DNA of 64,000 bases from Actinomycetes bacterium (GTDB lineage: Bacteria; Actinomycetota; Acidimicrobiia; Acidimicrobiales; Bog-793). The DNA lies in the NCBI GenBank assembly GCA_021798985.1, contig JAJZBI010000001.1:128194-192193 (forward strand), in the 5' to 3' direction. A program made the position numbers and the translations under genes. Every line of letters starts with the position of its first letter. Positions within the stretch are counted from its first letter, which is position 1. The notes under the pieces are model-generated. The model searched no databases. It saw nothing but the letters and a program-made list of their open reading frames with translations, and was not told the DNA's origin. This document shows positions 1-64,000 of the stretch, piece by piece.

Positions 1-808
1 GAACGCCGAGAGAGTCGGCCTCCTCGTCGCCAACGCTCATGACGTCGAGCAACCGGCTAGCAAAGAGGATCACGGCGACACCGATCGCCACATAGGGCGC
101 GATCTCCCCGACCTGCTGCCAACTGGAGTTGGCGAGGCTGCCGAGGATCCAGCTGTAGACCTGCTGGAGCTCGGCGGTGTTGCGCTGCAACAGAAAGGTC
201 TGCACCGCAGTGAAGAACGCCGCCACCGCCACGCCGGCGAGCACGAGCGTGGCAGAGCTGCGCGCCCGGCCGGCAGAGCGTCCGAGCACGTAGGTCGCCG
301 CCACCGAGACGACCGCGCCGGCGAAGGCGGCCAGTGGCACCGGGTTCAGGGCGAGCGCCGCGGGGTGCTGGACGAGCACGATCGCGGCGGTCGCTCCAAG
401 ACCGGCGCCCGAGGCGACGCCGAGCAGGTAGGGATCGGCCAGCGCGTTTTGGAAGACCCCCTGGTACGCGGCACCCGAGACCGCCAAGGTCCCGCCAACC
501 ATCGCGCCGAGGACGACGCGGGGCAGGCGGATCTGGAACAGTGCCGCAGAGGCCAGCGGCCCGAGGCCGTCGTGGATCGTGACGAAGGGCAGGCGGCCGA
601 CGAGCGCCAGCGCGATCGCCCGAGGCGGCAGGTCGAACGGGCCGATCAGCACGGCCACCAGCATCGAGGCGGCGAGCGCGGCGATGCCGATCGCCAGCAT
701 CCACCAGGGCAGGTGCCGCTCTCCTCGCGCGTTGGCGCCGTGCGTAGCGGCGAGGACCTCGACCGGAAGGCGCGCCGGTCGAGGCGAACGGAGCAACGGC
801 GCGCTCAC
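1..808 (-). CDS. FecCD/BtuC-family ABC transporter permease (cobalamin/iron-siderophore type); partial, C-terminal part continues beyond window start
   Basis: My own minus-strand translation, in a frame absent from the ORF track, reads VSAPLLRSPRPARLPVEV..RHLPWWMLAIGIAALAASMLVAVLIGPFDLPP..LFQIRLPRVVLGAMVGGTLAVSGAAYQGVFQNALADPYLLGVASGAGLGA..VLAGVAVAAFFTAVQTFLLQ. This is a typical FecCD transmembrane pattern with GC-rich third positions. The listed ORF 57..836 is an Arg-rich off-frame artefact. GTG start at 808 (alternative ATG at 700). A cobalamin riboswitch lies in its leader. Confidence 0.8.
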   Translation of the reverse strand, partial: MSAPLLRSPRPARLPVEVLAATHGANARGERHLPWWMLAIGIAALAASMLVAVLIGPFDLPPRAIALALVGRLPFVTIHDGLGPLASAALFQIRLPRVVLGAMVGGTLAVSGAAYQGVFQNALADPYLLGVASGAGLGATAAIVLVQHPAALALNPVPLAAFAGAVVSVAATYVLGRSAGRARSSATLVLAGVAVAAFFTAVQTFLLQRNTAELQQVYSWILGSLANSSWQQVGEIAPYVAIGVAVILFASRLLDVMSVGDEEADSLGV

Positions 809-871
809 GCGGCCGCGGGCACGCACGACCCCGCACCGGCTCGACCGCCGGGACCCCTCAACGCCGCTCCT

Positions 872-1080
872 TCCTGAGGGGGATCGACGGCAGCGGCGAG
901 GGCCCTGCCGCACGAGCCGCTCTTCCTCGAGAGCCTCTTGTCCGTGCACCGTGGCCAGGCGATCTGGCTCGGCCTCTCGGCCTTACAGCTGCGGGACAGC
1001 GCCGGACTCGCACCGGACTTCGCTGACACCACGGTCGCGGCCAACTTAGCCCGGAGGCATCCGCTCTGCCAGGGGCGGCG
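872..1080 (-). promoter_or_regulatory. Cobalamin (B12) riboswitch in leader of the minus-strand permease gene (boundaries approximate)
   Basis: The reverse complement of 985..1021 is GAAGTCCGGTGCGAGTCCGGCGCTGTCCCGCAGCTGT, the conserved B12-box core (GGTG..A.TCC..GCTG.CCCGCA.CTGT). Downstream on the same strand is GCCTGGCCACGGTGCACGG. It is positioned 5' of a BtuC-like permease. Confidence 0.75.
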
Positions 1081-1134
1081 CGTCGGATCACCCCCGCGGC
1101 GCGCCGGGCGAGATCGCTTGCCGACGCGCGCCGA

Positions 1135-1340
1135 CGCGCCCTACGGTGACGGCGCAACCGATCCGCGAGCGAAGTCCGGTGCGAGTCCGGCGCTGTCCCG
1201 CAACTGTCGATCCCCGCCCGTTCGGGGACGAGCCAGGTCGCCTCGAGGACCGGTAGCGACCAGTGCACGTCGAGGAACGCGCGGTCGAACGGCAGTCCCC
1301 CTGTCGTCGAGCCTCACCACCCCTCGACCGACAGGAGGCC
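1135..1340 (+). promoter_or_regulatory. Cobalamin (B12) riboswitch in leader of the BtuF-like binding-protein gene (boundaries approximate)
   Basis: 1171..1207 reads GAAGTCCGGTGCGAGTCCGGCGCTGTCCCGCAACTGT (B12 box), followed by GAGCCAGGTCGCC. A 3' hairpin (CCTGTCGTCGAG..CTCGACCGACAGG, about 1291..1336) pairs into the AGGAGG Shine-Dalgarno at 1333..1338, just before the ATG at 1346. Confidence 0.8.
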
Positions 1341-1345
1341 ACCAC

Positions 1346-2275
1346 ATGCGAACTATCCGTCCCCTTGCCAGGCTCGTCAGGCTCGCGACGCTCCTCAGCG
1401 TGGCCGTCGCCAGCTCCACCCTGGCGGTGAGCGCCGCGGCAGCGAGCCGGCATCGAGGATTCCCGGTCACGATCCACGCCGCCAACGGCGCCGTCACCTT
1501 CACCGCTCCGCCGACGCGGATCATGTCCCTGTCCCCCTCGGCGACCGAGATGCTGTACGCCGACGGGGCGGGGCACCAGGTTGTCGCGGTCGACAAGTAC
1601 TCGACGGTCCCCAAAGATGCCCCGCGCACCGATCTCACGGGCGGCGAGACGAGCGCAGAGTCCTACCTGCGCTACCGGCCCGATCTGGTCGTGCTCGGCT
1701 TTGAAGAGCCGGGGCTCGTCCACCAGCTCCAGCTCCTGCACATCCCGGTGCTCGTGATGCCGCCAGCGGCCAACCTTGCGGCCGCCTACCACCAGTTCGA
1801 GCAACTCGGCGCGGCCACCGGCCATCGCGCCCAGGCGGCAGGGGCGGTGGGACGGATCAAGGCGGCGCTCGCTCGCATCGTGGCGGGCCTCGGCAGCCGG
1901 GCGCGGGGCAAGACCTACTACATCGAGTTCAGCAGCGACCTGTACAGCGCGACGGCATCGACCTTCGTCGGCTCGCTGTTCGGCAAGCTCGGGATGGTCA
2001 ATATCGCGAATGCCGCCGGCAAGGGCGGCGACGGCTTCCCGCAGCTGTCCGCCGAGTACCTGCTGCGCGCCAACCCCGACTACGTCTTCCTCGCCGACGA
2101 CCAGTGCTGCGGTCAGTCCGCCGCGACCTTCGCGGCACGGCCCGGATTCTCGGCACTGCGCGCCGTACACCTGCACCACGTCTTCACGGTGCCCGACCCG
2201 ATCGCCTCCCAGTGGGGTACCCAGGTCGTCCCCTTCCTGGCGATGGTTGCCGACGACGTGAAGGCGAGCCGCTGA
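1346..2275 (+). CDS. ABC transporter periplasmic substrate-binding protein, BtuF/FecB (cobalamin/siderophore) family
   Basis: In-frame part of ORF 938..2275. ATG at 1346 is preceded by AGGAGG. It has a signal peptide (MRTIRPLARLVRLATLLSVAVASSTLAVSAAAA) followed by IMSLSPSATEMLYADGAGHQVVAVDKYS, typical of the PBP type-2 vitamin B12/iron family. A B12 riboswitch lies upstream. Confidence 0.85.
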   Translation: MRTIRPLARLVRLATLLSVAVASSTLAVSAAAASRHRGFPVTIHAANGAVTFTAPPTRIMSLSPSATEMLYADGAGHQVVAVDKYSTVPKDAPRTDLTGGETSAESYLRYRPDLVVLGFEEPGLVHQLQLLHIPVLVMPPAANLAAAYHQFEQLGAATGHRAQAAGAVGRIKAALARIVAGLGSRARGKTYYIEFSSDLYSATASTFVGSLFGKLGMVNIANAAGKGGDGFPQLSAEYLLRANPDYVFLADDQCCGQSAATFAARPGFSALRAVHLHHVFTVPDPIASQWGTQVVPFLAMVADDVKASR

Positions 2276-2313
2276 CGTAGCGACGTCGGCGCCGGGCCCC
2301 TAGCCTCGCGCGC

Positions 2314-2829
2314 ATGGAGACGCGCGATGCACTGCGGGCCCGGCGCAACGTCCGCTCGTTCGCGGACCGGCCGATCCCCGAGGCCCAGCTGGTCGAGATC
2401 TTAGAGGCGGGGAGAAGAGCCCCCTCGGCCAACAACCGTCAGCATTGGGACTTCCTCGTGAGCACCGATCGCCAAGAGCTCGAGCAGCTCGCCACCTTGT
2501 GGCAGGGTGCGGGCCATGTCGCGAGCTCGGCGGCGACGATCACCTTGGTCCTGCCCGCGCCCGACGACGAGCGCCAAGCCATGATCGACCAGTTCGACCT
2601 CGGCCAGGCGGTGATGGCGATGGCGGTGGCGGCTGCCGACCTTGGGATCGGCAGCGGGCACGCCGCGATCGCCGATCAGGCGCGCTGCCGCGAGCTGCTC
2701 GGCCTGCCAGCCGACCGCTACGGCGCCTACTTCCTCGCGCTCGGCTATCCGGCGGATCGCCCGATCTCGCCGGTCGCCTCCCCCAAGCGCCGCCCCTTCG
2801 AGGAGGTCGTGCACCGCGGCCGCTGGTGA
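2314..2829 (+). CDS. Nitroreductase family protein
   Basis: The 171-aa ORF contains RRNVRSFADRPIPEAQLVEILEAGRRAPSANNRQHWDF, the hallmark nitroreductase N-terminal motif. It starts 38 nt after the binding-protein gene. Confidence 0.8.
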   Translation: METRDALRARRNVRSFADRPIPEAQLVEILEAGRRAPSANNRQHWDFLVSTDRQELEQLATLWQGAGHVASSAATITLVLPAPDDERQAMIDQFDLGQAVMAMAVAAADLGIGSGHAAIADQARCRELLGLPADRYGAYFLALGYPADRPISPVASPKRRPFEEVVHRGRW

Positions 2830-2870
2830 GCGGCGCGTCGGAGCGTCGGGCTCGGGTGCGAGAATGGGTC

Positions 2871-4589
2871 ATGATCGACCTGCGCCGACTGCTCGAGTCG
2901 CGTCTGTCCACCGCCTTCGCGGTGCTCGACCCCGACGCCGACCCCGTGCTGCGCCCTTCGGATCGAGCCGACTTCCAGGCCAACGGGGCGCTCGCGCTCG
3001 CAAAGCGCCTGGGGCGCAACCCCCGTGAGGTCGCCGAGGAGATCCGCTCACATCTCGACCTTGATGGCGTCTGCTCGCTCGTCGAGGTGAGCGGACCGGG
3101 CTTTATCAACCTCTCGCTCGATCCGAGCTTCCTTGCCGCCGAGCTGGCGGCGGCCGCGACCGACGGCCTCGCCGTGCCGGCCGAGGGGCCGCCGCTTCGC
3201 GTCGTGGTGGACTACTCGCACCCCAATGTCGCAAAGGAGATGCACGTCGGCCATCTCCGCACCACGATCATCGGCGATGCGCTCTGTCGTATCTTGGCCT
3301 ACTGCGGCCACGAGGTGATCCGCGAGAACCACATCGGCGACTGGGGGACGCCCTTTGGCATGCTGATCGAGCATCTGCTCGACATCGGAGAGAGCGAGGC
3401 GGCCCAGGAGCTGTCAGTCGGCGACCTCACGAGCTTCTACCGCCAGGCGCGCGCCTCGTTCGACGCGGACGAGGACTTCAAAGAGCGCAGCCGTCGCCGG
3501 GTCGTGCTCTTGCAGTCAGGTGACGAGGAGACGCTGCGGCTGTGGCGGATCCTCGTCGCCGAGAGCGTCGGGTACTTCAACGAGGTCTACCGCAAGCTCG
3601 GGGTGACCTTGAGCGACGACGACATCGTCGGGGAGAGCTTCTACAACGCCGATCTGCCCGCGCTGGTCGAAGAGCTCCGCCAAAAGGGGCTGCTCGTCGA
3701 GAGTGACGGCGCGCTGTGCGTCTTCCCTCCCGGGTTCGTCACCCGGGAAGAGACGCCGCTCCCGCTCATCGTGCAGAAGTCCGACGGCGGCTTCGGCTAC
3801 GCCGCCACCGATCTGGCGGCCATTCGCGATCGCGTCGGTCGCCTCAAGGCCGACCTGATCTGGTACGTGGTCGGCGCGCCCCAAGAGCAGCACCTCGCGA
3901 TGTGCTTCGCCGTCGCCAAGATGGCCGGCTGGCTCGGCGACGGCGTCATCGCCGACCACGTGGCCTTCGGCAGCGTCCTCGGGGCGGACCACAAGATGCT
4001 GAAGACCCGAGCCGGGGAGAGCATCAAGCTCGTGAGCTTGCTCGACGAAGCCGTCGCCCGCGCCCGGGAGGCGCTCGACGAGCGATCGAGCGAGCTCGGC
4101 GACGAGGAGCAGGCCGCCGTCGCGCGCGCCGTCGGCATCGGGGCGGTCAAGTACGCCGACCTGTCCACCGAGCGCACGCGCGACTACGTCTTCGACTGGG
4201 ACCGCATGCTCGCCTTCGAGGGCAACACCGGGCCCTATCTCCAGTACGCGCACGCGCGCATCTGCTCGATCTTCCGGCGCAGTGCGTCGGCACGGCCGGC
4301 TGCCCGGCCACCGCGCCTCGATGCCCCCCAAGAGCGCGACCTCGCGGTCGCGCTCTTGGGGCTGCCCGAGGCGGTCCGGACGACGGTGCGCGACCGCGCC
4401 CCGAACCGGCTGTGCACCTACCTCTATGAGCTCGCGGCCGTCTTCACGACCTTCTACGAGCAGTGCCCGGTGCTGCGCGCCGAGTCCGCGGAGCTCCGCG
4501 AGGACCGCCTGCTGCTCTGTTCGTTGACCGCCGCGGTGCTCGCGACCGGCCTCGGGCTGCTCGGGATCGAGGCCCCCGAGCGCATGTAG
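2871..4589 (+). CDS. argS: Arginine--tRNA ligase
   Basis: In-frame part of ORF 2445..4589, starting at MIDLRRLLESRLSTAF (ATG 2871). Class I HIGH-type motif HVGHLR and KMSK-like KMLKTRAG are present, with the C-terminal anticodon-binding motif YLQYAHARICSI. The 5' extension in the ORF track is Arg/Pro-rich and was rejected. Confidence 0.93.
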   Translation: MIDLRRLLESRLSTAFAVLDPDADPVLRPSDRADFQANGALALAKRLGRNPREVAEEIRSHLDLDGVCSLVEVSGPGFINLSLDPSFLAAELAAAATDGLAVPAEGPPLRVVVDYSHPNVAKEMHVGHLRTTIIGDALCRILAYCGHEVIRENHIGDWGTPFGMLIEHLLDIGESEAAQELSVGDLTSFYRQARASFDADEDFKERSRRRVVLLQSGDEETLRLWRILVAESVGYFNEVYRKLGVTLSDDDIVGESFYNADLPALVEELRQKGLLVESDGALCVFPPGFVTREETPLPLIVQKSDGGFGYAATDLAAIRDRVGRLKADLIWYVVGAPQEQHLAMCFAVAKMAGWLGDGVIADHVAFGSVLGADHKMLKTRAGESIKLVSLLDEAVARAREALDERSSELGDEEQAAVARAVGIGAVKYADLSTERTRDYVFDWDRMLAFEGNTGPYLQYAHARICSIFRRSASARPAARPPRLDAPQERDLAVALLGLPEAVRTTVRDRAPNRLCTYLYELAAVFTTFYEQCPVLRAESAELREDRLLLCSLTAAVLATGLGLLGIEAPERM

Positions 4590-4592
4590 CCG

Positions 4593-5576
4593 CTACCAGC
4601 GGTAGTGCACCGACGGGGCGACGCGGTCCCAGTACAGCTCGCGCAGCCGGGCGAGCGTGGCGCCGTCGAGCACGCCGGCGTCGCCCGCCGCCGCGTTCGC
4701 CTGGGCCTGGTCGGGGCGCTTGGCGCCAGGGATCACCGTCGTCACCGCCGGGTCGGAGTAGCAAAAGCGCAGCGCCATGGTCGCAAGGTCGCCGTCCTCG
4801 GGAACGAGCTTGCGGAGCTCGTCGACGACCTCGAGGCCGCGCTCGAAGTCGACACCGGCAAAGGTCTCGCCGACGTCGAAGGACTCGCCGTGGCGGTTGA
4901 AGTTGCGGTGGTCGTTCTCCGCGAAGGTGGTCGTGGCGGTGATCTTTCCAGTGAGCAGCCCCGAGGCGAGGGGGACCCGCACGATGATGCCGACATCGGC
5001 GTCGCGCGCCGCGGCAAAGAAGCGCTCGGCGGGGCGCTGGCGGAAGATGTTGTAGATGATCTGCACCGAGGCGACCCCGGGGTAGTCGATCGCCTTCAGC
5101 GCCTCTTCCACTCGCTCGACCGAGACGCCGTAATGGGCCACCTTGCCGGCCTCGACGAGGCGGTCGAGCGCCTCGAACACCTCGGGCCGGTAGTACAGGT
5201 CGGTCGGTGGGCAGTGCAGCTGGACGAGGTCGAGGCGCTCGGTGCGCAGGTTCGACAGGCTGCGGTCGATCCAGGACTCGAGGTGCTCGGCCGTGTACTC
5301 CTCCACCCGCTGGACCGGCGCGCGTCGCCCTGCCTTGGTGGCGATGACGATCGGCTCGTCCCGCTCGTCGCGAAGGCGCGCCACGAGCCGCTCGCTTCGA
5401 CCGTCGCCATAGACGTCGGCCGTGTCGATGAAGTTCACCCCGGCATCGACCGCGGCGTGCAGCGCCGCCATCGACGTCTCATCGTCGACATCACCCCAGC
5501 TGCCGCCGATCGCCCACGCGCCAAAGCCAATGACGCTGATCTCGTAGTCCGTCTTTCCCAATCGTCGCTTTTCCAC
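4593..5576 (-). CDS. Aldo/keto reductase family oxidoreductase
   Basis: VEKRRLGKTDYEISVIGFGAWAIGG..VNFIDTADVYGDG is typical of AKRs. I prefer the GTG at 5576 because the family N-terminus lies just before RRLG. The longest ORF starts at 5633 (GTG) in a GTGA overlap with the upstream ABC ATPase and remains an alternative. Confidence 0.8.
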   Translation of the reverse strand: MEKRRLGKTDYEISVIGFGAWAIGGSWGDVDDETSMAALHAAVDAGVNFIDTADVYGDGRSERLVARLRDERDEPIVIATKAGRRAPVQRVEEYTAEHLESWIDRSLSNLRTERLDLVQLHCPPTDLYYRPEVFEALDRLVEAGKVAHYGVSVERVEEALKAIDYPGVASVQIIYNIFRQRPAERFFAAARDADVGIIVRVPLASGLLTGKITATTTFAENDHRNFNRHGESFDVGETFAGVDFERGLEVVDELRKLVPEDGDLATMALRFCYSDPAVTTVIPGAKRPDQAQANAAAGDAGVLDGATLARLRELYWDRVAPSVHYRW

Positions 5577-5629
5577 GGACCGCAGGCTAATGGCACGGCT
5601 GGGACCCCGGACCCACCGGGGTGCCGTGC

Positions 5630-6445
5630 TCACCAGCGCGGGCGCGCCCAGGCGAAATACCGGCCGTCATCGCGGCACTCGACGGAGAAGTCGATGCCGA
5701 AGGCGGCCGAGAGCGGCTCGGGCGCGAGCACCTCGCCGGCGCGGCCGCTCGCCACGATCTCGCCGTCGCGCAGCAGCATCGCGTGCGTCGTGCTCGCCGG
5801 AAGCTCCTCCAAGGTGTGCGCCACGTGCACCGTCGTCGGCGCCTCCGGCAGGGCCGCCAGGCGGTCAAGCGCGCCGACCAGCGCCTCTCGTCCCGGCAGG
5901 TCGACACCGACGGCCGGCTCGTCGAGCAGCAACACGGGATGGCCGCCGAGCAGTGAGCGGCCGAGCAAGATGCGCTGGCGCTCGCCCTGGGAGCAGCGGG
6001 CGAGCGGCTGGTCGGCGAGATGCGCGCAACCGAGCGACTCGAGCAGCGCCCTCGCCTGCGCGGTCTCGGCCGCGCTGAAACTCCCCCACCAGGGCGCGAG
6101 CAGGCCGCGCGCGCCGGTGAGGACGATCTCGAGGCCAGTGGCTGCCGGGGGCAACCGGTCGGCCACCCGGTGGCCGACGGTGCCAATGCGCGCTCGCAGC
6201 TCGCGCAGGTCGACATGGCCGAGACGACAACCGAGGACGTCGACGCTGCCCGAGGAAGGATGCCGCTCGGCGCCGGCGAGCGAGAGCAGGGTCGTCTTGC
6301 CCGAGCCATTCGGGCCGAGCAGCGCCCAGTGCTCGCCGGCTTGTACCGAGAGGCTCACCGGGCCGAGGATGCGCCGGCCGCCGGGCAGGTCGACCGTCGC
6401 CGCTACGAACTCGAGCACCGGGACGGCCGTCGACATGGCCGGCAT
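5630..6445 (-). CDS. ABC transporter ATP-binding protein (stand-alone ATPase, YlmA/ModF-like)
   Basis: Walker A GPNGSGKTT, signature SQGERQR and Walker B LLLDEP are present. No permease gene is adjacent. Confidence 0.85.
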   Translation of the reverse strand: MPAMSTAVPVLEFVAATVDLPGGRRILGPVSLSVQAGEHWALLGPNGSGKTTLLSLAGAERHPSSGSVDVLGCRLGHVDLRELRARIGTVGHRVADRLPPAATGLEIVLTGARGLLAPWWGSFSAAETAQARALLESLGCAHLADQPLARCSQGERQRILLGRSLLGGHPVLLLDEPAVGVDLPGREALVGALDRLAALPEAPTTVHVAHTLEELPASTTHAMLLRDGEIVASGRAGEVLAPEPLSAAFGIDFSVECRDDGRYFAWARPRW

Positions 6446-6513
6446 GCAAGCACGCCCGGTGCAAGGTGCGCCAGGGCTCCTGGCCCCAGCGCTGTGGGGC
6501 CAGGAGCTGGTGC

Positions 6514-7101
6514 TCAGGCCTGAAGGGCGGCCTCGGCCTCGATCTCGATCTTCACCTTGGCACCGACGACGACACCGCCACCCTCGATCGCGGCGTTGTA
6601 GTCGACCCCGAAGTCGTGGCGGTCGATCTCGGTGCTCGCCGAGTAGCCGATGCGAATGCCACCCCAGGGATCGCGCTGGGCGCCGTTGAACTCGACGTCG
6701 AGCACCACGGACTTGGTAACACCCTTGATGGTCAGGTCACCGGTCACCTTCCAGCCGGAGCCGTCCTGGTCGACCTTGGTGCTCGCGAAGGTGATCGTCG
6801 GGAACTTCTCGGCCTCGAAGAAGTCGTTCGTGCGCAGGTGCGCGTCGCGCTGCGCGTCCCGGGTGTCGACGCTTTGGACCTGGATCGACAGCGACACGCT
6901 GGCGTCAGCGGCGCCCTCGCCGATCACGATCTCACCCTCGAACTCGTTGAACTGCCCACGCACCTTGGCGATCATCATGTGGCGCACGACGAAGCCGACG
7001 ACCGTGTGCGACTTGTCGATCACGTAGCGCCCGGCGGCGGGCAGCTCGCCGGCGCCGACCCGCCGGGTCAGGGGGGCTGCGGTCTCGATCGTCTCGCTCA
7101 T
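6514..7101 (-). CDS. YceI family polyisoprenoid-binding protein
   Basis: In-frame part of ORF 6514..7182. ATG at 7101 is preceded by GAGGAGG. YVIDKSHTVVGFVVRHMMIAKVRGQF and DLTIKGVTKSV are typical YceI motifs. Confidence 0.85.
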   Translation of the reverse strand: MSETIETAAPLTRRVGAGELPAAGRYVIDKSHTVVGFVVRHMMIAKVRGQFNEFEGEIVIGEGAADASVSLSIQVQSVDTRDAQRDAHLRTNDFFEAEKFPTITFASTKVDQDGSGWKVTGDLTIKGVTKSVVLDVEFNGAQRDPWGGIRIGYSASTEIDRHDFGVDYNAAIEGGGVVVGAKVKIEIEAEAALQA

Positions 7102-7213
7102 CTCGGGAACCTCCTCAATAGCTGCGCCAGCGCGTCGCCGGCAGGACCCCCACACCGTAGGGCAGTTTAGTTGCGTGTGCAAACATCTACTAGCGGATGG
7201 TTAGACTGTCGCC

Positions 7214-7768
7214 ATGGCGTCAGCGCCGCGCACCGACCCGATCACCCTCGTCGGCCTGGTCCTCGAATCGGCCGCCGGGCTTCGGCGGGCCCTCGCCCCC
7301 GGCCTGGACGATCAGCTGGGGGTGGGCGGGCAGTCCTTCGAGCTGCTCATTCGCCTCGCCCGCAGCGACGGCCACCGCCTGCGGATGAGCGACCTCGCCC
7401 ACCAGTCGGGCCTGTCGCCGAGCGGCCTGTCGCGCGCCGTCGACCGATTGGTCGAAGCGGGCCTGGCGCGGCGGGAATCGTGCCCGAACGATCGCCGCGG
7501 CACCTTCGCCAGCTTGACCGAACGCGGGATCATGCGCATGGAAGAGGCGCTCGCCCGCCACCGCCTCGATGTCCACACCCTGCTCGAGGGCGTCTTGAGT
7601 GAGGAAGAGCAGGGGCTGCTCGCGGCGCTGCTCGAGCGCTTGCGCGACCGCGTGCACCCCGGCGCGGGCGCCGTCACCGAGGACGCCTGCCTCGGGCTGC
7701 ACGCGCTGGAGGGCGGGCAGGCCGAGCCCGCGCGCGCCGAGATGAACGAGGTGCCCGCCGCCCGTTAG
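7214..7768 (+). CDS. MarR family transcriptional regulator
   Basis: Winged-HTH pattern [50 protein letters not shown]. It is divergent from the yceI-like gene. Confidence 0.85.
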
Positions 7769-7793
7769 CGTCTGGCCCGAGAAGGAGGCGGCG

Positions 7794-10457
<2,664 letters not shown>

Positions 10458-10499
10458 GGTCGTGCGGCTGGCGAGGGTCGCGAGCGCGCCGCTTGGGGC

Positions 10500-11366
10500 A
10501 TGGACCGCGCCGTGAAGCGCGCCCCGGGCGAGGTGCTCGTCGCCTCCTTCAACGTGCATGCGGGGATCGACGGCTGGGGCCGTCCCTACGACCCGCTGCC
10601 GGGGTGCCTTGCCACCGACGCCGACGTGCTCTTGCTCGTCGAGGCCTTCCTGCCCGATGCCGACGAGCCAGGCGCACCGGGTGTCCATGAGGCAGCCTCG
10701 ATCGCCGAGCGGCTGGCGCGCGAAGGCGGCTACGAGCTCGCGGCGGAGGCAAGCCTCGCCCGAGCAGCGCTGCGGCACCCGCCAGTGCTGAGCGGGCACG
10801 CGGCGCGGCGCTGGGCCCCGACGGCAATGCACGATCCCGGCCTCGCCCTCTATGGCCGCAAGGTGCCGCGCGCGGTGCGCCGCCGCGGCCGGCCGCCGCG
10901 GGCGCGCGGCACGTGGAACGTCCTGTTGTTCAGCCGGTTGCCCGTGCGCTCCTCCAAGGTCATCCCGCTCAGACCGCTCAAGCGGGAGCCCCTCGATCGC
11001 GCCATCCTCACCGCCGAGGTCGAGGCCCCGGCGGGGGTCCTGACCGTCGTCGGCACGCACTTCCCCCACCTCAGCGCCGGCTCCCCCTTTCGCTTCGACG
11101 AGCTGCGGGACGCGCTGCCACCGAGGGACCGGCCGGGCGTCTTGATGGGGGACATGAACTGCTTCGGGCCGCCGCTCAGCCTGGCGCTGCCCGGCTGGCG
11201 GCGCGCGGTGCGCGGCCGCACCTGGCCCTCGTGGCGGCGCGTCGCCCAGCCCGACCACATCTTCATCAGCCGCGCCGTCACGGCACGCGCTGGCGAGGTG
11301 ATGCCACATGCCGGTTCGGACCACCGGCCGGTGCGCGCCCTGCTGTCGTTCGACGGCGAGCGCTGA
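10500..11366 (+). CDS. Endonuclease/exonuclease/phosphatase (EEP) family protein
   Basis: SFNVHAGID near the N-terminus, an internal GDMNCF, and the C-terminal SDHRPVRALL motif of the EEP fold. Confidence 0.75.
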   Translation: MDRAVKRAPGEVLVASFNVHAGIDGWGRPYDPLPGCLATDADVLLLVEAFLPDADEPGAPGVHEAASIAERLAREGGYELAAEASLARAALRHPPVLSGHAARRWAPTAMHDPGLALYGRKVPRAVRRRGRPPRARGTWNVLLFSRLPVRSSKVIPLRPLKREPLDRAILTAEVEAPAGVLTVVGTHFPHLSAGSPFRFDELRDALPPRDRPGVLMGDMNCFGPPLSLALPGWRRAVRGRTWPSWRRVAQPDHIFISRAVTARAGEVMPHAGSDHRPVRALLSFDGER

Positions 11367-11393
11367 GCGCCGAGGGCGCAGCGAGCGAACCCG

Positions 11394-12146
11394 TCAGCCG
11401 ACGGTGATCAGGCCGCCGAGACCGATCGCCCGCAGCGCCACCTCGAGCTCGCTCGTGAGCCACGTGAAGCGGTCGAGGACGAGCAAGACGCCGAAGAAAG
11501 CGAGCAGCGCCGCCGAGGCCGCCGTGATCGCCAGCGCGTGGGCACGCACCCAGCGCAGGGCGCCCGCCACCTTGGAGAACCCGCAGCCGACGACGAGGAA
11601 GGGCACGCCCAGCCCGGCGGCGTAGAACGCGAGCAGGGCGGCACCCTGACCGACGCCGCGCTGCAGGCCGGCGACCGCGAGCACCGAGGTGAGCACCGGG
11701 CCGATGCACGGCGTCCAGCCGAAGCCGAAGGCCACGCCCGTCAGCGGCGCCGCGAACGGCCCGAGCCGCGACGGCATCGGGTGGAAGCGGAGCTCTCGGA
11801 ACAAGAAGGGAAGGCGCAAGACGAGCGAGCCGGCGAGAAAGGCCGCCATCGCCAGCACCACGACGCCCGAGAGTCGGGTCAGGAGGATCTTGTGGTGGAT
11901 GAGCGTCGAGCCGACCGCCGTCGCCGAGACGCCGAGTAGGACGAAGACGACGCCGAAGCCGGCGATGAACAGCAAGGTGTCGCGCACCACCCGCACGAGA
12001 TGCTGGCGGCTGCCCGCCTGGGACTCGGTGATGTCGAGGCCGGTCACCATCGACAGGTAGGCGGGCACGACCGGAAGCACGCACGGCGAGACGAACGAAG
12101 CGATGCCGCCGCCGAAGGCAACGAGATAGCTGACCGACGCCGCCAT
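11394..12146 (-). CDS. ccdA: Cytochrome c biogenesis protein CcdA (DsbD-family thiol:disulfide electron transporter)
   Basis: In-frame part of ORF 11394..12692, starting MAASVSYLVAFGGGIASFVSPCVLPVVPAYL. A second conserved Cys lies in GWTPCIGPVL. The protein is a multi-TM protein. The upstream part of the ORF is Arg-rich and was rejected. Confidence 0.85.
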   Translation of the reverse strand: MAASVSYLVAFGGGIASFVSPCVLPVVPAYLSMVTGLDITESQAGSRQHLVRVVRDTLLFIAGFGVVFVLLGVSATAVGSTLIHHKILLTRLSGVVVLAMAAFLAGSLVLRLPFLFRELRFHPMPSRLGPFAAPLTGVAFGFGWTPCIGPVLTSVLAVAGLQRGVGQGAALLAFYAAGLGVPFLVVGCGFSKVAGALRWVRAHALAITAASAALLAFFGVLLVLDRFTWLTSELEVALRAIGLGGLITVG

Positions 12147-12247
12147 TTGCGAAAGAGCCTCGCAGACCCGGGGGCCCGTTGCGAGTCGCGCGCCCGCCGG
12201 GGCGACAATGCTTGCTTCGCGGCGGGCACGGCGGCAGCATCGAGTCG

Positions 12248-12526
12248 GTGGCGGGCACGGAGCTGACGCGGCAGGAGCGGGCCGTCCTCGACTTCGAGCG
12301 CAGCTGGTGGCAGCGGCCGGGCGAGGAGACCAAGGCGGCGGCGATCCGTCGCTCGCTGTCGCTGTCGGCGAGCCGCTACTACGAGCTGCTCGACGCGCTC
12401 TGTGACTCGCCGCAGGCGCTCGCCTACGACCCGCTCGGGGTGCGCCGACTCCGGCGGCGACGCACCGAGCGGCGGGCGGCTCGCCTGCTCGGACGGCCGG
12501 TGCCGAACCGCTTCCGGCACCGCTAG
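12248..12526 (+). CDS. DUF3263 domain-containing protein
   Basis: LTRQERAVLDFERSWWQ..AAIRRSLSLSASRYYELLDAL matches my memory of the actinobacterial DUF3263 family. I prefer the GTG at 12248 because the longest start (12179) would leave only 32 nt to divergent ccdA. The start is uncertain. Confidence 0.65.
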   Translation: MAGTELTRQERAVLDFERSWWQRPGEETKAAAIRRSLSLSASRYYELLDALCDSPQALAYDPLGVRRLRRRRTERRAARLLGRPVPNRFRHR

Positions 12527-12529
12527 GCC

Positions 12530-13315
12530 GTGGTGGAGTCGCTCGAGGAGGCAGCGGGACGGATCGCCGCGGCCGCCGGGTCGTGCGTGCTGTGCGTCGA
12601 CTTCGACGGAACGCTCGCCGAGATCGTCGAGGACCCCGCGACCGCGGTCGCGTTGCCACAGATCCCCGAGCTGCTCCAGCGCGCCGCCTCATCCCTCGGG
12701 CGGGTCGCCGTCATCTCCGGGCGGCCGCTCGCCTTCTTGGAAGCAGCGCTCGCCAAGGCGCCCGACGTCTCGCTCTTTGGCCTCTATGGCGCCGAGGCCC
12801 GCCAGCGCGACCGGGCGCTCGCCAACCCGACGATCCCGCAAGACGGCGCGGCACGCGCCCGGCTGGACCGGGCGATCGCCGAGCTCGAGGACGAGGCCGG
12901 GGGGATCGAGCTCGAGCGCAAGGGGCTGAGCGTCGTCGTGCACTGGCGGCAGGTGCCCGATCGCGCGGACGAGCTCGACGCGCTCGGTCGAGCGGTGGGC
13001 GAGCGCCAGGGCCTCGAGGTCCTCGCCGGCAAGATGGCCCTCGAGCTCGCCGTCCCGGGCATCGGCGACAAGGGCCAGGCCCTCCGGCGGCTGGCGGAGG
13101 GGATGCGCACCGCCTGTTTCGTCGGAGACGATCGCGGCGATCTCGCCGCCTTCGCCGTCCTCGACGAGCTCGCCGACGCGGGCCTCGAGGTGATCCGGGT
13201 CGCGGTGCGCAGCCCGGAGTCGCCGGCCGAGCTCGTCGCCGCCGCCGACCTCGTGGTCGAGGGCCCGCAGGGGACCCGAGCCTTCCTCGAGGCGATCGTC
13301 GCCAAGCGCGGCTGA
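12530..13315 (+). CDS. otsB: Trehalose-phosphatase
   Basis: HAD-IIB motif I CVDFDGTLAEIVEDP, then VAVISGRP and the late FVGDDRGD motif. It neighbours otsA. Confidence 0.85.
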   Translation: MVESLEEAAGRIAAAAGSCVLCVDFDGTLAEIVEDPATAVALPQIPELLQRAASSLGRVAVISGRPLAFLEAALAKAPDVSLFGLYGAEARQRDRALANPTIPQDGAARARLDRAIAELEDEAGGIELERKGLSVVVHWRQVPDRADELDALGRAVGERQGLEVLAGKMALELAVPGIGDKGQALRRLAEGMRTACFVGDDRGDLAAFAVLDELADAGLEVIRVAVRSPESPAELVAAADLVVEGPQGTRAFLEAIVAKRG

Positions 13316-13320
13316 GGCGG

Positions 13321-14736
13321 CTAGCCCTGGGCTCGGGGCGGGAGCGGGCTCGCCGGGCGCGCCTCGGCGAGCACCTGCTCGAGCCAGCGGGCCGGGGGCA
13401 GGCCGGGGGCGCGGTCGTGGAGCTCTTTGGCGCGGCGCGCCCGCTCGTCGCTCGGCATCTCAAGGGCGCGGGCCAGCACCGCGGCGGTGCCCGAGACGTC
13501 GAAGGGGTCGAGCGCGAGCGCCGGACCGGCAAGCTCGCCGAAGGCGCCCGCCTCGCGTGACAGCGCCACCACGCCGTCGCTGCGGTTGACCGCGGGGCCC
13601 TCCTTGGCGACCAGGTTCATCCCGTCGCGAACCGGGTTCACGAGCAAGACGTCATAGCGGCGCAACGCGGCGAGCGACGCCGGAAAGTCGTCGTCGATCT
13701 CGAGCTCGATCGGCAGGTTCTCTCCCGATCCAAAGCGCTCGTTGATGCGCTCGACCAGGCGCTCGACCTCGTTGCGGTAGGCCAGGTACTCAGGCAGGTC
13801 CTGGCGCGAGGGGTAGGCCCGGGCGACGAACACCACCCGGCCACGCCAGCGCGGCTCGGTCTCGAGCAGCTCCTCGAAGGCGAGAAAGCCCCGCAGGAGG
13901 TTCTTCGAGAGCTCGATCCGGTCGGCGCGAAAGATCAGCTGACGGCCCGCGAGGCGATCGAGGAGCCGTTCTTCTGCGGCCCGGCACTCGGGCGACTCGG
14001 CGACGGCGGCGAGCGCCTGGACGTCGATGCCGAGCGGCGCGGCGAAGGCCAGCGGCGCCCCCTCCAGCACCCGCGCGGCTCCTGCGAGATAGCCGTCAGC
14101 CCACCGCGGCGTGTGGAAGCCCGCCGCCCCGTGCGCGGCGAGACCGCCGAGCAGCTCGGTGAGCACCGCCTGGGGGAGTACCGAGAGCTCGTCGGGGCCG
14201 GGGAACGGCGTGTGGGTGAAGTGCACCGTCTTCAGGTCCGGCCGCTGCTCGGCGAGGAAGGCGCCCACCAAAAAGAGGTGGTAGTCGTTGACCATCACGA
14301 CCCCGCCCTCGTTCGCGCGCTCGGCGATCTCGCTGGCAAAGCGCCGGTTGAACTCCCGGTAGCCCTCCCAGGCGCGGTGCCAGTGGCGGTCGAAGGCCGG
14401 CCGCCGGGTGCGGTCGAAGAGCCCGTGGGTGAGGAACCACAGCGATCCGTTGGCGATGACGCGGTAGGCCGCGTCGCGCACCTCGCCGGGCACGTCGACG
14501 AGGCGGAGCGCGCAGCCTCCGACGAGCTCGGCGGGAAGGCCCCGGCGCGCCGCCTCCCGGTCGCCCTCGCTCATGGTCGAGGCGATCCACAACCGGTCGC
14601 GTCCTTCGAGGCGCTCGAGCGCGTGCAGCAGGCTGGGGGCGAGCCCACCTGCCGCGTGGCGGACCACGAGCTCGCCCGATTCGCCGATGCGCAGCGTGGC
14701 CGGCCCCCGGTTGGAGACCACCACCAGGTCGCTCAC
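13321..14736 (-). CDS. otsA: Alpha,alpha-trehalose-phosphate synthase (GT20)
   Basis: MSDLVVVSNRGP N-terminus, then NDYHL and LVNPVRDGMNLVAKE motifs. Confidence 0.9.
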   Translation of the reverse strand: MSDLVVVSNRGPATLRIGESGELVVRHAAGGLAPSLLHALERLEGRDRLWIASTMSEGDREAARRGLPAELVGGCALRLVDVPGEVRDAAYRVIANGSLWFLTHGLFDRTRRPAFDRHWHRAWEGYREFNRRFASEIAERANEGGVVMVNDYHLFLVGAFLAEQRPDLKTVHFTHTPFPGPDELSVLPQAVLTELLGGLAAHGAAGFHTPRWADGYLAGAARVLEGAPLAFAAPLGIDVQALAAVAESPECRAAEERLLDRLAGRQLIFRADRIELSKNLLRGFLAFEELLETEPRWRGRVVFVARAYPSRQDLPEYLAYRNEVERLVERINERFGSGENLPIELEIDDDFPASLAALRRYDVLLVNPVRDGMNLVAKEGPAVNRSDGVVALSREAGAFGELAGPALALDPFDVSGTAAVLARALEMPSDERARRAKELHDRAPGLPPARWLEQVLAEARPASPLPPRAQG

Positions 14737-15572
14737 GGTTGGCTCAACACCCCGGCGCGCCGCAGCGCCGCCCCGAGGACGGCGTGCGCCTGGGGAACGA
14801 GCTGGTCGAGCGGGCGCGACCGGTGGACGCGGACCCCGAGGTCGACCTGGGCGAGGGCGCCGGCCCCGTAGCGGCCGGCGACGTCGATCAGCATCCCAAT
14901 GTCGGCGCCGTAGCCGTCGTCGAGCTCGAGGTGCGCGAGCGCCTCGCGGCGCACGGCGGTCTCGCCGGCGATCGGTTGCTCGAGCACGCTCAGGTCCGGG
15001 AACAGCAACGCCAGCGCCGGACGTGCGACGAGCTCGGTGACCCGCCCGCCCCCGACCACGTCGCCGCGGGCCGAGCGCCCGAAGCGCCCCTTGACGAGCA
15101 CGATCGAGGCGTCGCTGAGCAGTGGGCCGAGGAGGCCGGTGACGAAATGCGCACGCAGGTTGGAAACGTCGGCGTCCAAAAAGACGACGATGTCTCCCTC
15201 GGTCACCGCCAGGCCGACGCGCATCGCCCCGCCCTTGCCGAGACCCACCGGGCGGCCGTGGGCGTCGCGCTCCGCGGTGCTCGCCACGACCCTCGCGCCG
15301 GCGTGCGCCGCCATGTCGGCGGTGCGGTCCTGCGAGCCGTCGTCGACCACCACGACGTCATCGACCAGGCCGATGCGGTCCACCAGGCCGTCGCGCACGG
15401 CCGAGACGACCCGGCCGACCGTGCGCTCCTCGTCACGGGCGGGAATGACGACGGCGACCTTCTGGGAGCCTTTGCGCTCCGCGAGCTGGGCGGCACTGAA
15501 GTCCTCGTGGTGGTACGTGGTGATGGAACCGGGCACGACGACCATCTTTCCCTCTGACCCACCGGGCGGCAA
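14733..15572 (-). CDS. gpgS: Glucosyl-3-phosphoglycerate synthase (GT81)
   Basis: AVVIPARDEE, VVDDGSQDRT, GKGGAM, FLDADV, GGGRVTELVARP and VDLGVRVHRSRPLDQL closely parallel the mycobacterial GpgS (Rv1208) sequence as I recall it. It has a 4-nt overlap with the otsA start. Confidence 0.8.
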   Translation of the reverse strand: MPPGGSEGKMVVVPGSITTYHHEDFSAAQLAERKGSQKVAVVIPARDEERTVGRVVSAVRDGLVDRIGLVDDVVVVDDGSQDRTADMAAHAGARVVASTAERDAHGRPVGLGKGGAMRVGLAVTEGDIVVFLDADVSNLRAHFVTGLLGPLLSDASIVLVKGRFGRSARGDVVGGGRVTELVARPALALLFPDLSVLEQPIAGETAVRREALAHLELDDGYGADIGMLIDVAGRYGAGALAQVDLGVRVHRSRPLDQLVPQAHAVLGAALRRAGVLSQP

Positions 15573-15614
15573 CGTCGGCCCTTTGACGAGGCCGCGTTGC
15601 GTCGTCCAAACTGG

Positions 15615-15720
15615 AGCTGATCATCCAGAGCGGCTGAGGGACGGGCCCTGTGACGCCGCGGCAACCAGTGCCGGAGCGATGCTCCTGTGCGAGGTGCCAA
15701 TGCCCGACCGATGAGGGAGG
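15615..15720 (+). promoter_or_regulatory. SAM riboswitch (S-box/SAM-I clan, possibly the SAM-I/IV or SAM-IV-like variant because no P4 hairpin is evident)
   Basis: TCATCCAGAGCGGCTGAGGGACGGGCCCTGTGACGCCGCGGCAACC...GGTGCCAATGCCCGACCGATGAGGGAGG matches the S-box core (AUC.AGAG.GG..GAGGGA..GGCCC..UGA..CC.GCAACC...GGUGC.AAU.CC...GAUGA). P1 pairs TCATC with GATGA, and its 3' strand abuts the GGGAGGA SD of the next CDS. Confidence 0.8.
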
Positions 15721-15724
15721 AACC

Positions 15725-16966
15725 GTGGGGTTCGTGCAAGGCCTGGTCTGTCGTGAGTGCCGACGCGCCTATCCGGCCGAAGCCCTGCACGTCTGCGACT
15801 ACTGCTTTGGACCGCTCGAGGTCGCCTACGATTACGACGCGATCGCCGCGCGGGTCTCCAAAGCGCGCATTGGCGCCGGGCCGGCCAGCATCTGGCGCTA
15901 CGTCGACCTGCTGCCGGTGGCCGGTCCCGCCGGCGCCGACCTCAACCCCGGCTTCACCCCCCTGGTGCGGGCCGACCGCCTGGCCGCCGAGCTCGGCCTC
16001 GGCGAGCTCTGGCTGAAAGACGACACCCGCAACCCGACCGGCTCGTTCAAAGACCGCGTCGTCGGCGTCGCCCTGACCAAGGCGCGCGAGCTCGGGCTGA
16101 AGGTCGCCGCCTGCGCGTCGACCGGCAACCTCGCCAACGCGGTGGCGGCGGCAGCTGCCCGCGCAGGCATGGATTCCTACGTCTTCATCCCTGCCAACCT
16201 CGAGCGGGTCAAGGTGGCGACGACGGCGGTCTTTGGTGGACGCCTCGTTGCGGTCGAAGGCAACTACGACGACGTCAACCGACTCTGCGCCGAGCTGGCG
16301 AGCGATCGCCCGGAATGGGCATTCGTCAACGTCAACGTGCGCCCCTACTACTCCGAGGGCTCAAAGACCCTGGCCTTCGAGGTGGCCGAACAGCTCGGCT
16401 GGGAGCTGCCGGACCACGTCGTCGTGCCGATCGCCTCGGGCAGCCAGCTCACCAAGATCCACAAGGGCTTCGGCGAGCTCGAGAAGGTTGGCCTCGTCGA
16501 GCCGCACCCCGTCCGGGTCTCGGGCGCCCAGGCGCTCGGGTGCGCACCGGTGGCCACCGCCTTTGCCGAGGGATCCGACACGGTCCGCCCCGTCCGCCCC
16601 GACACGATCGCCAAGTCCTTGGCGATCGGGAACCCGGCAGACGGCTGGTACGCGCTCGAGGTGGTCCGCTCGAGCGGAGGCCGGGTCGGGGCGGTGAGCG
16701 ACCCCGAGATCCTCGAGGCGATCTCCCTGCTCGCCCGCACCGAGGGGATCTTCGCCGAGACCGCCGGTGGCGTCACGATCGCCACGCTGGCCAAGCTCGC
16801 CGCCGAGGGCGCGATCGGCCCCGACGAGCGCGTCGTCGCCTACGTCACCGGCAATGGCCTGAAGACCGTCGAGGCCCTCGGCGAGGGCGTCGGCCCGAGC
16901 TACGTGATCCCCCCGTCCCTCGAAGCATTCGTCGCGGCCGACGAGGCCGCAGGAGGCATCCGATGA
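15725..16966 (+). CDS. Threonine synthase family PLP enzyme (ThrC-like; probable MetM-type O-phosphohomoserine-dependent homocysteine synthase)
   Basis: In-frame part of ORF 15650..16966. GTG at 15725 follows GAGGGAGGA. There is an N-terminal Cys4 ribbon (CRECRRAY..CDYCFGPLE) and the PLP lysine region NPTGSFKDR. It lies immediately downstream of a SAM riboswitch and overlaps (ATGA) a sulfur-carrier gene. Confidence 0.85.
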   Translation: MGFVQGLVCRECRRAYPAEALHVCDYCFGPLEVAYDYDAIAARVSKARIGAGPASIWRYVDLLPVAGPAGADLNPGFTPLVRADRLAAELGLGELWLKDDTRNPTGSFKDRVVGVALTKARELGLKVAACASTGNLANAVAAAAARAGMDSYVFIPANLERVKVATTAVFGGRLVAVEGNYDDVNRLCAELASDRPEWAFVNVNVRPYYSEGSKTLAFEVAEQLGWELPDHVVVPIASGSQLTKIHKGFGELEKVGLVEPHPVRVSGAQALGCAPVATAFAEGSDTVRPVRPDTIAKSLAIGNPADGWYALEVVRSSGGRVGAVSDPEILEAISLLARTEGIFAETAGGVTIATLAKLAAEGAIGPDERVVAYVTGNGLKTVEALGEGVGPSYVIPPSLEAFVAADEAAGGIR

Positions 16967-17238
16967 GCGTCATCGTCCGCATCCCCGCCCAGCTCCGCTC
17001 CTTGACCGGGGGCGTCGGCGAGGTCGCCGTCGAGGGCGCCACCGTCGCCGAGGTGTTCGCGGCCCTCGACAAGGCGCACCCAGGCATGGGCGAGCGCCTC
17101 CTCGACGAGGGCGGCAACCTGCGGCGCTTCGTCAACGTCTTCCTCGCCGACGAGGACGTCCGCTTCTTGAAGGGCCTCGACACGCCGGTGAGCGACGGCC
17201 AGACGCTCTCGGTGGTGCCCGCCGTCGCCGGGGGCTAG
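16963..17238 (+). CDS. MoaD/ThiS family sulfur-carrier protein (C-terminal Gly-Gly; MetO/CysO-like)
   Basis: My own read gives ATG 16963 (AGGAGG at 16951..16956, ATGA overlap with the upstream stop) and TAG 17236..17238. The 91-aa product MSVIVRIPAQLRSLTGG...FVNVFLADEDVRFLKGLDTPVSDGQTLSVVPAVAGG ends in GG. It is buried in the longer off-start ORF 15757..17238. Confidence 0.8.
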   Translation: MSVIVRIPAQLRSLTGGVGEVAVEGATVAEVFAALDKAHPGMGERLLDEGGNLRRFVNVFLADEDVRFLKGLDTPVSDGQTLSVVPAVAGG

Positions 17239-17607
17239 CGGCCAGCTGCGAAGCGGCTGACGCGCAAGCGAGGGAGCTCGGCGGGCTCCGAGGCTGCGTC
17301 AGCACCACGCGCCGGCCAGCTCGTTCGGCCAGCTCAGGAGCTGGCGAGCTGCTGGCCGCAGAAGAAAACTGCGAACGGAGCGGGGCGCCACCGAGACCTC
17401 GCCGGACTGCTCGTCCAGGGCTTGTCGGAGAACGTCACGGCGAGGCGCCCGGTCAGAGCGCGCGCCGGCGGCGCTTCGAGACGACCGTGATCGGCGCGAG
17501 CAGCAGCGAGGGCGGCGGGCCTCGGTGTCCGCGCGCCGCGTTGCGCCGTGCGGGAGACGAGCCCGCGGCCCGCGCGGTTGCACGACTCGCCAGCGCGTGG
17601 TTTGCTA

Positions 17608-19297
<1,690 letters not shown>

Positions 19298-19321
19298 CCC
19301 GCTCGCCGAACCGAACCGCAC

Positions 19322-19347
19322 ACGGGGCGCCCGCAAGGGCGCCCCGT
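19322..19347 (+). terminator. Hairpin terminator after groEL
   Basis: ACGGGGCGCCC-GCAA-GGGCGCCCCGT is a perfect 11-bp stem with a GNRA-like loop, 25 nt after the groEL stop. No U-tract follows, which is usual in high-GC genomes. Confidence 0.7.
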
Positions 19348-19403
19348 TGCGCGTCCCGAACCGGCCGCAGATGGCCGCACGCCGCCACCTCTAGACTTCT
19401 CCT

Positions 19404-20117
19404 GTGCCTGAAGCCACCGAGCAACGCGAGTCGAGCGAGGCGCGCGACGAGCACGCCACGATCGCTGGCTGGCGAGTGCTGCACCTGTTCTGCCACCTCG
19501 CTCCTGATCACGACCCCGAGGCGATCGCGCTCGCCGTCAAGGACTGCCAGGGGGATGAGCACCAGGTCGTGACGGCCGCGCTGCTCGGCCACAAGGCCGA
19601 CCTCGCAGTCATGGCGCTCGGTCCCTCCGAGGTCCGACTGCGCCGCCTGCAGAGCGCGCTGGCCCGCGCGGGATGCGCCCCGAGCTGGTCATATGTGTCG
19701 ATCACCGAGGTCTCCGAGTACGCCACGGGGCTACCAAGCCATCTGCTCCAGGCACGCCTGTACCCGGTGCTCCCCCCCGAGGGCATGAACGCCTTCTGCT
19801 TCTACCCGATGTCCAAGCGCCGCCTCGCCGAGGACAACTGGTACCAGCTCGGCTACGAGGACCGCCTCGAGCTGATGTACGGCCACGGCAAGAGCGGCCG
19901 CCGCTTTGCCGGCCGGGTCCTCCAGCTCGTGACCGGCTCGACCGGCCTCGACGACTACGAGTGGGGCGTCACCTTGTTCGCGAAGGAGCTCGACGACATC
20001 AAGGCCTGCGTCTACACGATGCGCTTCGACGAGGCGTCGGCGCGCTTTGCCGAGTTCGGCCCCTTCGTCGTCGGCACGGTCGCCAGCCCCGCCGAGGTCC
20101 TGGCGGCGCTGCGGTGA
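19404..20117 (+). CDS. hemQ: Coproheme decarboxylase / hydrogen peroxide-dependent heme synthase (chlorite dismutase family, HemQ/ChdC)
   Basis: FYPMSKRR..NWYQL and RLELMYGHGKSGRRFAGRVLQLVTGSTGLDDYEWGVTLF are typical actinobacterial HemQ motifs. GTG start. Confidence 0.85.
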   Translation: MPEATEQRESSEARDEHATIAGWRVLHLFCHLAPDHDPEAIALAVKDCQGDEHQVVTAALLGHKADLAVMALGPSEVRLRRLQSALARAGCAPSWSYVSITEVSEYATGLPSHLLQARLYPVLPPEGMNAFCFYPMSKRRLAEDNWYQLGYEDRLELMYGHGKSGRRFAGRVLQLVTGSTGLDDYEWGVTLFAKELDDIKACVYTMRFDEASARFAEFGPFVVGTVASPAEVLAALR

Positions 20118-20971
20118 GCCTCCTGCCCGACGCGCCGACCACGATCGAGGACGCCGGCACCTTGGCGGCCCTGGCCCGCGTGCTGCGCGAGCTCGGCCGG
20201 GTCGTCGTCGCCTTCTCGGGTGGGGCCGACTCGGCCTTGCTCGCCAAGGTCGCGACCGACACGCTCGGGCGCGAGCACGTGCTGTGCGCAACGGCGCAGT
20301 CGGCCTCGCTCGCCCCCGAGGAGCTCGAGGAGACCAAGCGCCTGGCGCGCGAGTGGGGGCTGCGCCACGTCACCCCGCACACCGCCGAGCTCGACAACCC
20401 CGACTACGTCCGCAACGGCCTCGACCGCTGCTTTCACTGCAAGAGCGAGCTGATGGCGGTGCTCGGCCCGCTCGCCGCCGCCGAGTCGGCGACGGTCGTC
20501 CTCGGGGTCAACCTCGACGACCTCGGCGAGCACCGGCCCGGTCAGGCCGCCGCGGCCGAGCAGGGCGCGCGCTTCCCCCTCGTCGAGGCCGGGTTCACCA
20601 AGGCGCTCGTCCGCCGCCGCTCCGAGGCGCTCGGGCTGCGCACCTTCGACAAGCCGGCGGCCGCCTGCCTCGCCTCGCGCCTGCCCCACGGGACGGCGGT
20701 GACCTTCGCTCGTCTCGAGCAGGTTGCCCGCGCCGAGTCTGGGCTCCGCCGCCTCGGATTTTCCCAGCTGCGCGTACGCCATCACGACCAGAGCGCCCGC
20801 ATCGAGGTGCCGCTCGAGGACCTCCCAGCGGTGATCGAGCGGCGGGAAGCGGTCGTGCAGGCCGTCAAGGCCGCCGGCTACCGCTACGTCACCGTGGACC
20901 TCGAGGGATTCCGGTCCGGCAATCTCGCCCTTGCCGCCCTGCAGCGCGAGGCGGGTGCCGCTGGCGCGTGA
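20114..20971 (+). CDS. larE: ATP-dependent sulfur transferase LarE (PP-loop ATPase, TIGR00268-like)
   Basis: In-frame part of ORF 19673..20971. The GTG at 20114 forms a GTGA overlap with the hemQ stop. PP-loop FSGGADS is present, with cysteines in RCFHCKSEL (CxxC) and AACLASRLPHG. Confidence 0.8.
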   Translation: MSLLPDAPTTIEDAGTLAALARVLRELGRVVVAFSGGADSALLAKVATDTLGREHVLCATAQSASLAPEELEETKRLAREWGLRHVTPHTAELDNPDYVRNGLDRCFHCKSELMAVLGPLAAAESATVVLGVNLDDLGEHRPGQAAAAEQGARFPLVEAGFTKALVRRRSEALGLRTFDKPAAACLASRLPHGTAVTFARLEQVARAESGLRRLGFSQLRVRHHDQSARIEVPLEDLPAVIERREAVVQAVKAAGYRYVTVDLEGFRSGNLALAALQREAGAAGA

Positions 20972-20990
20972 CGCGCCTACGCTGGCCCCA

Positions 20991-21227
20991 ATGAGCGTCC
21001 GCGTCCGCCTCATCTTCCCCGATGCCCTCGTGCGCGAGCCCGTGCTCGCGCACCTCGCGCGCCGCTTTCCCGTCGAGCCAAACATCCGGCGCGCCAGCGT
21101 CGAGGAGCACTCGGGCTGGATCGTCTGCGAGCTGTCCGGCGAGGCGGGAGCCATCGACGAGGCGATCGCCTGGCTCGGGGGCGAGGGAGTTCAAGTCGAG
21201 CTGCTCGGCGACGTCGTCGAGAGCTGA
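20991..21227 (+). CDS. NIL domain-containing protein
   Basis: The 78-aa product MSVRVRLIFPDALVREPVLAHLARRFPVEPNIRRASVEEHSGWIVCELSGEAGAIDEAIAWLGGEGVQVELLGDVV has the pattern of the MetN C-terminal NIL domain. ATG at 20991, 20 nt after larE. Confidence 0.7.
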   Translation: MSVRVRLIFPDALVREPVLAHLARRFPVEPNIRRASVEEHSGWIVCELSGEAGAIDEAIAWLGGEGVQVELLGDVVES

Positions 21228-21242
21228 ACGGCGCCGCGGCGC

Positions 21243-21428
21243 TCAGCCGCCCTCTGGCCTCCCGACGTGCCAGCCGGCGCTCGAGGTGGAGCGCCGCTCG
21301 AAGAACAGGCAGTCCTCGGGGCAGGAGAACGGCAGCGCGTCGGCAGCGTCCAGCCGGCAGCGTTCGGTGCGCTCGGCGCCGCGGACGCTCTGCATGATGT
21401 AGTGACGGCAGTCCTCGCGCGCTGGCAC
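21243..21428 (-). CDS. Small conserved-looking Cys4 protein (hypothetical, 61 aa)
   Basis: Codon-by-codon reading shows strongly GC-rich third positions and a non-Arg-biased composition. Cysteine spacing is C-x17-C-x12-C-x3-C (CRHY..CRLD..SCPEDCLFFE). No family name is recalled with certainty. Confidence 0.55.
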   Translation of the reverse strand: MPAREDCRHYIMQSVRGAERTERCRLDAADALPFSCPEDCLFFERRSTSSAGWHVGRPEGG

Positions 21429-21440
21429 GGACCCATGCTC

Positions 21441-21494
21441 GCGCAGGTCGCTCAGCGCTTGCCGCGCAGGTCGCTCAGCGCTTGCCGCGCAGGT
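21441..21494. repeat. 23-bp tandem direct repeat, 2.3 copies (GCGCAGGTCGCTCAGCGCTTGCC)
   Basis: 21441..21463 and 21464..21486 are identical, and 21487..21494 is a partial third copy. Copy 2 carries the stop codon of the PAC2-family gene. Confidence 0.9.
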
Positions 21495-22368
21495 AGCGCT
21501 CGATCTCCTCGGCGAGTCCCTCCAAGCCGCCGTCTGACACCGCGCCCTCAGCGCTCGGGTCCTCCATCTCCTCGAGCCGGGCGACGTAGGCGGCGACGTT
21601 CTCGTCCTCTTCGACGAGCTCGTCCATGCGCCGCTCGTACTCGCGGGCCTGCTCCTCGAGGTCGTCCAGCACCGCCTGGCGGTCGAGCACCAGTGCTGCC
21701 GCCCGCGCCAGGGCGAGCGCCGCTTTGGCCGACACCGGGAGCGAGTACGCGGGCACGCTCGCCCACAGCGAGGTCGTCTCGATGCCGGCCTGGCCGAGCT
21801 CCTCGCCGAGCACGCCGACGATCCCGGTCGGTCCCTCGTAGCGGGTGGAGGCGAGGCCGTAGCGCTGGAGAAGGCCCTCGAGGGTGGAGCTGCCGCTCAA
21901 GGGGACCGGGCGGCTGTGGGTCACCTCGGAGAGGTAGGCGCCGAGCATCACGGCACGGCGCACCCCGAGGCCCTTGGCGAGCTCGACCACCGTGTCGCAG
22001 TAGGTCTGCCAGTGCAGGTGCGGCTCGGGGCCGCGCAGCACGATGAGATCCTCGTCCTCGGCACGCAGCGTGGCAATCGACAAGGTGGTCGCTGGCCAGC
22101 TGATGCGGCGCGTCTCGCCCTCGACGATGCTCACCTCCGGCCGCGCCTGGGTGAAGTCGAAGAACTCCTCGGGGTCGACCTCGGCGAAGGGGACGGCCCG
22201 GAAGCTCTCGGCGAGCGCGGATGCCGCCGTCGAGGCGGCGTCGCCGGCATCGTTCCATCCCTCGAAGGCGGCGAGCAGGACCGGCCGGCGCAGCGGGGGC
22301 CGGCGCATGAAGCGCACCGATCGCGAGAAGCCGCTGCTTCGCCGGTGCCAGAACCGCACGCGTGCCAT
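21475..22368 (-). CDS. PAC2 (proteasome assembly chaperone 2-like) family protein
   Basis: In-frame part of ORF 21475..22794. ATG at 22368 is preceded by GGAGGAAGGAGGA. LLAAFEGWNDAGDAAS, LRGPEPHLHW and YEGPTGIVGVL are typical of actinobacterial PAC2 proteins (Rv2125-like). Confidence 0.8.
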   Translation of the reverse strand: MARVRFWHRRSSGFSRSVRFMRRPPLRRPVLLAAFEGWNDAGDAASTAASALAESFRAVPFAEVDPEEFFDFTQARPEVSIVEGETRRISWPATTLSIATLRAEDEDLIVLRGPEPHLHWQTYCDTVVELAKGLGVRRAVMLGAYLSEVTHSRPVPLSGSSTLEGLLQRYGLASTRYEGPTGIVGVLGEELGQAGIETTSLWASVPAYSLPVSAKAALALARAAALVLDRQAVLDDLEEQAREYERRMDELVEEDENVAAYVARLEEMEDPSAEGAVSDGGLEGLAEEIERYLRGKR

Positions 22369-22447
22369 CGGTCCTCCTTCCTCCAGCGAGCCTACCGGCG
22401 GTGCCCGGGCCGTGGCGGCAGGGTGAGCGCGCCTACAGTGGCCGCCG

Positions 22448-22891
22448 ATGACCGACGCCGTCGTGGTCGAGGCGCTTGAGCAGGTGGGCGCAGAGGAGAC
22501 GGCCGCGCTCGCCCGGCTGTTGCCGCAGCTGTCTTCCTCGGCACCACCGCTCGATGCGGCGAGCCTCGCCACGGTCGCCGGGCACGCCGCCAACACGGTC
22601 TTCGTCGCTCGCAGCAACGGCGAGATCATCGGTGCCTGCCTCCTCGTCGTCTTCCCGACCACCGCCGGGGTGCGGGCACTGCTCGAAGATGTGGTCGTCG
22701 ACAGCGAGCGCCGCGGGGGAGGCATCGGCTCGGCACTCGTCAACGCCGCGATCGCCGGCGCGCGGGCGGCTGGGGCAAAGACACTCGACCTCACCTCGCG
22801 CCCGAGCCGGGAGGCGGCGAACCGCCTCTATGCACGCTGTGGCTTCGAGCGGCGCGAGACCAATGTCTGGCGTCGGGAGCTGCGAAGCTGA
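22448..22891 (+). CDS. GNAT family N-acetyltransferase
   Basis: Acetyl-CoA binding motif ERRGGGIGSALV and a C-terminal NRLYARCGFE. Confidence 0.85.
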   Translation: MTDAVVVEALEQVGAEETAALARLLPQLSSSAPPLDAASLATVAGHAANTVFVARSNGEIIGACLLVVFPTTAGVRALLEDVVVDSERRGGGIGSALVNAAIAGARAAGAKTLDLTSRPSREAANRLYARCGFERRETNVWRRELRS

Positions 22892-23021
22892 ATCCGTCGT
22901 TGGCGGGGCCAACGGGTCTCGGGCGTCCCCGGCGCTGCGGGGCAGATGGCTGGACCGAGATGGGCCAGCAATCTAGTCCGATTCGGGACTGATAGTGATA
23001 GCTGTATAAACGCGGATCGGA

Positions 23022-23560
23022 CTAAGCGGGGAAGTTCGGCAACCACTGCTTCATGAACTGATCGAACATCGGCACCGTGAATTCGATCTCGCCCCACCGT
23101 GGCGAATAGCAGCGCCTTTTTCATGAGGCCATCGCGAACCGGGCCGAGCGCCGTGATCTTCCTTCCAAGGACCTGGGCGACATCGGACGAGCGGACGGCG
23201 CCCGGGCCACACTCCGCCATAGCTCGCAGGTACGCACGCTCCGCATCGCTCGTGCGCCCGATGCGCACCCGAAAGAAGCCGTCGTCCAACTCTGCCGTGG
23301 CAGCTGGAAGACTTTGCTCGACATCGTCGAGGGTGATCTCGCTCGGACCGTCCGCTGCGTCCCACGCCTGCTTGCCGAATTCCTGAAGAAAGTAAGGATA
23401 TCCGCCCGTTACCTCGAGCACGCGGACGATCGCGTCGTCATTCCAGCGAACACTCTCATCGCGTGCGGGAAGCGTCAGCGCATCGCTGGACTGCTCAGGA
23501 GACAGCGAGCCGATCGTCGGGTACCGAAACATTCGCTCGGCGTCGCACGCGCCGGAGCGG
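23022..23560 (-). pseudogene. Remnant of an AAA/ATP-binding protein (Arch_ATPase/ORC-like family): N-terminally truncated and frameshifted near its 3' end
   Basis: ORF 22828..23832 contains only the C-terminal half (AERMFRYPTIGSLSPEQSSDALTLPA..VLEVTGGYPYFLQEFGKQAWD), with no Walker A upstream. Near 23095 the family-like C-terminus YSPRWGEIEFTVPMFDQFMKQWLPNFPA* continues in the +1 frame (stop at 23022..23024). The listed frame runs into nonsense instead. Confidence 0.6.
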
Positions 23561-23825
23561 ATGAGAAACGGTCGTCGCCACGGTCCGGCGACGGTGCCGG
23601 ATCGCAATCGCCTGCGACGCCACCGACATGGGCGGCACCGGCGGTCGGTCGGTCGGTCGCCGACGACCTGCCCCCGACCACCCGAGGGGCGGCTGCTTGC
23701 GCGACGGTCCGCCGATCGCCTGGTGAGCGGGCTTCGACGATCGAAGCGCCCGCTGGCGACCACTCCGACCTCGTCCTCGGCACGGAATCCTCGTGGCCCG
23801 GTACGCACTGCGAGGCTGAGCGACC

Positions 23826-23860
23826 ACATCATAGCATCAAATATTGTGATGCTATGATGT
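23826..23860. promoter_or_regulatory. Perfect 14-7-14 palindrome, candidate VapB autoregulatory operator/promoter
   Basis: ACATCATAGCATCA-AATATTG-TGATGCTATGATGT is AT-rich in a GC-rich genome and ends 4 nt before the vapB ATG. Confidence 0.7.
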
Positions 23861-23864
23861 GCGG

Positions 23865-24113
23865 ATGCGTACGACAGTGACCCTCGACCCCGACGTCGAA
23901 CAGCTGATTCGGCGGCGGATGGGCGAGCGCGGGCAGTCGTTCAAGGAGGCCCTCAACGACACGGTGCGCGAGGGCCTCCGAGCCCGTCGCTCGGAGTTCT
24001 CGACGCCCGTGCACGAGATGGGGCAGCCGGGCGTGGTGCTCGACCGGGCGTTGCGACTCGCCGGCGACCTCGAGGACGAGGAATTGGTCCGCCGCGAGCG
24101 CCGGGGGTCGTGA
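23865..24113 (+). CDS. vapB: Type II antitoxin, VapB-like (ribbon-helix-helix type N-terminus)
   Basis: MRTTVTLDPDVEQLIRRRMGERGQSFKEALNDTVREGL. It is small and lies immediately upstream of a PIN toxin with a 4-nt gap. Confidence 0.8.
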   Translation: MRTTVTLDPDVEQLIRRRMGERGQSFKEALNDTVREGLRARRSEFSTPVHEMGQPGVVLDRALRLAGDLEDEELVRRERRGS

Positions 24114-24117
24114 GCCG

Positions 24118-24546
24118 GTGGAGATCGTTGACGCCAACGTCTTGATCTACGCCGTCAATGCCGATGCCCGGCATCACGACCGGTCCCGACGTTGGCTCGA
24201 CGGAGCGCTGTCGGGTGGGAGCACGGTGGGATTCGCTTGGGTGGTGCTGCTCGCCTTCCTGCGGCTATCGACCAAGTCCGAGGTGTTTCCACGGCCACTC
24301 ACCCCCGACGGCGCGATGGACGTCGTCGACGCCTGGCTCTCTGCGCCCGCAGCGGTGATCATCGAACCCACCCGTGAACATCCGCGGGTGCTGCGTCGGC
24401 TGCTTGGCGAGCTTGGCACGGGCGCCAACTTGACGAACGACGCGCACCTCGCCGCCCTGAGCATCGAGCACCGGTGCGCCATCGTCTCTTTCGACAGTGA
24501 CTTCGGCCGGTTCGCCGGCGTGACCTGCCGCACGCCACCGCATTGA
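24118..24546 (+). CDS. vapC: Type II toxin VapC (PIN domain ribonuclease)
   Basis: VEIVDANVLIYAV (first acidic residue), NDAHLAALS, and the FDSDF C-terminal motif. Confidence 0.85.
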   Translation: MEIVDANVLIYAVNADARHHDRSRRWLDGALSGGSTVGFAWVVLLAFLRLSTKSEVFPRPLTPDGAMDVVDAWLSAPAAVIIEPTREHPRVLRRLLGELGTGANLTNDAHLAALSIEHRCAIVSFDSDFGRFAGVTCRTPPH

Positions 24547-24655
24547 CCCACCGCCGGGTGTCTCTTGAGGCGTTTCGCCACGCCGTTCGGGAGAGGAACG
24601 TGTACCGCTACGAGCTGCGCCGCTGAGCGCCGCGTTTGCACCATGGCATCACGGA

Positions 24656-24765
24656 AGGTGACGCGTACCCCGCCGCTGAGCGTCAAGCACGGCTGCGTTG
24701 TCGTCTCTTTCGACAGTGACTTCGGGCGGTTCGCCGGCGTGACCTGGCGCACGCCACCGGCTGAC
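24656..24765 (+). pseudogene. Fragment of a second vapC (3' end only, frameshifted)
   Basis: GDAYPAA then, one frame over, LSVKHGCVVVSFDSDFGRFAGVTWRTPP parallels NDAHLAALSIEHRCAIVSFDSDFGRFAGVTCRTPP of the intact vapC. The nucleotide repeat 24694..24766 closely matches 24478..24550. Confidence 0.6.
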
Positions 24766-25066
24766 CCACCGCCGACCCGACGAGCCGCCGCCCGTCGGGA
24801 TGCCGGAGGTCGCCACTGCCGGATCGCTGTTGCGCTGCTTCGCCACGCCGCCTAGGAGCGGTACGTCCCCACCACTTCGACCTCGCCATGAAGCGCCGCG
24901 CCCAAAGGATCTCCGCCCCCGCCACGACCAAGAATCCGCCGCGCGCGAGGCGCCAGGGCCCCAACGCCGCCCGTGGATCCGCGCCCCATGGACCAGCCCC
25001 GAGGGGGCGCTGGCGTGCGCGGGGCCGGCGGCACCAGCGCCTTGCCGCCGACCCAGTGCCCGCCCG

Positions 25067-25843
25067 CTACCAGAGGCTGTAACCACCATCGGCGACGAGG
25101 GTCTCGCCGGTGACAAAGCTGGCGGCGTCCGAGGCGAGGAAGACCACCGCCGCCGCCACCTCAGCCGGCTCGCCGAGCCGCCCGAGCGGCGTGCCGCCGA
25201 CCCAGTAGTCGCGCATCGTGTCGGTGCCGAGGAAGCCCTGGATGAGGCTGGTGTTGATGTAGCCGGGCGCGACCGCGTTGACGCGCACGCCACGGGGTGC
25301 CCACTCAGCGGCCAGCGACTTGGTGAGCATGATCACGCCGGCCTTGGCGACGTTGTAGGCGACCTGGGGCTGGGGCCGGTTGACGATCAGCCCGGACATC
25401 GACGCGATCGAGACGACGGCGCCCCGCCCGGCCGCCAGCATGGGCGCCGCGAAGAGCTGGGTGCAGTAAAAGACGCCGGAGAGATTGATCTGGATCATCC
25501 GGTCCCACTCGGCGACGCTCATCTCCTCTGCCGGTGCGTTGTAGGCGATGCCGGCGTTGTTGATGAGCGTGTCCACGGTGCCAAAACGCGCCTCGAGCTC
25601 GCGCTTGGCCCCCGCAAGCGCCTCATGGGAAGAGACGTCGGCGACCACCGTGGTGAGCGGATCGCGGCCCTTGGCGCCGAGCGAGCTCGCCGCCTCGGTG
25701 AGCCCCGCCTCGTCCCGGTCCAAGATCGCCACTGCGGCGCCCGCCTCGAGCGCCGCCTCGGCGATCGCGTAGCCGATCCCCCGCGCCGCGCCCGTCACGA
25801 GCACGCGCCGCCCCTTGAGACGGCCGGCTTCGTCGCTAGTCAT
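25067..25843 (-). CDS. SDR family oxidoreductase
   Basis: TGAARGIG cofactor motif, NNAG, and the YNVAKAG catalytic Y-x3-K. Confidence 0.88.
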   Translation of the reverse strand: MTSDEAGRLKGRRVLVTGAARGIGYAIAEAALEAGAAVAILDRDEAGLTEAASSLGAKGRDPLTTVVADVSSHEALAGAKRELEARFGTVDTLINNAGIAYNAPAEEMSVAEWDRMIQINLSGVFYCTQLFAAPMLAAGRGAVVSIASMSGLIVNRPQPQVAYNVAKAGVIMLTKSLAAEWAPRGVRVNAVAPGYINTSLIQGFLGTDTMRDYWVGGTPLGRLGEPAEVAAAVVFLASDAASFVTGETLVADGGYSLW

Positions 25844-25855
25844 CGCACTCCTCTC

Positions 25856-26512
25856 TCATCGCGCCGGGCCCGTCCCGGACGCGCATTGCTGGCGTTCATC
25901 GCGCGCCGGCGCGGCGCGCGGGGAGAGCCGGCGGACCCACGGGCCCGCCTCGTCGACCGTGAAGTCCGCGGCGAGCTCGCCGACCAGCTCCCCCGCCGGC
26001 GCGCGCCCCGGATCGGCGAGGAGCACCGGGGCGCCAAGGGCGCGCAGGAGGGCCGCGAGCGGCGCGACGTTGCGCCGCTCGTAACAGACGTCGGCGGCGA
26101 GCACGAGGTCGAACGGTGCTCTGGCGAGCACTTCGGTGGGATAGCGCCAGTCGACGCGCCGCGCCTCGAGTCCGACCTTGTTGTGCGCGGCGTTGGCGCG
26201 GAGCAGTTCGATCGCGTCGCCGGACCAGTCCGTGGCGAGCACCTCAGCGCCGCGGCGCGCGCAGCACAGGCTCGGTACCCCGAGTCCGCAGCCGAGCTCG
26301 AGCACGCGCTCGCCTGCGAGGTCAGCTGGCAGCGTCCGGCACAGGCGCTCGCTCGCCGGCCAGCGCTCGGCCCAGTAGGGGAGGTACTCGTCCTCGCCGA
26401 AGGACTCCTCACTGATCAAGCTGGCCGGGTCGCGGGGCCGGCGCACGAGGAACTCGCCCGCGGGGGTGTCGACCCGCTCCTCGACGAGCTCTGCTGCGGC
26501 GAAGGGCTGCAC
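25856..26512 (-). CDS. Class I SAM-dependent methyltransferase (Methyltransf_16/protein-lysine MTase-like)
   Basis: LPYWAERWPAS..VLELGCGLGVPSL (motif I), then DLVLAADVCYE. Confidence 0.75.
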   Translation of the reverse strand: MQPFAAAELVEERVDTPAGEFLVRRPRDPASLISEESFGEDEYLPYWAERWPASERLCRTLPADLAGERVLELGCGLGVPSLCCARRGAEVLATDWSGDAIELLRANAAHNKVGLEARRVDWRYPTEVLARAPFDLVLAADVCYERRNVAPLAALLRALGAPVLLADPGRAPAGELVGELAADFTVDEAGPWVRRLSPRAAPARDERQQCASGTGPAR

Positions 26513-26654
26513 CCGTGCAGTTGACCCGATCCGCGGCGGACGCGCCAGTGCGACGTGGGGCGCCGGCTGTCGTGAGAGGCCGATGCGGGCTTAGGATCGC
26601 CAGCGGTTTCCGGCATCGGGGGGACACGAGGCGCCGGGGGAAAGGAGGAACGAG

Positions 26655-27923
26655 GTGCCAGAGAGCATCACGATTACCGACAATCGGACCGGCCAGGCCA
26701 TCGAGATCCCGATCGTCGAGGGTGGCGTCAGCGCAGCGGAGTGGTCCAAGCTGCTGCCCGGGTTGTGGTTCTACGACCCGGGCTTTTCTGCGACCGCCGA
26801 GTGCGAGAGCGCCATCACCTACATCGACGGGGAGGCCGGGATCCTCGAGTACCGCGGCTACCCGATCGAGCAGCTCGCCGAGCAGGCGACTTATCTCGAG
26901 GTCGCCTACCTGCTCTTGAAGGGCGAGCTGCCCACCCAGGCCCAGCTCGGCACGTTCGTCGAGGAGGTGACCGGCCACACCTTCATCCACGAGAACGTGA
27001 AGCGCTTCCTCGCGGGCTTCCACTACGACGCCCACCCGATGGGGATGCTCGTCTCCGAAGTCGGGGCGCTGTCGACCTTCTACCCCGACGCCAAGGACAT
27101 CGAGGACCCCGCCACGCGCTGGAGCCACACGGTCCGCCTGATCGCCAAGATGCCGACGCTGGCCGCCGCCACACACCGCTTTTGCGCCGGACGGCCCTTC
27201 GTCTATCCGGACGCGTCGCTGAGCTTTGCCGAGAACTTCCTCTCGATGATGTGGCAGACCTCCGGGCAGCCCTTCGAGGCCGACCCGGCGCTCGTGCGGG
27301 CAATCGAGCTGCTGTTCATCCTGCACGCGGACCACGAGCAGAACTGCTCGACGACCACGATGCGGGTCGTCGGCTCGGCGCACGCCGATCCGTACTCGGC
27401 CGTGGCCGCCGCCTGCGCCGCCCTCTACGGCCCGCGCCACGGCGGCGCCAACGAGGCCGTGCTGCGCATGTTGACCTCGATCGGCACGCTCGACGAGGTC
27501 CCCGCCTTCGTCCAGTCCGTCAAGGAGGGCCACGGCCGGCTCCAGGGCTTCGGGCACCGCGTCTACAAGAACTACGACCCGCGGGCCAAGATCATCCGCA
27601 AGGCGGCCTACGACGTCTTCGAGGTCACGGGCAAGAACCCCCTGCTCGACATCGCCCTCAAGCTCGAGGAGGTGGCGCTCGCGGACGACTACTTCATCTC
27701 GCGGCGCCTCTACCCGAATGTCGACTTCTACTCCGGCCTCATCTACCAAGCCCTCGGCTTTCCTGTCGAGATGTTCCCGGTGCTGTTCGCGATCCCGCGC
27801 ACCTCGGGCTGGCTCGCCCACTGGAACGAGATGCTCGACCACAAGACCAAGATCGCTCGGCCGCGCCAGCTCTACACCGGCAGCCCGCGGCGCGACTTCG
27901 TGCCCCTGTCCGAGCGCGGCTAG
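26655..27923 (+). CDS. gltA: Citrate synthase (type II)
   Basis: GTG start follows AAGGAGG. YRGYPIEQL, HADHEQNCSTTT and GFGHRVYKNYDPRA motifs are present. Confidence 0.93.
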   Translation: MPESITITDNRTGQAIEIPIVEGGVSAAEWSKLLPGLWFYDPGFSATAECESAITYIDGEAGILEYRGYPIEQLAEQATYLEVAYLLLKGELPTQAQLGTFVEEVTGHTFIHENVKRFLAGFHYDAHPMGMLVSEVGALSTFYPDAKDIEDPATRWSHTVRLIAKMPTLAAATHRFCAGRPFVYPDASLSFAENFLSMMWQTSGQPFEADPALVRAIELLFILHADHEQNCSTTTMRVVGSAHADPYSAVAAACAALYGPRHGGANEAVLRMLTSIGTLDEVPAFVQSVKEGHGRLQGFGHRVYKNYDPRAKIIRKAAYDVFEVTGKNPLLDIALKLEEVALADDYFISRRLYPNVDFYSGLIYQALGFPVEMFPVLFAIPRTSGWLAHWNEMLDHKTKIARPRQLYTGSPRRDFVPLSERG

Positions 27924-28036
27924 CCGGGGAGACCGGTCCGAAAATCTCGTCGACCATCTCTGGCGCGCATGGCCGCGATGCGATAAACAGATGCGGCCGG
28001 CCGGAGGGGGACCGGTTCCACGAGGGGGGATCTGAG

Positions 28037-28065
28037 ACGGCCCGCTGGCACTGCCAGCGGGCCGT
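28037..28065. terminator. Bidirectional hairpin terminator between convergent gltA and rlmB
   Basis: ACGGCCCGCTGGC-ACT-GCCAGCGGGCCGT is a perfect 13-bp stem. Confidence 0.7.
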
Positions 28066-28079
28066 TGTCGCGTCCCGGC

Positions 28080-28826
28080 TCAGGCGCGCTTGCGGGCGAC
28101 GGTGAAGCAGGCGATCGCCGCCGCCGCGGCGACATTCAAGGACTCGAGCGGCCCGACGAGCGGGATCTGGCACAGCACCTCGCAGCGGCTGCGCACGAGT
28201 GGTGAGAGCCCGGCGCCCTCGGCCCCAAAGACGAGCGCCACGGCGGCGTCGAGGACGTTGACGGCCTCGAGATCCACCGCGGCGCCGGCCTCCAGGCCGA
28301 CCGTCCAGACCTTGAGTCGCGCGAGGTCCCTCAGCGCGGCCGGGACGCCGGCGACGAGCGCAAAGCGCACGTGCTCCACGGCGCCCGCCGCCGCCTTGCA
28401 CGCCGCCGGGCTGAGGTGGGCGCCACGGTGGCGCCCGAGCACCACGCCCGTCGCCCCGGCCCCGACCGCGCTGCGAAGGATCGCGCCGAGGTTGTGCGGG
28501 TCGGTGACCTGGTCGAGCACCACCAAGAAGGGAGGCGCCCCGCCCGGCCCGGGGCGGGCGAGCGCTTCGAGGGGGGTCGGCGAGATCGGTGCCGCCTTGG
28601 CGATCACGCCCTGGGGCACCTCGGTGCGCGCCAGCCGGGCGAAGCTCGCCGCATCGAGGCGGCGGACCCGGACCCCACGATCGCGCGCCAGGGCGACGAG
28701 CTCGTCGGTGCCCGGGCCGGGCACGGCCAGCAGCTCGCTCACCCGGCGGGTGCCGTGGGCGAGGAGCTCGGCGACCGCGTGGCGGCCCTCGACCTGGTCG
28801 CCGCCGAGGCCGCCCTCAGCACTCAC
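28080..28826 (-). CDS. rlmB: 23S rRNA (guanosine-2'-O-)-methyltransferase RlmB / TrmH family
   Basis: In-frame part of ORF 28080..29213. The GTG at 28826 forms a GTGA overlap with the ispF stop. VEGRHAVAELL, LDQVTDPHNLGAILRSA, FGAEGAGL and ESLNVAAAAA are SpoU motifs. Confidence 0.85.
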   Translation of the reverse strand: MSAEGGLGGDQVEGRHAVAELLAHGTRRVSELLAVPGPGTDELVALARDRGVRVRRLDAASFARLARTEVPQGVIAKAAPISPTPLEALARPGPGGAPPFLVVLDQVTDPHNLGAILRSAVGAGATGVVLGRHRGAHLSPAACKAAAGAVEHVRFALVAGVPAALRDLARLKVWTVGLEAGAAVDLEAVNVLDAAVALVFGAEGAGLSPLVRSRCEVLCQIPLVGPLESLNVAAAAAIACFTVARKRA

Positions 28827-29317
28827 CGGGCGGCAGTGCGCGTGACGAGCGCCACGGCCAAGCACGCCAGCCCCTCGACCCGCCCCAGGCTGCCGAGGCG
28901 CTCGGGCCGCGTCGCCTTGACGCTCACCGGCCCGCCAGCGGCCGCGCTCAGCCGGGCCACCATCTCCTCGCGATGGGCGGCGACCTTCGGTCGCTCGCCG
29001 ACGAGGGTGCAGTCGGCATTCGCGAGCGACCAGCCCGCCGCCTCGACCAGGCCAGCCACGCCGCGCAGGAGCTCGATGCTGTTGGCACCGGAAAAGCTCG
29101 GATCGGTGTCGGGAAAGTGTGCGCCCAGGTCGCCGAGCCCCGCCGCGCCGAGCATGGCGTCGGCGACGGCGTGGGCGATGACATCGGCGTCGCTGTGGCC
29201 CTCGAGCGGGCACTCACCGGGGAAGGTCACGCCCCCGAGCACGAGCGGGCGGCCGGGCGGTGGCTCGAGGGCGAAGGGGTGGACGTCGACCCCGAGCCCG
29301 ACGCGCTGGTCGGTCAT
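28823..29317 (-). CDS. ispF: 2-C-methyl-D-erythritol 2,4-cyclodiphosphate synthase
   Basis: GLGVDVHPF, GHSDADVIAHAV and DLGAHFPDTDP motifs. Confidence 0.93.
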   Translation of the reverse strand: MTDQRVGLGVDVHPFALEPPPGRPLVLGGVTFPGECPLEGHSDADVIAHAVADAMLGAAGLGDLGAHFPDTDPSFSGANSIELLRGVAGLVEAAGWSLANADCTLVGERPKVAAHREEMVARLSAAAGGPVSVKATRPERLGSLGRVEGLACLAVALVTRTAAR

Positions 29318-30015
29318 CGCTGCTCGAGCGCAGCGGGCTCGCTGGCGGGCGGGAGATGGTGGGCCTCGGCCGCCCAGCGGGCGAGGCGGGCGAGGTCGTC
29401 GAGCTCGGTGATCTTCAAATTGCGCGGCTCGCCGGGCACGACCACCACCTCGGCGCCGATCGCCTCGAGCAGGCCGGCGTCGTCGGTGGCCTCGGGCGCG
29501 CCGGCGTGCGCGCGCCGCAGCGCCTCGGCACGGAATGCCTGGGGCGTCTGGACGGCGACGAGCTCGCGGCGGTCGAGGGTCTCGGTGACGCGGCCGTCGC
29601 GCACCCGCTTCACCGTGTCGGTCATCGCCAGGCCGGGGATCGCGCCGTCTGCACCCGCGCGCACCGCGTCGAGGACGGCGGCGAAGAGCGCCGGCGAGGC
29701 CAGCGGGCGGGCGGCGTCGTGCACGAGGACGTAGGCGACGTCACCCGGGACGAGCGCGAGGCCCGCGCGTACCGAGTCCGCCCGGGTCGTGCCACCCGCA
29801 GTGACGTGCACGCATCCGGCACGTCGCCGCTCATCGTCGAGCGCTTCGGGCGGAAGCACGAGCACCACCTCGTCGACCACGAGGCGCGCCGTCTGCACCG
29901 ACCACTCGACGACCAAGCGGTCACCGAGCGGCTCGAACTGCTTGGCCCGCCCGAATCGACGTCCCTCGCCGCCGGCGACCACCACCGCCCAGGCGGCGCC
30001 CCCCGGCGCTGGCAC
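29314..30015 (-). CDS. ispD: 2-C-methyl-D-erythritol 4-phosphate cytidylyltransferase
   Basis: VVVAGGEGRRFG and VLVHDAARPL motifs, with a 4-nt overlap with ispF. Confidence 0.9.
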   Translation of the reverse strand: MPAPGGAAWAVVVAGGEGRRFGRAKQFEPLGDRLVVEWSVQTARLVVDEVVLVLPPEALDDERRRAGCVHVTAGGTTRADSVRAGLALVPGDVAYVLVHDAARPLASPALFAAVLDAVRAGADGAIPGLAMTDTVKRVRDGRVTETLDRRELVAVQTPQAFRAEALRRAHAGAPEATDDAGLLEAIGAEVVVVPGEPRNLKITELDDLARLARWAAEAHHLPPASEPAALEQR

Positions 30016-30017
30016 GA

Positions 30018-30494
30018 CTAGGGGAGCTCGGCGTTCAGCCGCTCTTCGGCCTCCGCCTCGCTCACGCCGATGGCGAAGGTCAGCTCGGAGACGAGGATCT
30101 GCCGGGCGCGGTTGAGCATCCGCTTCTCGCCAGCGGACAGGCCCTTGTCCTTGTCTCGGATGGAGAGGTTCCGCACCACCTCGGCAACCTGGTAGATGTC
30201 ACCGGACTTGAGCTTCTCGACGTGGTTCTTGTAGCGGCGGGACCAGTTGGTCGGCATCCGCGCCTCCTTCTTGCGAAGGACGGCGAACACCTCCTCGACC
30301 TCCTCGTCGTTGATCACCTCGCGCAGACCCACCTCATCGGTGTTGTCCGCGGGGACCATCAAGGTCAAGTCGCCGTAGGCGAGGCGCAAGACGAGGTACT
30401 CGCGCTTCTCGCCGAAGGCCTCGCGCACCTCCCGGCGCTCGACCACGGCGGCGCCGTGGTGCGGATAGACGACCTTGTCGCCGACGTCGAACAC
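30018..30494 (-). CDS. carD: CarD family RNA polymerase-binding transcriptional regulator
   Basis: FDVGDKVVYPHHGAAVV..YLVLRLAYGDLTLMVP..NWSRRYK. GTG start follows GGGAGG. Confidence 0.93.
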   Translation of the reverse strand: MFDVGDKVVYPHHGAAVVERREVREAFGEKREYLVLRLAYGDLTLMVPADNTDEVGLREVINDEEVEEVFAVLRKKEARMPTNWSRRYKNHVEKLKSGDIYQVAEVVRNLSIRDKDKGLSAGEKRMLNRARQILVSELTFAIGVSEAEAEERLNAELP

Positions 30495-30596
30495 TGCAGC
30501 GCCTCCCTGAAGCCCACCGGCGCGTCACATCCTGACGCTCGCGCGGGGACTGAACCACCAGGCGGCACCGGGGCCTCGACGGCAGCCGCGACCACT

Positions 30597-30626
30597 ATTC
30601 TACCTTTCCAGGCGCCTCCAGCTGAA
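30597..30626 (-). promoter_or_regulatory. Candidate sigma-A-type promoter for carD (TTCAGC-N18-TAGAAT on minus strand)
   Basis: The minus strand reads TTCAGCTGGAGGCGCCTGGAAAGGTAGAAT about 100 nt upstream of carD. This is a motif match only. Confidence 0.35.
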
Positions 30627-30638
30627 CACGCCGCGGCG

Positions 30639-31565
30639 TCAGTGCTGGTGGGCCGCCCGCCACAGCAGCCGCTGGCCACGCGGCACGATCGCCGCCGAGA
30701 GCTCCCCGGCACCGTCCTCGCCATAGGCGAGGTTGAGCACGCCGGCGACTTGCTGGGTGGCGAGCAGGGAGTCGGTCGGCAGCTTGGACAGCCGCGTCAG
30801 CGCCTCGTCGACCACCGGCTCGAGGTCTTCCTCGCCCGGCCGGCCGCGCACGTAGTCCGCGACCACCAGGCGGCGCTCCTCGTGGACGCCAGCGATCAGC
30901 TCTTCGAGCTGGAGCCGGAGCAGCCGGCCCTGCGCACCGAGCTCGGTGATCAGCTCGCGCACCGAGCGCGCCACGCGCAGCACCATCTCCATGCGCTGGA
31001 GGACGACCGCCACCTGATAGAGCGACACGGCCTGGGCGAGCTCTTCCTGGTCGAGGTGCTCGAGCACCTCGTCGAGGCGCGACTTGAAGCGCTCGAGCGT
31101 CTGCAGCAGGTGGTTCGCCCGCCCGATCAGCGAGTCGGTGTCCTGCAGCTGGCGCCGCAGGTCGCACTCATAGAGGGTGATCGCCCCGGTCTCCTCCGAG
31201 ACGGCGACGACGGGCACGCCGATGCTGCGCGCCACCCGTTCGGCGGTGCGGTGCCGGGTGCCGGTCTCGGTCGTTGGTGCCGAGGGGTCCGGGATGAGGT
31301 GCACGTTCGCCCACGCGATACGGCGCGCCTCCCGGTCGAGGACGATGGCGCCGTCCATCTTGGCGAGCTCGGAAAGCCGCTGCGGGCTCATCTCGGCATC
31401 GATGTGGAAGCCTCCCGAGCAGATCCGCAGCACCTCCGGGCCGTCCCCGAGCACGACGAGCGCACCGAGGTGGGCCCGCAGGATGCGCTCGAGGCCCTCG
31501 CGCAGTGGCGAGCCCGGGACGACGCGGGCGAGCAGCTCTTCGAGGTGACCCTCCGGCTCGTCCAC
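30639..31565 (-). CDS. disA: DNA integrity scanning protein DisA (diadenylate cyclase), short form lacking the C-terminal HhH domain
   Basis: DAC motifs DGAIVLD and GTRHRTAERV and the helical linker domain are present. The ORF ends at ..IVPRGQRLLWRAAHQH*, at 308 aa versus roughly 355-360 aa in characterised DisA proteins as I recall. Confidence 0.85.
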   Translation of the reverse strand: MDEPEGHLEELLARVVPGSPLREGLERILRAHLGALVVLGDGPEVLRICSGGFHIDAEMSPQRLSELAKMDGAIVLDREARRIAWANVHLIPDPSAPTTETGTRHRTAERVARSIGVPVVAVSEETGAITLYECDLRRQLQDTDSLIGRANHLLQTLERFKSRLDEVLEHLDQEELAQAVSLYQVAVVLQRMEMVLRVARSVRELITELGAQGRLLRLQLEELIAGVHEERRLVVADYVRGRPGEEDLEPVVDEALTRLSKLPTDSLLATQQVAGVLNLAYGEDGAGELSAAIVPRGQRLLWRAAHQH

Positions 31566-31574
31566 GTCGGCAGC

Positions 31575-32903
31575 CTACCGAAGGGTGTCGACCGCCTCGG
31601 CGAGGTCCCGCACCCGCACGAGCTCGATCCCCTCGAGTTCCGCCGGCGCCGACCACGGCACGATCGCCCGGCGAAAGCCGCGCCGCGCCGCCTCGGCGAG
31701 GCGCTTGGGGGTCTGGGTGACCTGGCGCACCTCGCCCCCGAGGCCGACCTCGCCGCAGGCGACCACCTCGGCGGGAACCGGGCGCCCGAGGGCCGAGGAG
31801 GCGAGCGCGAGCGCGAGCGCGAGATCGCTCGCCGGCTCGCTCACCCGCACCCCGCCGACGGCAGACGCGAAGACGTCGTAGCGGCCGAGCGGGCAGCCTG
31901 CCCGGCGCTCGAGCACGGCGACGAGCAGCGCAAGGCGCCCCGGGATGAGCCCCTGGGCCGTGCGCCGCGGCGTGCCGAGCGCGCTCTCGGCCACGAGCGC
32001 CTGGATCTCGACGAGGAGGGGGCGGCGCCCCTCGAGCACCGGGGCGACCACGCAGCCCGCCGCCCCGGGCCGCCGGTCGGCGAGCATGAAGGCGCTCGGG
32101 TCCGCCACGCTCACGAGGCCGTGCTCGCCCATGGCGAACACCCCGAGCTCCCCCGTCGGTCCGAAGCGGTGCTTGTTGACCGCGAGCATCCGCAGCGCGT
32201 GGTGCCGGTCGCCCTCGAAGCTGCACACCGTGTCGACGAGGTGCTCGAGCACGCGCGGGCCGGCGAGCTCGCCTTCTTTGGTCACGTGGCCGACGAGCAC
32301 GGTGGCGATCTGGCGCTGCTTGGCGAGCGACACGAGCCGTGCCGCCACCTCGCGCACCACCGCGACGCTGCCGGCCGCACCGAGATCGGGGTCGCCAAGC
32401 GTCTGGACGGAGTCGATGACGAGCAGCTCGGGCGCCAGGCGCTCGGCTGCGGCTACGGCCTCGGCGAGCGAGGTGGTGGCGAGCAGCGAGACGCCGTCGA
32501 CGGCCGCGTCGAGTCGGTCCGCGCGGCGCCGGATCTGCCCGGCGGACTCCTCGGCCGAGCAGATCAGCACCTTCGCCCCACCGAGCGCGACGGCCGCCGC
32601 CAGCTGGAGCAGGAGTGTCGACTTGCCCACCCCGGGCTCACCGCCGACGAGGGTCACCGAGCCAGGCACGAGGCCGCCCGACAACGCACGGTCGAACTCG
32701 GCGATCCCGGTCGGGCGGGGCTCCCCGCCGTCGCTCGAGACCTCAACGAGCGCCACCGGCTCGGCGAGCACGCCGCGAGCGCTCGCACCGACGCGTTCTT
32801 CGGCCAGGCTGTTCCATGCCCCACAGTGCGGGCAGCGTCCCGCCCAGCGCGCGGCGGTGGTCCCGCACTCCCGGCAGCGATGCGTGGTCCGCGCTCGGCT
32901 CAT
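31575..32903 (-). CDS. radA: DNA repair protein RadA/Sms
   Basis: N-terminal zinc ribbon CRECG..CPHCGAWN, Walker A GGEPGVGKST, KNRFG-like motif (VNKHRFGPTGE) and a Lon-like C-terminal domain. Confidence 0.93.
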   Translation of the reverse strand: MSRARTTHRCRECGTTAARWAGRCPHCGAWNSLAEERVGASARGVLAEPVALVEVSSDGGEPRPTGIAEFDRALSGGLVPGSVTLVGGEPGVGKSTLLLQLAAAVALGGAKVLICSAEESAGQIRRRADRLDAAVDGVSLLATTSLAEAVAAAERLAPELLVIDSVQTLGDPDLGAAGSVAVVREVAARLVSLAKQRQIATVLVGHVTKEGELAGPRVLEHLVDTVCSFEGDRHHALRMLAVNKHRFGPTGELGVFAMGEHGLVSVADPSAFMLADRRPGAAGCVVAPVLEGRRPLLVEIQALVAESALGTPRRTAQGLIPGRLALLVAVLERRAGCPLGRYDVFASAVGGVRVSEPASDLALALALASSALGRPVPAEVVACGEVGLGGEVRQVTQTPKRLAEAARRGFRRAIVPWSAPAELEGIELVRVRDLAEAVDTLR

Positions 32904-33004
32904 GGCCTCAGCGTAGAGACCGGGTGTCCCAGCACGACGGAGCGCTCCCTAACCTCGCAGAGGCCGCCGGATCGAGGCGGCGCCAAGGCGAAGAGGAGGG
33001 GCCG

Positions 33005-33445
33005 ATGCCCACGAGAACCGCCCGAACCGAATGGTCCGGCAGCCTGCAGGAAGGTGCCGGGCGCGTCGAACTCGCCAGCTCGGGGATCGGCACCTACGAC
33101 GTGTCCTTCCCCCGGCGCGCCGCGGAGGACGCGGAGGGGACCACCAGCCCCGAGGAGCTGATCGCCGCCGCCCACTCCGCCTGTTTCGCGATGGCGCTGT
33201 CCGGCGCGATCGGCGCGGCCGGCGGCAGCACCCGGCGCCTGCACGTGCGCGCCGAGGTCGGCCTCGGCCCCGACCCCGCCGGCGGCTACCGCCTGACCCG
33301 CATCGACCTCACGGTGCGCGGTGACGTCGACGGCCTGGACGAGGGGGCCTTCGTCCAGGCGGCGGAGGGGGCGAAGGCGAACTGCCCGGTGAGCAAGGCG
33401 CTCACCGGCGTGCCGATCCACCTCGACGCGGCGCTCGGCGCCTGA
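33005..33445 (+). CDS. osmC: OsmC family peroxiredoxin
   Basis: In-frame part of ORF 32615..33445, starting MPTRTARTEWSGSLQEGAG. The two conserved cysteines lie in AAHSACF and ANCPVSKAL. Confidence 0.85.
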   Translation: MPTRTARTEWSGSLQEGAGRVELASSGIGTYDVSFPRRAAEDAEGTTSPEELIAAAHSACFAMALSGAIGAAGGSTRRLHVRAEVGLGPDPAGGYRLTRIDLTVRGDVDGLDEGAFVQAAEGAKANCPVSKALTGVPIHLDAALGA

Positions 33446-33478
33446 GCGTGGTCGCCCGAGACGCCCCCGGGCGACAAT

Positions 33479-33515
33479 CAATGAGGGGGGCCGCCTGAGG
33501 CGGCCCCCCTCATTG
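33479..33515. terminator. Bidirectional hairpin terminator between convergent osmC and clpC
   Basis: CAATGAGGGGGGCCGCC-TGA-GGCGGCCCCCCTCATTG is a perfect 17-bp stem. Confidence 0.8.
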
Positions 33516-33530
33516 GTCTCAACGCGTTCC

Positions 33531-36020
33531 TCAAGAGTCGGCGCCGGCTCCCGCCATCTCCACCGGCGGAGGCTCGATGCCCTCGACAGAGCGGAAGACC
33601 AGCTCCTCGCCCTCCAGATCGACGATGACCGTCTCGCCGACCCGGAACTCCTTCCACAGGAGCTTCTCCGACAGCGGGTCCTCGACCAGCTGTTGGATCG
33701 CCCGGCGCAAGGGACGGGCGCCGAGCGAGGGCTCGTAGCCACGGCGGGCGACGAACTCCTTGGCGGCCCGGGTGAGCTCCAGGCTGACCCCTTGGTTCTC
33801 GAGCTGCTCCCGCACCCGCTTGATCATCAGGTCGACGATCTGGACGACCTCGTCGAGCTGCAGCTCGTGGAAGACGATCACCTCATCGATGCGGTTCAAG
33901 AACTCCGGTCGGAAGTGCGCCTTCAGCGCCTCGTTGACCTTCGCCTTCATGCGCTCGTAGGTGACCGCCTCGGTCGACTTGGCGAAGCCGAGCGTGGCCT
34001 TGCGCAGGTCGGACGTGCCGAGGTTGGACGTCATGATCAGCACGGTGTTCTTGAAGTCCACCGTGCGGCCCTGGGAGTCGGTGAGGCGACCGTCCTCGAG
34101 AATCTGCAGCAAGGCGTTGAAGACGTCCGGGTGGGCCTTTTCGACCTCGTCGAAGAGCACCACCGAGAACGGCTTGCGCCGCACCGCCTCGGTCAGCTGG
34201 CCGCCTTCCTCGTAGCCGACGTAGCCGGGAGGCGAGCCGACGAGGCGGCTCACCGTGTGCTTTTCCATGTACTCGCTCATGTCGAGCTGGATGAGCGCCG
34301 ACTCGTCGCCGAAGAGGAACTCGGCGAGCGCCTTGGCGAGCTCGGTCTTGCCGACCCCGGTCGGGCCGAGGAAGATGAACGACCCCGAGGGTCGCTTGGG
34401 GTCCTTCAGGCCGGCACGCGTCCGCCGGATCGCCCGCGACAGCGCCTTGATCGACTCCTCCTGGCCGACGATCCGCTTGTGCAGCTCGTCCTCCATCCGG
34501 AGCAGCTTCGCCGTCTCCTCCTCGGTGAGCTTGTAGACGGGGATGCCCGTCCAGTTGGCGAGCACGTCGGCGATGACGTCCTCGTCGACCACGTCGAACA
34601 GGTCCACGCCCTCAGCGCGCCACTCCTGCTCGAGGGCCGCCTTGCGCTCGAGCTTGGCCTGCTCTTGCTCGGAGAGCTTGCGCAGCTGCTCGGCGTTGCC
34701 GCGCTGGCGCGCGGCCTCCTTCTCGGCGCGCAGCTTGGACAGCTCCTCTTCGAGGCTGCGGTACTCCGGCGGCGTCGACATGCGGCGGATCCGCAGGCGG
34801 CTGCCGGCCTCGTCGATCAGGTCGATCGCCTTGTCCGGCAGGTAGCGGTCCGAGATGTAGCGGTCGGCGAGGTTCGCCGCGGCGACGAGCGCCTGGTCGG
34901 TGATGGTGACCTGGTGGTGCTCCTCGTAGCGGTCGCGCAGGCCCTTCAAGATCTCGATCGTGTGCGGCAGCGACGGCTCTTCGACCTTGATCGGCTGGAA
35001 GCGGCGCTCGAGCGCGGCGTCCTTCTCGAGGTGCTTGCGGTACTCATCGAGCGTCGTGGCGCCGATGGTCTGCAGCTCGCCGCGCGCCAGCATCGGCTTC
35101 AAGATGGAAGCGGCGTCGATGGCGCCCTCGGCGGCGCCCGCGCCGACGAGGGTGTGGAGCTCGTCGATGAACAGGATCGTGTCGCCTCGGGTGCGGATCT
35201 CCTTCAGCACCTTCTTCAGCCGCTCCTCGAAGTCGCCCCGGTAGCGGCTGCCGGCGACGAGCGCACCGAGGTCGAGGGTGTAGAGCTGCTTGCCCTTCAA
35301 GGTCTCGGGAACCTCGTTGGCGACGATCTGCTGGGAGAGGCCCTCGACGATCGCCGTCTTGCCAACGCCCGGCTCGCCGATGAGCACGGGGTTGTTCTTG
35401 GTGCGGCGCGAGAGCACCTGCATCAGGCGCTCGATCTCGCGATCGCGCCCGATCACCGGGTCGAGCTTGTGGTCACGGGCCAGCTGGGTGAGGTTCCGCC
35501 CGAACTGGTCGAGCACGGGCGACCCCGCCGTCGTCTGCTCGGGGCCTGCACCGCCGGGCGTGGCTCCGGCGGTCTCGCGGCCCATCGATCCCGAGAGCAG
35601 CTGGATGACCTGCTGACGCACGCGCGGCAGGTCCGCACCCAGGCTCTGGAGCACCTGTGCGGCGACGCCCTCGCCCTCGCGCACCAGGCCGAGGAGCATG
35701 TGCTCGGTGCCGATGTAGTTGTGGCCGAGCTGCAGCGCCTCGCGCAGCGACAGCTCGAGGACCTTCTTCGCCCGCGGCGTAAACGGGGGCGAGCCGGTCG
35801 GCGCGGAGCCCGCGGGGCCGATCGTCTCCTCGACCTTGTCGCGCACCGCCTCCAAGGAGATGCCCAGCGACTCCAGGGCCTTGGCCGCCAAGCCCTCACC
35901 CTCGTGGATGAGGCCAAGCAGGATGTGCTCGGTCCCGATGAAGCTGTGGTTGAGGAGGCGCGCCTCTTCCTGAGCGAGGACCAGAACCCGCCGTGCCCTG
36001 TCGGTGAATCGCTCGAACAA
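33531..36020 (-). CDS. clpC: ATP-dependent Clp protease ATP-binding subunit ClpC
   Basis: (M)[12 protein letters not shown]-domain, two AAA+ modules ([16 protein letters not shown]) and a UVR-like middle domain. I prefer the second TTG (36020), 6 nt after GAGGGAG. The ORF track starts at the TTG at 36026. Confidence 0.95.
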
Positions 36021-36277
36021 TCTCAACTCCCTCTGTTCGACCTCTTCGGCCTTAGTCTACAGACCGACTCGCCGCCGCCGCCCTCGCCACCGCGTGATGA
36101 AGCGATGAGGACACCAACGGCTCCCCCATGCCCGATATCGAGGACGAAGGGCTTCGTCGGGATTCTTTCCCCCGATGCATGCCCCGCCCACCAACTTCGC
36201 CAAGCACCGCTTGGAACGGTCCCGCCGCCCGGTGCCTGTTGTCGGGTGCCGGGGCCGGTGGCGTATCGTGCACCACA

Positions 36278-37273
36278 GTGAACGCCCCCGACCTCTTTCT
36301 GCTTCCCGTCCCCGAGGAGGAATTCGGCCGGCTCGAGGAATGCCTGCTGGCGATGGTGAGCCAGGAGGACCCCTTCATCGACGAGGTGGCGAGCCATCTC
36401 GTCAAGGCGGGGGGCAAGCGGCTGCGCCCGGCGCTCTCGATCGCCGCCGCCTCGCTGTCGGGACGGGTGGCGAGTGAGGAGACCCTGCTCGGGGGCGTCT
36501 GCGTCGAGCTCATCCACCTGGCATCGCTCTACCACGACGACGTCATGGACGAGGCGACGCGGCGCCGCAACGTCGTGAGCGTGAACGGGCGCTGGGGCAA
36601 CCTCGTCGCCATCGTCGCAGGGGACTACCTCCTCGCCCGATCGGCGGAGATCGCCGCCTCGCTTGGCATCGAGGTCGCCCAGCTCGTCGCGGCCACCATG
36701 GCGAGGCTGTGCCAAGGCCAGCTCTCTGAGGTCAAGTCCGCCTACCGCGTCGATCGCAGCGAGGAGGCCTACCTCGCGACCATCGCCGACAAGACCGCCG
36801 CGCTGATGGCGACCGCCTGCCGGATCGGTGGCATCACCGCCGGCCTCGAGCGCCCCCAGATCGAGACGCTCACGCACTTTGGCGAGTGCCTCGGCGTGGT
36901 CTTCCAGATCCGCGACGACGTCTTGGACATCGTCGCCAGCGAGCACGAGCTCGGCAAGCCGCCGGGCCAAGACCTCGCCGAGGGCATCTACACGCTGCCG
37001 GTGCAGCGGGCGCTCGCCGACCGCAAGGTGGGGCCGCGCCTTCGCGAGCTGCTCGGTGGCCCGCTCGGGCGCGAGGAGATCGAGATCGCCCGCGAGCTCG
37101 TGGCGGACTCGGACGGCATCACCTTCGCCGCGGATGCGGCGCGCCGCTACGCAGCGCTCGCCGCCGAGGCGGCGGCATCCCTCGGTGATGGCGAGGTCCC
37201 CCAGGCCCTCGGCGAGCTCGGCATCAGCCTCCTCGAGGACCTCGAGCGCTCGACGCGGGCGCTCGCCAGCTAG
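36278..37273 (+). CDS. Polyprenyl diphosphate synthase (trans-isoprenyl diphosphate synthase family)
   Basis: In-frame part of ORF 36128..37273 (GTG 36278). First and second Asp-rich motifs are LYHDDVMDE and FQIRDDVLD. Chain length is not inferable. Confidence 0.85.
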   Translation: MNAPDLFLLPVPEEEFGRLEECLLAMVSQEDPFIDEVASHLVKAGGKRLRPALSIAAASLSGRVASEETLLGGVCVELIHLASLYHDDVMDEATRRRNVVSVNGRWGNLVAIVAGDYLLARSAEIAASLGIEVAQLVAATMARLCQGQLSEVKSAYRVDRSEEAYLATIADKTAALMATACRIGGITAGLERPQIETLTHFGECLGVVFQIRDDVLDIVASEHELGKPPGQDLAEGIYTLPVQRALADRKVGPRLRELLGGPLGREEIEIARELVADSDGITFAADAARRYAALAAEAAASLGDGEVPQALGELGISLLEDLERSTRALAS

Positions 37274-38762
37274 CCTGCCGCCTCGGCTTCGTCGGCGCCC
37301 TCGCCGACCTCGTCTCCTGGCTCCCCATCCTCGGCGCGCATTTCGCCCCGGCCGAGCGGCCGCAGCGCCGGGAACAGGATCACCTCGCGGATGTTCGCCT
37401 TGTCGGCGAGCAGCATCACGAGGCGGTCGATGCCGATCCCGATGCCGCCCGTCGGCGGCATGCCGTGCTCGAGCGCCCGCAAGAACTCCTCGTCGAGCGC
37501 CATTGCCTCCTCGTCACCGGCCGCGCGCTCCTCGGCTTGGAGCGCGAAACGGGCACGCTGCTCGTCGGGGTCGGCGAGCTCGGAGAAGGCGTTGACGAGC
37601 TCTCGGCCGGCGACGACCGCCTCGAAGCGCTCGACGTAGCCCGGCCGCGTGCGGTGGTCGCGCGCGAGCGGCGAGACCTCCTTGGGGTAATCGGTGACGA
37701 ATACCGGCTGGAAGAGCGCGTGCTCGGTGGTGTGCTCGTAGACGTCCTGGAGGATCTTGCCGGCACCGTCGTGCTCGCCGACGTCGACCCCAAGGGTGGC
37801 CGCTCGCCGCGCCAGCTCGTCGCGCCCGAGCGCCAAGGTGAGCTCGACCCCGGTCTGCTCGCGCACGAGCTCCTCCATGGTCGCTCGGCGCCAAGGCGGG
37901 CTGAGGTCCAACGCGCGGCCTTGGTAGGTGAAAACCGTGTCGCCCTTGGTCTGGCGGGCAACCTCGGCGACGACGCCCTCGACGAGCTCCATCATGTCGC
38001 GGTAGTCGGCGTAGGCCTGGTAGAGCTCGAGCATCGTGAACTCGGGGTTGTGCCGCGGCGAGAGCCCCTCGTTGCGGAACACCCGGCCGATCTCAAAGAC
38101 CCGCTCGAAGCCGCCGACGATCAAGCGCTTCAGGTACAGCTCGATGGCGATGCGCAGGTAGAAGTCGGCGTGCAGGGCGTTGTAGTGGGTGACGAAGGGA
38201 CGCGCGTGGGCGCCGCTCGCGATCGGGTGGAGGATCGGCGTCTCAACCTCGACGAAGCCGCGCCCTTCGAGCTCGCGGCGCAGCGCGCTCAGCACCTGGG
38301 AGCGCAGGAGGAAGGTGTCGCGCACGCCCTCGTTCGCCCACAGGTCCACCTCGCGTTGGCGATGGCGCGTCTCGATGTCGCGAACGCCCCGCCACTTGTC
38401 GCCAAAGTCGCGCCGGGCGCGGGCGAGCAGGCTCCAGGACTCCACCCGGACCGAGAGCTCGCCACGACGGGTGCGCACGACCTCGCCGCACGCGCCCACC
38501 CAATCCCCAAGCGAGAGGGCTTCGAAGCGGCGGTACTCGGGCGTCCTCGACTCGTCCGCGAAGAGCTGGATCGCCCCGGTCCAGTCCCGCAGCTCGGCGA
38601 AGGTCACCTTCCCCTGGCTGCGCAGGCGCATCACCCGCCCGGCGACGCTCGCCTGGACGCCGGAGCCGGCGCCGGGGGCGAGGTCGGCAAAGCGCGGGTC
38701 GGCGGCCACGGTCTGGGCGCTGTCGCCCGCTTCGTAGCGGTACGGCGCCTCGTCGATGTGAC

Positions 38763-38766
<4 letters not shown>
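37270..38766 (-). CDS. lysS: Lysine--tRNA ligase (class II)
   Basis: In-frame part of ORF 37270..38961. The GTG at 38766 follows GGGAGGG and forms a GTGA overlap with the coaX stop. [27 protein letters not shown] and [13 protein letters not shown] motifs are present. Confidence 0.93.
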
Positions 38767-39626
<860 letters not shown>

Positions 39627-39676
39627 GGGTTGTTGTCTAGCCGACAGCGCGAGCGGCGCTCGCGTCGCCACGTCGC

Positions 39677-40195
39677 CTAGGGTGCGCTCGCCCGGACGAG
39701 CTCGCCCACCTTGCGCACCGCCGCCGCCACGGCCGCCTCGCCGCCAAGGCGCGCTCGCCAGCCGCTCGGCGCGAGCTCAGGGCTCAGGTCCTCGAGCGGC
39801 GCGAGCACGAACGCCCGCTCGAACAGACGGGGGTGCGGTACCTGCAGCCGCTCGGTATCGACGCTCAGCGGCTCGCACCCGCCTGGGCCGAGGCGCTCGA
39901 GGAGCAAGACGTCGACGTCAAGGGTGCGGGGGCCGAAGCGCTCGAGGCGCACCCGCCCGGCCTCTTGCTCGAGGGCGGCGGCGAGCTCGAGGACGCCCTC
40001 GGGCGCGAGGTCGACGACGAGGCGGGCGACAGCGTTCAGGTAGGGGCCCTGTGCCGGCCCGCCCACCGGGGCCGTCTCATAGATCGGCGAGACGGCGCAG
40101 TCGGCATCGATGGCGCACAGCCGCTCCACGGCCCGGCCGATCGTGGCCCAGCGGTCGCCAAGGTTCGAGCCGAGACCGAGGTGCGCCCGCAGCAC
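39677..40195 (-). CDS. folK: 2-amino-4-hydroxy-6-hydroxymethyldihydropteridine diphosphokinase
   Basis: LGLGSNLGDR, SPIYETAPVG and GPRTLDVDVLL motifs. Confidence 0.9.
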   Translation of the reverse strand: MLRAHLGLGSNLGDRWATIGRAVERLCAIDADCAVSPIYETAPVGGPAQGPYLNAVARLVVDLAPEGVLELAAALEQEAGRVRLERFGPRTLDVDVLLLERLGPGGCEPLSVDTERLQVPHPRLFERAFVLAPLEDLSPELAPSGWRARLGGEAAVAAAVRKVGELVRASAP

Positions 40196-40197
40196 GC

Positions 40198-40575
40198 TTA
40201 GGCGCCCGCCTGCTCGCGGAAGCGCTCGATGCGGACCCCGGCGCTCACGAGGTCGACGGCGACCGGAGGCCGCAGCTTGCGGACGCTCACCACCACCGAC
40301 TCAAGGCGCCCGAAGCGGTCGAGCAGGCGGGCCGCGACCGTCTGCGCGAGCGCCTCGAGCAGGGCGAAGCGCTCGCCGGTGACGATCGCCTCGACGAGGC
40401 TCAGCACGGCGCCGTAGTCGAGCGTCGAGGCGAGGTCGTCGTTCGCTCCCGCCTCGGCGAGGTCGACGCGCAGCTCCAGATCGAACTCGAAGGGCTGCGC
40501 CCGGTGTCGTTCTTCTTCGAGGACGCCGTGGGTCCCGAGCAGCCGCAGCCCCCGAAGGACGATGACGTCGCTCAC
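40198..40575 (-). CDS. folB: Dihydroneopterin aldolase
   Basis: LRGLRLLGTHGVLEEERHRAQPFEFDLEL and DYGAV motifs. GTGA overlap with the upstream gene. Confidence 0.9.
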   Translation of the reverse strand: MSDVIVLRGLRLLGTHGVLEEERHRAQPFEFDLELRVDLAEAGANDDLASTLDYGAVLSLVEAIVTGERFALLEALAQTVAARLLDRFGRLESVVVSVRKLRPPVAVDLVSAGVRIERFREQAGA

Positions 40576-41303
40576 CGGGACGCCGGCGCCTCGGGGGCCT
40601 CGGGCGCGGCCTTGGCGGCAGCTTTACGCGACCGCGCCGGTCGCTTCGCCGCGCTGGCGGCCGGCGGCGCCTCGCCGGCGGAGGGATGCGCGCGCGCCCG
40701 AGCACGCGCCGCCGCGGACGGCTCGTCGGACGTCGCGAGGCGAAGCGGCGGTGGCTCGGCCTGACGCGTCGCCCGCTCGGCGAGCGCCGCCGCACCGGGG
40801 CCATTCGGCACCAGCTCCGCCGCGGCCGCCACGATCGAGCGACCGGCCGAGCCCATCTGGCGGCGCAGCAGGTGCTCGACCGCTGAGACCGCCTGGGGCG
40901 CGGAGGGGAGCAGCCCGGCCCACCACAGATAGCCAGCAGCGACTCCGGCGACCCGTTCGCCGAGCTCCTCGTGGTGCAGCAAGATCCGCTCGCCGGCACG
41001 CAACCAGCTGAACAAGGCCGGGTAGCAGGCGGCGAGCACGGAGCGCACGTCGCCTTGCAGTGGGAGCGGGAAGTGGGAGAAGGGGAGCTCGTATTCCTCG
41101 TAGGCGTGCAGGTTGTGGCTCGAGGGGAGCAGTGAGACCACCCGGGTGAAGCCCTGGGCGCGCAGCCACAAGATCTCCTCCTGGCGACGCACGCGTCGGT
41201 GGTGCGGCGCGTAGCCGCCCGGCCGCTCGCTCACGGCGAGCTCGTCCTTGACGATCCAGGCGAAGTTGCGCGGCACGATGCCCGCGGCCCAGCGGCCCTT
41301 CAT
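40572..41303 (-). CDS. Atypical dual-specificity-phosphatase-fold protein (no catalytic Cys) with Ala/Pro/Lys/Arg-rich C-terminal tail
   Basis: LAVSERPGG..EEILWLRAQGFTRVVSLL..YEEYELPFSHFPLPLQGD..RILLHHEELGERVAGVAAGYLWW resembles a DSP/PTP-like fold, with HHEELGER where HCxxGxxR is expected. The C-terminal ~80 aa are low complexity. 4-nt overlaps occur at both ends (folP ATGA, folB GTGA). Confidence 0.6.
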   Translation of the reverse strand: MKGRWAAGIVPRNFAWIVKDELAVSERPGGYAPHHRRVRRQEEILWLRAQGFTRVVSLLPSSHNLHAYEEYELPFSHFPLPLQGDVRSVLAACYPALFSWLRAGERILLHHEELGERVAGVAAGYLWWAGLLPSAPQAVSAVEHLLRRQMGSAGRSIVAAAAELVPNGPGAAALAERATRQAEPPPLRLATSDEPSAAARARARAHPSAGEAPPAASAAKRPARSRKAAAKAAPEAPEAPASR

Positions 41304-42121
41304 CGTCCGGCTCCGCTCATCGCCGCGGGCACCAGCGCGCCAAGGCGCGGGCCGGCGAGCTCGCGGGCTTGGACCGTCGCCCGGACGTCGTGCACCCGCA
41401 CGATCGCGGCACCGGCCAACATCGCCCAGGACGCCACCGCGAGCGAGCCGGGCAGGCGGTCCTCAGGCGGGCGCGGCGGGGCGCCGGCCCGGGCCGCCAG
41501 CACGCCCAAGAAGCGCTTGCGGCTCGCCCCGACGAGCACCGGCTCGCCCGCCGCCACGAGACGACCGAGCCCGGCGAGCAGGGCAAGGTTGTGCGCCGCG
41601 GTCTTGCCGAAGCCGATTCCCGGGTCGACGTAGAGCTCCTCGACACCGAGGGATCGCCCCGCCGACGCGCCCGCGGCGAGCGCGGCGTGCACCTCGCCAA
41701 CCACGTCGTCGTAGTGCGGTGCTCGTTGCATGTCCTGCGGCATCCCCTGGCGGTGCATCACCACGAGCCCGACGCTGTGCTCCGCAGCGATCGGCGCGAG
41801 GGCCCCGCCGATGTCGTTGAGCAGGCTCGCCCCCTCGGCGATCGCCGCGACGGCGACCGCTGGCTTCATCGTGTCGATCGAGATGCGCACCGTTCCCGCA
41901 AGGCCGGCGACCACGGGCAGGACCCGGCGCAGCTCCTCGTCCTCGGCCACCGGCTCGGCGCCGGGCCGGGTCGACTCGCCGCCGATGTCGATGATGTCCG
42001 CGCCCTCCGCCGCCATCGCGCGGCCGCGCTCGATCGCGGCGTCGGCCCGAAGGTAGCGACCGCCATCGAAAAAGGAGTCAGGCGTGACATTGAGCACACC
42101 CATGACAAGGGGCTTCACCAC
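41300..42121 (-). CDS. folP: Dihydropteroate synthase
   Basis: MGVLNVTPDSFFDGG, IIDIGGESTRPG, and the GFGKT and VRVHDV motifs. Confidence 0.93.
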   Translation of the reverse strand: MVKPLVMGVLNVTPDSFFDGGRYLRADAAIERGRAMAAEGADIIDIGGESTRPGAEPVAEDEELRRVLPVVAGLAGTVRISIDTMKPAVAVAAIAEGASLLNDIGGALAPIAAEHSVGLVVMHRQGMPQDMQRAPHYDDVVGEVHAALAAGASAGRSLGVEELYVDPGIGFGKTAAHNLALLAGLGRLVAAGEPVLVGASRKRFLGVLAARAGAPPRPPEDRLPGSLAVASWAMLAGAAIVRVHDVRATVQARELAGPRLGALVPAAMSGAGR

Positions 42122-42163
42122 GCCGCCAGCCTAAAGCTTGTCGAGGAGCCAGGGGACCGGTGC

Positions 42164-42763
42164 TCAGCGCCCGGCGCGCACGAACCCCATCGCCTCGGCG
42201 CGCGTCGCCGGGTCGGTGCGGAACAGGCCTCGCACCGCCGAGGTCACCGTCAACGTGCCCGGCTTGCGCACGCCGCGCATCGACATGCACAGGTGCTCGG
42301 CCTCGACGACGACGAAGGTGCCGCGTGGCTCGAGCATGCGCTGGATCGACTCGGCGATCGCCGTCGTCAGTCGCTCTTGGACCTGGAGACGACGAGCGTG
42401 GGCGTCGACGAGCCGGGCGAGCTTGGACAGGCCCGTGATCCGGCCGTCCTCGTTCGGGATGTAGGCCACGTGCGCCCGCCCGATGAAGGGGATCAGATGG
42501 TGCTCGCACAGCGACGCGAAGGGGATGTCGCGGACCATCACCATCTCGTCGTGCTCGGCCGCGAAGGTCACTCGCAGGTGGTGGTCTGGGTCCTCGACCA
42601 TTCCGGCGAGCAGCTCGCGGTACATGGCAGCGACGCGCTTTGGCGTATCGGCGAGATCGGGGCGATCGGGATCCTCGCCCACCGCAACCAGCAGCTCTCG
42701 CACGGCCCGCGCCGCGGCATCGAGGTCGACCGCTGGGTGAGGGGCGGGGTCGTCGCTGTTCAG
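42164..42763 (-). CDS. folE: GTP cyclohydrolase I (start uncertain; probable CTG in CTGA overlap with hpt stop)
   Basis: [40 protein letters not shown] and QVQERLT motifs. The only in-frame ATG/GTG/TTG codons are at 42925 (166 nt inside hpt) or 42703, which would remove the conserved helix [13 protein letters not shown] at 42763 follows GGAGGAATC. Confidence 0.85.
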
Positions 42764-43347
42764 GATTCCTCCGCGCCGTCGACGAGATGGATGCCGCGCA
42801 GGTTCCGGTAGCGCTCGGCGACATCGAGCCCGTAGCCGGCGACAAAGTCCGGCGGGATCTCGAAGCCGACGTAGGGCACCTCGAGGTTCACGCGCTGCTG
42901 GCCCTTTTTCATGAGCAACGAGCACACCTCGAGCGAGGCCGGGCCGCGCGCGAGGAGGCCCTTGCGCAGATAGGAGAGGGTGAGCCCGCTGTCGACGATG
43001 TCCTCGACGATGAGCACGTGCCGGTCGGTCAGATCCGCATCGAGGTCCTTCACGATGCGGACGATGCCGCTCGTCTTGGTGGCCACCCCGTAGGAAGACA
43101 CCGCCATGAAGTCGATCTCGAGCGGCAGCTCGATCGCCCGAGCGAGGTCGGCCATGAAGACGAAGGCGCCCTTCAGCACGCCGATCAGCAACGGATTGCG
43201 ACCCGCGTAGTCGGCGGTGATCGCCTCGCCCAGCTCGCCAACTCGGCGTTGGATCTCCTCCTCGGAGATGAGGACCTCACCGGGCGTCATCCCCGAGGGA
43301 CCACCCGGTGACAGGTCGGGTCGATCCGAGCCGTCGGCTGCGCTCAT
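42760..43347 (-). CDS. hpt: Hypoxanthine phosphoribosyltransferase
   Basis: [29 protein letters not shown] (PRPP motif) and [15 protein letters not shown] at 43347 was chosen (alternative ATG at 43290). The upstream part of the ORF was rejected. Confidence 0.9.
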
Positions 43348-43454
43348 CGCCACGACCTTACTGGGTGCCGTCGCGTCAAGCCTCGGCCACCAGGGACCAT
43401 TGGGCCGCTCGGGAACCCGCGGGGGACCGGCCACTCGGCCAGTAGCCGCCGAAC

Positions 43455-44357
43455 TCAGCGGTCGGGGCGCTCGACACGCAGCCGGCCGCGCGAGCGCGAC
43501 AAGCGGGCGCCGCCGGGCAGTTCGCACGCCGCCACCTCACCGCGGGCCACCGAGAGCGCCCGCTCGATGGCGGCGAGCTCGAGCGGGTGATCGAGCTCGA
43601 GCTCCTCGCGAAGGTGCCGGCGCAGGGCGCGGCGCGCCAGTGCCGGATCCGCCGCGGCGAGCGCCGGGGCCGAGCTGGCATCGATCTGTGCGGCGAGGCG
43701 GTCGAGAAGCGCTCGTTCCCCGGCAAGCAGCCCGGCCTGACGGGCGAGGACGCCGACGAGGTCGCGCTGGGCGACCTCGCACAACAACGGCAAGACCTCG
43801 GCCCGGACGCGGTTGCGGCGGTGCTCGGGCGCCGTGTTGGTCGGGTCTCGCACGATCGGCAGCCCGAGCGAGCGGGCGAGCCGCTCGGTCTCCGCACGGC
43901 GCAGCCCAAGGATGGGGTGGCGCGCTCCGGGCGTCATCGCGCACAGCCCGTCGATGCCCGAGCCGCGCAGCAAGTTCAACACGATGGTCTCGGCCTGGTC
44001 ATCAGCGGTGTGTCCGGTGGCGACGTCCTCGGGCAGCGCACCAAAGCGGGCCGCACGCGCCCGCGCCTCGAGATTGGGGCCCGGCGTGCACGGCGCGAAG
44101 CGAGCGACGAAATCCGCACCGAGCGCCGCGGCCTGCGCCGCGACGATGCGCGCCTCGTCTCCTGAGCCGGGGCGAAGACCGTGATCGACATGGAACGCCG
44201 TCACGGCACACCCGGACGCCACCGCCAGGGCGAGCAGCGCGAGGGAGTCGGGGCCGCCAGAGACCGCGCAGGAGACCGGACTTCCACAAGGCGGGAAGCG
44301 ACAGCGCGCCAAGAGCTCGGAAGCGAGCGGAGGGAGCACCGGGCGGGCCAGCCTCAC
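43455..44357 (-). CDS. tilS: tRNA(Ile)-lysidine synthetase
   Basis: In-frame part of ORF 43455..44936. The GTG at 44357 forms a GTGA overlap with the upstream stop. PP-loop VSGGPDSLALL, plus HVDHGLR and GHTADDQAETIVLNLLRG. Confidence 0.88.
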   Translation of the reverse strand: MRLARPVLPPLASELLARCRFPPCGSPVSCAVSGGPDSLALLALAVASGCAVTAFHVDHGLRPGSGDEARIVAAQAAALGADFVARFAPCTPGPNLEARARAARFGALPEDVATGHTADDQAETIVLNLLRGSGIDGLCAMTPGARHPILGLRRAETERLARSLGLPIVRDPTNTAPEHRRNRVRAEVLPLLCEVAQRDLVGVLARQAGLLAGERALLDRLAAQIDASSAPALAAADPALARRALRRHLREELELDHPLELAAIERALSVARGEVAACELPGGARLSRSRGRLRVERPDR

Positions 44358-45445
44358 GCGGGGGTCGCGGCGCGTCCCCCGACCCGCTCGACCCAGCGCT
44401 CGGGCTCGCGGATCTCCTCCATGCTCGGCAGCAGCTCGGGCGAGCTCCAGACCCGGGAGAAGAGCTCCTCGCCGCCGGCCTCGAGCACGTAGCCGACAAA
44501 GCGCTCCCCCTCCGCGTACTGGCGCAGCTTGCCCTCGAGGCCGATCGCTTGGCGGGCGATCCGGGCCAGTGGGCCGACCTCGCTGCGGCGGCGGCGGAGC
44601 ACGTCGGCAAAGCGCTCGGCCGAAGGGATCTCCGCCGACCCGGCGCTCGACATCACGACGTCCCCGTGCCCCTCGAGCAGGCTCATCAACGCCTGGGCCT
44701 CGCGCAGCGTGGCGAGCTGCTCGGAGGAGGCGAGCACGCCGACGATGCCCGCGTCGGCGAGCGGGTTGCGACCTTCCCGGAGCTCGGCCGCGGCGCGCCG
44801 CAGGCTGCTCAACAACGCCTGGGCATCGGGGGCACCGAGCGCGCTGCCCCGCTCGACGAGGTCGAGGAAGTAGCCACGCATCCAGGGCACGCCGGTGAAC
44901 TGCACCCGGTGGGTTACCTCGTGCAGCGCGATCCACAGCCGGAACTCCTCGGCAGGAAAGCCGTGACGCCGCTCGAGTTCAAGGATGTTCGGACCGACGA
45001 AGTAGACGGCGTCGAGCTCGGAGCCCTCGACCGGCAGGAGGTCGTACTGGCCGAGCACCCGGCCCGCCATCCAGGCGAGCAGCACCCCGACCTCGGCTCC
45101 CGCTGCGGCGCGGCTCAATGGGTTGAGCGCCCGGCGGGCACGCGGGCTCGCGGCGAGACGGCGCGCGACCGGGCGCAGGAGGCGGCGGAACGAGGCAAGG
45201 TTCGCCTCCACCCAGCCGGCGCGATCGGTGACGAGCGCACGCACCGGGCCGACCGTCGGGTGGAGCCCGGTCGCCTGCTCGACGAGCCGCTCAGCGCGGA
45301 CGGTGGCCGCGTCGAAGTCCTGTCGCAACGCCGCGAGCTCACGGTTCGAGACGGGCGGGGCGGGCGCCAGGCGCAAGGTCTGACGGGCGACGCGCAACGC
45401 AACGTCCCACGCCACGATCTCGGGCGCTGCCGGTTCGTCCATCAC
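44354..45445 (-). CDS. Zinc-dependent metalloprotease (DUF2342 family)
   Basis: HExxH motif in WIALHEVTHRVQF. Family-like context next to tilS, as with the mycobacterial Rv3626c-like gene as I recall. Confidence 0.75.
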   Translation of the reverse strand: MMDEPAAPEIVAWDVALRVARQTLRLAPAPPVSNRELAALRQDFDAATVRAERLVEQATGLHPTVGPVRALVTDRAGWVEANLASFRRLLRPVARRLAASPRARRALNPLSRAAAGAEVGVLLAWMAGRVLGQYDLLPVEGSELDAVYFVGPNILELERRHGFPAEEFRLWIALHEVTHRVQFTGVPWMRGYFLDLVERGSALGAPDAQALLSSLRRAAAELREGRNPLADAGIVGVLASSEQLATLREAQALMSLLEGHGDVVMSSAGSAEIPSAERFADVLRRRRSEVGPLARIARQAIGLEGKLRQYAEGERFVGYVLEAGGEELFSRVWSSPELLPSMEEIREPERWVERVGGRAATPA

Positions 45446-45475
45446 CTCAGCCTAGGGTCGGCACCTGGGTTCCGG

Positions 45476-45802
45476 TCAGGCGCGCTGCTCCTGCTCGTTG
45501 CGCAGCGCCGTGGCGATGCGGTCGCGCAGCTGCTCGGGGACACGGTCTCGGCACCGATCGGCGATCACGCGGCGCAGCTCAGCCTCGAAGTCGACAGCAT
45601 CGAGGCAGTCGCCGCAGTGGTCGAGGTGCTTGGAGATTGCGCTGCGTCGGTCGTCGGTCAGCTCGCCGTCCAAGAAGAAGTAGAGGCGGTGGATCGTCTC
45701 CTCGCAGTTGGCGACGTCGCCGCCTTGCGCCGCGCCCTGGCCCCCGCACCAGCCGCCGACCGGGCCGTTGGCGCCGCCTCGGTCGCTCATCTCGTCTCCC
45801 AT
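45476..45802 (-). CDS. rsrA: Zinc-associated anti-sigma factor (RsrA/RshA-like, ZAS family)
   Basis: NCEETIHRLYFFLDGEL..HLDHCGDC (H-x3-C-x2-C ZAS motif), located directly downstream of an ECF sigma gene. Confidence 0.85.
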   Translation of the reverse strand: MGDEMSDRGGANGPVGGWCGGQGAAQGGDVANCEETIHRLYFFLDGELTDDRRSAISKHLDHCGDCLDAVDFEAELRRVIADRCRDRVPEQLRDRIATALRNEQEQRA

Positions 45803-45812
45803 CTCCGCCGGA

Positions 45813-46385
45813 TCATCGTGGAGCTGCCTCCACCAGGCCCCGCTGGAGCCCGTACTCCCCCAACGCCTTCTGGAGCGCTCTCCTTCCCCGGTGGATCCGA
45901 CTCATCACCGTGCCGATCGGCACCTCGGTGATCTCGGCGATCTCCTTGTAGGAAAAGCCCTCGACATCGGCGAGCAGCACGGCGATCCGGAACACCTCGG
46001 GCAGAGACTCGATCGCCGCCTTCACCTCGTCGTCGGTGAAGCGATCGAGCACCTCCTCCTCGGCGCTGCGGCCGTCCGCCGAGCCACCTGCGGCGCCGAG
46101 GCGCCGGTAGAGGTACAGGTCCTCGACGTTCTCGACGTCGCTCTCTTCAGGGCGACGCCGGCGCGCCCGGTAGGCATTGATGTAGGTGTTGGTCAAGATG
46201 CGGTAGAGCCACGCCTTGAGGTTGGTGCCCTCCTCGAAGCGCTCATAGCCCCGGTAGGCCTTGAGGTAGGTCTCCTGCAAGAGGTCCTCGGCGTCTGAAG
46301 GGTTCCTCGTCATCCGCATGGCGGCGCTATAGAGCGACGGCATGTACTCCATCGCGTCGTCCACAAAGCGTGCCGGATCGGCCAT
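45813..46385 (-). CDS. sigH: ECF sigma factor, SigH/SigR-like
   Basis: Region 2 [40 protein letters not shown] and region 4 [28 protein letters not shown]. It is paired with a ZAS anti-sigma gene. Confidence 0.88.
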
Positions 46386-46408
46386 ACGTTGACCTTACTC
46401 CCCGACTC

Positions 46409-47365
46409 TCAAGATCCGGTCCCCGCCTGCGACGCAAGGCGAGCGGACACCTCAGCAGCAGTCGGCGGGTCGGCGCCCTGGCGCTCGCAGGTGATGCTGG
46501 CCGCCGCCGCGGCATAAGCCAGCGCCTCATCGACGTCTCGACGCCCGACGCCGGCGAGGCGCTCGGCGAGGAGCCCCGCCCGCGAGAAGCAGTGCAAGAG
46601 CGCGGCGGAATACGTGTCGCCGGCACCGACGGTGTCCACCACCTCGACGACGGGACTGACCAGGGAGAAATGCTCGTCGCCGAAGAAGACGAGGGGGCCG
46701 GCCGCGCCCTGAGAGACCACCAGCAGCCGGGGCCCGAGGCTGGCCCACGCGGCGCCCGAGGCGGCGACCGGACGGTCGGGATAGAGCAGCTCGAGGTCCT
46801 CGCCGCTCACCCGGACCAGATCAGCGCGGCCGACGAGGCGTTCGAGGTCGGCCCGGTATTGGGGCACATCGGCGACGACGCTGAGGCGCACGTTCGGATC
46901 GAGCGAGATCGTCACCTGCTCGCCGAGGGACGCCACGAAGTCCCCGAGGACCCGCCGGCCGGCGAGCGAGGCGAGCGACATCGAGCCGAGGTGGACAGCG
47001 GTGAACGAGGCGCTCGACGCCGGCGCGTCTCCCGGCTGCCAGCAGGCCCCGGCCGTCGCGTCGAAGTAGAAGGCATAGCGCGCGTCCCCGCCGCTCGAGA
47101 GGCTCACCAGCGCGAGCGTCGTCGGCTCGGCCGCCGCCACGACATAGGAGAGATCCACCCCGTTGTGCTCGAGATAGTGGCGCACGAGATCCCCACAGGC
47201 ATCTTCGCCGAGCCGGGTGCAGAGCGCGACGTTCTCGCCGAGGCGCGCCAGGGCCACCGCTGCGTTGGCCGGGCTGCCACCGGGCAGCGAGCGCAGCATC
47301 GGCGCCTCCGAGCCGCCCGCGACCTCGACGAGGTCGACCAATGCCTCCCCGCACACGAGGATCAC
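46409..47365 (-). CDS. PfkB-family carbohydrate kinase (fructokinase/ribokinase-like)
   Basis: In-frame part of ORF 46409..47551. The GTG at 47365 follows GAAAGGGG. VILVCGEALVDLV, GGSPANAAVALARLG and DTVGAGDTY motifs are present. Confidence 0.85.
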   Translation of the reverse strand: MILVCGEALVDLVEVAGGSEAPMLRSLPGGSPANAAVALARLGENVALCTRLGEDACGDLVRHYLEHNGVDLSYVVAAAEPTTLALVSLSSGGDARYAFYFDATAGACWQPGDAPASSASFTAVHLGSMSLASLAGRRVLGDFVASLGEQVTISLDPNVRLSVVADVPQYRADLERLVGRADLVRVSGEDLELLYPDRPVAASGAAWASLGPRLLVVSQGAAGPLVFFGDEHFSLVSPVVEVVDTVGAGDTYSAALLHCFSRAGLLAERLAGVGRRDVDEALAYAAAAASITCERQGADPPTAAEVSARLASQAGTGS

Positions 47366-47466
47366 GCGCAGCCCCTTTCGGTCCGATCGCGCGGCTGCGG
47401 CACCAAGTGGCGACGCGTGGCGACCTGTCCAGTCTACGCGGGCACCTGTACGCTGCCCGGGTGACC

Positions 47467-48114
47467 ATGGCGGAAGAAGGCGATGCGCATCAGGCCGTGC
47501 CGGTACTGATGGACGAGCGACCCGCCCGTCGGGCTGTCCATCGCCGGCCACGCTCCAACCGCTGGATCGAGTGGTTCGGGGTGCTGTTTGTCGCCGCCCT
47601 GATCGCGTTCTTGGTGCGCACGTTTGCCATCGAGACCTTCTACGTCCCTTCCGGCTCGATGACCCCGACGCTCATCACGGGGGACCGCATCCTCGTCGAC
47701 AAGCTGCCATGGGTGCGCGACAACATCCACCGCGGTGATGTGATCGTCTTCCGGCGGGTTCCCTCCGACCCGATGCTGCAGGACGCCGATCTCGTCAAGC
47801 GGGTGATCGGTCTCCCCGGCGAGACGATCTGGTCCAAGGGCCACACGATCTACGTGGACGGCAAGCCGCTCAAAGAGCCGTTCTTGCCGAACCTGCGCGG
47901 CGTGTACTCCGAGCCTGGGCATCAGGCGTGCGCGCAACAGAACTGGAACATCAAGCGCACGGTCATCCCCGCTGCCCACTACTTCGTCATGGGCGACTGC
48001 CGGCAGATCTCCTACGACAGCCGCTACTGGGGTCTCGTCCCGGCGAGCTACATCGTCGGCAAGGTCTTCCTCGTCATCTGGCGGAACGGGCACCCTTGGT
48101 TCCACTGGCTCTGA
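47467..48114 (+). CDS. lepB: Signal peptidase I
   Basis: In-frame part of ORF 47341..48114 (ATG 47467; GTG 47461 is possible). Catalytic Ser motif VPSGSMTPTL, plus KRVIGLPGE and GDCRQISYDSRYWG. Confidence 0.88.
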   Translation: MAEEGDAHQAVPVLMDERPARRAVHRRPRSNRWIEWFGVLFVAALIAFLVRTFAIETFYVPSGSMTPTLITGDRILVDKLPWVRDNIHRGDVIVFRRVPSDPMLQDADLVKRVIGLPGETIWSKGHTIYVDGKPLKEPFLPNLRGVYSEPGHQACAQQNWNIKRTVIPAAHYFVMGDCRQISYDSRYWGLVPASYIVGKVFLVIWRNGHPWFHWL

Positions 48115-48796
48115 GCGGCGGCTCGCAGGGGCCAGCCTCAGCGAGCCGCGCGACGCCGTCGAGCACGACCTTGAGCGACGCCACGAACTGCGCGTCCCAG
48201 GAGTCCTTGAGGAAGGGCGCGATCCGCGCCAGCGCCGGGAAGTCGCGCTCAGGCGGGGGCGGCGCGTCGACCGACGACCCGCTGCGCACCATGCGCTCCA
48301 CGGTGACGTAGCCGACGAGATAGGCGCCGATCGCCCGCCAGGCGTCCGCTGCCGCCGGTTCGCTCAGGCCAGCGTCGTGCAGCGCGTCGAGCATCGCCTC
48401 GATCGCCGGCCGCCCGCGAAGCGGCACCCCCCCGTGCTTGAAGAGCAACGGCAGGGCGTTTGGATGGGCGAGCAGCAGGCTGCGGAATGACGCCGCCAGA
48501 CCGACGAGGCGCTCTCGCCACGTCTCCCCCGGTGTCGGCGCGGGCGGCGGCGCCCCGAAAATCTCACGGGCGAGCTCGGAGAACAGCTCGTCCTTGCTCG
48601 CGTAGTACCGATACAGCGACATCACGCCGACGCCAAGTCGTCGGGCGAGGCGGCGCATCGAGAACGCCTCGAGGCTCTCGTCATCAAGCAGGGTGAGCGC
48701 CATCGCGGCGATCCGCTCGCGCGACAGCGCTGCGGCCGCTCTCGGACCGCCGCCGCGCACTGTCCCGTCGCCCTCGCGTTCCATGTCCATGCTCAT
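48074..48796 (-). CDS. TetR/AcrR family transcriptional regulator
   Basis: HTH FSMRRLARRLGVGVMSLYRYYASKDEL. It is divergent from an ABC exporter pair, and its 3' end overlaps the lepB 3' end by about 41 nt. Confidence 0.85.
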   Translation of the reverse strand: MSMDMEREGDGTVRGGGPRAAAALSRERIAAMALTLLDDESLEAFSMRRLARRLGVGVMSLYRYYASKDELFSELAREIFGAPPPAPTPGETWRERLVGLAASFRSLLLAHPNALPLLFKHGGVPLRGRPAIEAMLDALHDAGLSEPAAADAWRAIGAYLVGYVTVERMVRSGSSVDAPPPPERDFPALARIAPFLKDSWDAQFVASLKVVLDGVARLAEAGPCEPPLRASGTKGARSAR

Positions 48797-48820
48797 CTAC
48801 GGCCCGTGCTCGTGTACGGT

Positions 48821-48843
48821 GGGTGCGTACAGCGTACGCACCC
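48821..48843. promoter_or_regulatory. 10-3-10 perfect inverted repeat, candidate TetR operator
   Basis: GGGTGCGTAC-AGC-GTACGCACCC lies in the 83-nt tetR/ABC divergent intergenic region. Confidence 0.6.
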
Positions 48844-48879
48844 GCGTGGGCGGGGTCGATCCGGGGACCAGGAGGCGCC

Positions 48880-49911
48880 ATGGACGGGGTGGATCACGCG
48901 GCGATCGTCGCTCGTGGGATCGTCAAGCGCTTCGAAGAGACCGTGGCGCTCGACGGCCTCGACCTCGAGGTCCCCCGTGGCTCGGTGCTCGGCCTGCTCG
49001 GCCCGAACGGGAGCGGCAAGACCACCTTGGTGCGCGTCCTCACCACCCTCACGCGCCCCGACGAGGGATCCGCCGCCGTCGAGGGCCACGACGTCGTGCA
49101 CCAGGCCGCCGCCGTGCGGCGCCGCATCGGGCTCGCCGGTCAGTTCTCGGCCGTCGACGACCACCTCACCGGCTACGAGAACCTGGAGATGGCGGGCCGC
49201 CTCTACCACCTCGATCGCCAGACGGCGGCGCGGCGCGCGCACGAGTTGCTCGAGCGCTTCCAGTTGACGGACGCGGCGAGCCGGCCGGCGAAGGGCTACT
49301 CGGGGGGGATGCGGCGGCGCCTCGACCTCGCCGCCAGCCTGGTCGCCCAGCCCTCGGTGCTGTTTCTCGACGAGCCGACGACGGGCCTCGACCCGCGCAG
49401 CCGCCTCGATCTGTGGGGCGTGATCCGTGACCTGGTGCGGGACGGCACCACGTTGCTGCTGACGACCCAGTACCTGGAGGAAGCGGACCAGCTGGCGGAC
49501 TCGATCGTCGTCATCGACCACGGGCGGGTGATCGCCAAGGGCACCGCCCCCGAGCTGAAGAGCCGCGTCGGGGGCGACGTGTTGACGGGCACCGTCGCCT
49601 CGAACGCCGACCTCGAGCGAGCAAGGGAAGCGCTCGCGCCCCTCGGCGTCGGCGAGGCCCAAGAGGACCCGGTGACGAACGAGCTGCGCCTCCCGGTCGG
49701 CTCGATGGGTTCGCGGGCCCTGCTCGAGGCGGTGCGGCTCCTCGACAACGAGGGCATCGAGGTGCTCGACCTCGCGATCAACCGGCCCTCGCTCGACGAC
49801 GTCTTCCTGGCCCTCACCGGACACGCGGCCTCGAACGCACCGGCGACGCCGCAAAAGGGCCGGCGAGCCAAACGGCGCGAGCGAGCGGCGGCGGGATCGG
49901 AGGCACGATGA
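48880..49911 (+). CDS. ABC transporter ATP-binding protein (DrrA-like, ABC-2 exporter subfamily)
   Basis: In-frame part of ORF 48823..49911. ATG at 48880 follows GGAGG. GPNGSGKTT, YSGGMRRRLDLA and LFLDEPTTGLDP motifs are present. Confidence 0.88.
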   Translation: MDGVDHAAIVARGIVKRFEETVALDGLDLEVPRGSVLGLLGPNGSGKTTLVRVLTTLTRPDEGSAAVEGHDVVHQAAAVRRRIGLAGQFSAVDDHLTGYENLEMAGRLYHLDRQTAARRAHELLERFQLTDAASRPAKGYSGGMRRRLDLAASLVAQPSVLFLDEPTTGLDPRSRLDLWGVIRDLVRDGTTLLLTTQYLEEADQLADSIVVIDHGRVIAKGTAPELKSRVGGDVLTGTVASNADLERAREALAPLGVGEAQEDPVTNELRLPVGSMGSRALLEAVRLLDNEGIEVLDLAINRPSLDDVFLALTGHAASNAPATPQKGRRAKRRERAAAGSEAR

Positions 49912-50723
49912 GCACCACGGCACTTGGCGTGCACCACGACTACGAGCCCGGCATGGTCGAGCGCGCCCGATGGGCGCTTGCCGACGCGCGGGTGATGACC
50001 CGCCGGTACCTGCTCCAGCTGATCCGCATCCCGACGGTGCTGTTCTTCTCGCTGATCCAGCCCGTGATGTTCGTCCTGCTCTTCCGCTACGTCTTCGGTG
50101 GCGCCATCCATACCGCCGGCGTCAACTACGCGGAGTACATGCTCCCGGGCGCCATCGCCCAGACGGCATCGTTCGCGTCCTTCGGCACCGCGATCGGGCT
50201 CGCCTACGACCTCGGCCGCGGCCTCATCGACCGGGTGCGCTCGATGCCCGCCGCACGCTTCGCCGTGCTGGCGGGCCGTCTCAGCTCTGACGTCGTGCGC
50301 AGTCTCGCCGTCGTCCTCGTGCTCGTCGCGGTCGGCTACGGCGTCGGGTTCCGCTTCGACAACGGCGCGGGGCCCGCGATCTTGATGATCTTGCTGTCGG
50401 TGCTCTTCGGCCTTGCCATCTGCACCATCGCCGCCTTCGTCGGCCTCGCCCTGAAGGACCCCGAAGCCGTGCAGTCCTTCGGGCTCGTCTGGCTCTTCCC
50501 GCTGACCTTCGTTTCGGGGGCCTTCGTGCCCGTGGCGACCATGCCCGGCTGGCTGCAGGCGATCGCCCGGCCGAACCCAGTCACCCTCGTGGTCGACGTG
50601 ATGCGCTCGCTCGCCTACGGCGGCCCGATCGCCGCCCACCTGCTTGAGTCGCTGGCGTGGATCGTCGGAATCCTGCTCGTCTTCGCCCCGCTCGCGGTGC
50701 GGGCCTTCAAGCGCGCCAGCTGA
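49908..50723 (+). CDS. ABC-2 type transporter permease (DrrB-like)
   Basis: 271 aa, six predicted TM stretches, ATGA overlap with the ATPase gene. Confidence 0.85.
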   Translation: MSTTALGVHHDYEPGMVERARWALADARVMTRRYLLQLIRIPTVLFFSLIQPVMFVLLFRYVFGGAIHTAGVNYAEYMLPGAIAQTASFASFGTAIGLAYDLGRGLIDRVRSMPAARFAVLAGRLSSDVVRSLAVVLVLVAVGYGVGFRFDNGAGPAILMILLSVLFGLAICTIAAFVGLALKDPEAVQSFGLVWLFPLTFVSGAFVPVATMPGWLQAIARPNPVTLVVDVMRSLAYGGPIAAHLLESLAWIVGILLVFAPLAVRAFKRAS

Positions 50724-50762
50724 CCCCGCCGCCCGAAGGCGGCGGGGTCAGGCCGGAGCGGG

Positions 50763-53102
<2,340 letters not shown>

Positions 53103-53221
53103 CCGGTCCACCTCCAAAGGGATCTGCGGTGCCCCCAACAACCGCCCTGGCCTGCTCACTATTCCCTCGCAAGTGACTGGGAGGTCGTGCGGGGTCCGGC
53201 TGATGCGTGCATAGTCGGGAC

Positions 53222-53797
53222 ATGACGAGCGAGAGGACGACACCAGCTGGCGGTGCCGAGCACTGGCTGCTGCTCATCTACCGCATCCCAAGCGAGCCGA
53301 CCCGCCTGCGCGCCGGGGTCTGGAGGAAGATCAAGGGGCTCGGGGCCGTCTACGTCCAGAACTCGGTCGCCGCGCTGCCCGCCAGCCCGGCGGCCGAACG
53401 GGCGCTGCGCGCGCTGCGGGCCGAGATCGGCGAGATCGGCGGCACGGCATACCTCTTCGACGCCGCCACGCTGGCGGGCCAGGGGCACCTGCTCGACGTC
53501 TTCAACGCCGCCCGCGACGACGAGTACGAGGAGATCGTCGACCGCTGCGAGGACTTCTTGCGTCAACTGCACAAGGAGTACGAGGAGGAGCACTTCACCT
53601 ACGCCGAGCTCGAGGAGAACGACGTCGATCTCGCCAAGTTGAAGGGGTGGCTGGACAAGGTGCACGGCCGGGATGCCTTCGGGGCGGCGGGCATCGGTGG
53701 CGCCCGGGCCGCGCTCGAGCGCTGCGAGCAGGCGCTCGAGGACTACGCAGCGCGCGTCTACGCGGTCGAAGGCGAGGAGCCGCCCCCGGCGAAATAG
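53222..53797 (+). CDS. ChrB-domain (chromate resistance regulator-like) protein
   Basis: WLLLIYRIPSEPTRLRAGVWRKIKGLGAVYVQNSVAALP matches the ChrB N-terminal domain pattern as I recall it. No chrA is nearby. Confidence 0.6.
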   Translation: MTSERTTPAGGAEHWLLLIYRIPSEPTRLRAGVWRKIKGLGAVYVQNSVAALPASPAAERALRALRAEIGEIGGTAYLFDAATLAGQGHLLDVFNAARDDEYEEIVDRCEDFLRQLHKEYEEEHFTYAELEENDVDLAKLKGWLDKVHGRDAFGAAGIGGARAALERCEQALEDYAARVYAVEGEEPPPAK

Positions 53798-53925
53798 GCG
53801 TCTCGAGGTCGCGAACTGTTCAACGCGCCGTCGCCAGCGAGTCGCTCCCTCGTAAATCGGGTCTCTTACCGTCCGTAACGGCCGTCACCTCCCGTGTGTG
53901 ACGGGACGAGAGGGGAGAACCAACA

Positions 53926-55002
53926 GTGCACGCTCACGCCCAGGCGAGCCCGGACACCCGGCGTCCTCGTGGCCGCTCCGTGCTCGCTGGCGCGGCGGTC
54001 ACAACCGCCGTCCTCGCCGGCGTCCAGGCGACCGCGACCGCCCAGCGCACACCGAAGGCCGCGGTGGTGCCGCTCGTCGTCTACTCGGCACAGGGCTACG
54101 ACAAGCTCGAGACCCAGGACTTCTCCAAGAGGTACCACATCCCGGTCCAGCTGAACGACAACTCGACCGGCCCGCTACTGACCGAGATCGAGGCGTCCAA
54201 GAACAACCCCAAGTGGGGGCTGCTGTGGGTGGACGGTGCGACGGCGTTCGCCGAGCTCGACGACCAGCACCTCCTGCTGCGCGGTTTCGAACCGAACGTG
54301 AAGTGGGACTCGCTCGGCAAGGCCGCCCTGCCGGCCGACAAGTCCTACGTCCCGACGGGCGTCACCTTGATGGCGATCATGGCCTACAACAAGCAAAGGG
54401 TCGCCCATCCGCCGACGTCCTGGAAGGCGCTGCTGTCGCCGAAGTGGAAGGGTCAGGTCGGCATGGACGACCCCAGCCAGTCGGGTCCGACCTACCCCTT
54501 CATCGCCGGCATGATGCAGGATCTCGGCGGGATCGCCCAGGGAAAGGCCTACTTCTCCAAGCTCAAGGCCAACGGCCTCGTGGTCAACCCGACGAACGGG
54601 CCGACGCTCGCCGCGCTCGCCTCGGGGCAGATCAACCTGGCGCTCGTGCAGAGCTCGGCGGGTATTGGCGCCTACTTCTCGGACCACAACATCGCCGTGA
54701 AGTACCTAAACCCCGTCACGATCCTCCCGAGCGTAATCGGCATCGACGCAAAGGCACCGGCGCAAGAGCAAAAGGAAGCCGAGCTATTCGCCAACTACGT
54801 CCTCTCTCGCGCCGGTCAGAAGGTGATGAAGACCGGCGATCCGACGGGAGATTCGCTCTACTACCCCGTGATCAACGGAATCGCGCCCCGGGGCATTCTC
54901 CCGCCGCTTTCTGGCGTGAAGACGCAATCGATCAACCCCTACACCTGGGGACCGCGGGAGAACACGATCAACTCGTGGTTCGACTCCAGCATCGTGAAGT
55001 GA
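53926..55002 (+). CDS. ABC transporter substrate-binding protein (Fe3+/thiamine/polyamine-type, SBP family 1-like)
   Basis: GTG start follows AGGGGAG. It has a Tat-like signal (RRPRGRSVLAGAAVTTAVLAG), followed by a two-lobed SBP pattern. Its GC content is visibly lower than its neighbours. Confidence 0.8.
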   Translation: MHAHAQASPDTRRPRGRSVLAGAAVTTAVLAGVQATATAQRTPKAAVVPLVVYSAQGYDKLETQDFSKRYHIPVQLNDNSTGPLLTEIEASKNNPKWGLLWVDGATAFAELDDQHLLLRGFEPNVKWDSLGKAALPADKSYVPTGVTLMAIMAYNKQRVAHPPTSWKALLSPKWKGQVGMDDPSQSGPTYPFIAGMMQDLGGIAQGKAYFSKLKANGLVVNPTNGPTLAALASGQINLALVQSSAGIGAYFSDHNIAVKYLNPVTILPSVIGIDAKAPAQEQKEAELFANYVLSRAGQKVMKTGDPTGDSLYYPVINGIAPRGILPPLSGVKTQSINPYTWGPRENTINSWFDSSIVK

Positions 55003-55045
55003 TCCGACACCCCCTCAGCGCCTCCAACCCGAAACGGGCCGGGTG

Positions 55046-56866
55046 ATGGCGACACTGCAACAACACCTCCCCCTTCCGGCCGCACTCAAGCCGCCGGAAG
55101 GGGGAGGTCCCCCCAACAACGGCGAGACGCCGCCTGGCCGGCGAGGCCTTGCGAGGCTGCGCCAGGATCCCCAGCTGGTCGCGCGCGGTGGTCTCGCCGC
55201 GTTCTGGGCGCTGCTGGCTGCCCTCATCGTGCTCCCCTGCGCCTGCTTTTTGGTGCTCGCAGTATCGCCGCGGCTCTTTGGCCAAGGGCCGCAGTGGTTC
55301 ACGCTCTCGTATCTGCGCCAGGTCTTCACCGGGACCACCGCGGTGTCGCTCGTCGACTCACTGTGGGTGAGCGCTGCCGCGGCCGGGATCGGCTTGCTCG
55401 TCGGCGTGCCGATCGCCTGGCTCTCCAACCGCACCTTGCTTCCGGGACGCCGCTTCGTTGCGGGCGCGATGTGGCTCGTGCTCCTGCTGCCGTCCTGGCT
55501 GCCCGCGTCGGGCTGGGAGCGCCTCGTGCAGCCCGATGGCGTGATGTACCGGATCGGGCTCAACTTCCCATTCGTCACCTCGACGATCATGGGCCCCTTC
55601 GGGGTCGTGCTGTTGCTCGGTCTGCGATGTGTCCCCTTCTCCTATCTCGCAATCACCGCCGCGCTGCGCGGTCTCGGCCAGGAGTACGAGGACGCGGCGC
55701 GCACCCACGGGGCCAGTCGCATAACGAGCCTGCGCCTGCTCGTCCCGATCTTGGCCCCCGCCATCACCTCGGCGATCGCCATCGGCTTCGCCGAGTCGGT
55801 GAGCGACTTCGGCGTCGCCGCAACGCTCGCCTACCGGGCCAACTTCCCGCTCGCCACCTACCAGCTCTTCGCCGACGTCAACGGCTTCCCACCGAGCTTC
55901 CCGGGGGCGGCCGCGATCGGCTGGCTGCTCGTCGGCTCGGTTGCCGTGCCGCTCGCGCTGCAGGCGCGCGCGCTTCGGGGACGGGCCTATCGCGTCTTGT
56001 CCGGCCGCAGCCGCGCCGCGGTGCGACGGCGCCTTTCGCGGGGCGGGCTCATCGCGAGTCTCACCGTGGTGATCGGCTACTTCGCCGTCGCACTCGGCGT
56101 CCCCGGCTTTGGCGCGCTCAGCTCCTCGGTGCTGTCCGACTACGGTGCCTCACTCCGGCCCACCCTGGTCAACTACCGCGCCGTCTTCAATAACTCGGGC
56201 CTGTCCGGTCCACTCGAGCGCTCGCTGATCTACGGCCTGATCGCGGCCACGGTCACCGTCGCGCTCGGCTTCCTCTGCGCGAACTTGCTCTCACGGCGCG
56301 CCAGCGCCTCGGGTACCCTGCTCGACTTCTTGCTCTTGGCCGCGGTCGCACTCCCCGGCGTGGTCTTCGGCGCCGGCTACATCTTCGCCTACAACCTGCC
56401 GGCGCTCTCGCACGTCGGGCTCGACCTCTACCAGACGACGACGCTGCTCGTCGTCGCCTACGTCGCCTCGAGCATGCCGACCAACGCGCGCGTGCTCGTC
56501 GGCGCCGTGTCCCAGGTTGACGCCTCGCTCCGCAACGCGGCACGCGCCCACGGGGCGTCGGCGACGCGCGCCTGGGCCAGGGGCGTGCTGCCTGCCATCT
56601 CGCGACCGGTGCTGATGGCCTGGCTCTTGACCTTCTCGGGGATCTTGTTGGAGCTTCCCCTCTCGCAGCTGCTGTACGCACCGGGATCCCCGCCGGCGTC
56701 GGTGGCGATCGAGGACAACCTCGGCAACTACCACTTCGGCGTCGGCACGGCCCAGGCCGTCGTCGCCGTCGCCATCGCGTTCACCGTGGTCGGGCTCGCC
56801 CTCATGCTCTTCCGCCTCGTGACCCCGGCCGGTTGGCGACACGTCGGAGAGGGCGTGAACGAATGA
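55046..56866 (+). CDS. ABC transporter permease, fused two-domain (FbpB/iron(III)-type)
   Basis: 607 aa with two repeats of the binding-protein-dependent transport inner-membrane module (..EDAARTHGAS.. and ..NAARAHGAS.. EAA-like loops). Confidence 0.85.
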   Translation: MATLQQHLPLPAALKPPEGGGPPNNGETPPGRRGLARLRQDPQLVARGGLAAFWALLAALIVLPCACFLVLAVSPRLFGQGPQWFTLSYLRQVFTGTTAVSLVDSLWVSAAAAGIGLLVGVPIAWLSNRTLLPGRRFVAGAMWLVLLLPSWLPASGWERLVQPDGVMYRIGLNFPFVTSTIMGPFGVVLLLGLRCVPFSYLAITAALRGLGQEYEDAARTHGASRITSLRLLVPILAPAITSAIAIGFAESVSDFGVAATLAYRANFPLATYQLFADVNGFPPSFPGAAAIGWLLVGSVAVPLALQARALRGRAYRVLSGRSRAAVRRRLSRGGLIASLTVVIGYFAVALGVPGFGALSSSVLSDYGASLRPTLVNYRAVFNNSGLSGPLERSLIYGLIAATVTVALGFLCANLLSRRASASGTLLDFLLLAAVALPGVVFGAGYIFAYNLPALSHVGLDLYQTTTLLVVAYVASSMPTNARVLVGAVSQVDASLRNAARAHGASATRAWARGVLPAISRPVLMAWLLTFSGILLELPLSQLLYAPGSPPASVAIEDNLGNYHFGVGTAQAVVAVAIAFTVVGLALMLFRLVTPAGWRHVGEGVNE

Positions 56867-58020
56867 GCTCCCGCGGACAGCAGCAACCCTCGACCGCGGC
56901 GCACCCCGTCCGCGTGCAGTCGATGACCAAGGAGTACCCGAACGGCAAGATCGCCGTCGAAGAGGTCTCCTTCGAGCTCAGCCCCGGCACCTTTCTCGTC
57001 TTGCTCGGGCCGTCGGGCTCGGGAAAGACGACAATGCTCCGCTGCCTCGCTGGAATCGAGCGCATGAGCGCCGGGCGCATCGACATCGGCGGCCGCGCCG
57101 TCGCTGCGCCCGGGACCCATCTGCCTCCCGAGCAGCGGGAGCTGGCGATGGTCTTCCAGGACTACGCGCTGTGGCCGCACCTTTGCGCTCGCGACAACGT
57201 CGCCTTCGCGCTAAAGCGCCGCGGCGTGCGCCGGGAAGAGGCGCGGTGGCGTGCCGAGGCACTGCTCGGACGCCTCGGCATCGGAGCGCTCTGCGATCGC
57301 TTCCCATCCGAGTTGTCCGGTGGCGAGCAGCAGCGGGTCGGGCTGGCCCGTGCCTTGATCGGCGACACCGGGCTGCTCTTGTGCGACGAGCCGCTGTCGA
57401 ACCTCGACGCCGCGCTGCGCGAGCAGATGCGCATCGAGATCTCCTCGCTCGTGCGCGAGGCGGGGACCACGACGATCTACATCACCCACGACCAGGCCGA
57501 GGCGTTCGCCCTCGCCGACCGGATCGGCGTGCTCGAGCGTGGTCACCTAGTCCAGCTCGCCGAGCCCGAGACGATCTACGCCGCGCCCGCCACCCCGTTC
57601 GTCGCAAGGTTCACGGGCCTGGCTGGCGAGCTCGCGGTTCGCATCGTGGGGCGCACGCCGACCGGAGCGGTCGAGGTCCAGCTCAGTGCCGGAACGAGCC
57701 CCACGCCCCTGCGGGCGACACCTGGCGCGGGACTCGAGCAGCACGCAGGAGACGCGCTGCTCCTCGTCCGCCCGGCGGCAGTGAGCCTCGTCGCGCCCGA
57801 TGGCACCGGCTGCCAGCTCTTCGCCAGGGTCACCGACGTCGCCTTCCGCGGGGTCGGCTACGAGCACGCCGTCGTCCTGGCCGACGGGACACCGCTGAAT
57901 GGGATCTTCTCGCCCCGACGCGCCCGCTGGGGCGAGAACGTCGGCGTGGCGCTGCAACCAAGCGGCTGCCTGGCGTTTCCTGCGGGGGCCGTCGCGAGTG
58001 CCACGGCGGTCGGGCGGTGA
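56863..58020 (+). CDS. ABC transporter ATP-binding protein (FbpC/PotA-like, with C-terminal TOBE-like domain)
   Basis: In-frame part of ORF 56833..58020. ATG at 56863 forms an ATGA overlap. GPSGSGKTT, LSGGEQQRVGLARAL and LLCDEPLSNLD motifs are present. Confidence 0.88.
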   Translation: MSSRGQQQPSTAAHPVRVQSMTKEYPNGKIAVEEVSFELSPGTFLVLLGPSGSGKTTMLRCLAGIERMSAGRIDIGGRAVAAPGTHLPPEQRELAMVFQDYALWPHLCARDNVAFALKRRGVRREEARWRAEALLGRLGIGALCDRFPSELSGGEQQRVGLARALIGDTGLLLCDEPLSNLDAALREQMRIEISSLVREAGTTTIYITHDQAEAFALADRIGVLERGHLVQLAEPETIYAAPATPFVARFTGLAGELAVRIVGRTPTGAVEVQLSAGTSPTPLRATPGAGLEQHAGDALLLVRPAAVSLVAPDGTGCQLFARVTDVAFRGVGYEHAVVLADGTPLNGIFSPRRARWGENVGVALQPSGCLAFPAGAVASATAVGR

Positions 58021-58038
58021 CGCGCCGCACCAGCTGAG

Positions 58039-58121
58039 CGGAGGGAGAGGGATTCGAACCCCCGGGGCTCTCGCCCAACGGTTTTCAAGACCGCCGCATT
58101 CGGCCGCTCTGCCATCCCTCC
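58039..58121 (-). tRNA. tRNA-Ser (anticodon UGA)
   Basis: The minus strand reads GGAGGGATGGCAGAGCGGCCGAATGCGGCGGTCTTGAAAACCGTTGGGCGAGAGCCCCGGGGGTTCGAATCCCTCTCCCTCCG. It has a 7-bp acceptor stem, anticodon loop CTTGAAA, a long variable arm and a TTCGAAT T-loop. CCA is not encoded. Confidence 0.9.
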
Positions 58122-58134
58122 AGGCGGCGAGTCC

Positions 58135-59082
58135 CTAGGGATCGCCGATGTGGCCTCGCAAGTCTGCCAGCCAATCCGCCGCCGCCTGGCGGCGCAGGTC
58201 GACCTCGGCGCGCCGGACCCGCGCCGGTGCGCCCGAGACCGGATAGGAACCGAGGAAGCGCAGCGCCTCCAAGTTGGCGTGCAGCGCCCGCAGGCAGTCG
58301 CCGAGCACCTCGTCGGCGACGTGGCCCTCGACCTCGATGACAAAGCAGTGCTCGCCGAGCGCCTGCTTGGTCGGCCGAGAGACGAGGCGCGTCAGGTCCA
58401 ACCGACGCGCCGCGAACTGGCTCAAGATCTCGAGCAAGCTGCCGGGACGGTTCTCGTGCTGAAAGCAGACGAGCAGCGTGCGATCGTGACCGGTCGGGGC
58501 GGGGATGCGCCCGGGGGCGACGAGCACGAAGCGAGTCTGGTTCCCTTCGTGGTCCTCGATCGCCTCGGCGAGGAGCTCGAGCCCATAACGGGCGGCGGCG
58601 TTGCGCGGCACCACCGCGGCCGCCTCCCGCTCCCCGCGCTCGGCGACGAAGCGTGCGCCCTCGGCCGTCGAGGAGACCGCGATCTGTTCGGCTTTGGGCA
58701 CCGCGGCGAGCAGGAAGTCCCGGCACTGGGCGAGGGCCGGCGGATAGGAGTAGACGCGCTCCAGCGCGCCAAGGCGGGCGCCAGCGGGCGCGGCGAGATG
58801 GAGGTGGACGTCGAGGACCACCTCGCGCTGCACGAGCAGCTCCTCGCCGAACACGAGGCGGTCGAGCGTGGCGGAGATGGAGCCCTCGATCGAGTTCTCG
58901 AGCGGCACGAAGGCGGCGTCGGCCTGCCCCGACGCGGCAGCGCCCACGGCCTCTTCGATCGTCCCCGTGAGCACGATCTCGGCGCCAGCGAGATCGTGCT
59001 CACCGAGCAGCGCCTCCTCGGTGAAGGTCCCTTGGGGCCCCAAGCAGGCGATCCTCCGCCAGGGAATCGGACCGTCGCTCAT
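58135..59082 (-). CDS. pheA: Prephenate dehydratase
   Basis: In-frame part of ORF 58135..59538, starting MSDGPIPWRRIACLGPQGTFTEEA. It has the TRF motif (NQTRFVLV) and an ACT domain (SRPTK..FVIEVEGH). Confidence 0.88.
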   Translation of the reverse strand: MSDGPIPWRRIACLGPQGTFTEEALLGEHDLAGAEIVLTGTIEEAVGAAASGQADAAFVPLENSIEGSISATLDRLVFGEELLVQREVVLDVHLHLAAPAGARLGALERVYSYPPALAQCRDFLLAAVPKAEQIAVSSTAEGARFVAERGEREAAAVVPRNAAARYGLELLAEAIEDHEGNQTRFVLVAPGRIPAPTGHDRTLLVCFQHENRPGSLLEILSQFAARRLDLTRLVSRPTKQALGEHCFVIEVEGHVADEVLGDCLRALHANLEALRFLGSYPVSGAPARVRRAEVDLRRQAAADWLADLRGHIGDP

Positions 59083-59104
59083 GGCTGGCAGGATAGTAAG
59101 CCTC

Positions 59105-59863
59105 ATGGACCACGAGGATCTCGAGACCCTACTGAAGGCCGTGCAGCGCGGTGAGCGCTCGGTTGACGAGGCGGCAACGTTGTTGCGGCGCCTCCCCTTC
59201 GCCGACCTCGGCTTCGCGCGCATCGACCACCACCGCGCCATGCGCCAGGGCCTGCCCGAGGCGGTCTTTGGACCGGGCAAGGCCCCCGAGCACTGCGCGG
59301 CGATCGTCGAGGAGCTGCTCGAGCACGGCACCGGACCGGTGCTGCTCACGCGCGCCACGCCGCTCCAGGTGGACACGGCGCTCGCCCGCTGCCCAGGCGG
59401 TGAGGTCACGGGGACCTCGCCAGTCCCCGGTGAGCGCTCGCTCGTGGCGTGGCGACCAGCCCCCCGACGCGACGGGCGCGTCCTGGTGCTCACGGCGGGC
59501 ACCGCCGACCTGCCGGTCGCCGCCGAGTGCCACGCCACCCTGAGCGCCTACGGCTTCGCGCCCCACCAGCTCGCCGACTGCGGCGTCGCCGGGGTGCACC
59601 GGCTGTTCGCGTCGCTGGACGAGCTCAGTGCGGCCGACGCGGTGATCGTGGTCGCCGGCATGGAGGGGGCGCTCGCGAGCATCGTTGGCGGCCTCACCGC
59701 CGCCCCGATCGTCGCCGTCCCGACGAGCGTCGGCTACGGCGCCGGCCTCGACGGGGTCACTGCGCTCTTGGCGATGCACGCCTCGTGCGCGTCCGGGATC
59801 AGCGTCGTCGGCATCGACAACGGCTTCGGCGCGGCCTGTGCGGTCGCCCGGATGCTCGCCTGA
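59105..59863 (+). CDS. larB: Nickel-pincer cofactor biosynthesis protein LarB (pyridinium-3,5-biscarboxylic acid mononucleotide synthase)
   Basis: In-frame part of ORF 58868..59863 (ATG 59105). ARIDHHRAMRQGLPEAVFGPGK and the AIR-carboxylase-like half VLTAGTADLPVAAE..VVAGMEGALASIVGGL..VPTSVGYG. Confidence 0.82.
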   Translation: MDHEDLETLLKAVQRGERSVDEAATLLRRLPFADLGFARIDHHRAMRQGLPEAVFGPGKAPEHCAAIVEELLEHGTGPVLLTRATPLQVDTALARCPGGEVTGTSPVPGERSLVAWRPAPRRDGRVLVLTAGTADLPVAAECHATLSAYGFAPHQLADCGVAGVHRLFASLDELSAADAVIVVAGMEGALASIVGGLTAAPIVAVPTSVGYGAGLDGVTALLAMHASCASGISVVGIDNGFGAACAVARMLA

Positions 59864-59874
59864 CGCGCCGAGCG

Positions 59875-61116
59875 ATGCCCGCACCCCCCCAGGGATCGAG
59901 CGTGCCCGCCGCCCGCGTCGCGTGGTTCAACTGCTTCGCCGGCATTGCCGGCGACATGGCGCTCGGCAGCCTCGTCGACGCCGGCGCCGACCTCGCCGAG
60001 ATCGAGGCGATGCTGCGGCGCCTGCCGGTCGGCGGCTGGGGCATCGCGGCCTCCGCGGTGCTGCGCGGCGGGATCGCGGCAACCCGGATCGAAGTGGAGG
60101 TCCGCGACGACGCCGTCGTGCGCACCTACCCCGCGCTGCTGGGCCTCATCCAGGCCGCCAAGTTGCCGACGCGCGTCGCCCAGCGCGCCGAGGCGGCTCT
60201 CGCGGCGCTCGCCGACGTGGAGGGCCGGTTGCACCGGCGTCCGATCGCCCAGGTGCACTTCCACGAGGTCGGCGGCCACGACACGTTGGTCGACATCGTC
60301 GGCACGATGACCGCCCTCGAGCTGCTTGGGATCGACGAGGTCGCCGCCGGGCCGGTTGCCACCGGCACCGGTTTCGTCCGTGCCCAGCACGGGATCTTGC
60401 CCAACCCCTCGCCCGCCGTCCTCGGCTTGCTCGCCGGCGCGCCGATGACCGGCCGCGACGTCGACGTCGAGCTCACCACCCCCACTGGCGCCGCCATCCT
60501 GGCGGCAACCGTCGAGCGCTTCGGCCCGCTGCCAGCGATGACCGTCGAGGTCACCGGCTACGGGGCGGGCAGCCGGGACCTCGACGGCCTGCCGAACTGC
60601 ACCCAGGTCGTCCTCGGCTCGCGGCCCGTGCGGCTCGAGGCAGCTCCGGACGCCGTGCCGGGCGGCCAGCCGCTCGTCCTCCTCGAGGCGAACGTGGACG
60701 ACGCGACCGGCGAGCAGCTCGCGGCGGCGGTCGATGCGCTGCTGCGCGCCGGTGCGGCCGACTGCTGGGTGACCCCGGTCGTGATGAAAAAGGGCCGCCC
60801 GGGCCACCTCGTCAGCGCCCTCGCCGACCCGGCGCTCGGTGAGGTCCTCCGCCTGGCGCTCGCCCGCGAGACCGGATCCTTTGGCGTGCGCGCCAGCGTC
60901 GTCGGGCGATACGCCACGTCACGGCGCTTCGAGCAGGTGGAGGTCGGGGGGCAGCCGGTCCGCATCAAGGTCAGCCCGGGACGCGCCAAGGTCGAATACG
61001 AAGACGCCCGCCAGGTCGCGCTCGATCAGGACCTGCCGGTGCGCGAGGTGATGGCGCGCGCCGAGCACGCCTGGCGGCTGCGCGCCACGGACCCCCCACC
61101 AGACGGGGCGAGCTAG
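59875..61116 (+). CDS. larC: Nickel insertion protein LarC (pyridinium-3,5-bisthiocarboxylic acid mononucleotide nickel chelatase)
   Basis: In-frame part of ORF 59449..61116 (ATG 59875). FNCFAGIAGDM, HFHEVGGHDTLVDIVG, TPTGAAIL and MKKGRPG motifs. It is a single unfused ORF with no frameshift. Confidence 0.82.
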   Translation: MPAPPQGSSVPAARVAWFNCFAGIAGDMALGSLVDAGADLAEIEAMLRRLPVGGWGIAASAVLRGGIAATRIEVEVRDDAVVRTYPALLGLIQAAKLPTRVAQRAEAALAALADVEGRLHRRPIAQVHFHEVGGHDTLVDIVGTMTALELLGIDEVAAGPVATGTGFVRAQHGILPNPSPAVLGLLAGAPMTGRDVDVELTTPTGAAILAATVERFGPLPAMTVEVTGYGAGSRDLDGLPNCTQVVLGSRPVRLEAAPDAVPGGQPLVLLEANVDDATGEQLAAAVDALLRAGAADCWVTPVVMKKGRPGHLVSALADPALGEVLRLALARETGSFGVRASVVGRYATSRRFEQVEVGGQPVRIKVSPGRAKVEYEDARQVALDQDLPVREVMARAEHAWRLRATDPPPDGAS

Positions 61117-61120
61117 AGCT

Positions 61121-62320
61121 CTAGGGCTCGACCCGGAGCGCGATGTCGGCCTGGCGCTGCAGTCCTCCGGGGAATCCCGCCGTCACCTGGAGCCGGTAGC
61201 TCGCCCCCGAGCGGACAGCGAGCGGACCAAGGGTGAGGTAGCGGGCATCGCCCGGCGCGAGCGGGCCGAGACGGCGCAGGGCGTGCTCGGGCGACGCGGC
61301 GACCCTGCCCGTCGGGACGAGCGTCGCCTGGACGAGGCCGCCGTCGACCGGCAAGTTGCCCGTCGAGGCGACGACCACCGTGACCGTGAGGCGCGACGTC
61401 GCCTGCACGAGGGACACCGACCCGGCCGGGGGGATTTGCAGCGTCGTCGTCGTCACGACGGGCGCTGTCGTCGTCGTGGCGCCGTGGTAGTGCCGGCGTC
61501 GCGGGGGGTGGTGGCCGAGCGTCGTCGCCGTGCCGGTGAGCGGCACGGCGGAGGTCGACAGCGTCGTGGTGGTCGTCGTCGAGGTGGTCGTGGTCGGGGG
61601 CGCGACGATGGTCGTCGGCAGGCCGTCGATCTTCAGCACCCGTGGCTGGAGGGAGACCGCGAGCAGGCTGAGCTGGCGGCGTCCCGCGAGCGCCTGCGCA
61701 CGGTTGAGCACGCTGACCCAGACCGATAAGGCCGCCGGGCTCCAGGCCGACGGCGAACGCAGCCACACCGACGATCCGAGCCGGCGGGCTCCGTGCCGCG
61801 GCAGCTCGCGAAGAAAGCGTTGATAGGCCGCATCCCCGGCGCGCACCTCCGCGGCGACCCTGGCGAGGGCCGCCTCGGCGCTCTGCGCAGCGGCCGCGTT
61901 GCCCGTCGCCAGTGCGATCGCTCCGGTCAGCTGGGTGGCGGCTCGGGCACGATCGGCGAACACGGCGCCAAGGGTCGCACCGCTCGCGGGAGTGGGCGGT
62001 GCGAGCTCGAGCGCGCGGTAATCGCGCTGGAGCTGCTGGGCGCTTCCTTGGAGCTCGCCGAGAAGGGCGTCGAGCTGGGTCCGATGCAGGCTGCTGCCGT
62101 TGCGTACCTCGCTCAGGGTCGCCGACAGGGCGCTGCTCTGGTCGACGAGCGGCGCCACCGCGGCGATCCAGCTGCGCGTGCTGCGGGTGGCCGCGGCCCC
62201 CGAGCTCGAGACCACCTGGTTGGCCACCTCGCCGATCACCAAGGCGACCAGCAGTCCGGCGAGGACCGAAAGCCAGATGCGGCGGCGGCGCCGCGGGCTG
62301 GACAGACGGCTCCCGAGCAT
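61121..62320 (-). CDS. Hypothetical membrane-anchored protein with Thr-rich linker
   Basis: In-frame part of ORF 61121..62389 (ATG 62320). It has an N-terminal RRRRR + TM anchor (IWLSVLAGLLVALVIG), an Ala-rich helical region, PPTTTTSTTTTTTLSTS..ATTTTAPVVTTTT, and a beta-rich C-terminal ~110 aa. No family was recognised. Confidence 0.6.
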   Translation of the reverse strand: MLGSRLSSPRRRRRIWLSVLAGLLVALVIGEVANQVVSSSGAAATRSTRSWIAAVAPLVDQSSALSATLSEVRNGSSLHRTQLDALLGELQGSAQQLQRDYRALELAPPTPASGATLGAVFADRARAATQLTGAIALATGNAAAAQSAEAALARVAAEVRAGDAAYQRFLRELPRHGARRLGSSVWLRSPSAWSPAALSVWVSVLNRAQALAGRRQLSLLAVSLQPRVLKIDGLPTTIVAPPTTTTSTTTTTTLSTSAVPLTGTATTLGHHPPRRRHYHGATTTTAPVVTTTTLQIPPAGSVSLVQATSRLTVTVVVASTGNLPVDGGLVQATLVPTGRVAASPEHALRRLGPLAPGDARYLTLGPLAVRSGASYRLQVTAGFPGGLQRQADIALRVEP

Positions 62321-62468
62321 CGGCCGCACGCTAGCGGCTCGTCCGACCGCGGACGGATCGGCACGGCGCGCCCGGCACCGACAAAGCAATGGTTCGCCAA
62401 GAGGCCCGACCTATGCTTCCCGGAGCAGCGCGACGCAGGAGCCGTCCGACGACCAAGGAGCGCCAACC

Positions 62469-63281
62469 CTGGACTCTCGCTGGTTTCTCGACGTCAATCG
62501 GCTGGTTGCCGGCAGCGGGTTCGCGCACGGCATGGCGCGGGCGTTCCACTCCTGGGCCGCCTTCGTGCTCTTCGGCGTGCTCGTCGCCGCCGGTTGGTGG
62601 CGGGCCCGCAGCGGACGCACGGGCGGGGGCTCCCGCCAGCTCTCGGCATCGCTGGCGACGCCGGTCGCCGGCGCGCTCGCCTATCTCGTGGCGCTCCCGA
62701 CCGCCCGGGCCGTCGGCCACCCACGGCCCTACCAGGTGCTTGCGCACGTCGTCGTGCTCGCCCACCGCTCGACGTCACCAGGCCTCCCCAACGCTGAAGC
62801 GGCCATGGCGCTCGGTGTCGCCGTCGCCCTCTTCATGGCACGCGACCGCCTGCTCGGCACGCTCGCCGTGCTGGGCGCGCTCGCGGTCGCGTTCAACGAG
62901 TGCTACGTCGGCCTCGCCTTCCCTGCAGACGCCGCCGCTGGCCTCGGGCTCGGGTTGGCCGTCGCGCTCGTGATCGTCGGCATCACCCGCCCTGCACTCG
63001 CGGCGGGGATCGTTGCCATCGGGCGCTCGTCGGTGGGCAAGCGCCTCACTCCGACCGCGGCGCCGTCACGCAATCCGCTGGCACCCGCGGCACCCGCGCC
63101 GGCAGCCGGCGGGAGCCGCTCCAGCAGTGCCGGGCCCGCGGGCCGACCCGTGACGCTCGCCGCCACCGGTGCCGTCCGTCTGCTCGAGGATCGCCCCCTT
63201 TCCCCCCGCCAGGCGGCGACCGACGTGCCCGCTAGGGGAGCGGTCACCTTCCCCAAGGCCCCCGAGCACCGAGCACCGTAG
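62469..63281 (+). CDS. PAP2-superfamily-like integral membrane protein with degenerate catalytic motifs (start uncertain, possible CTG)
   Basis: In the frame of ORF 62100..63281: WFLDVNRLVAGSGFAHGMARAFHSWAAFVLFGVLVAAGWW..GHPRPY..GLPNAEAAMALGVAV..FNECYVGLAFPADAAAGLGLG follows PAP2 topology and motif spacing. There is no in-frame ATG/GTG/TTG between the antisense-overlapping 62100 and ATG 62532. AAGGAG (62455..62460) lies 8 nt before the CTG at 62469. Confidence 0.5.
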   Translation: MDSRWFLDVNRLVAGSGFAHGMARAFHSWAAFVLFGVLVAAGWWRARSGRTGGGSRQLSASLATPVAGALAYLVALPTARAVGHPRPYQVLAHVVVLAHRSTSPGLPNAEAAMALGVAVALFMARDRLLGTLAVLGALAVAFNECYVGLAFPADAAAGLGLGLAVALVIVGITRPALAAGIVAIGRSSVGKRLTPTAAPSRNPLAPAAPAPAAGGSRSSSAGPAGRPVTLAATGAVRLLEDRPLSPRQAATDVPARGAVTFPKAPEHRAP

Positions 63282-63515
63282 CCCCCACAACGATCGCCCT
63301 CGCCGATCGCCGGAGCACGGCCGCGTGGAGCGTCCGCGACCCGACGGGTCGTCGTCGCCTCGCGCCTGGCCCTCGCATCCCAGCCGTGCCCCGCACTGCC
63401 GTCGCTGGCCTGCCCCCGCGGCGAGCCGAAGCGATCAACCGCGCGCCGAGCGGCGCCGGGACGAAGGGGAGCGGCTCACTAAACTGCGGTCGCTTGCCGC
63501 CACCAGGCGGTGTCG

Positions 63516-63588
63516 GCCGGTGTGGCGCAGTTGGTAGCGCAGGCGATTTGTAATCGTCAGGTCGTGGGTTCGAGCCCCACCACCGGCT
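63516..63588 (+). tRNA. tRNA-Thr (anticodon UGU)
   Basis: GCCGGTGTGGCGCAGTTGGTAGCGCAGGCGATTTGTAATCGTCAGGTCGTGGGTTCGAGCCCCACCACCGGCT folds as a cloverleaf with all four stems. The anticodon loop is TTTGTAA and CCA is not encoded. Confidence 0.92.
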
Positions 63589-63675
63589 CTGCGTCGCTGT
63601 TCGTCAAGGCGTCCCGGCACGTCCGCGTCCCACTTGGGCCTCGTCCACGCGAGCCGGCCACGCCGGGCGCACCGC

Positions 63676-64000
63676 TCAGCGGTAGTCGCGAGGGATCTCG
63701 TAGACGCCCGGCTCGACGACCTTGCCCGCTGCTGTGAGGACCTCGATCTTCTCGACGTCGAGCGGCTCGAGCTCGGCGCCGACGTAGCCCGGGTACTCCT
63801 CGGCGGGGATCGTCCGGTAACCGCCGTCGGCGTCGCGCACCACGATGTTGTGCACCTTGCGCTTGCCGGCGTTCGGCGTGCCTTGCAGCTCCTTGCAGAT
63901 CTTGTAGGCGATCGGCCAGACGACGATCGGCACCACGATGGCGGCGATGCGGAAGCTCCACAGCACCGTGTTCAAGGTGATCGACAGGTAGTTGGCCAGC
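63676..64000 (-). CDS. Cytochrome b subunit of the bc1-type complex (QcrB-like), C-terminal part only; continues beyond window end
   Basis: The reading frame is open to the window edge: ..ANYLSITLNTVLWSFRIAAIVVPIVVWPIAYKICKELQG.. This parallels the last TM helix and tail of actinobacterial QcrB (..LNAITW.GRI..I.P..AY.ITYR.C.GLQ..) as I recall it. Confidence 0.5.
   Translation of the reverse strand, partial: LANYLSITLNTVLWSFRIAAIVVPIVVWPIAYKICKELQGTPNAGKRKVHNIVVRDADGGYRTIPAEEYPGYVGAELEPLDVEKIEVLTAAGKVVEPGVYEIPRDYR

Follow-up and report, generated by a model that had tools for sequence, protein, structure and literature searches.

A riboswitch and two overlapping genes lie on the forward strand of the 64-kb stretch of Acidimicrobiia DNA analysed here (hereafter the window). 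The first gene encodes a PLP enzyme of the threonine synthase (ThrC) family and the second a small sulfur-carrier protein. We call them metM-like and metO-like, and the features of the locus are as follows.

15583–15612, forward strand: putative promoter, with a -35-like TTGACG (15583–15588), an 18-nt spacer and a -10-like CAAACT (15607–15612)
15618–15717, forward strand: SAM-I (S-box) aptamer without P4, assigned from the RF00162 match, the conserved junction and compensatory changes
15621–15625 and 15710–15714, forward strand: the 5' strand (UCAUC) and 3' strand (GAUGA) of the 5-bp P1 helix, read from the sequence
Within the aptamer, forward strand: P2, with a kink-turn and the PK-1 loop, from the RF00162 alignment and covariation
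Within the aptamer, forward strand: P3, GGCAACC...GGUGCC
15693–15706, forward strand: junction J3/4, GGUGCCAAUGCCCG, then just ACC (3 nt) ahead of the 3' strand of P1
15715–15727, forward strand: ribosome-binding region, with the SD GGGAGGA (15715–15721) abutting the 3' strand of P1 and a GTG start codon (15725–15727)
15725–16966, forward strand: metM-like gene, a 413-aa ThrC-family PLP enzyme with a TGA stop at 16964–16966
16963–17238, forward strand: metO-like gene, a 91-aa ThiS/MoaD-fold sulfur-carrier protein ending in VPAVAGG directly before the stop codon
17256–17303, forward strand: GC-rich inverted repeat (GCTGACGC...GCGTCAGC), 18 nt past the metO stop and without a U-tract

The metM-like product matches PF00291 (E 1e-74) and the thrC model TIGR00260 (293 bits; cutoff 167), and 119 of its 120 close relatives keep the PLP-lysine motif PTGSFKDR. 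It is ~40% identical to ThrC of M. tuberculosis and B. subtilis and 57–63% identical to riboswitch-linked actinomycete homologues. A first-pass annotation of this DNA had called for a phylogeny, and in a neighbour-joining tree of 82 sequences, which carries no bootstrap support, the enzyme falls in a clade apart from the solved ThrCs. Members of this clade share the motifs NVNVRPYYSEGSKT and ETAGG, and read N-V-N-V-R-P-Y-Y-x-E-G-S-K-T where solved ThrCs read N-S-V-N-P-x-R-I-E-G-Q-K-T. The same annotation had noticed an extra N-terminal Cys4 ribbon, which is present at C9, C12, C24 and C27 of the 413 residues, and had foreseen automated mislabelling as thrC; every database relative indeed bears the name 'threonine synthase'. 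We rejected the Zn ribbon as a marker of MetM because the ThrC-type representatives P0241 and P0254 also carry it. Cysteate synthase was likewise rejected as an identity (TIGR03844, 79 bits against a cutoff of 325), and a search for a MetM structure in the PDB returned none.

The two genes share an ATGA overlap in which the metO start codon at 16963 runs into the metM stop at 16964–16966. The carrier matches PF02597 (ThiS, E 4e-15), and both the overlap and the MoaD/ThiS-like protein of 91 aa with its VPAVAGG ending stand as first described. Its closest solved relatives are 4N6E_B, a ThiS/MoaD family protein (E 8e-21) that we take to be a carrier bound to the thiosugar synthase BexX, and M. 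tuberculosis CysO (3DWG_C, deposited as cfp10A), which aligns over its full length (E 1e-19). The carrier gene lies directly 3' of metM in 79 of 80 related Acidimicrobiia loci, and the remaining locus ends inside metM. None of the ~57 coding-like ORFs of the window contains a ThiF-family (E1) or JAB-family (JAMM) domain, in agreement with the earlier remark that the E1-like enzyme is absent from the window.

The leader of the metM-like gene contains a SAM-I aptamer. A cmscan of the whole window matched RF00162 (SAM) at 15618–15717 on the forward strand (61.5 bits, E 7.9e-12, model positions 1–108), above the gathering score of 44.4 bits, and the match recurred on 261 nt of sequence (E 3e-14). 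Clan competition in Rfam retains RF00162, and 35 related leaders reach 52–84 bits with this model. The S-box-like core proposed at first pass, for which a covariance-model check had been suggested, is thus borne out. Single-sequence folding of 15610–15760 told us little: its z-score was -0.83, and the aptamer is absent from the resulting MFE structure.

The anatomy of the aptamer is conserved across its lineage. The 18 model positions of P4 in RF00162 shrink to 1 nt in the window RNA, which has a three-way junction in place of the four-way junction with a P4 hairpin. The gap between J3/4 and P1 is 3–4 nt in 79/81 leaders of the lineage, and the junction found in the window recurs at 78/80 related Acidimicrobiia loci; L080, one of the two that lack it, still matches RF00162. 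P2a, P2b and PK-1 pair in all 72 distinct leaders, with compensatory replacement of GC by AU at two pairs of P2a (8/72 and 19/72 leaders) and at one pair of PK-1 (6/72). Natural P4-less SAM-I aptamers have already been described in Actinomycetota (PMC12714719).

P4 is absent from SAM-IV too (PMC6890682), and the first-pass annotation had read the missing P4 as a sign of a SAM-I/IV or SAM-IV-type variant. The absence of P4 stands; the class does not, since RF00162 is kept and PK-2 is missing. In 74 Acidimicrobiia leaders the P3 loop shows no pairing of the PK-2 type with the 3' tail, the best helix reaching 6.5 bp against 6.45 bp in shuffles, and no P3-to-tail pair recurred. P3 is too short for PK-2 in many leaders, with an interior of, for example, 14 nt. 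A hairpin at the start codon, GAACC-GUGG-GGUUC (15720–15733), was considered as the P5 of a SAM-IV-like architecture and rejected, as it is unconserved in the lineage. Because neither this hairpin nor the P3-to-tail pairing is conserved, the SAM-IV-like architecture was rejected as a whole. The window RNA is a SAM-I riboswitch aptamer with a kink-turn and PK-1 covariation, without P4 and without PK-2.

The metM leaders of the class Actinomycetes, including Streptomyces, look different. They hold a SAM-I-scoring RNA with P4 and PK-1 in which the P3 loop also pairs with the 3' tail. This covarying pseudoknot spans the spacer from SD to start codon and is similar to PK-2, the defining element of SAM-IV and SAM-I/IV. 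In the Acidimicrobiia metM leaders both P4 and the PK-2-like pseudoknot are absent, leaving a three-way-junction SAM-I aptamer of ~100 nt. Tentatively, the orthologous metM leaders might record gain and loss of riboswitch peripheral elements, with a SAM-I plus PK-2-like hybrid in Actinomycetes and a minimal form in Acidimicrobiia whose P1 directly gates the SD; we regard this as possible but rather doubtful. If it is true and neither form has yet been described, the hybrid and its minimal derivative would blur the borders between the three SAM-clan families. The locus is also of use to RNA biology: it provides a minimal SAM-I aptamer found in nature, lacking P4, PK-2 and an expression platform, beside orthologous leaders that keep those elements.

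Conserved sequence on either side of the aptamer suggests where the transcript begins and how the aptamer meets the ribosome. A TTGAC motif lies 36–40 nt 5' of P1 in 37/73 related leaders, and a CAnnnT-GG block lies 8–13 nt 5' of P1. The putative promoter proposed from this conservation would set the transcript start a few nucleotides ahead of P1; a promoter and terminator consensus scan of 15400–17700 made no calls, 15583–15612 included. On the other side, the 3' strand of P1 (GAUGA, 15710–15714) runs straight into the SD (15715–15721), as had been noticed at first pass. In relatives GGAGG likewise begins right after GAUGA, and the start codon lies 9–10 nt past P1 in 54/79. The scan found no terminator-like site between the aptamer and the start codon. 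The inverted repeat at 17256–17303 received no intrinsic-terminator call and may be the operon end. The downstream groEL has its own CIRCE operator at 17608–17634 and is therefore a separate transcription unit.

The gene order gpgS / riboswitch-metM-metO / groEL in the window is syntenic with seven Streptomyces species, which carry gpgS (reverse strand), an RF00162 riboswitch, metM-like, metO-like, csp and groEL. The window enzyme is 56.5–60% identical to the genes in the Streptomyces metM position, and the carrier 55–60% identical to the proteins in the metO position. In its position the locus corresponds to riboswitch-metM-metO-(csp)-groEL of Streptomyces and is its orthologue. A degenerate DNA pattern built on the clade motif retrieved the Streptomyces loci; genome scans seeded with protein (P0122 and the L160 MetM) returned other actinomycete families and no Streptomyces.

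This locus has a biochemical precedent. In S. albulus, MetM, MetO, Mec and MoeZ are reported to make homocysteine from O-phosphohomoserine (Hasebe et al. 2024, Appl Environ Microbiol 90:e01247-24; as cited in PMC12172450 and in bioRxiv 10.1101/2024.10.14.618325). S. albulus metM is reported to have a SAM riboswitch upstream and to be often misannotated as threonine synthase, and the Streptomyces system is reported to rescue methionine auxotrophy. We compare with the characterised S. albulus MetM indirectly, by way of the genes that other Streptomyces species carry at this locus. A cyanobacterial (Microcystis) homologue with an adjacent metO-like gene is reported to behave as a threonine synthase/deaminase rather than as a full MetM (PMC12172450), and members of the wider clade may therefore differ in function.

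Orthology, clade membership, annotation and the published S. albulus features together favour the proposal, already made at first pass, of a SAM-repressed homocysteine module of the MetM/MetO type. We consider it very probable that metM and metO form a two-gene operon of the methionine pathway that SAM switches off. It is an already known kind of system, routinely mis-annotated, here in an Acidimicrobiia bacterium.

In the mechanism we propose, a short transcript would begin just 5' of the minimal SAM-I aptamer (P1, P2 with kink-turn and PK-1, P3). Abundant SAM would bind the aptamer and close the 5-bp P1 helix. The SD lies immediately 3' of closed P1 and the start codon 10 nt on, and by this geometry the ribosome-binding site would be hidden and metM translation turned off. 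UCAUCC could also pair with GGAGGA, at least on paper. The ATGA overlap would couple metO to metM, so that metO translation would cease as well, and the leader has no separate expression platform. When SAM is low, MetM would take O-phospho-L-homoserine, eliminate phosphate and add sulfur from the C-terminal Gly-Gly thiocarboxylate of MetO to give homocysteine, where threonine synthase adds water; this chemistry is carried over from the S. albulus work. A MoeZ-type E1 would have to load MetO, and a JAMM hydrolase (Mec) would probably serve it, both presumably encoded elsewhere in the genome.

Could the pair instead make cysteine, as CysM and CysO do, from O-phosphoserine and a thiocarboxylated carrier, under SAM control since cysteine feeds methionine? 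The full-length match of the carrier to M. tuberculosis CysO (3DWG_C, E 1e-19) would fit. In Gram-positive bacteria some genes for cysteine and transsulfuration are under S-box riboswitch control, which would fit as well. The PLP partner, however, belongs to the ThrC subfamily and not to CysM/CysK, its best NCBIfam cysteine synthase match reaching 45 bits against a cutoff of 387, and the orthologous Streptomyces system reportedly takes O-phosphohomoserine as its substrate and rescues methionine auxotrophy. Cysteine synthesis is therefore an unlikely role. We give still less credence to a pair that makes some other sulfur metabolite (a thio-amino acid, say, or the precursor of a natural product), with the carrier used as in BexX/CysO-type systems. 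The best solved match of the carrier, 4N6E_B, is a ThiS/MoaD family protein, and there are several more distant ThrC-like representatives without a known role. Yet the neighbours are the housekeeping genes acnA, otsA/B, gpgS, groEL and hemQ rather than those of a biosynthetic gene cluster, a whole phylum keeps both the position and the riboswitch, and SAM control points to core methionine metabolism. Of the readings weighed here we hold this one the least credible.

The annotation itself supplies another alternative, in which the ORF would be what its label says, the true threonine synthase of this organism, and the small protein would be a MoaD that serves molybdopterin synthesis and is its neighbour by chance. 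TIGR00260 gives 293 bits (cutoff 167) and PRK08197 302.9 against 303, the closest solved relatives are all bona fide ThrCs, the database relatives are all named accordingly, and the Microcystis homologue yielded threonine in vitro under some conditions (PMC12172450). Against this, a riboswitch that turns off threonine synthesis in response to SAM has no metabolic logic, yet it is kept across Acidimicrobiia, Actinomycetes and Streptomyces. Translational coupling is to a CysO-type carrier and not to moaE or moaA, and the protein lies outside the ThrC clade with different active-site loop motifs. Nonomuraea, moreover, has a separate canonical thrC besides the metM-like gene: N. gerenzanensis carries riboswitch-metM-metO at 11.81 Mb and, at 2.50 Mb, a thrC whose product is 65% identical to M. 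tuberculosis ThrC. With MetM and M. tuberculosis ThrC as queries, tblastn found no thrC paralogue in the window or the 80 related loci, and metX and metY are absent from the 64-kb window. We judge a genuine threonine synthase very unlikely here and retain the metM-metO operon as the preferred reading.

The MetM/MetO route very probably reaches past Streptomyces, at the same chromosomal position and with the same riboswitch class, into uncultured Acidimicrobiia, a group that abounds in metagenomes from soil and water. Under NCBI's SAMP1 model the carrier would be named 'ubiquitin-like small modifier protein 1'. With this label and that of 'threonine synthase', metabolic reconstructions of these Acidimicrobiia MAGs would miss the homocysteine route and may therefore wrongly infer methionine auxotrophy. 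Knowledge of the MetM/MetO pathway itself is unchanged by the window locus.

The window RNA shares P1, the P2 kink-turn, PK-1, P3 and the conserved junction sequences with the P4-less SAM-I subgroup of Actinomycetota. It differs from SAM-I at large in its three-way rather than four-way junction and in lacking a terminator/anti-terminator platform, the SD lying directly 3' of P1. SAM-IV (RF00634) and SAM-I/IV (RF01725) have SAM-binding core sequences identical to those of the window RNA, but PK-2, which pairs the P3 loop with the 3' tail, is a defining feature of both, and a P5 hairpin is a further one of SAM-IV; the window's lineage conserves neither element.

With ThrC (PDB 2ZSJ, 6CGQ, 2D1F, 1UIM) the metM-like enzyme has in common the fold, the PLP-lysine motif NPTGSFKDR, ~40% identity over residues 53–400 and, presumably, the substrate O-phosphohomoserine. 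It differs in its extra 55-residue N-terminal Cys4 ribbon, in the loop N-S-V-N-P-x-R, which becomes N-V-N-V-R-P-Y-Y, in the change of EPAS(A) to ETAGG, in its separate clade, in its coupling to a carrier and, we infer, in its regulation by SAM. The M. tuberculosis CysM/CysO/Mec/MoeZ system has a carrier closely related to the one described here, and the common logic would be a thiocarboxylated carrier attacking the PLP-bound intermediate, of aminoacrylate type, that forms from an O-phospho amino acid. Here, however, a ThrC-subfamily enzyme stands in place of CysM as the PLP partner, the presumed substrate is O-phosphohomoserine instead of O-phosphoserine, mec and moeZ are not adjacent, and control would be by a SAM riboswitch.

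The nearest known counterpart is MetM/MetO. The window host belongs to an Acidimicrobiia lineage and not to Streptomyces, and the window genes overlap (ATGA). The Streptomyces locus has csp between metO and groEL, which the window does not, and its leaders have the P3 loop/3' tail pairing, whereas the window riboswitch lacks both this pairing and P4. The carrier ends exactly in GG in the window and in GGC in S. aculeolatus. Shared with S. albulus is the arrangement itself: a ThrC-homologous PLP enzyme behind a SAM riboswitch, adjoined by a GG-terminated carrier of the ThiS/MoaD fold.

Covariance-model scanning of the whole 64-kb window returned a single SAM riboswitch match, to RF00162 at 15618-15717 (+), which spans model positions 1-108 and, at 61.5 bits (E = 7.9e-12), clears the gathering score of 44.4. 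A permissive rescan of the 261 nt around the aptamer gave no further match of note. This score places the S-box-like core that the first-pass annotation had proposed upstream of a ThrC-family gene on firm ground, and the P1 3' strand runs directly into the Shine-Dalgarno (SD) sequence as that annotation described. The leader elements, read from the DNA, and the two genes that follow are:

15621-15625, + strand: P1 5' strand, UCAUC
15693-15706, + strand: J3/4, GGUGCCAAUGCCCG
15710-15714, + strand: P1 3' strand, GAUGA, separated from J3/4 by ACC only
15715-15721, + strand: SD sequence, GGGAGGA, abutting the P1 3' strand with no gap
15725, + strand: GTG start of the metM-like ORF
15725-16966, + strand: metM-like ORF, 413 aa, including Cys9, Cys12, Cys24 and Cys27
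16963-17238, + strand: metO-like ORF, 91 aa, its ATG at 16963 overlapping the metM-like TGA; the protein ends VPAVAGG

Where the RF00162 consensus devotes 18 positions to P4, the aligned window RNA has 1 nt. Among 72 distinct leaders, essentially all have P2a, P2b, PK-1 and the P3 base paired. Two P2a pairs show compensatory replacement of G-C by A-U, in 8 and 19 sequences, and one PK-1 pair does so in 6. The window RNA thus keeps the kink-turn/PK-1 architecture of SAM-I, yet as a three-way junction. The missing P4, which had led the first-pass annotation to suggest a SAM-IV or SAM-I/IV variant, is real; the assignment drawn from it does not stand. SAM-IV lacks P4, carries a P5 hairpin 3' of P1 and joins its P3 loop to the 3' end through PK-2, as seen by cryo-EM, and SAM-I/IV has P4 and PK-2 and lacks PK-1 (PMC6890682). 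The best P3-to-tail pairing in the window's lineage was no longer than in shuffled controls (6.5 versus 6.45 bp), with no recurring pair, and P3 stems are often too short to supply a loop strand. A hairpin around the start codon, GAACC-GUGG-GGUUC, was considered as a SAM-IV-type element and rejected as unconserved. Rfam clan competition keeps RF00162 for this RNA, and SAM-I aptamers without P4 are known in Actinomycetota, with evidence of a retained SAM response (PMC12714719). Combining these observations, we classify the window RNA, on its sequence and alignment, as a P4-less SAM-I, an already-known variant, and not as SAM-IV.

How might this aptamer regulate? No terminator was seen in the leader, nor is there space for one. 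Most of 79 related leaders have GGAGG immediately after GAUGA and their start codon 9-10 nt past P1. A conserved TTGAC...CAnnnT block at a fixed distance just upstream of the aptamer in 37 of 73 leaders suggests a transcript start a few nucleotides 5' of P1, which would leave no upstream anti-SD either. The simplest and most likely model is SD occlusion by P1 closure: SAM would stabilise the closed, short P1, 30S subunits would be kept from an SD that sits at the base of the compact aptamer, and the ATGA overlap would couple translation of metO to that of metM. P1 of the window aptamer is only 5 bp, and a rival pairing, UCAUCC:GGAGGA, can be drawn. Seven other Acidimicrobiia leaders (L064, L065, L067, L068, L070, L073 and L075) carry the same P4-less aptamer with 70-115 extra nucleotides between P1 and start; this stretch contains a conserved hairpin-forming GAGCGG...CCGCUCGAGG.GCUCGAGAGCGCGUCGAG, pointing to another type of expression platform in the subgroup.

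The metM-like protein has a PALP fold (PF00291, E = 1e-74) and matches the threonine synthase models of NCBI (TIGR00260, 293 bits; PRK08197, 302.9 bits, cutoff 303). The solved structures nearest to it, 2ZSJ, 6CGQ, 2D1F and 1UIM, all belong to genuine threonine synthases and share ~40% identity with it. These matches begin only at residues 53-59, so the N-terminal Cys4 ribbon, previously noted and present as Cys 9/12/24/27, is additional to these ThrCs. Among 1.84 billion cluster representatives searched, 2138 are related to the protein at E <= 1e-30. A neighbour-joining tree built from 82 full-length sequences places the window protein with riboswitch-linked actinomycete homologues that share the motif N-V-N-V-R-P-Y-Y-x-E-G-S-K-T, whereas the solved ThrCs, together with two ThrC-type representatives that bear a Zn ribbon, carry N-S-V-N-P-x-R-I-E-G-Q-K-T and branch apart. 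Of the 120 closest relatives, 117 have the clade motif and all have the Cys4 ribbon. A second loop also differs, reading ETAGG in the window's clade and EPAS(A) in ThrC. We take N-S-V-N-P-x-R to hold the Asn, Ser and Arg that grip the substrate phosphate in ThrC; a relocated Arg, as in the clade motif, would fit a change in how the enzyme deals with the leaving phosphate or the incoming nucleophile. Actinomycete metM-like homologues show 33-36% identity to B. subtilis ThrC, in agreement with a published value of 33% for MetM of S. albulus (bioRxiv 10.64898/2026.09.15.751699).

The metO-like protein has a ThiS/MoaD fold (PF02597). Its best solved relatives, 4N6E_B (ThiS/MoaD family) and M. tuberculosis 3DWG_C (deposited as 9.5 kDa antigen cfp10A, and which we take to be the sulfur carrier CysO), align from the first residue through the terminal Gly-Gly. 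The DNA and translated ORF bear out both the ATGA overlap and the 91-aa carrier ending VPAVAGG. The NCBIfam archaeal SAMP1 equivalog model NF041918 also scores above its cutoff on 16963-17238 (63.4 versus 60 bits), so such pipelines may call the carrier 'ubiquitin-like small modifier protein 1'. The Streptomyces aculeolatus metO-like protein (L317:7205-7480) ends AVAGGC, one residue beyond Gly-Gly, while the window's carrier and four other Streptomyces carriers stop at GG; C-terminal trimming, the published role of Mec, may therefore be needed in some species only.

The genomic setting is housekeeping. The window has 71% G+C and its nearest proteins and loci belong to MAGs of uncultured Acidimicrobiales and Acidimicrobiaceae; acnA, otsB, otsA and a divergent gpgS lie upstream, groEL and a hemQ-like gene downstream. 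A perfect CIRCE operator at 17608-17634 (TTAGCACTC-N9-GAGTGCTAA; 0 expected by chance) sits 38 nt 5' of groEL (17672-19297), which marks groEL as a separate HrcA-type regulated unit and riboswitch-metM-metO as self-contained. Among ~57 coding-like window ORFs scanned against Pfam or NCBIfam, we found no ThiF/MoeB-type E1, as previously noted, and no JAMM protease, second PALP enzyme or MetX/MetA/MetY/MetB. Elsewhere in the window, a cobalamin riboswitch (RF00174, 936-1048, minus strand, 39.7 bits) precedes a FecCD-family ABC permease gene (2-949, minus strand) that diverges from a periplasmic binding protein gene (938-2275), apparently an ordinary uptake system under B12 control. At 23859-24546 a small ORF precedes the gene for a PIN-domain protein (24118-24546, PF01850), and the two form a VapBC-like toxin-antitoxin pair.

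The arrangement is conserved among 80 related Acidimicrobiia loci. The carrier gene directly follows metM in 79, the remaining locus ending inside metM, and the J3/4-to-P1 junction is the same in the window and 78 of the 80. Rfam placed RF00162 (52-75 bits) just 5' of the metM-like gene in 18 of 20 loci submitted, including L080, which a regular expression had missed; in the other two, L024 and L079, the start or arrangement is such that only part or all of the leader is included, and L024 begins within the aptamer. More broadly, the riboswitch-metM association is present in three sampled groups:

Group A, Acidimicrobiia: riboswitch in ~74/81 by regular expression (more by Rfam), adjacent metO in ~79/81
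Group B, Micromonosporaceae, Geodermatophilaceae and Frankia: riboswitch in 69/80, adjacent metO in 2/80
Group C, Actinomadura, Nanopelagicales, Aeromicrobium and others: riboswitch in 64/79, adjacent metO in 66/79

For the metM-like enzymes of L081-L158 (Micromonospora, Actinoplanes, Blastococcus, Frankia and relatives; riboswitch-metM 69/80, neighbouring metO-like gene 2/80), the carrier must come from another part of the genome or be a shared one, perhaps CysO. One related MAG has group II intron domains ~2 kb past metO (L038:7335-7641; RF02001, 107 bits; RF01998, 59.5 bits).

A published counterpart exists in Streptomyces. As two papers citing Hasebe et al. 2024 describe it, MetM of S. albulus is homologous to ThrC, frequently bears a mistaken threonine synthase annotation and has a SAM riboswitch upstream of its gene; with the sulfur carrier MetO, Mec and MoeZ it converts O-phosphohomoserine to homocysteine. 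A DNA-pattern scan for the clade motif yielded seven Streptomyces loci. All five that reach past metM contain an RF00162 riboswitch (76-80 bits in the four loci tested) and metM-like and metO-like genes, with identities to the window of 56.5-60% for the metM-like protein (all seven) and 55-60% for the metO-like protein. Six of the seven have a divergent gpgS-like gene, and groEL (79%) falls within the locus sequence in four; L276 has a cold-shock gene between metO and groEL. This shared gene order makes the window locus the positional orthologue of Streptomyces metM-metO. The order gpgS(-) / riboswitch-metM-metO / (csp) groEL recurs in the window (14733-19297), L276, L243, L288, L294 and L160, and its conservation from Acidimicrobiia to Streptomyces indicates that the locus is ancient within Actinomycetota.

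Could the enzyme instead be a true threonine synthase under SAM repression? Such control makes no metabolic sense, and the reading is at odds with the phylogeny and the coupling to a carrier gene. It is also at odds with Nonomuraea gerenzanensis, whose 11.85-Mb chromosome (recorded as 'plasmid') carries riboswitch-metM-metO at 11.81 Mb and, at 2.50 Mb, a canonical thrC whose product shares 65% identity with M. tuberculosis ThrC; in one complete genome at least, the housekeeping threonine synthase is thus a different gene from the metM-like one. A cysteine system like CysM/CysO would fit the carrier only, as neither the enzyme subfamily nor the published substrate agrees with it. A natural-product role conflicts with the housekeeping position and phylum-wide conservation of the locus. 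The separate clade, carrier coupling, Streptomyces synteny and published riboswitch-metM pairing favour the methionine-pathway reading already advanced in the first-pass annotation, and comparative sequence evidence supports the window pair as a probable MetM/MetO-type homocysteine module. A Microcystis homologue with an adjoining metO-like gene reportedly does not act as a full MetM in vivo (PMC12172450), so function may vary across the wider clade.

The window's aptamer differs from metM leaders of class Actinomycetes, including Streptomyces, which keep P4, while those of Acidimicrobiia lack it. In class Actinomycetes a conserved helix joins the P3 loop to the 3' tail, 3-7 nt past P1, over the SD-to-start spacer (L276:1788-1990, L243:674-880, L317:5747-5950, L240:5816-6000 and most of L161-L239, including Streptomyces and Nonomuraea). 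Complementary variants include GCGAGGCC/GGCCUCGC (26), GCGAGGCC/GGCCUCGU (11), GCGAGGCUC/GGGCCUCGC, GCGGAGAC/GUCUCCGC (3), GCGAUGAC/GUCGUCGC (2) and CGACUGC/GUAGUCG (3). This covarying predicted helix, absent from the Acidimicrobiia leaders, window included, resembles PK-2 of SAM-IV and SAM-I/IV on RNAs that Rfam scores as SAM-I. The window system extends a kind of module published in 2024, and built into GapMind, to a new class-level lineage.
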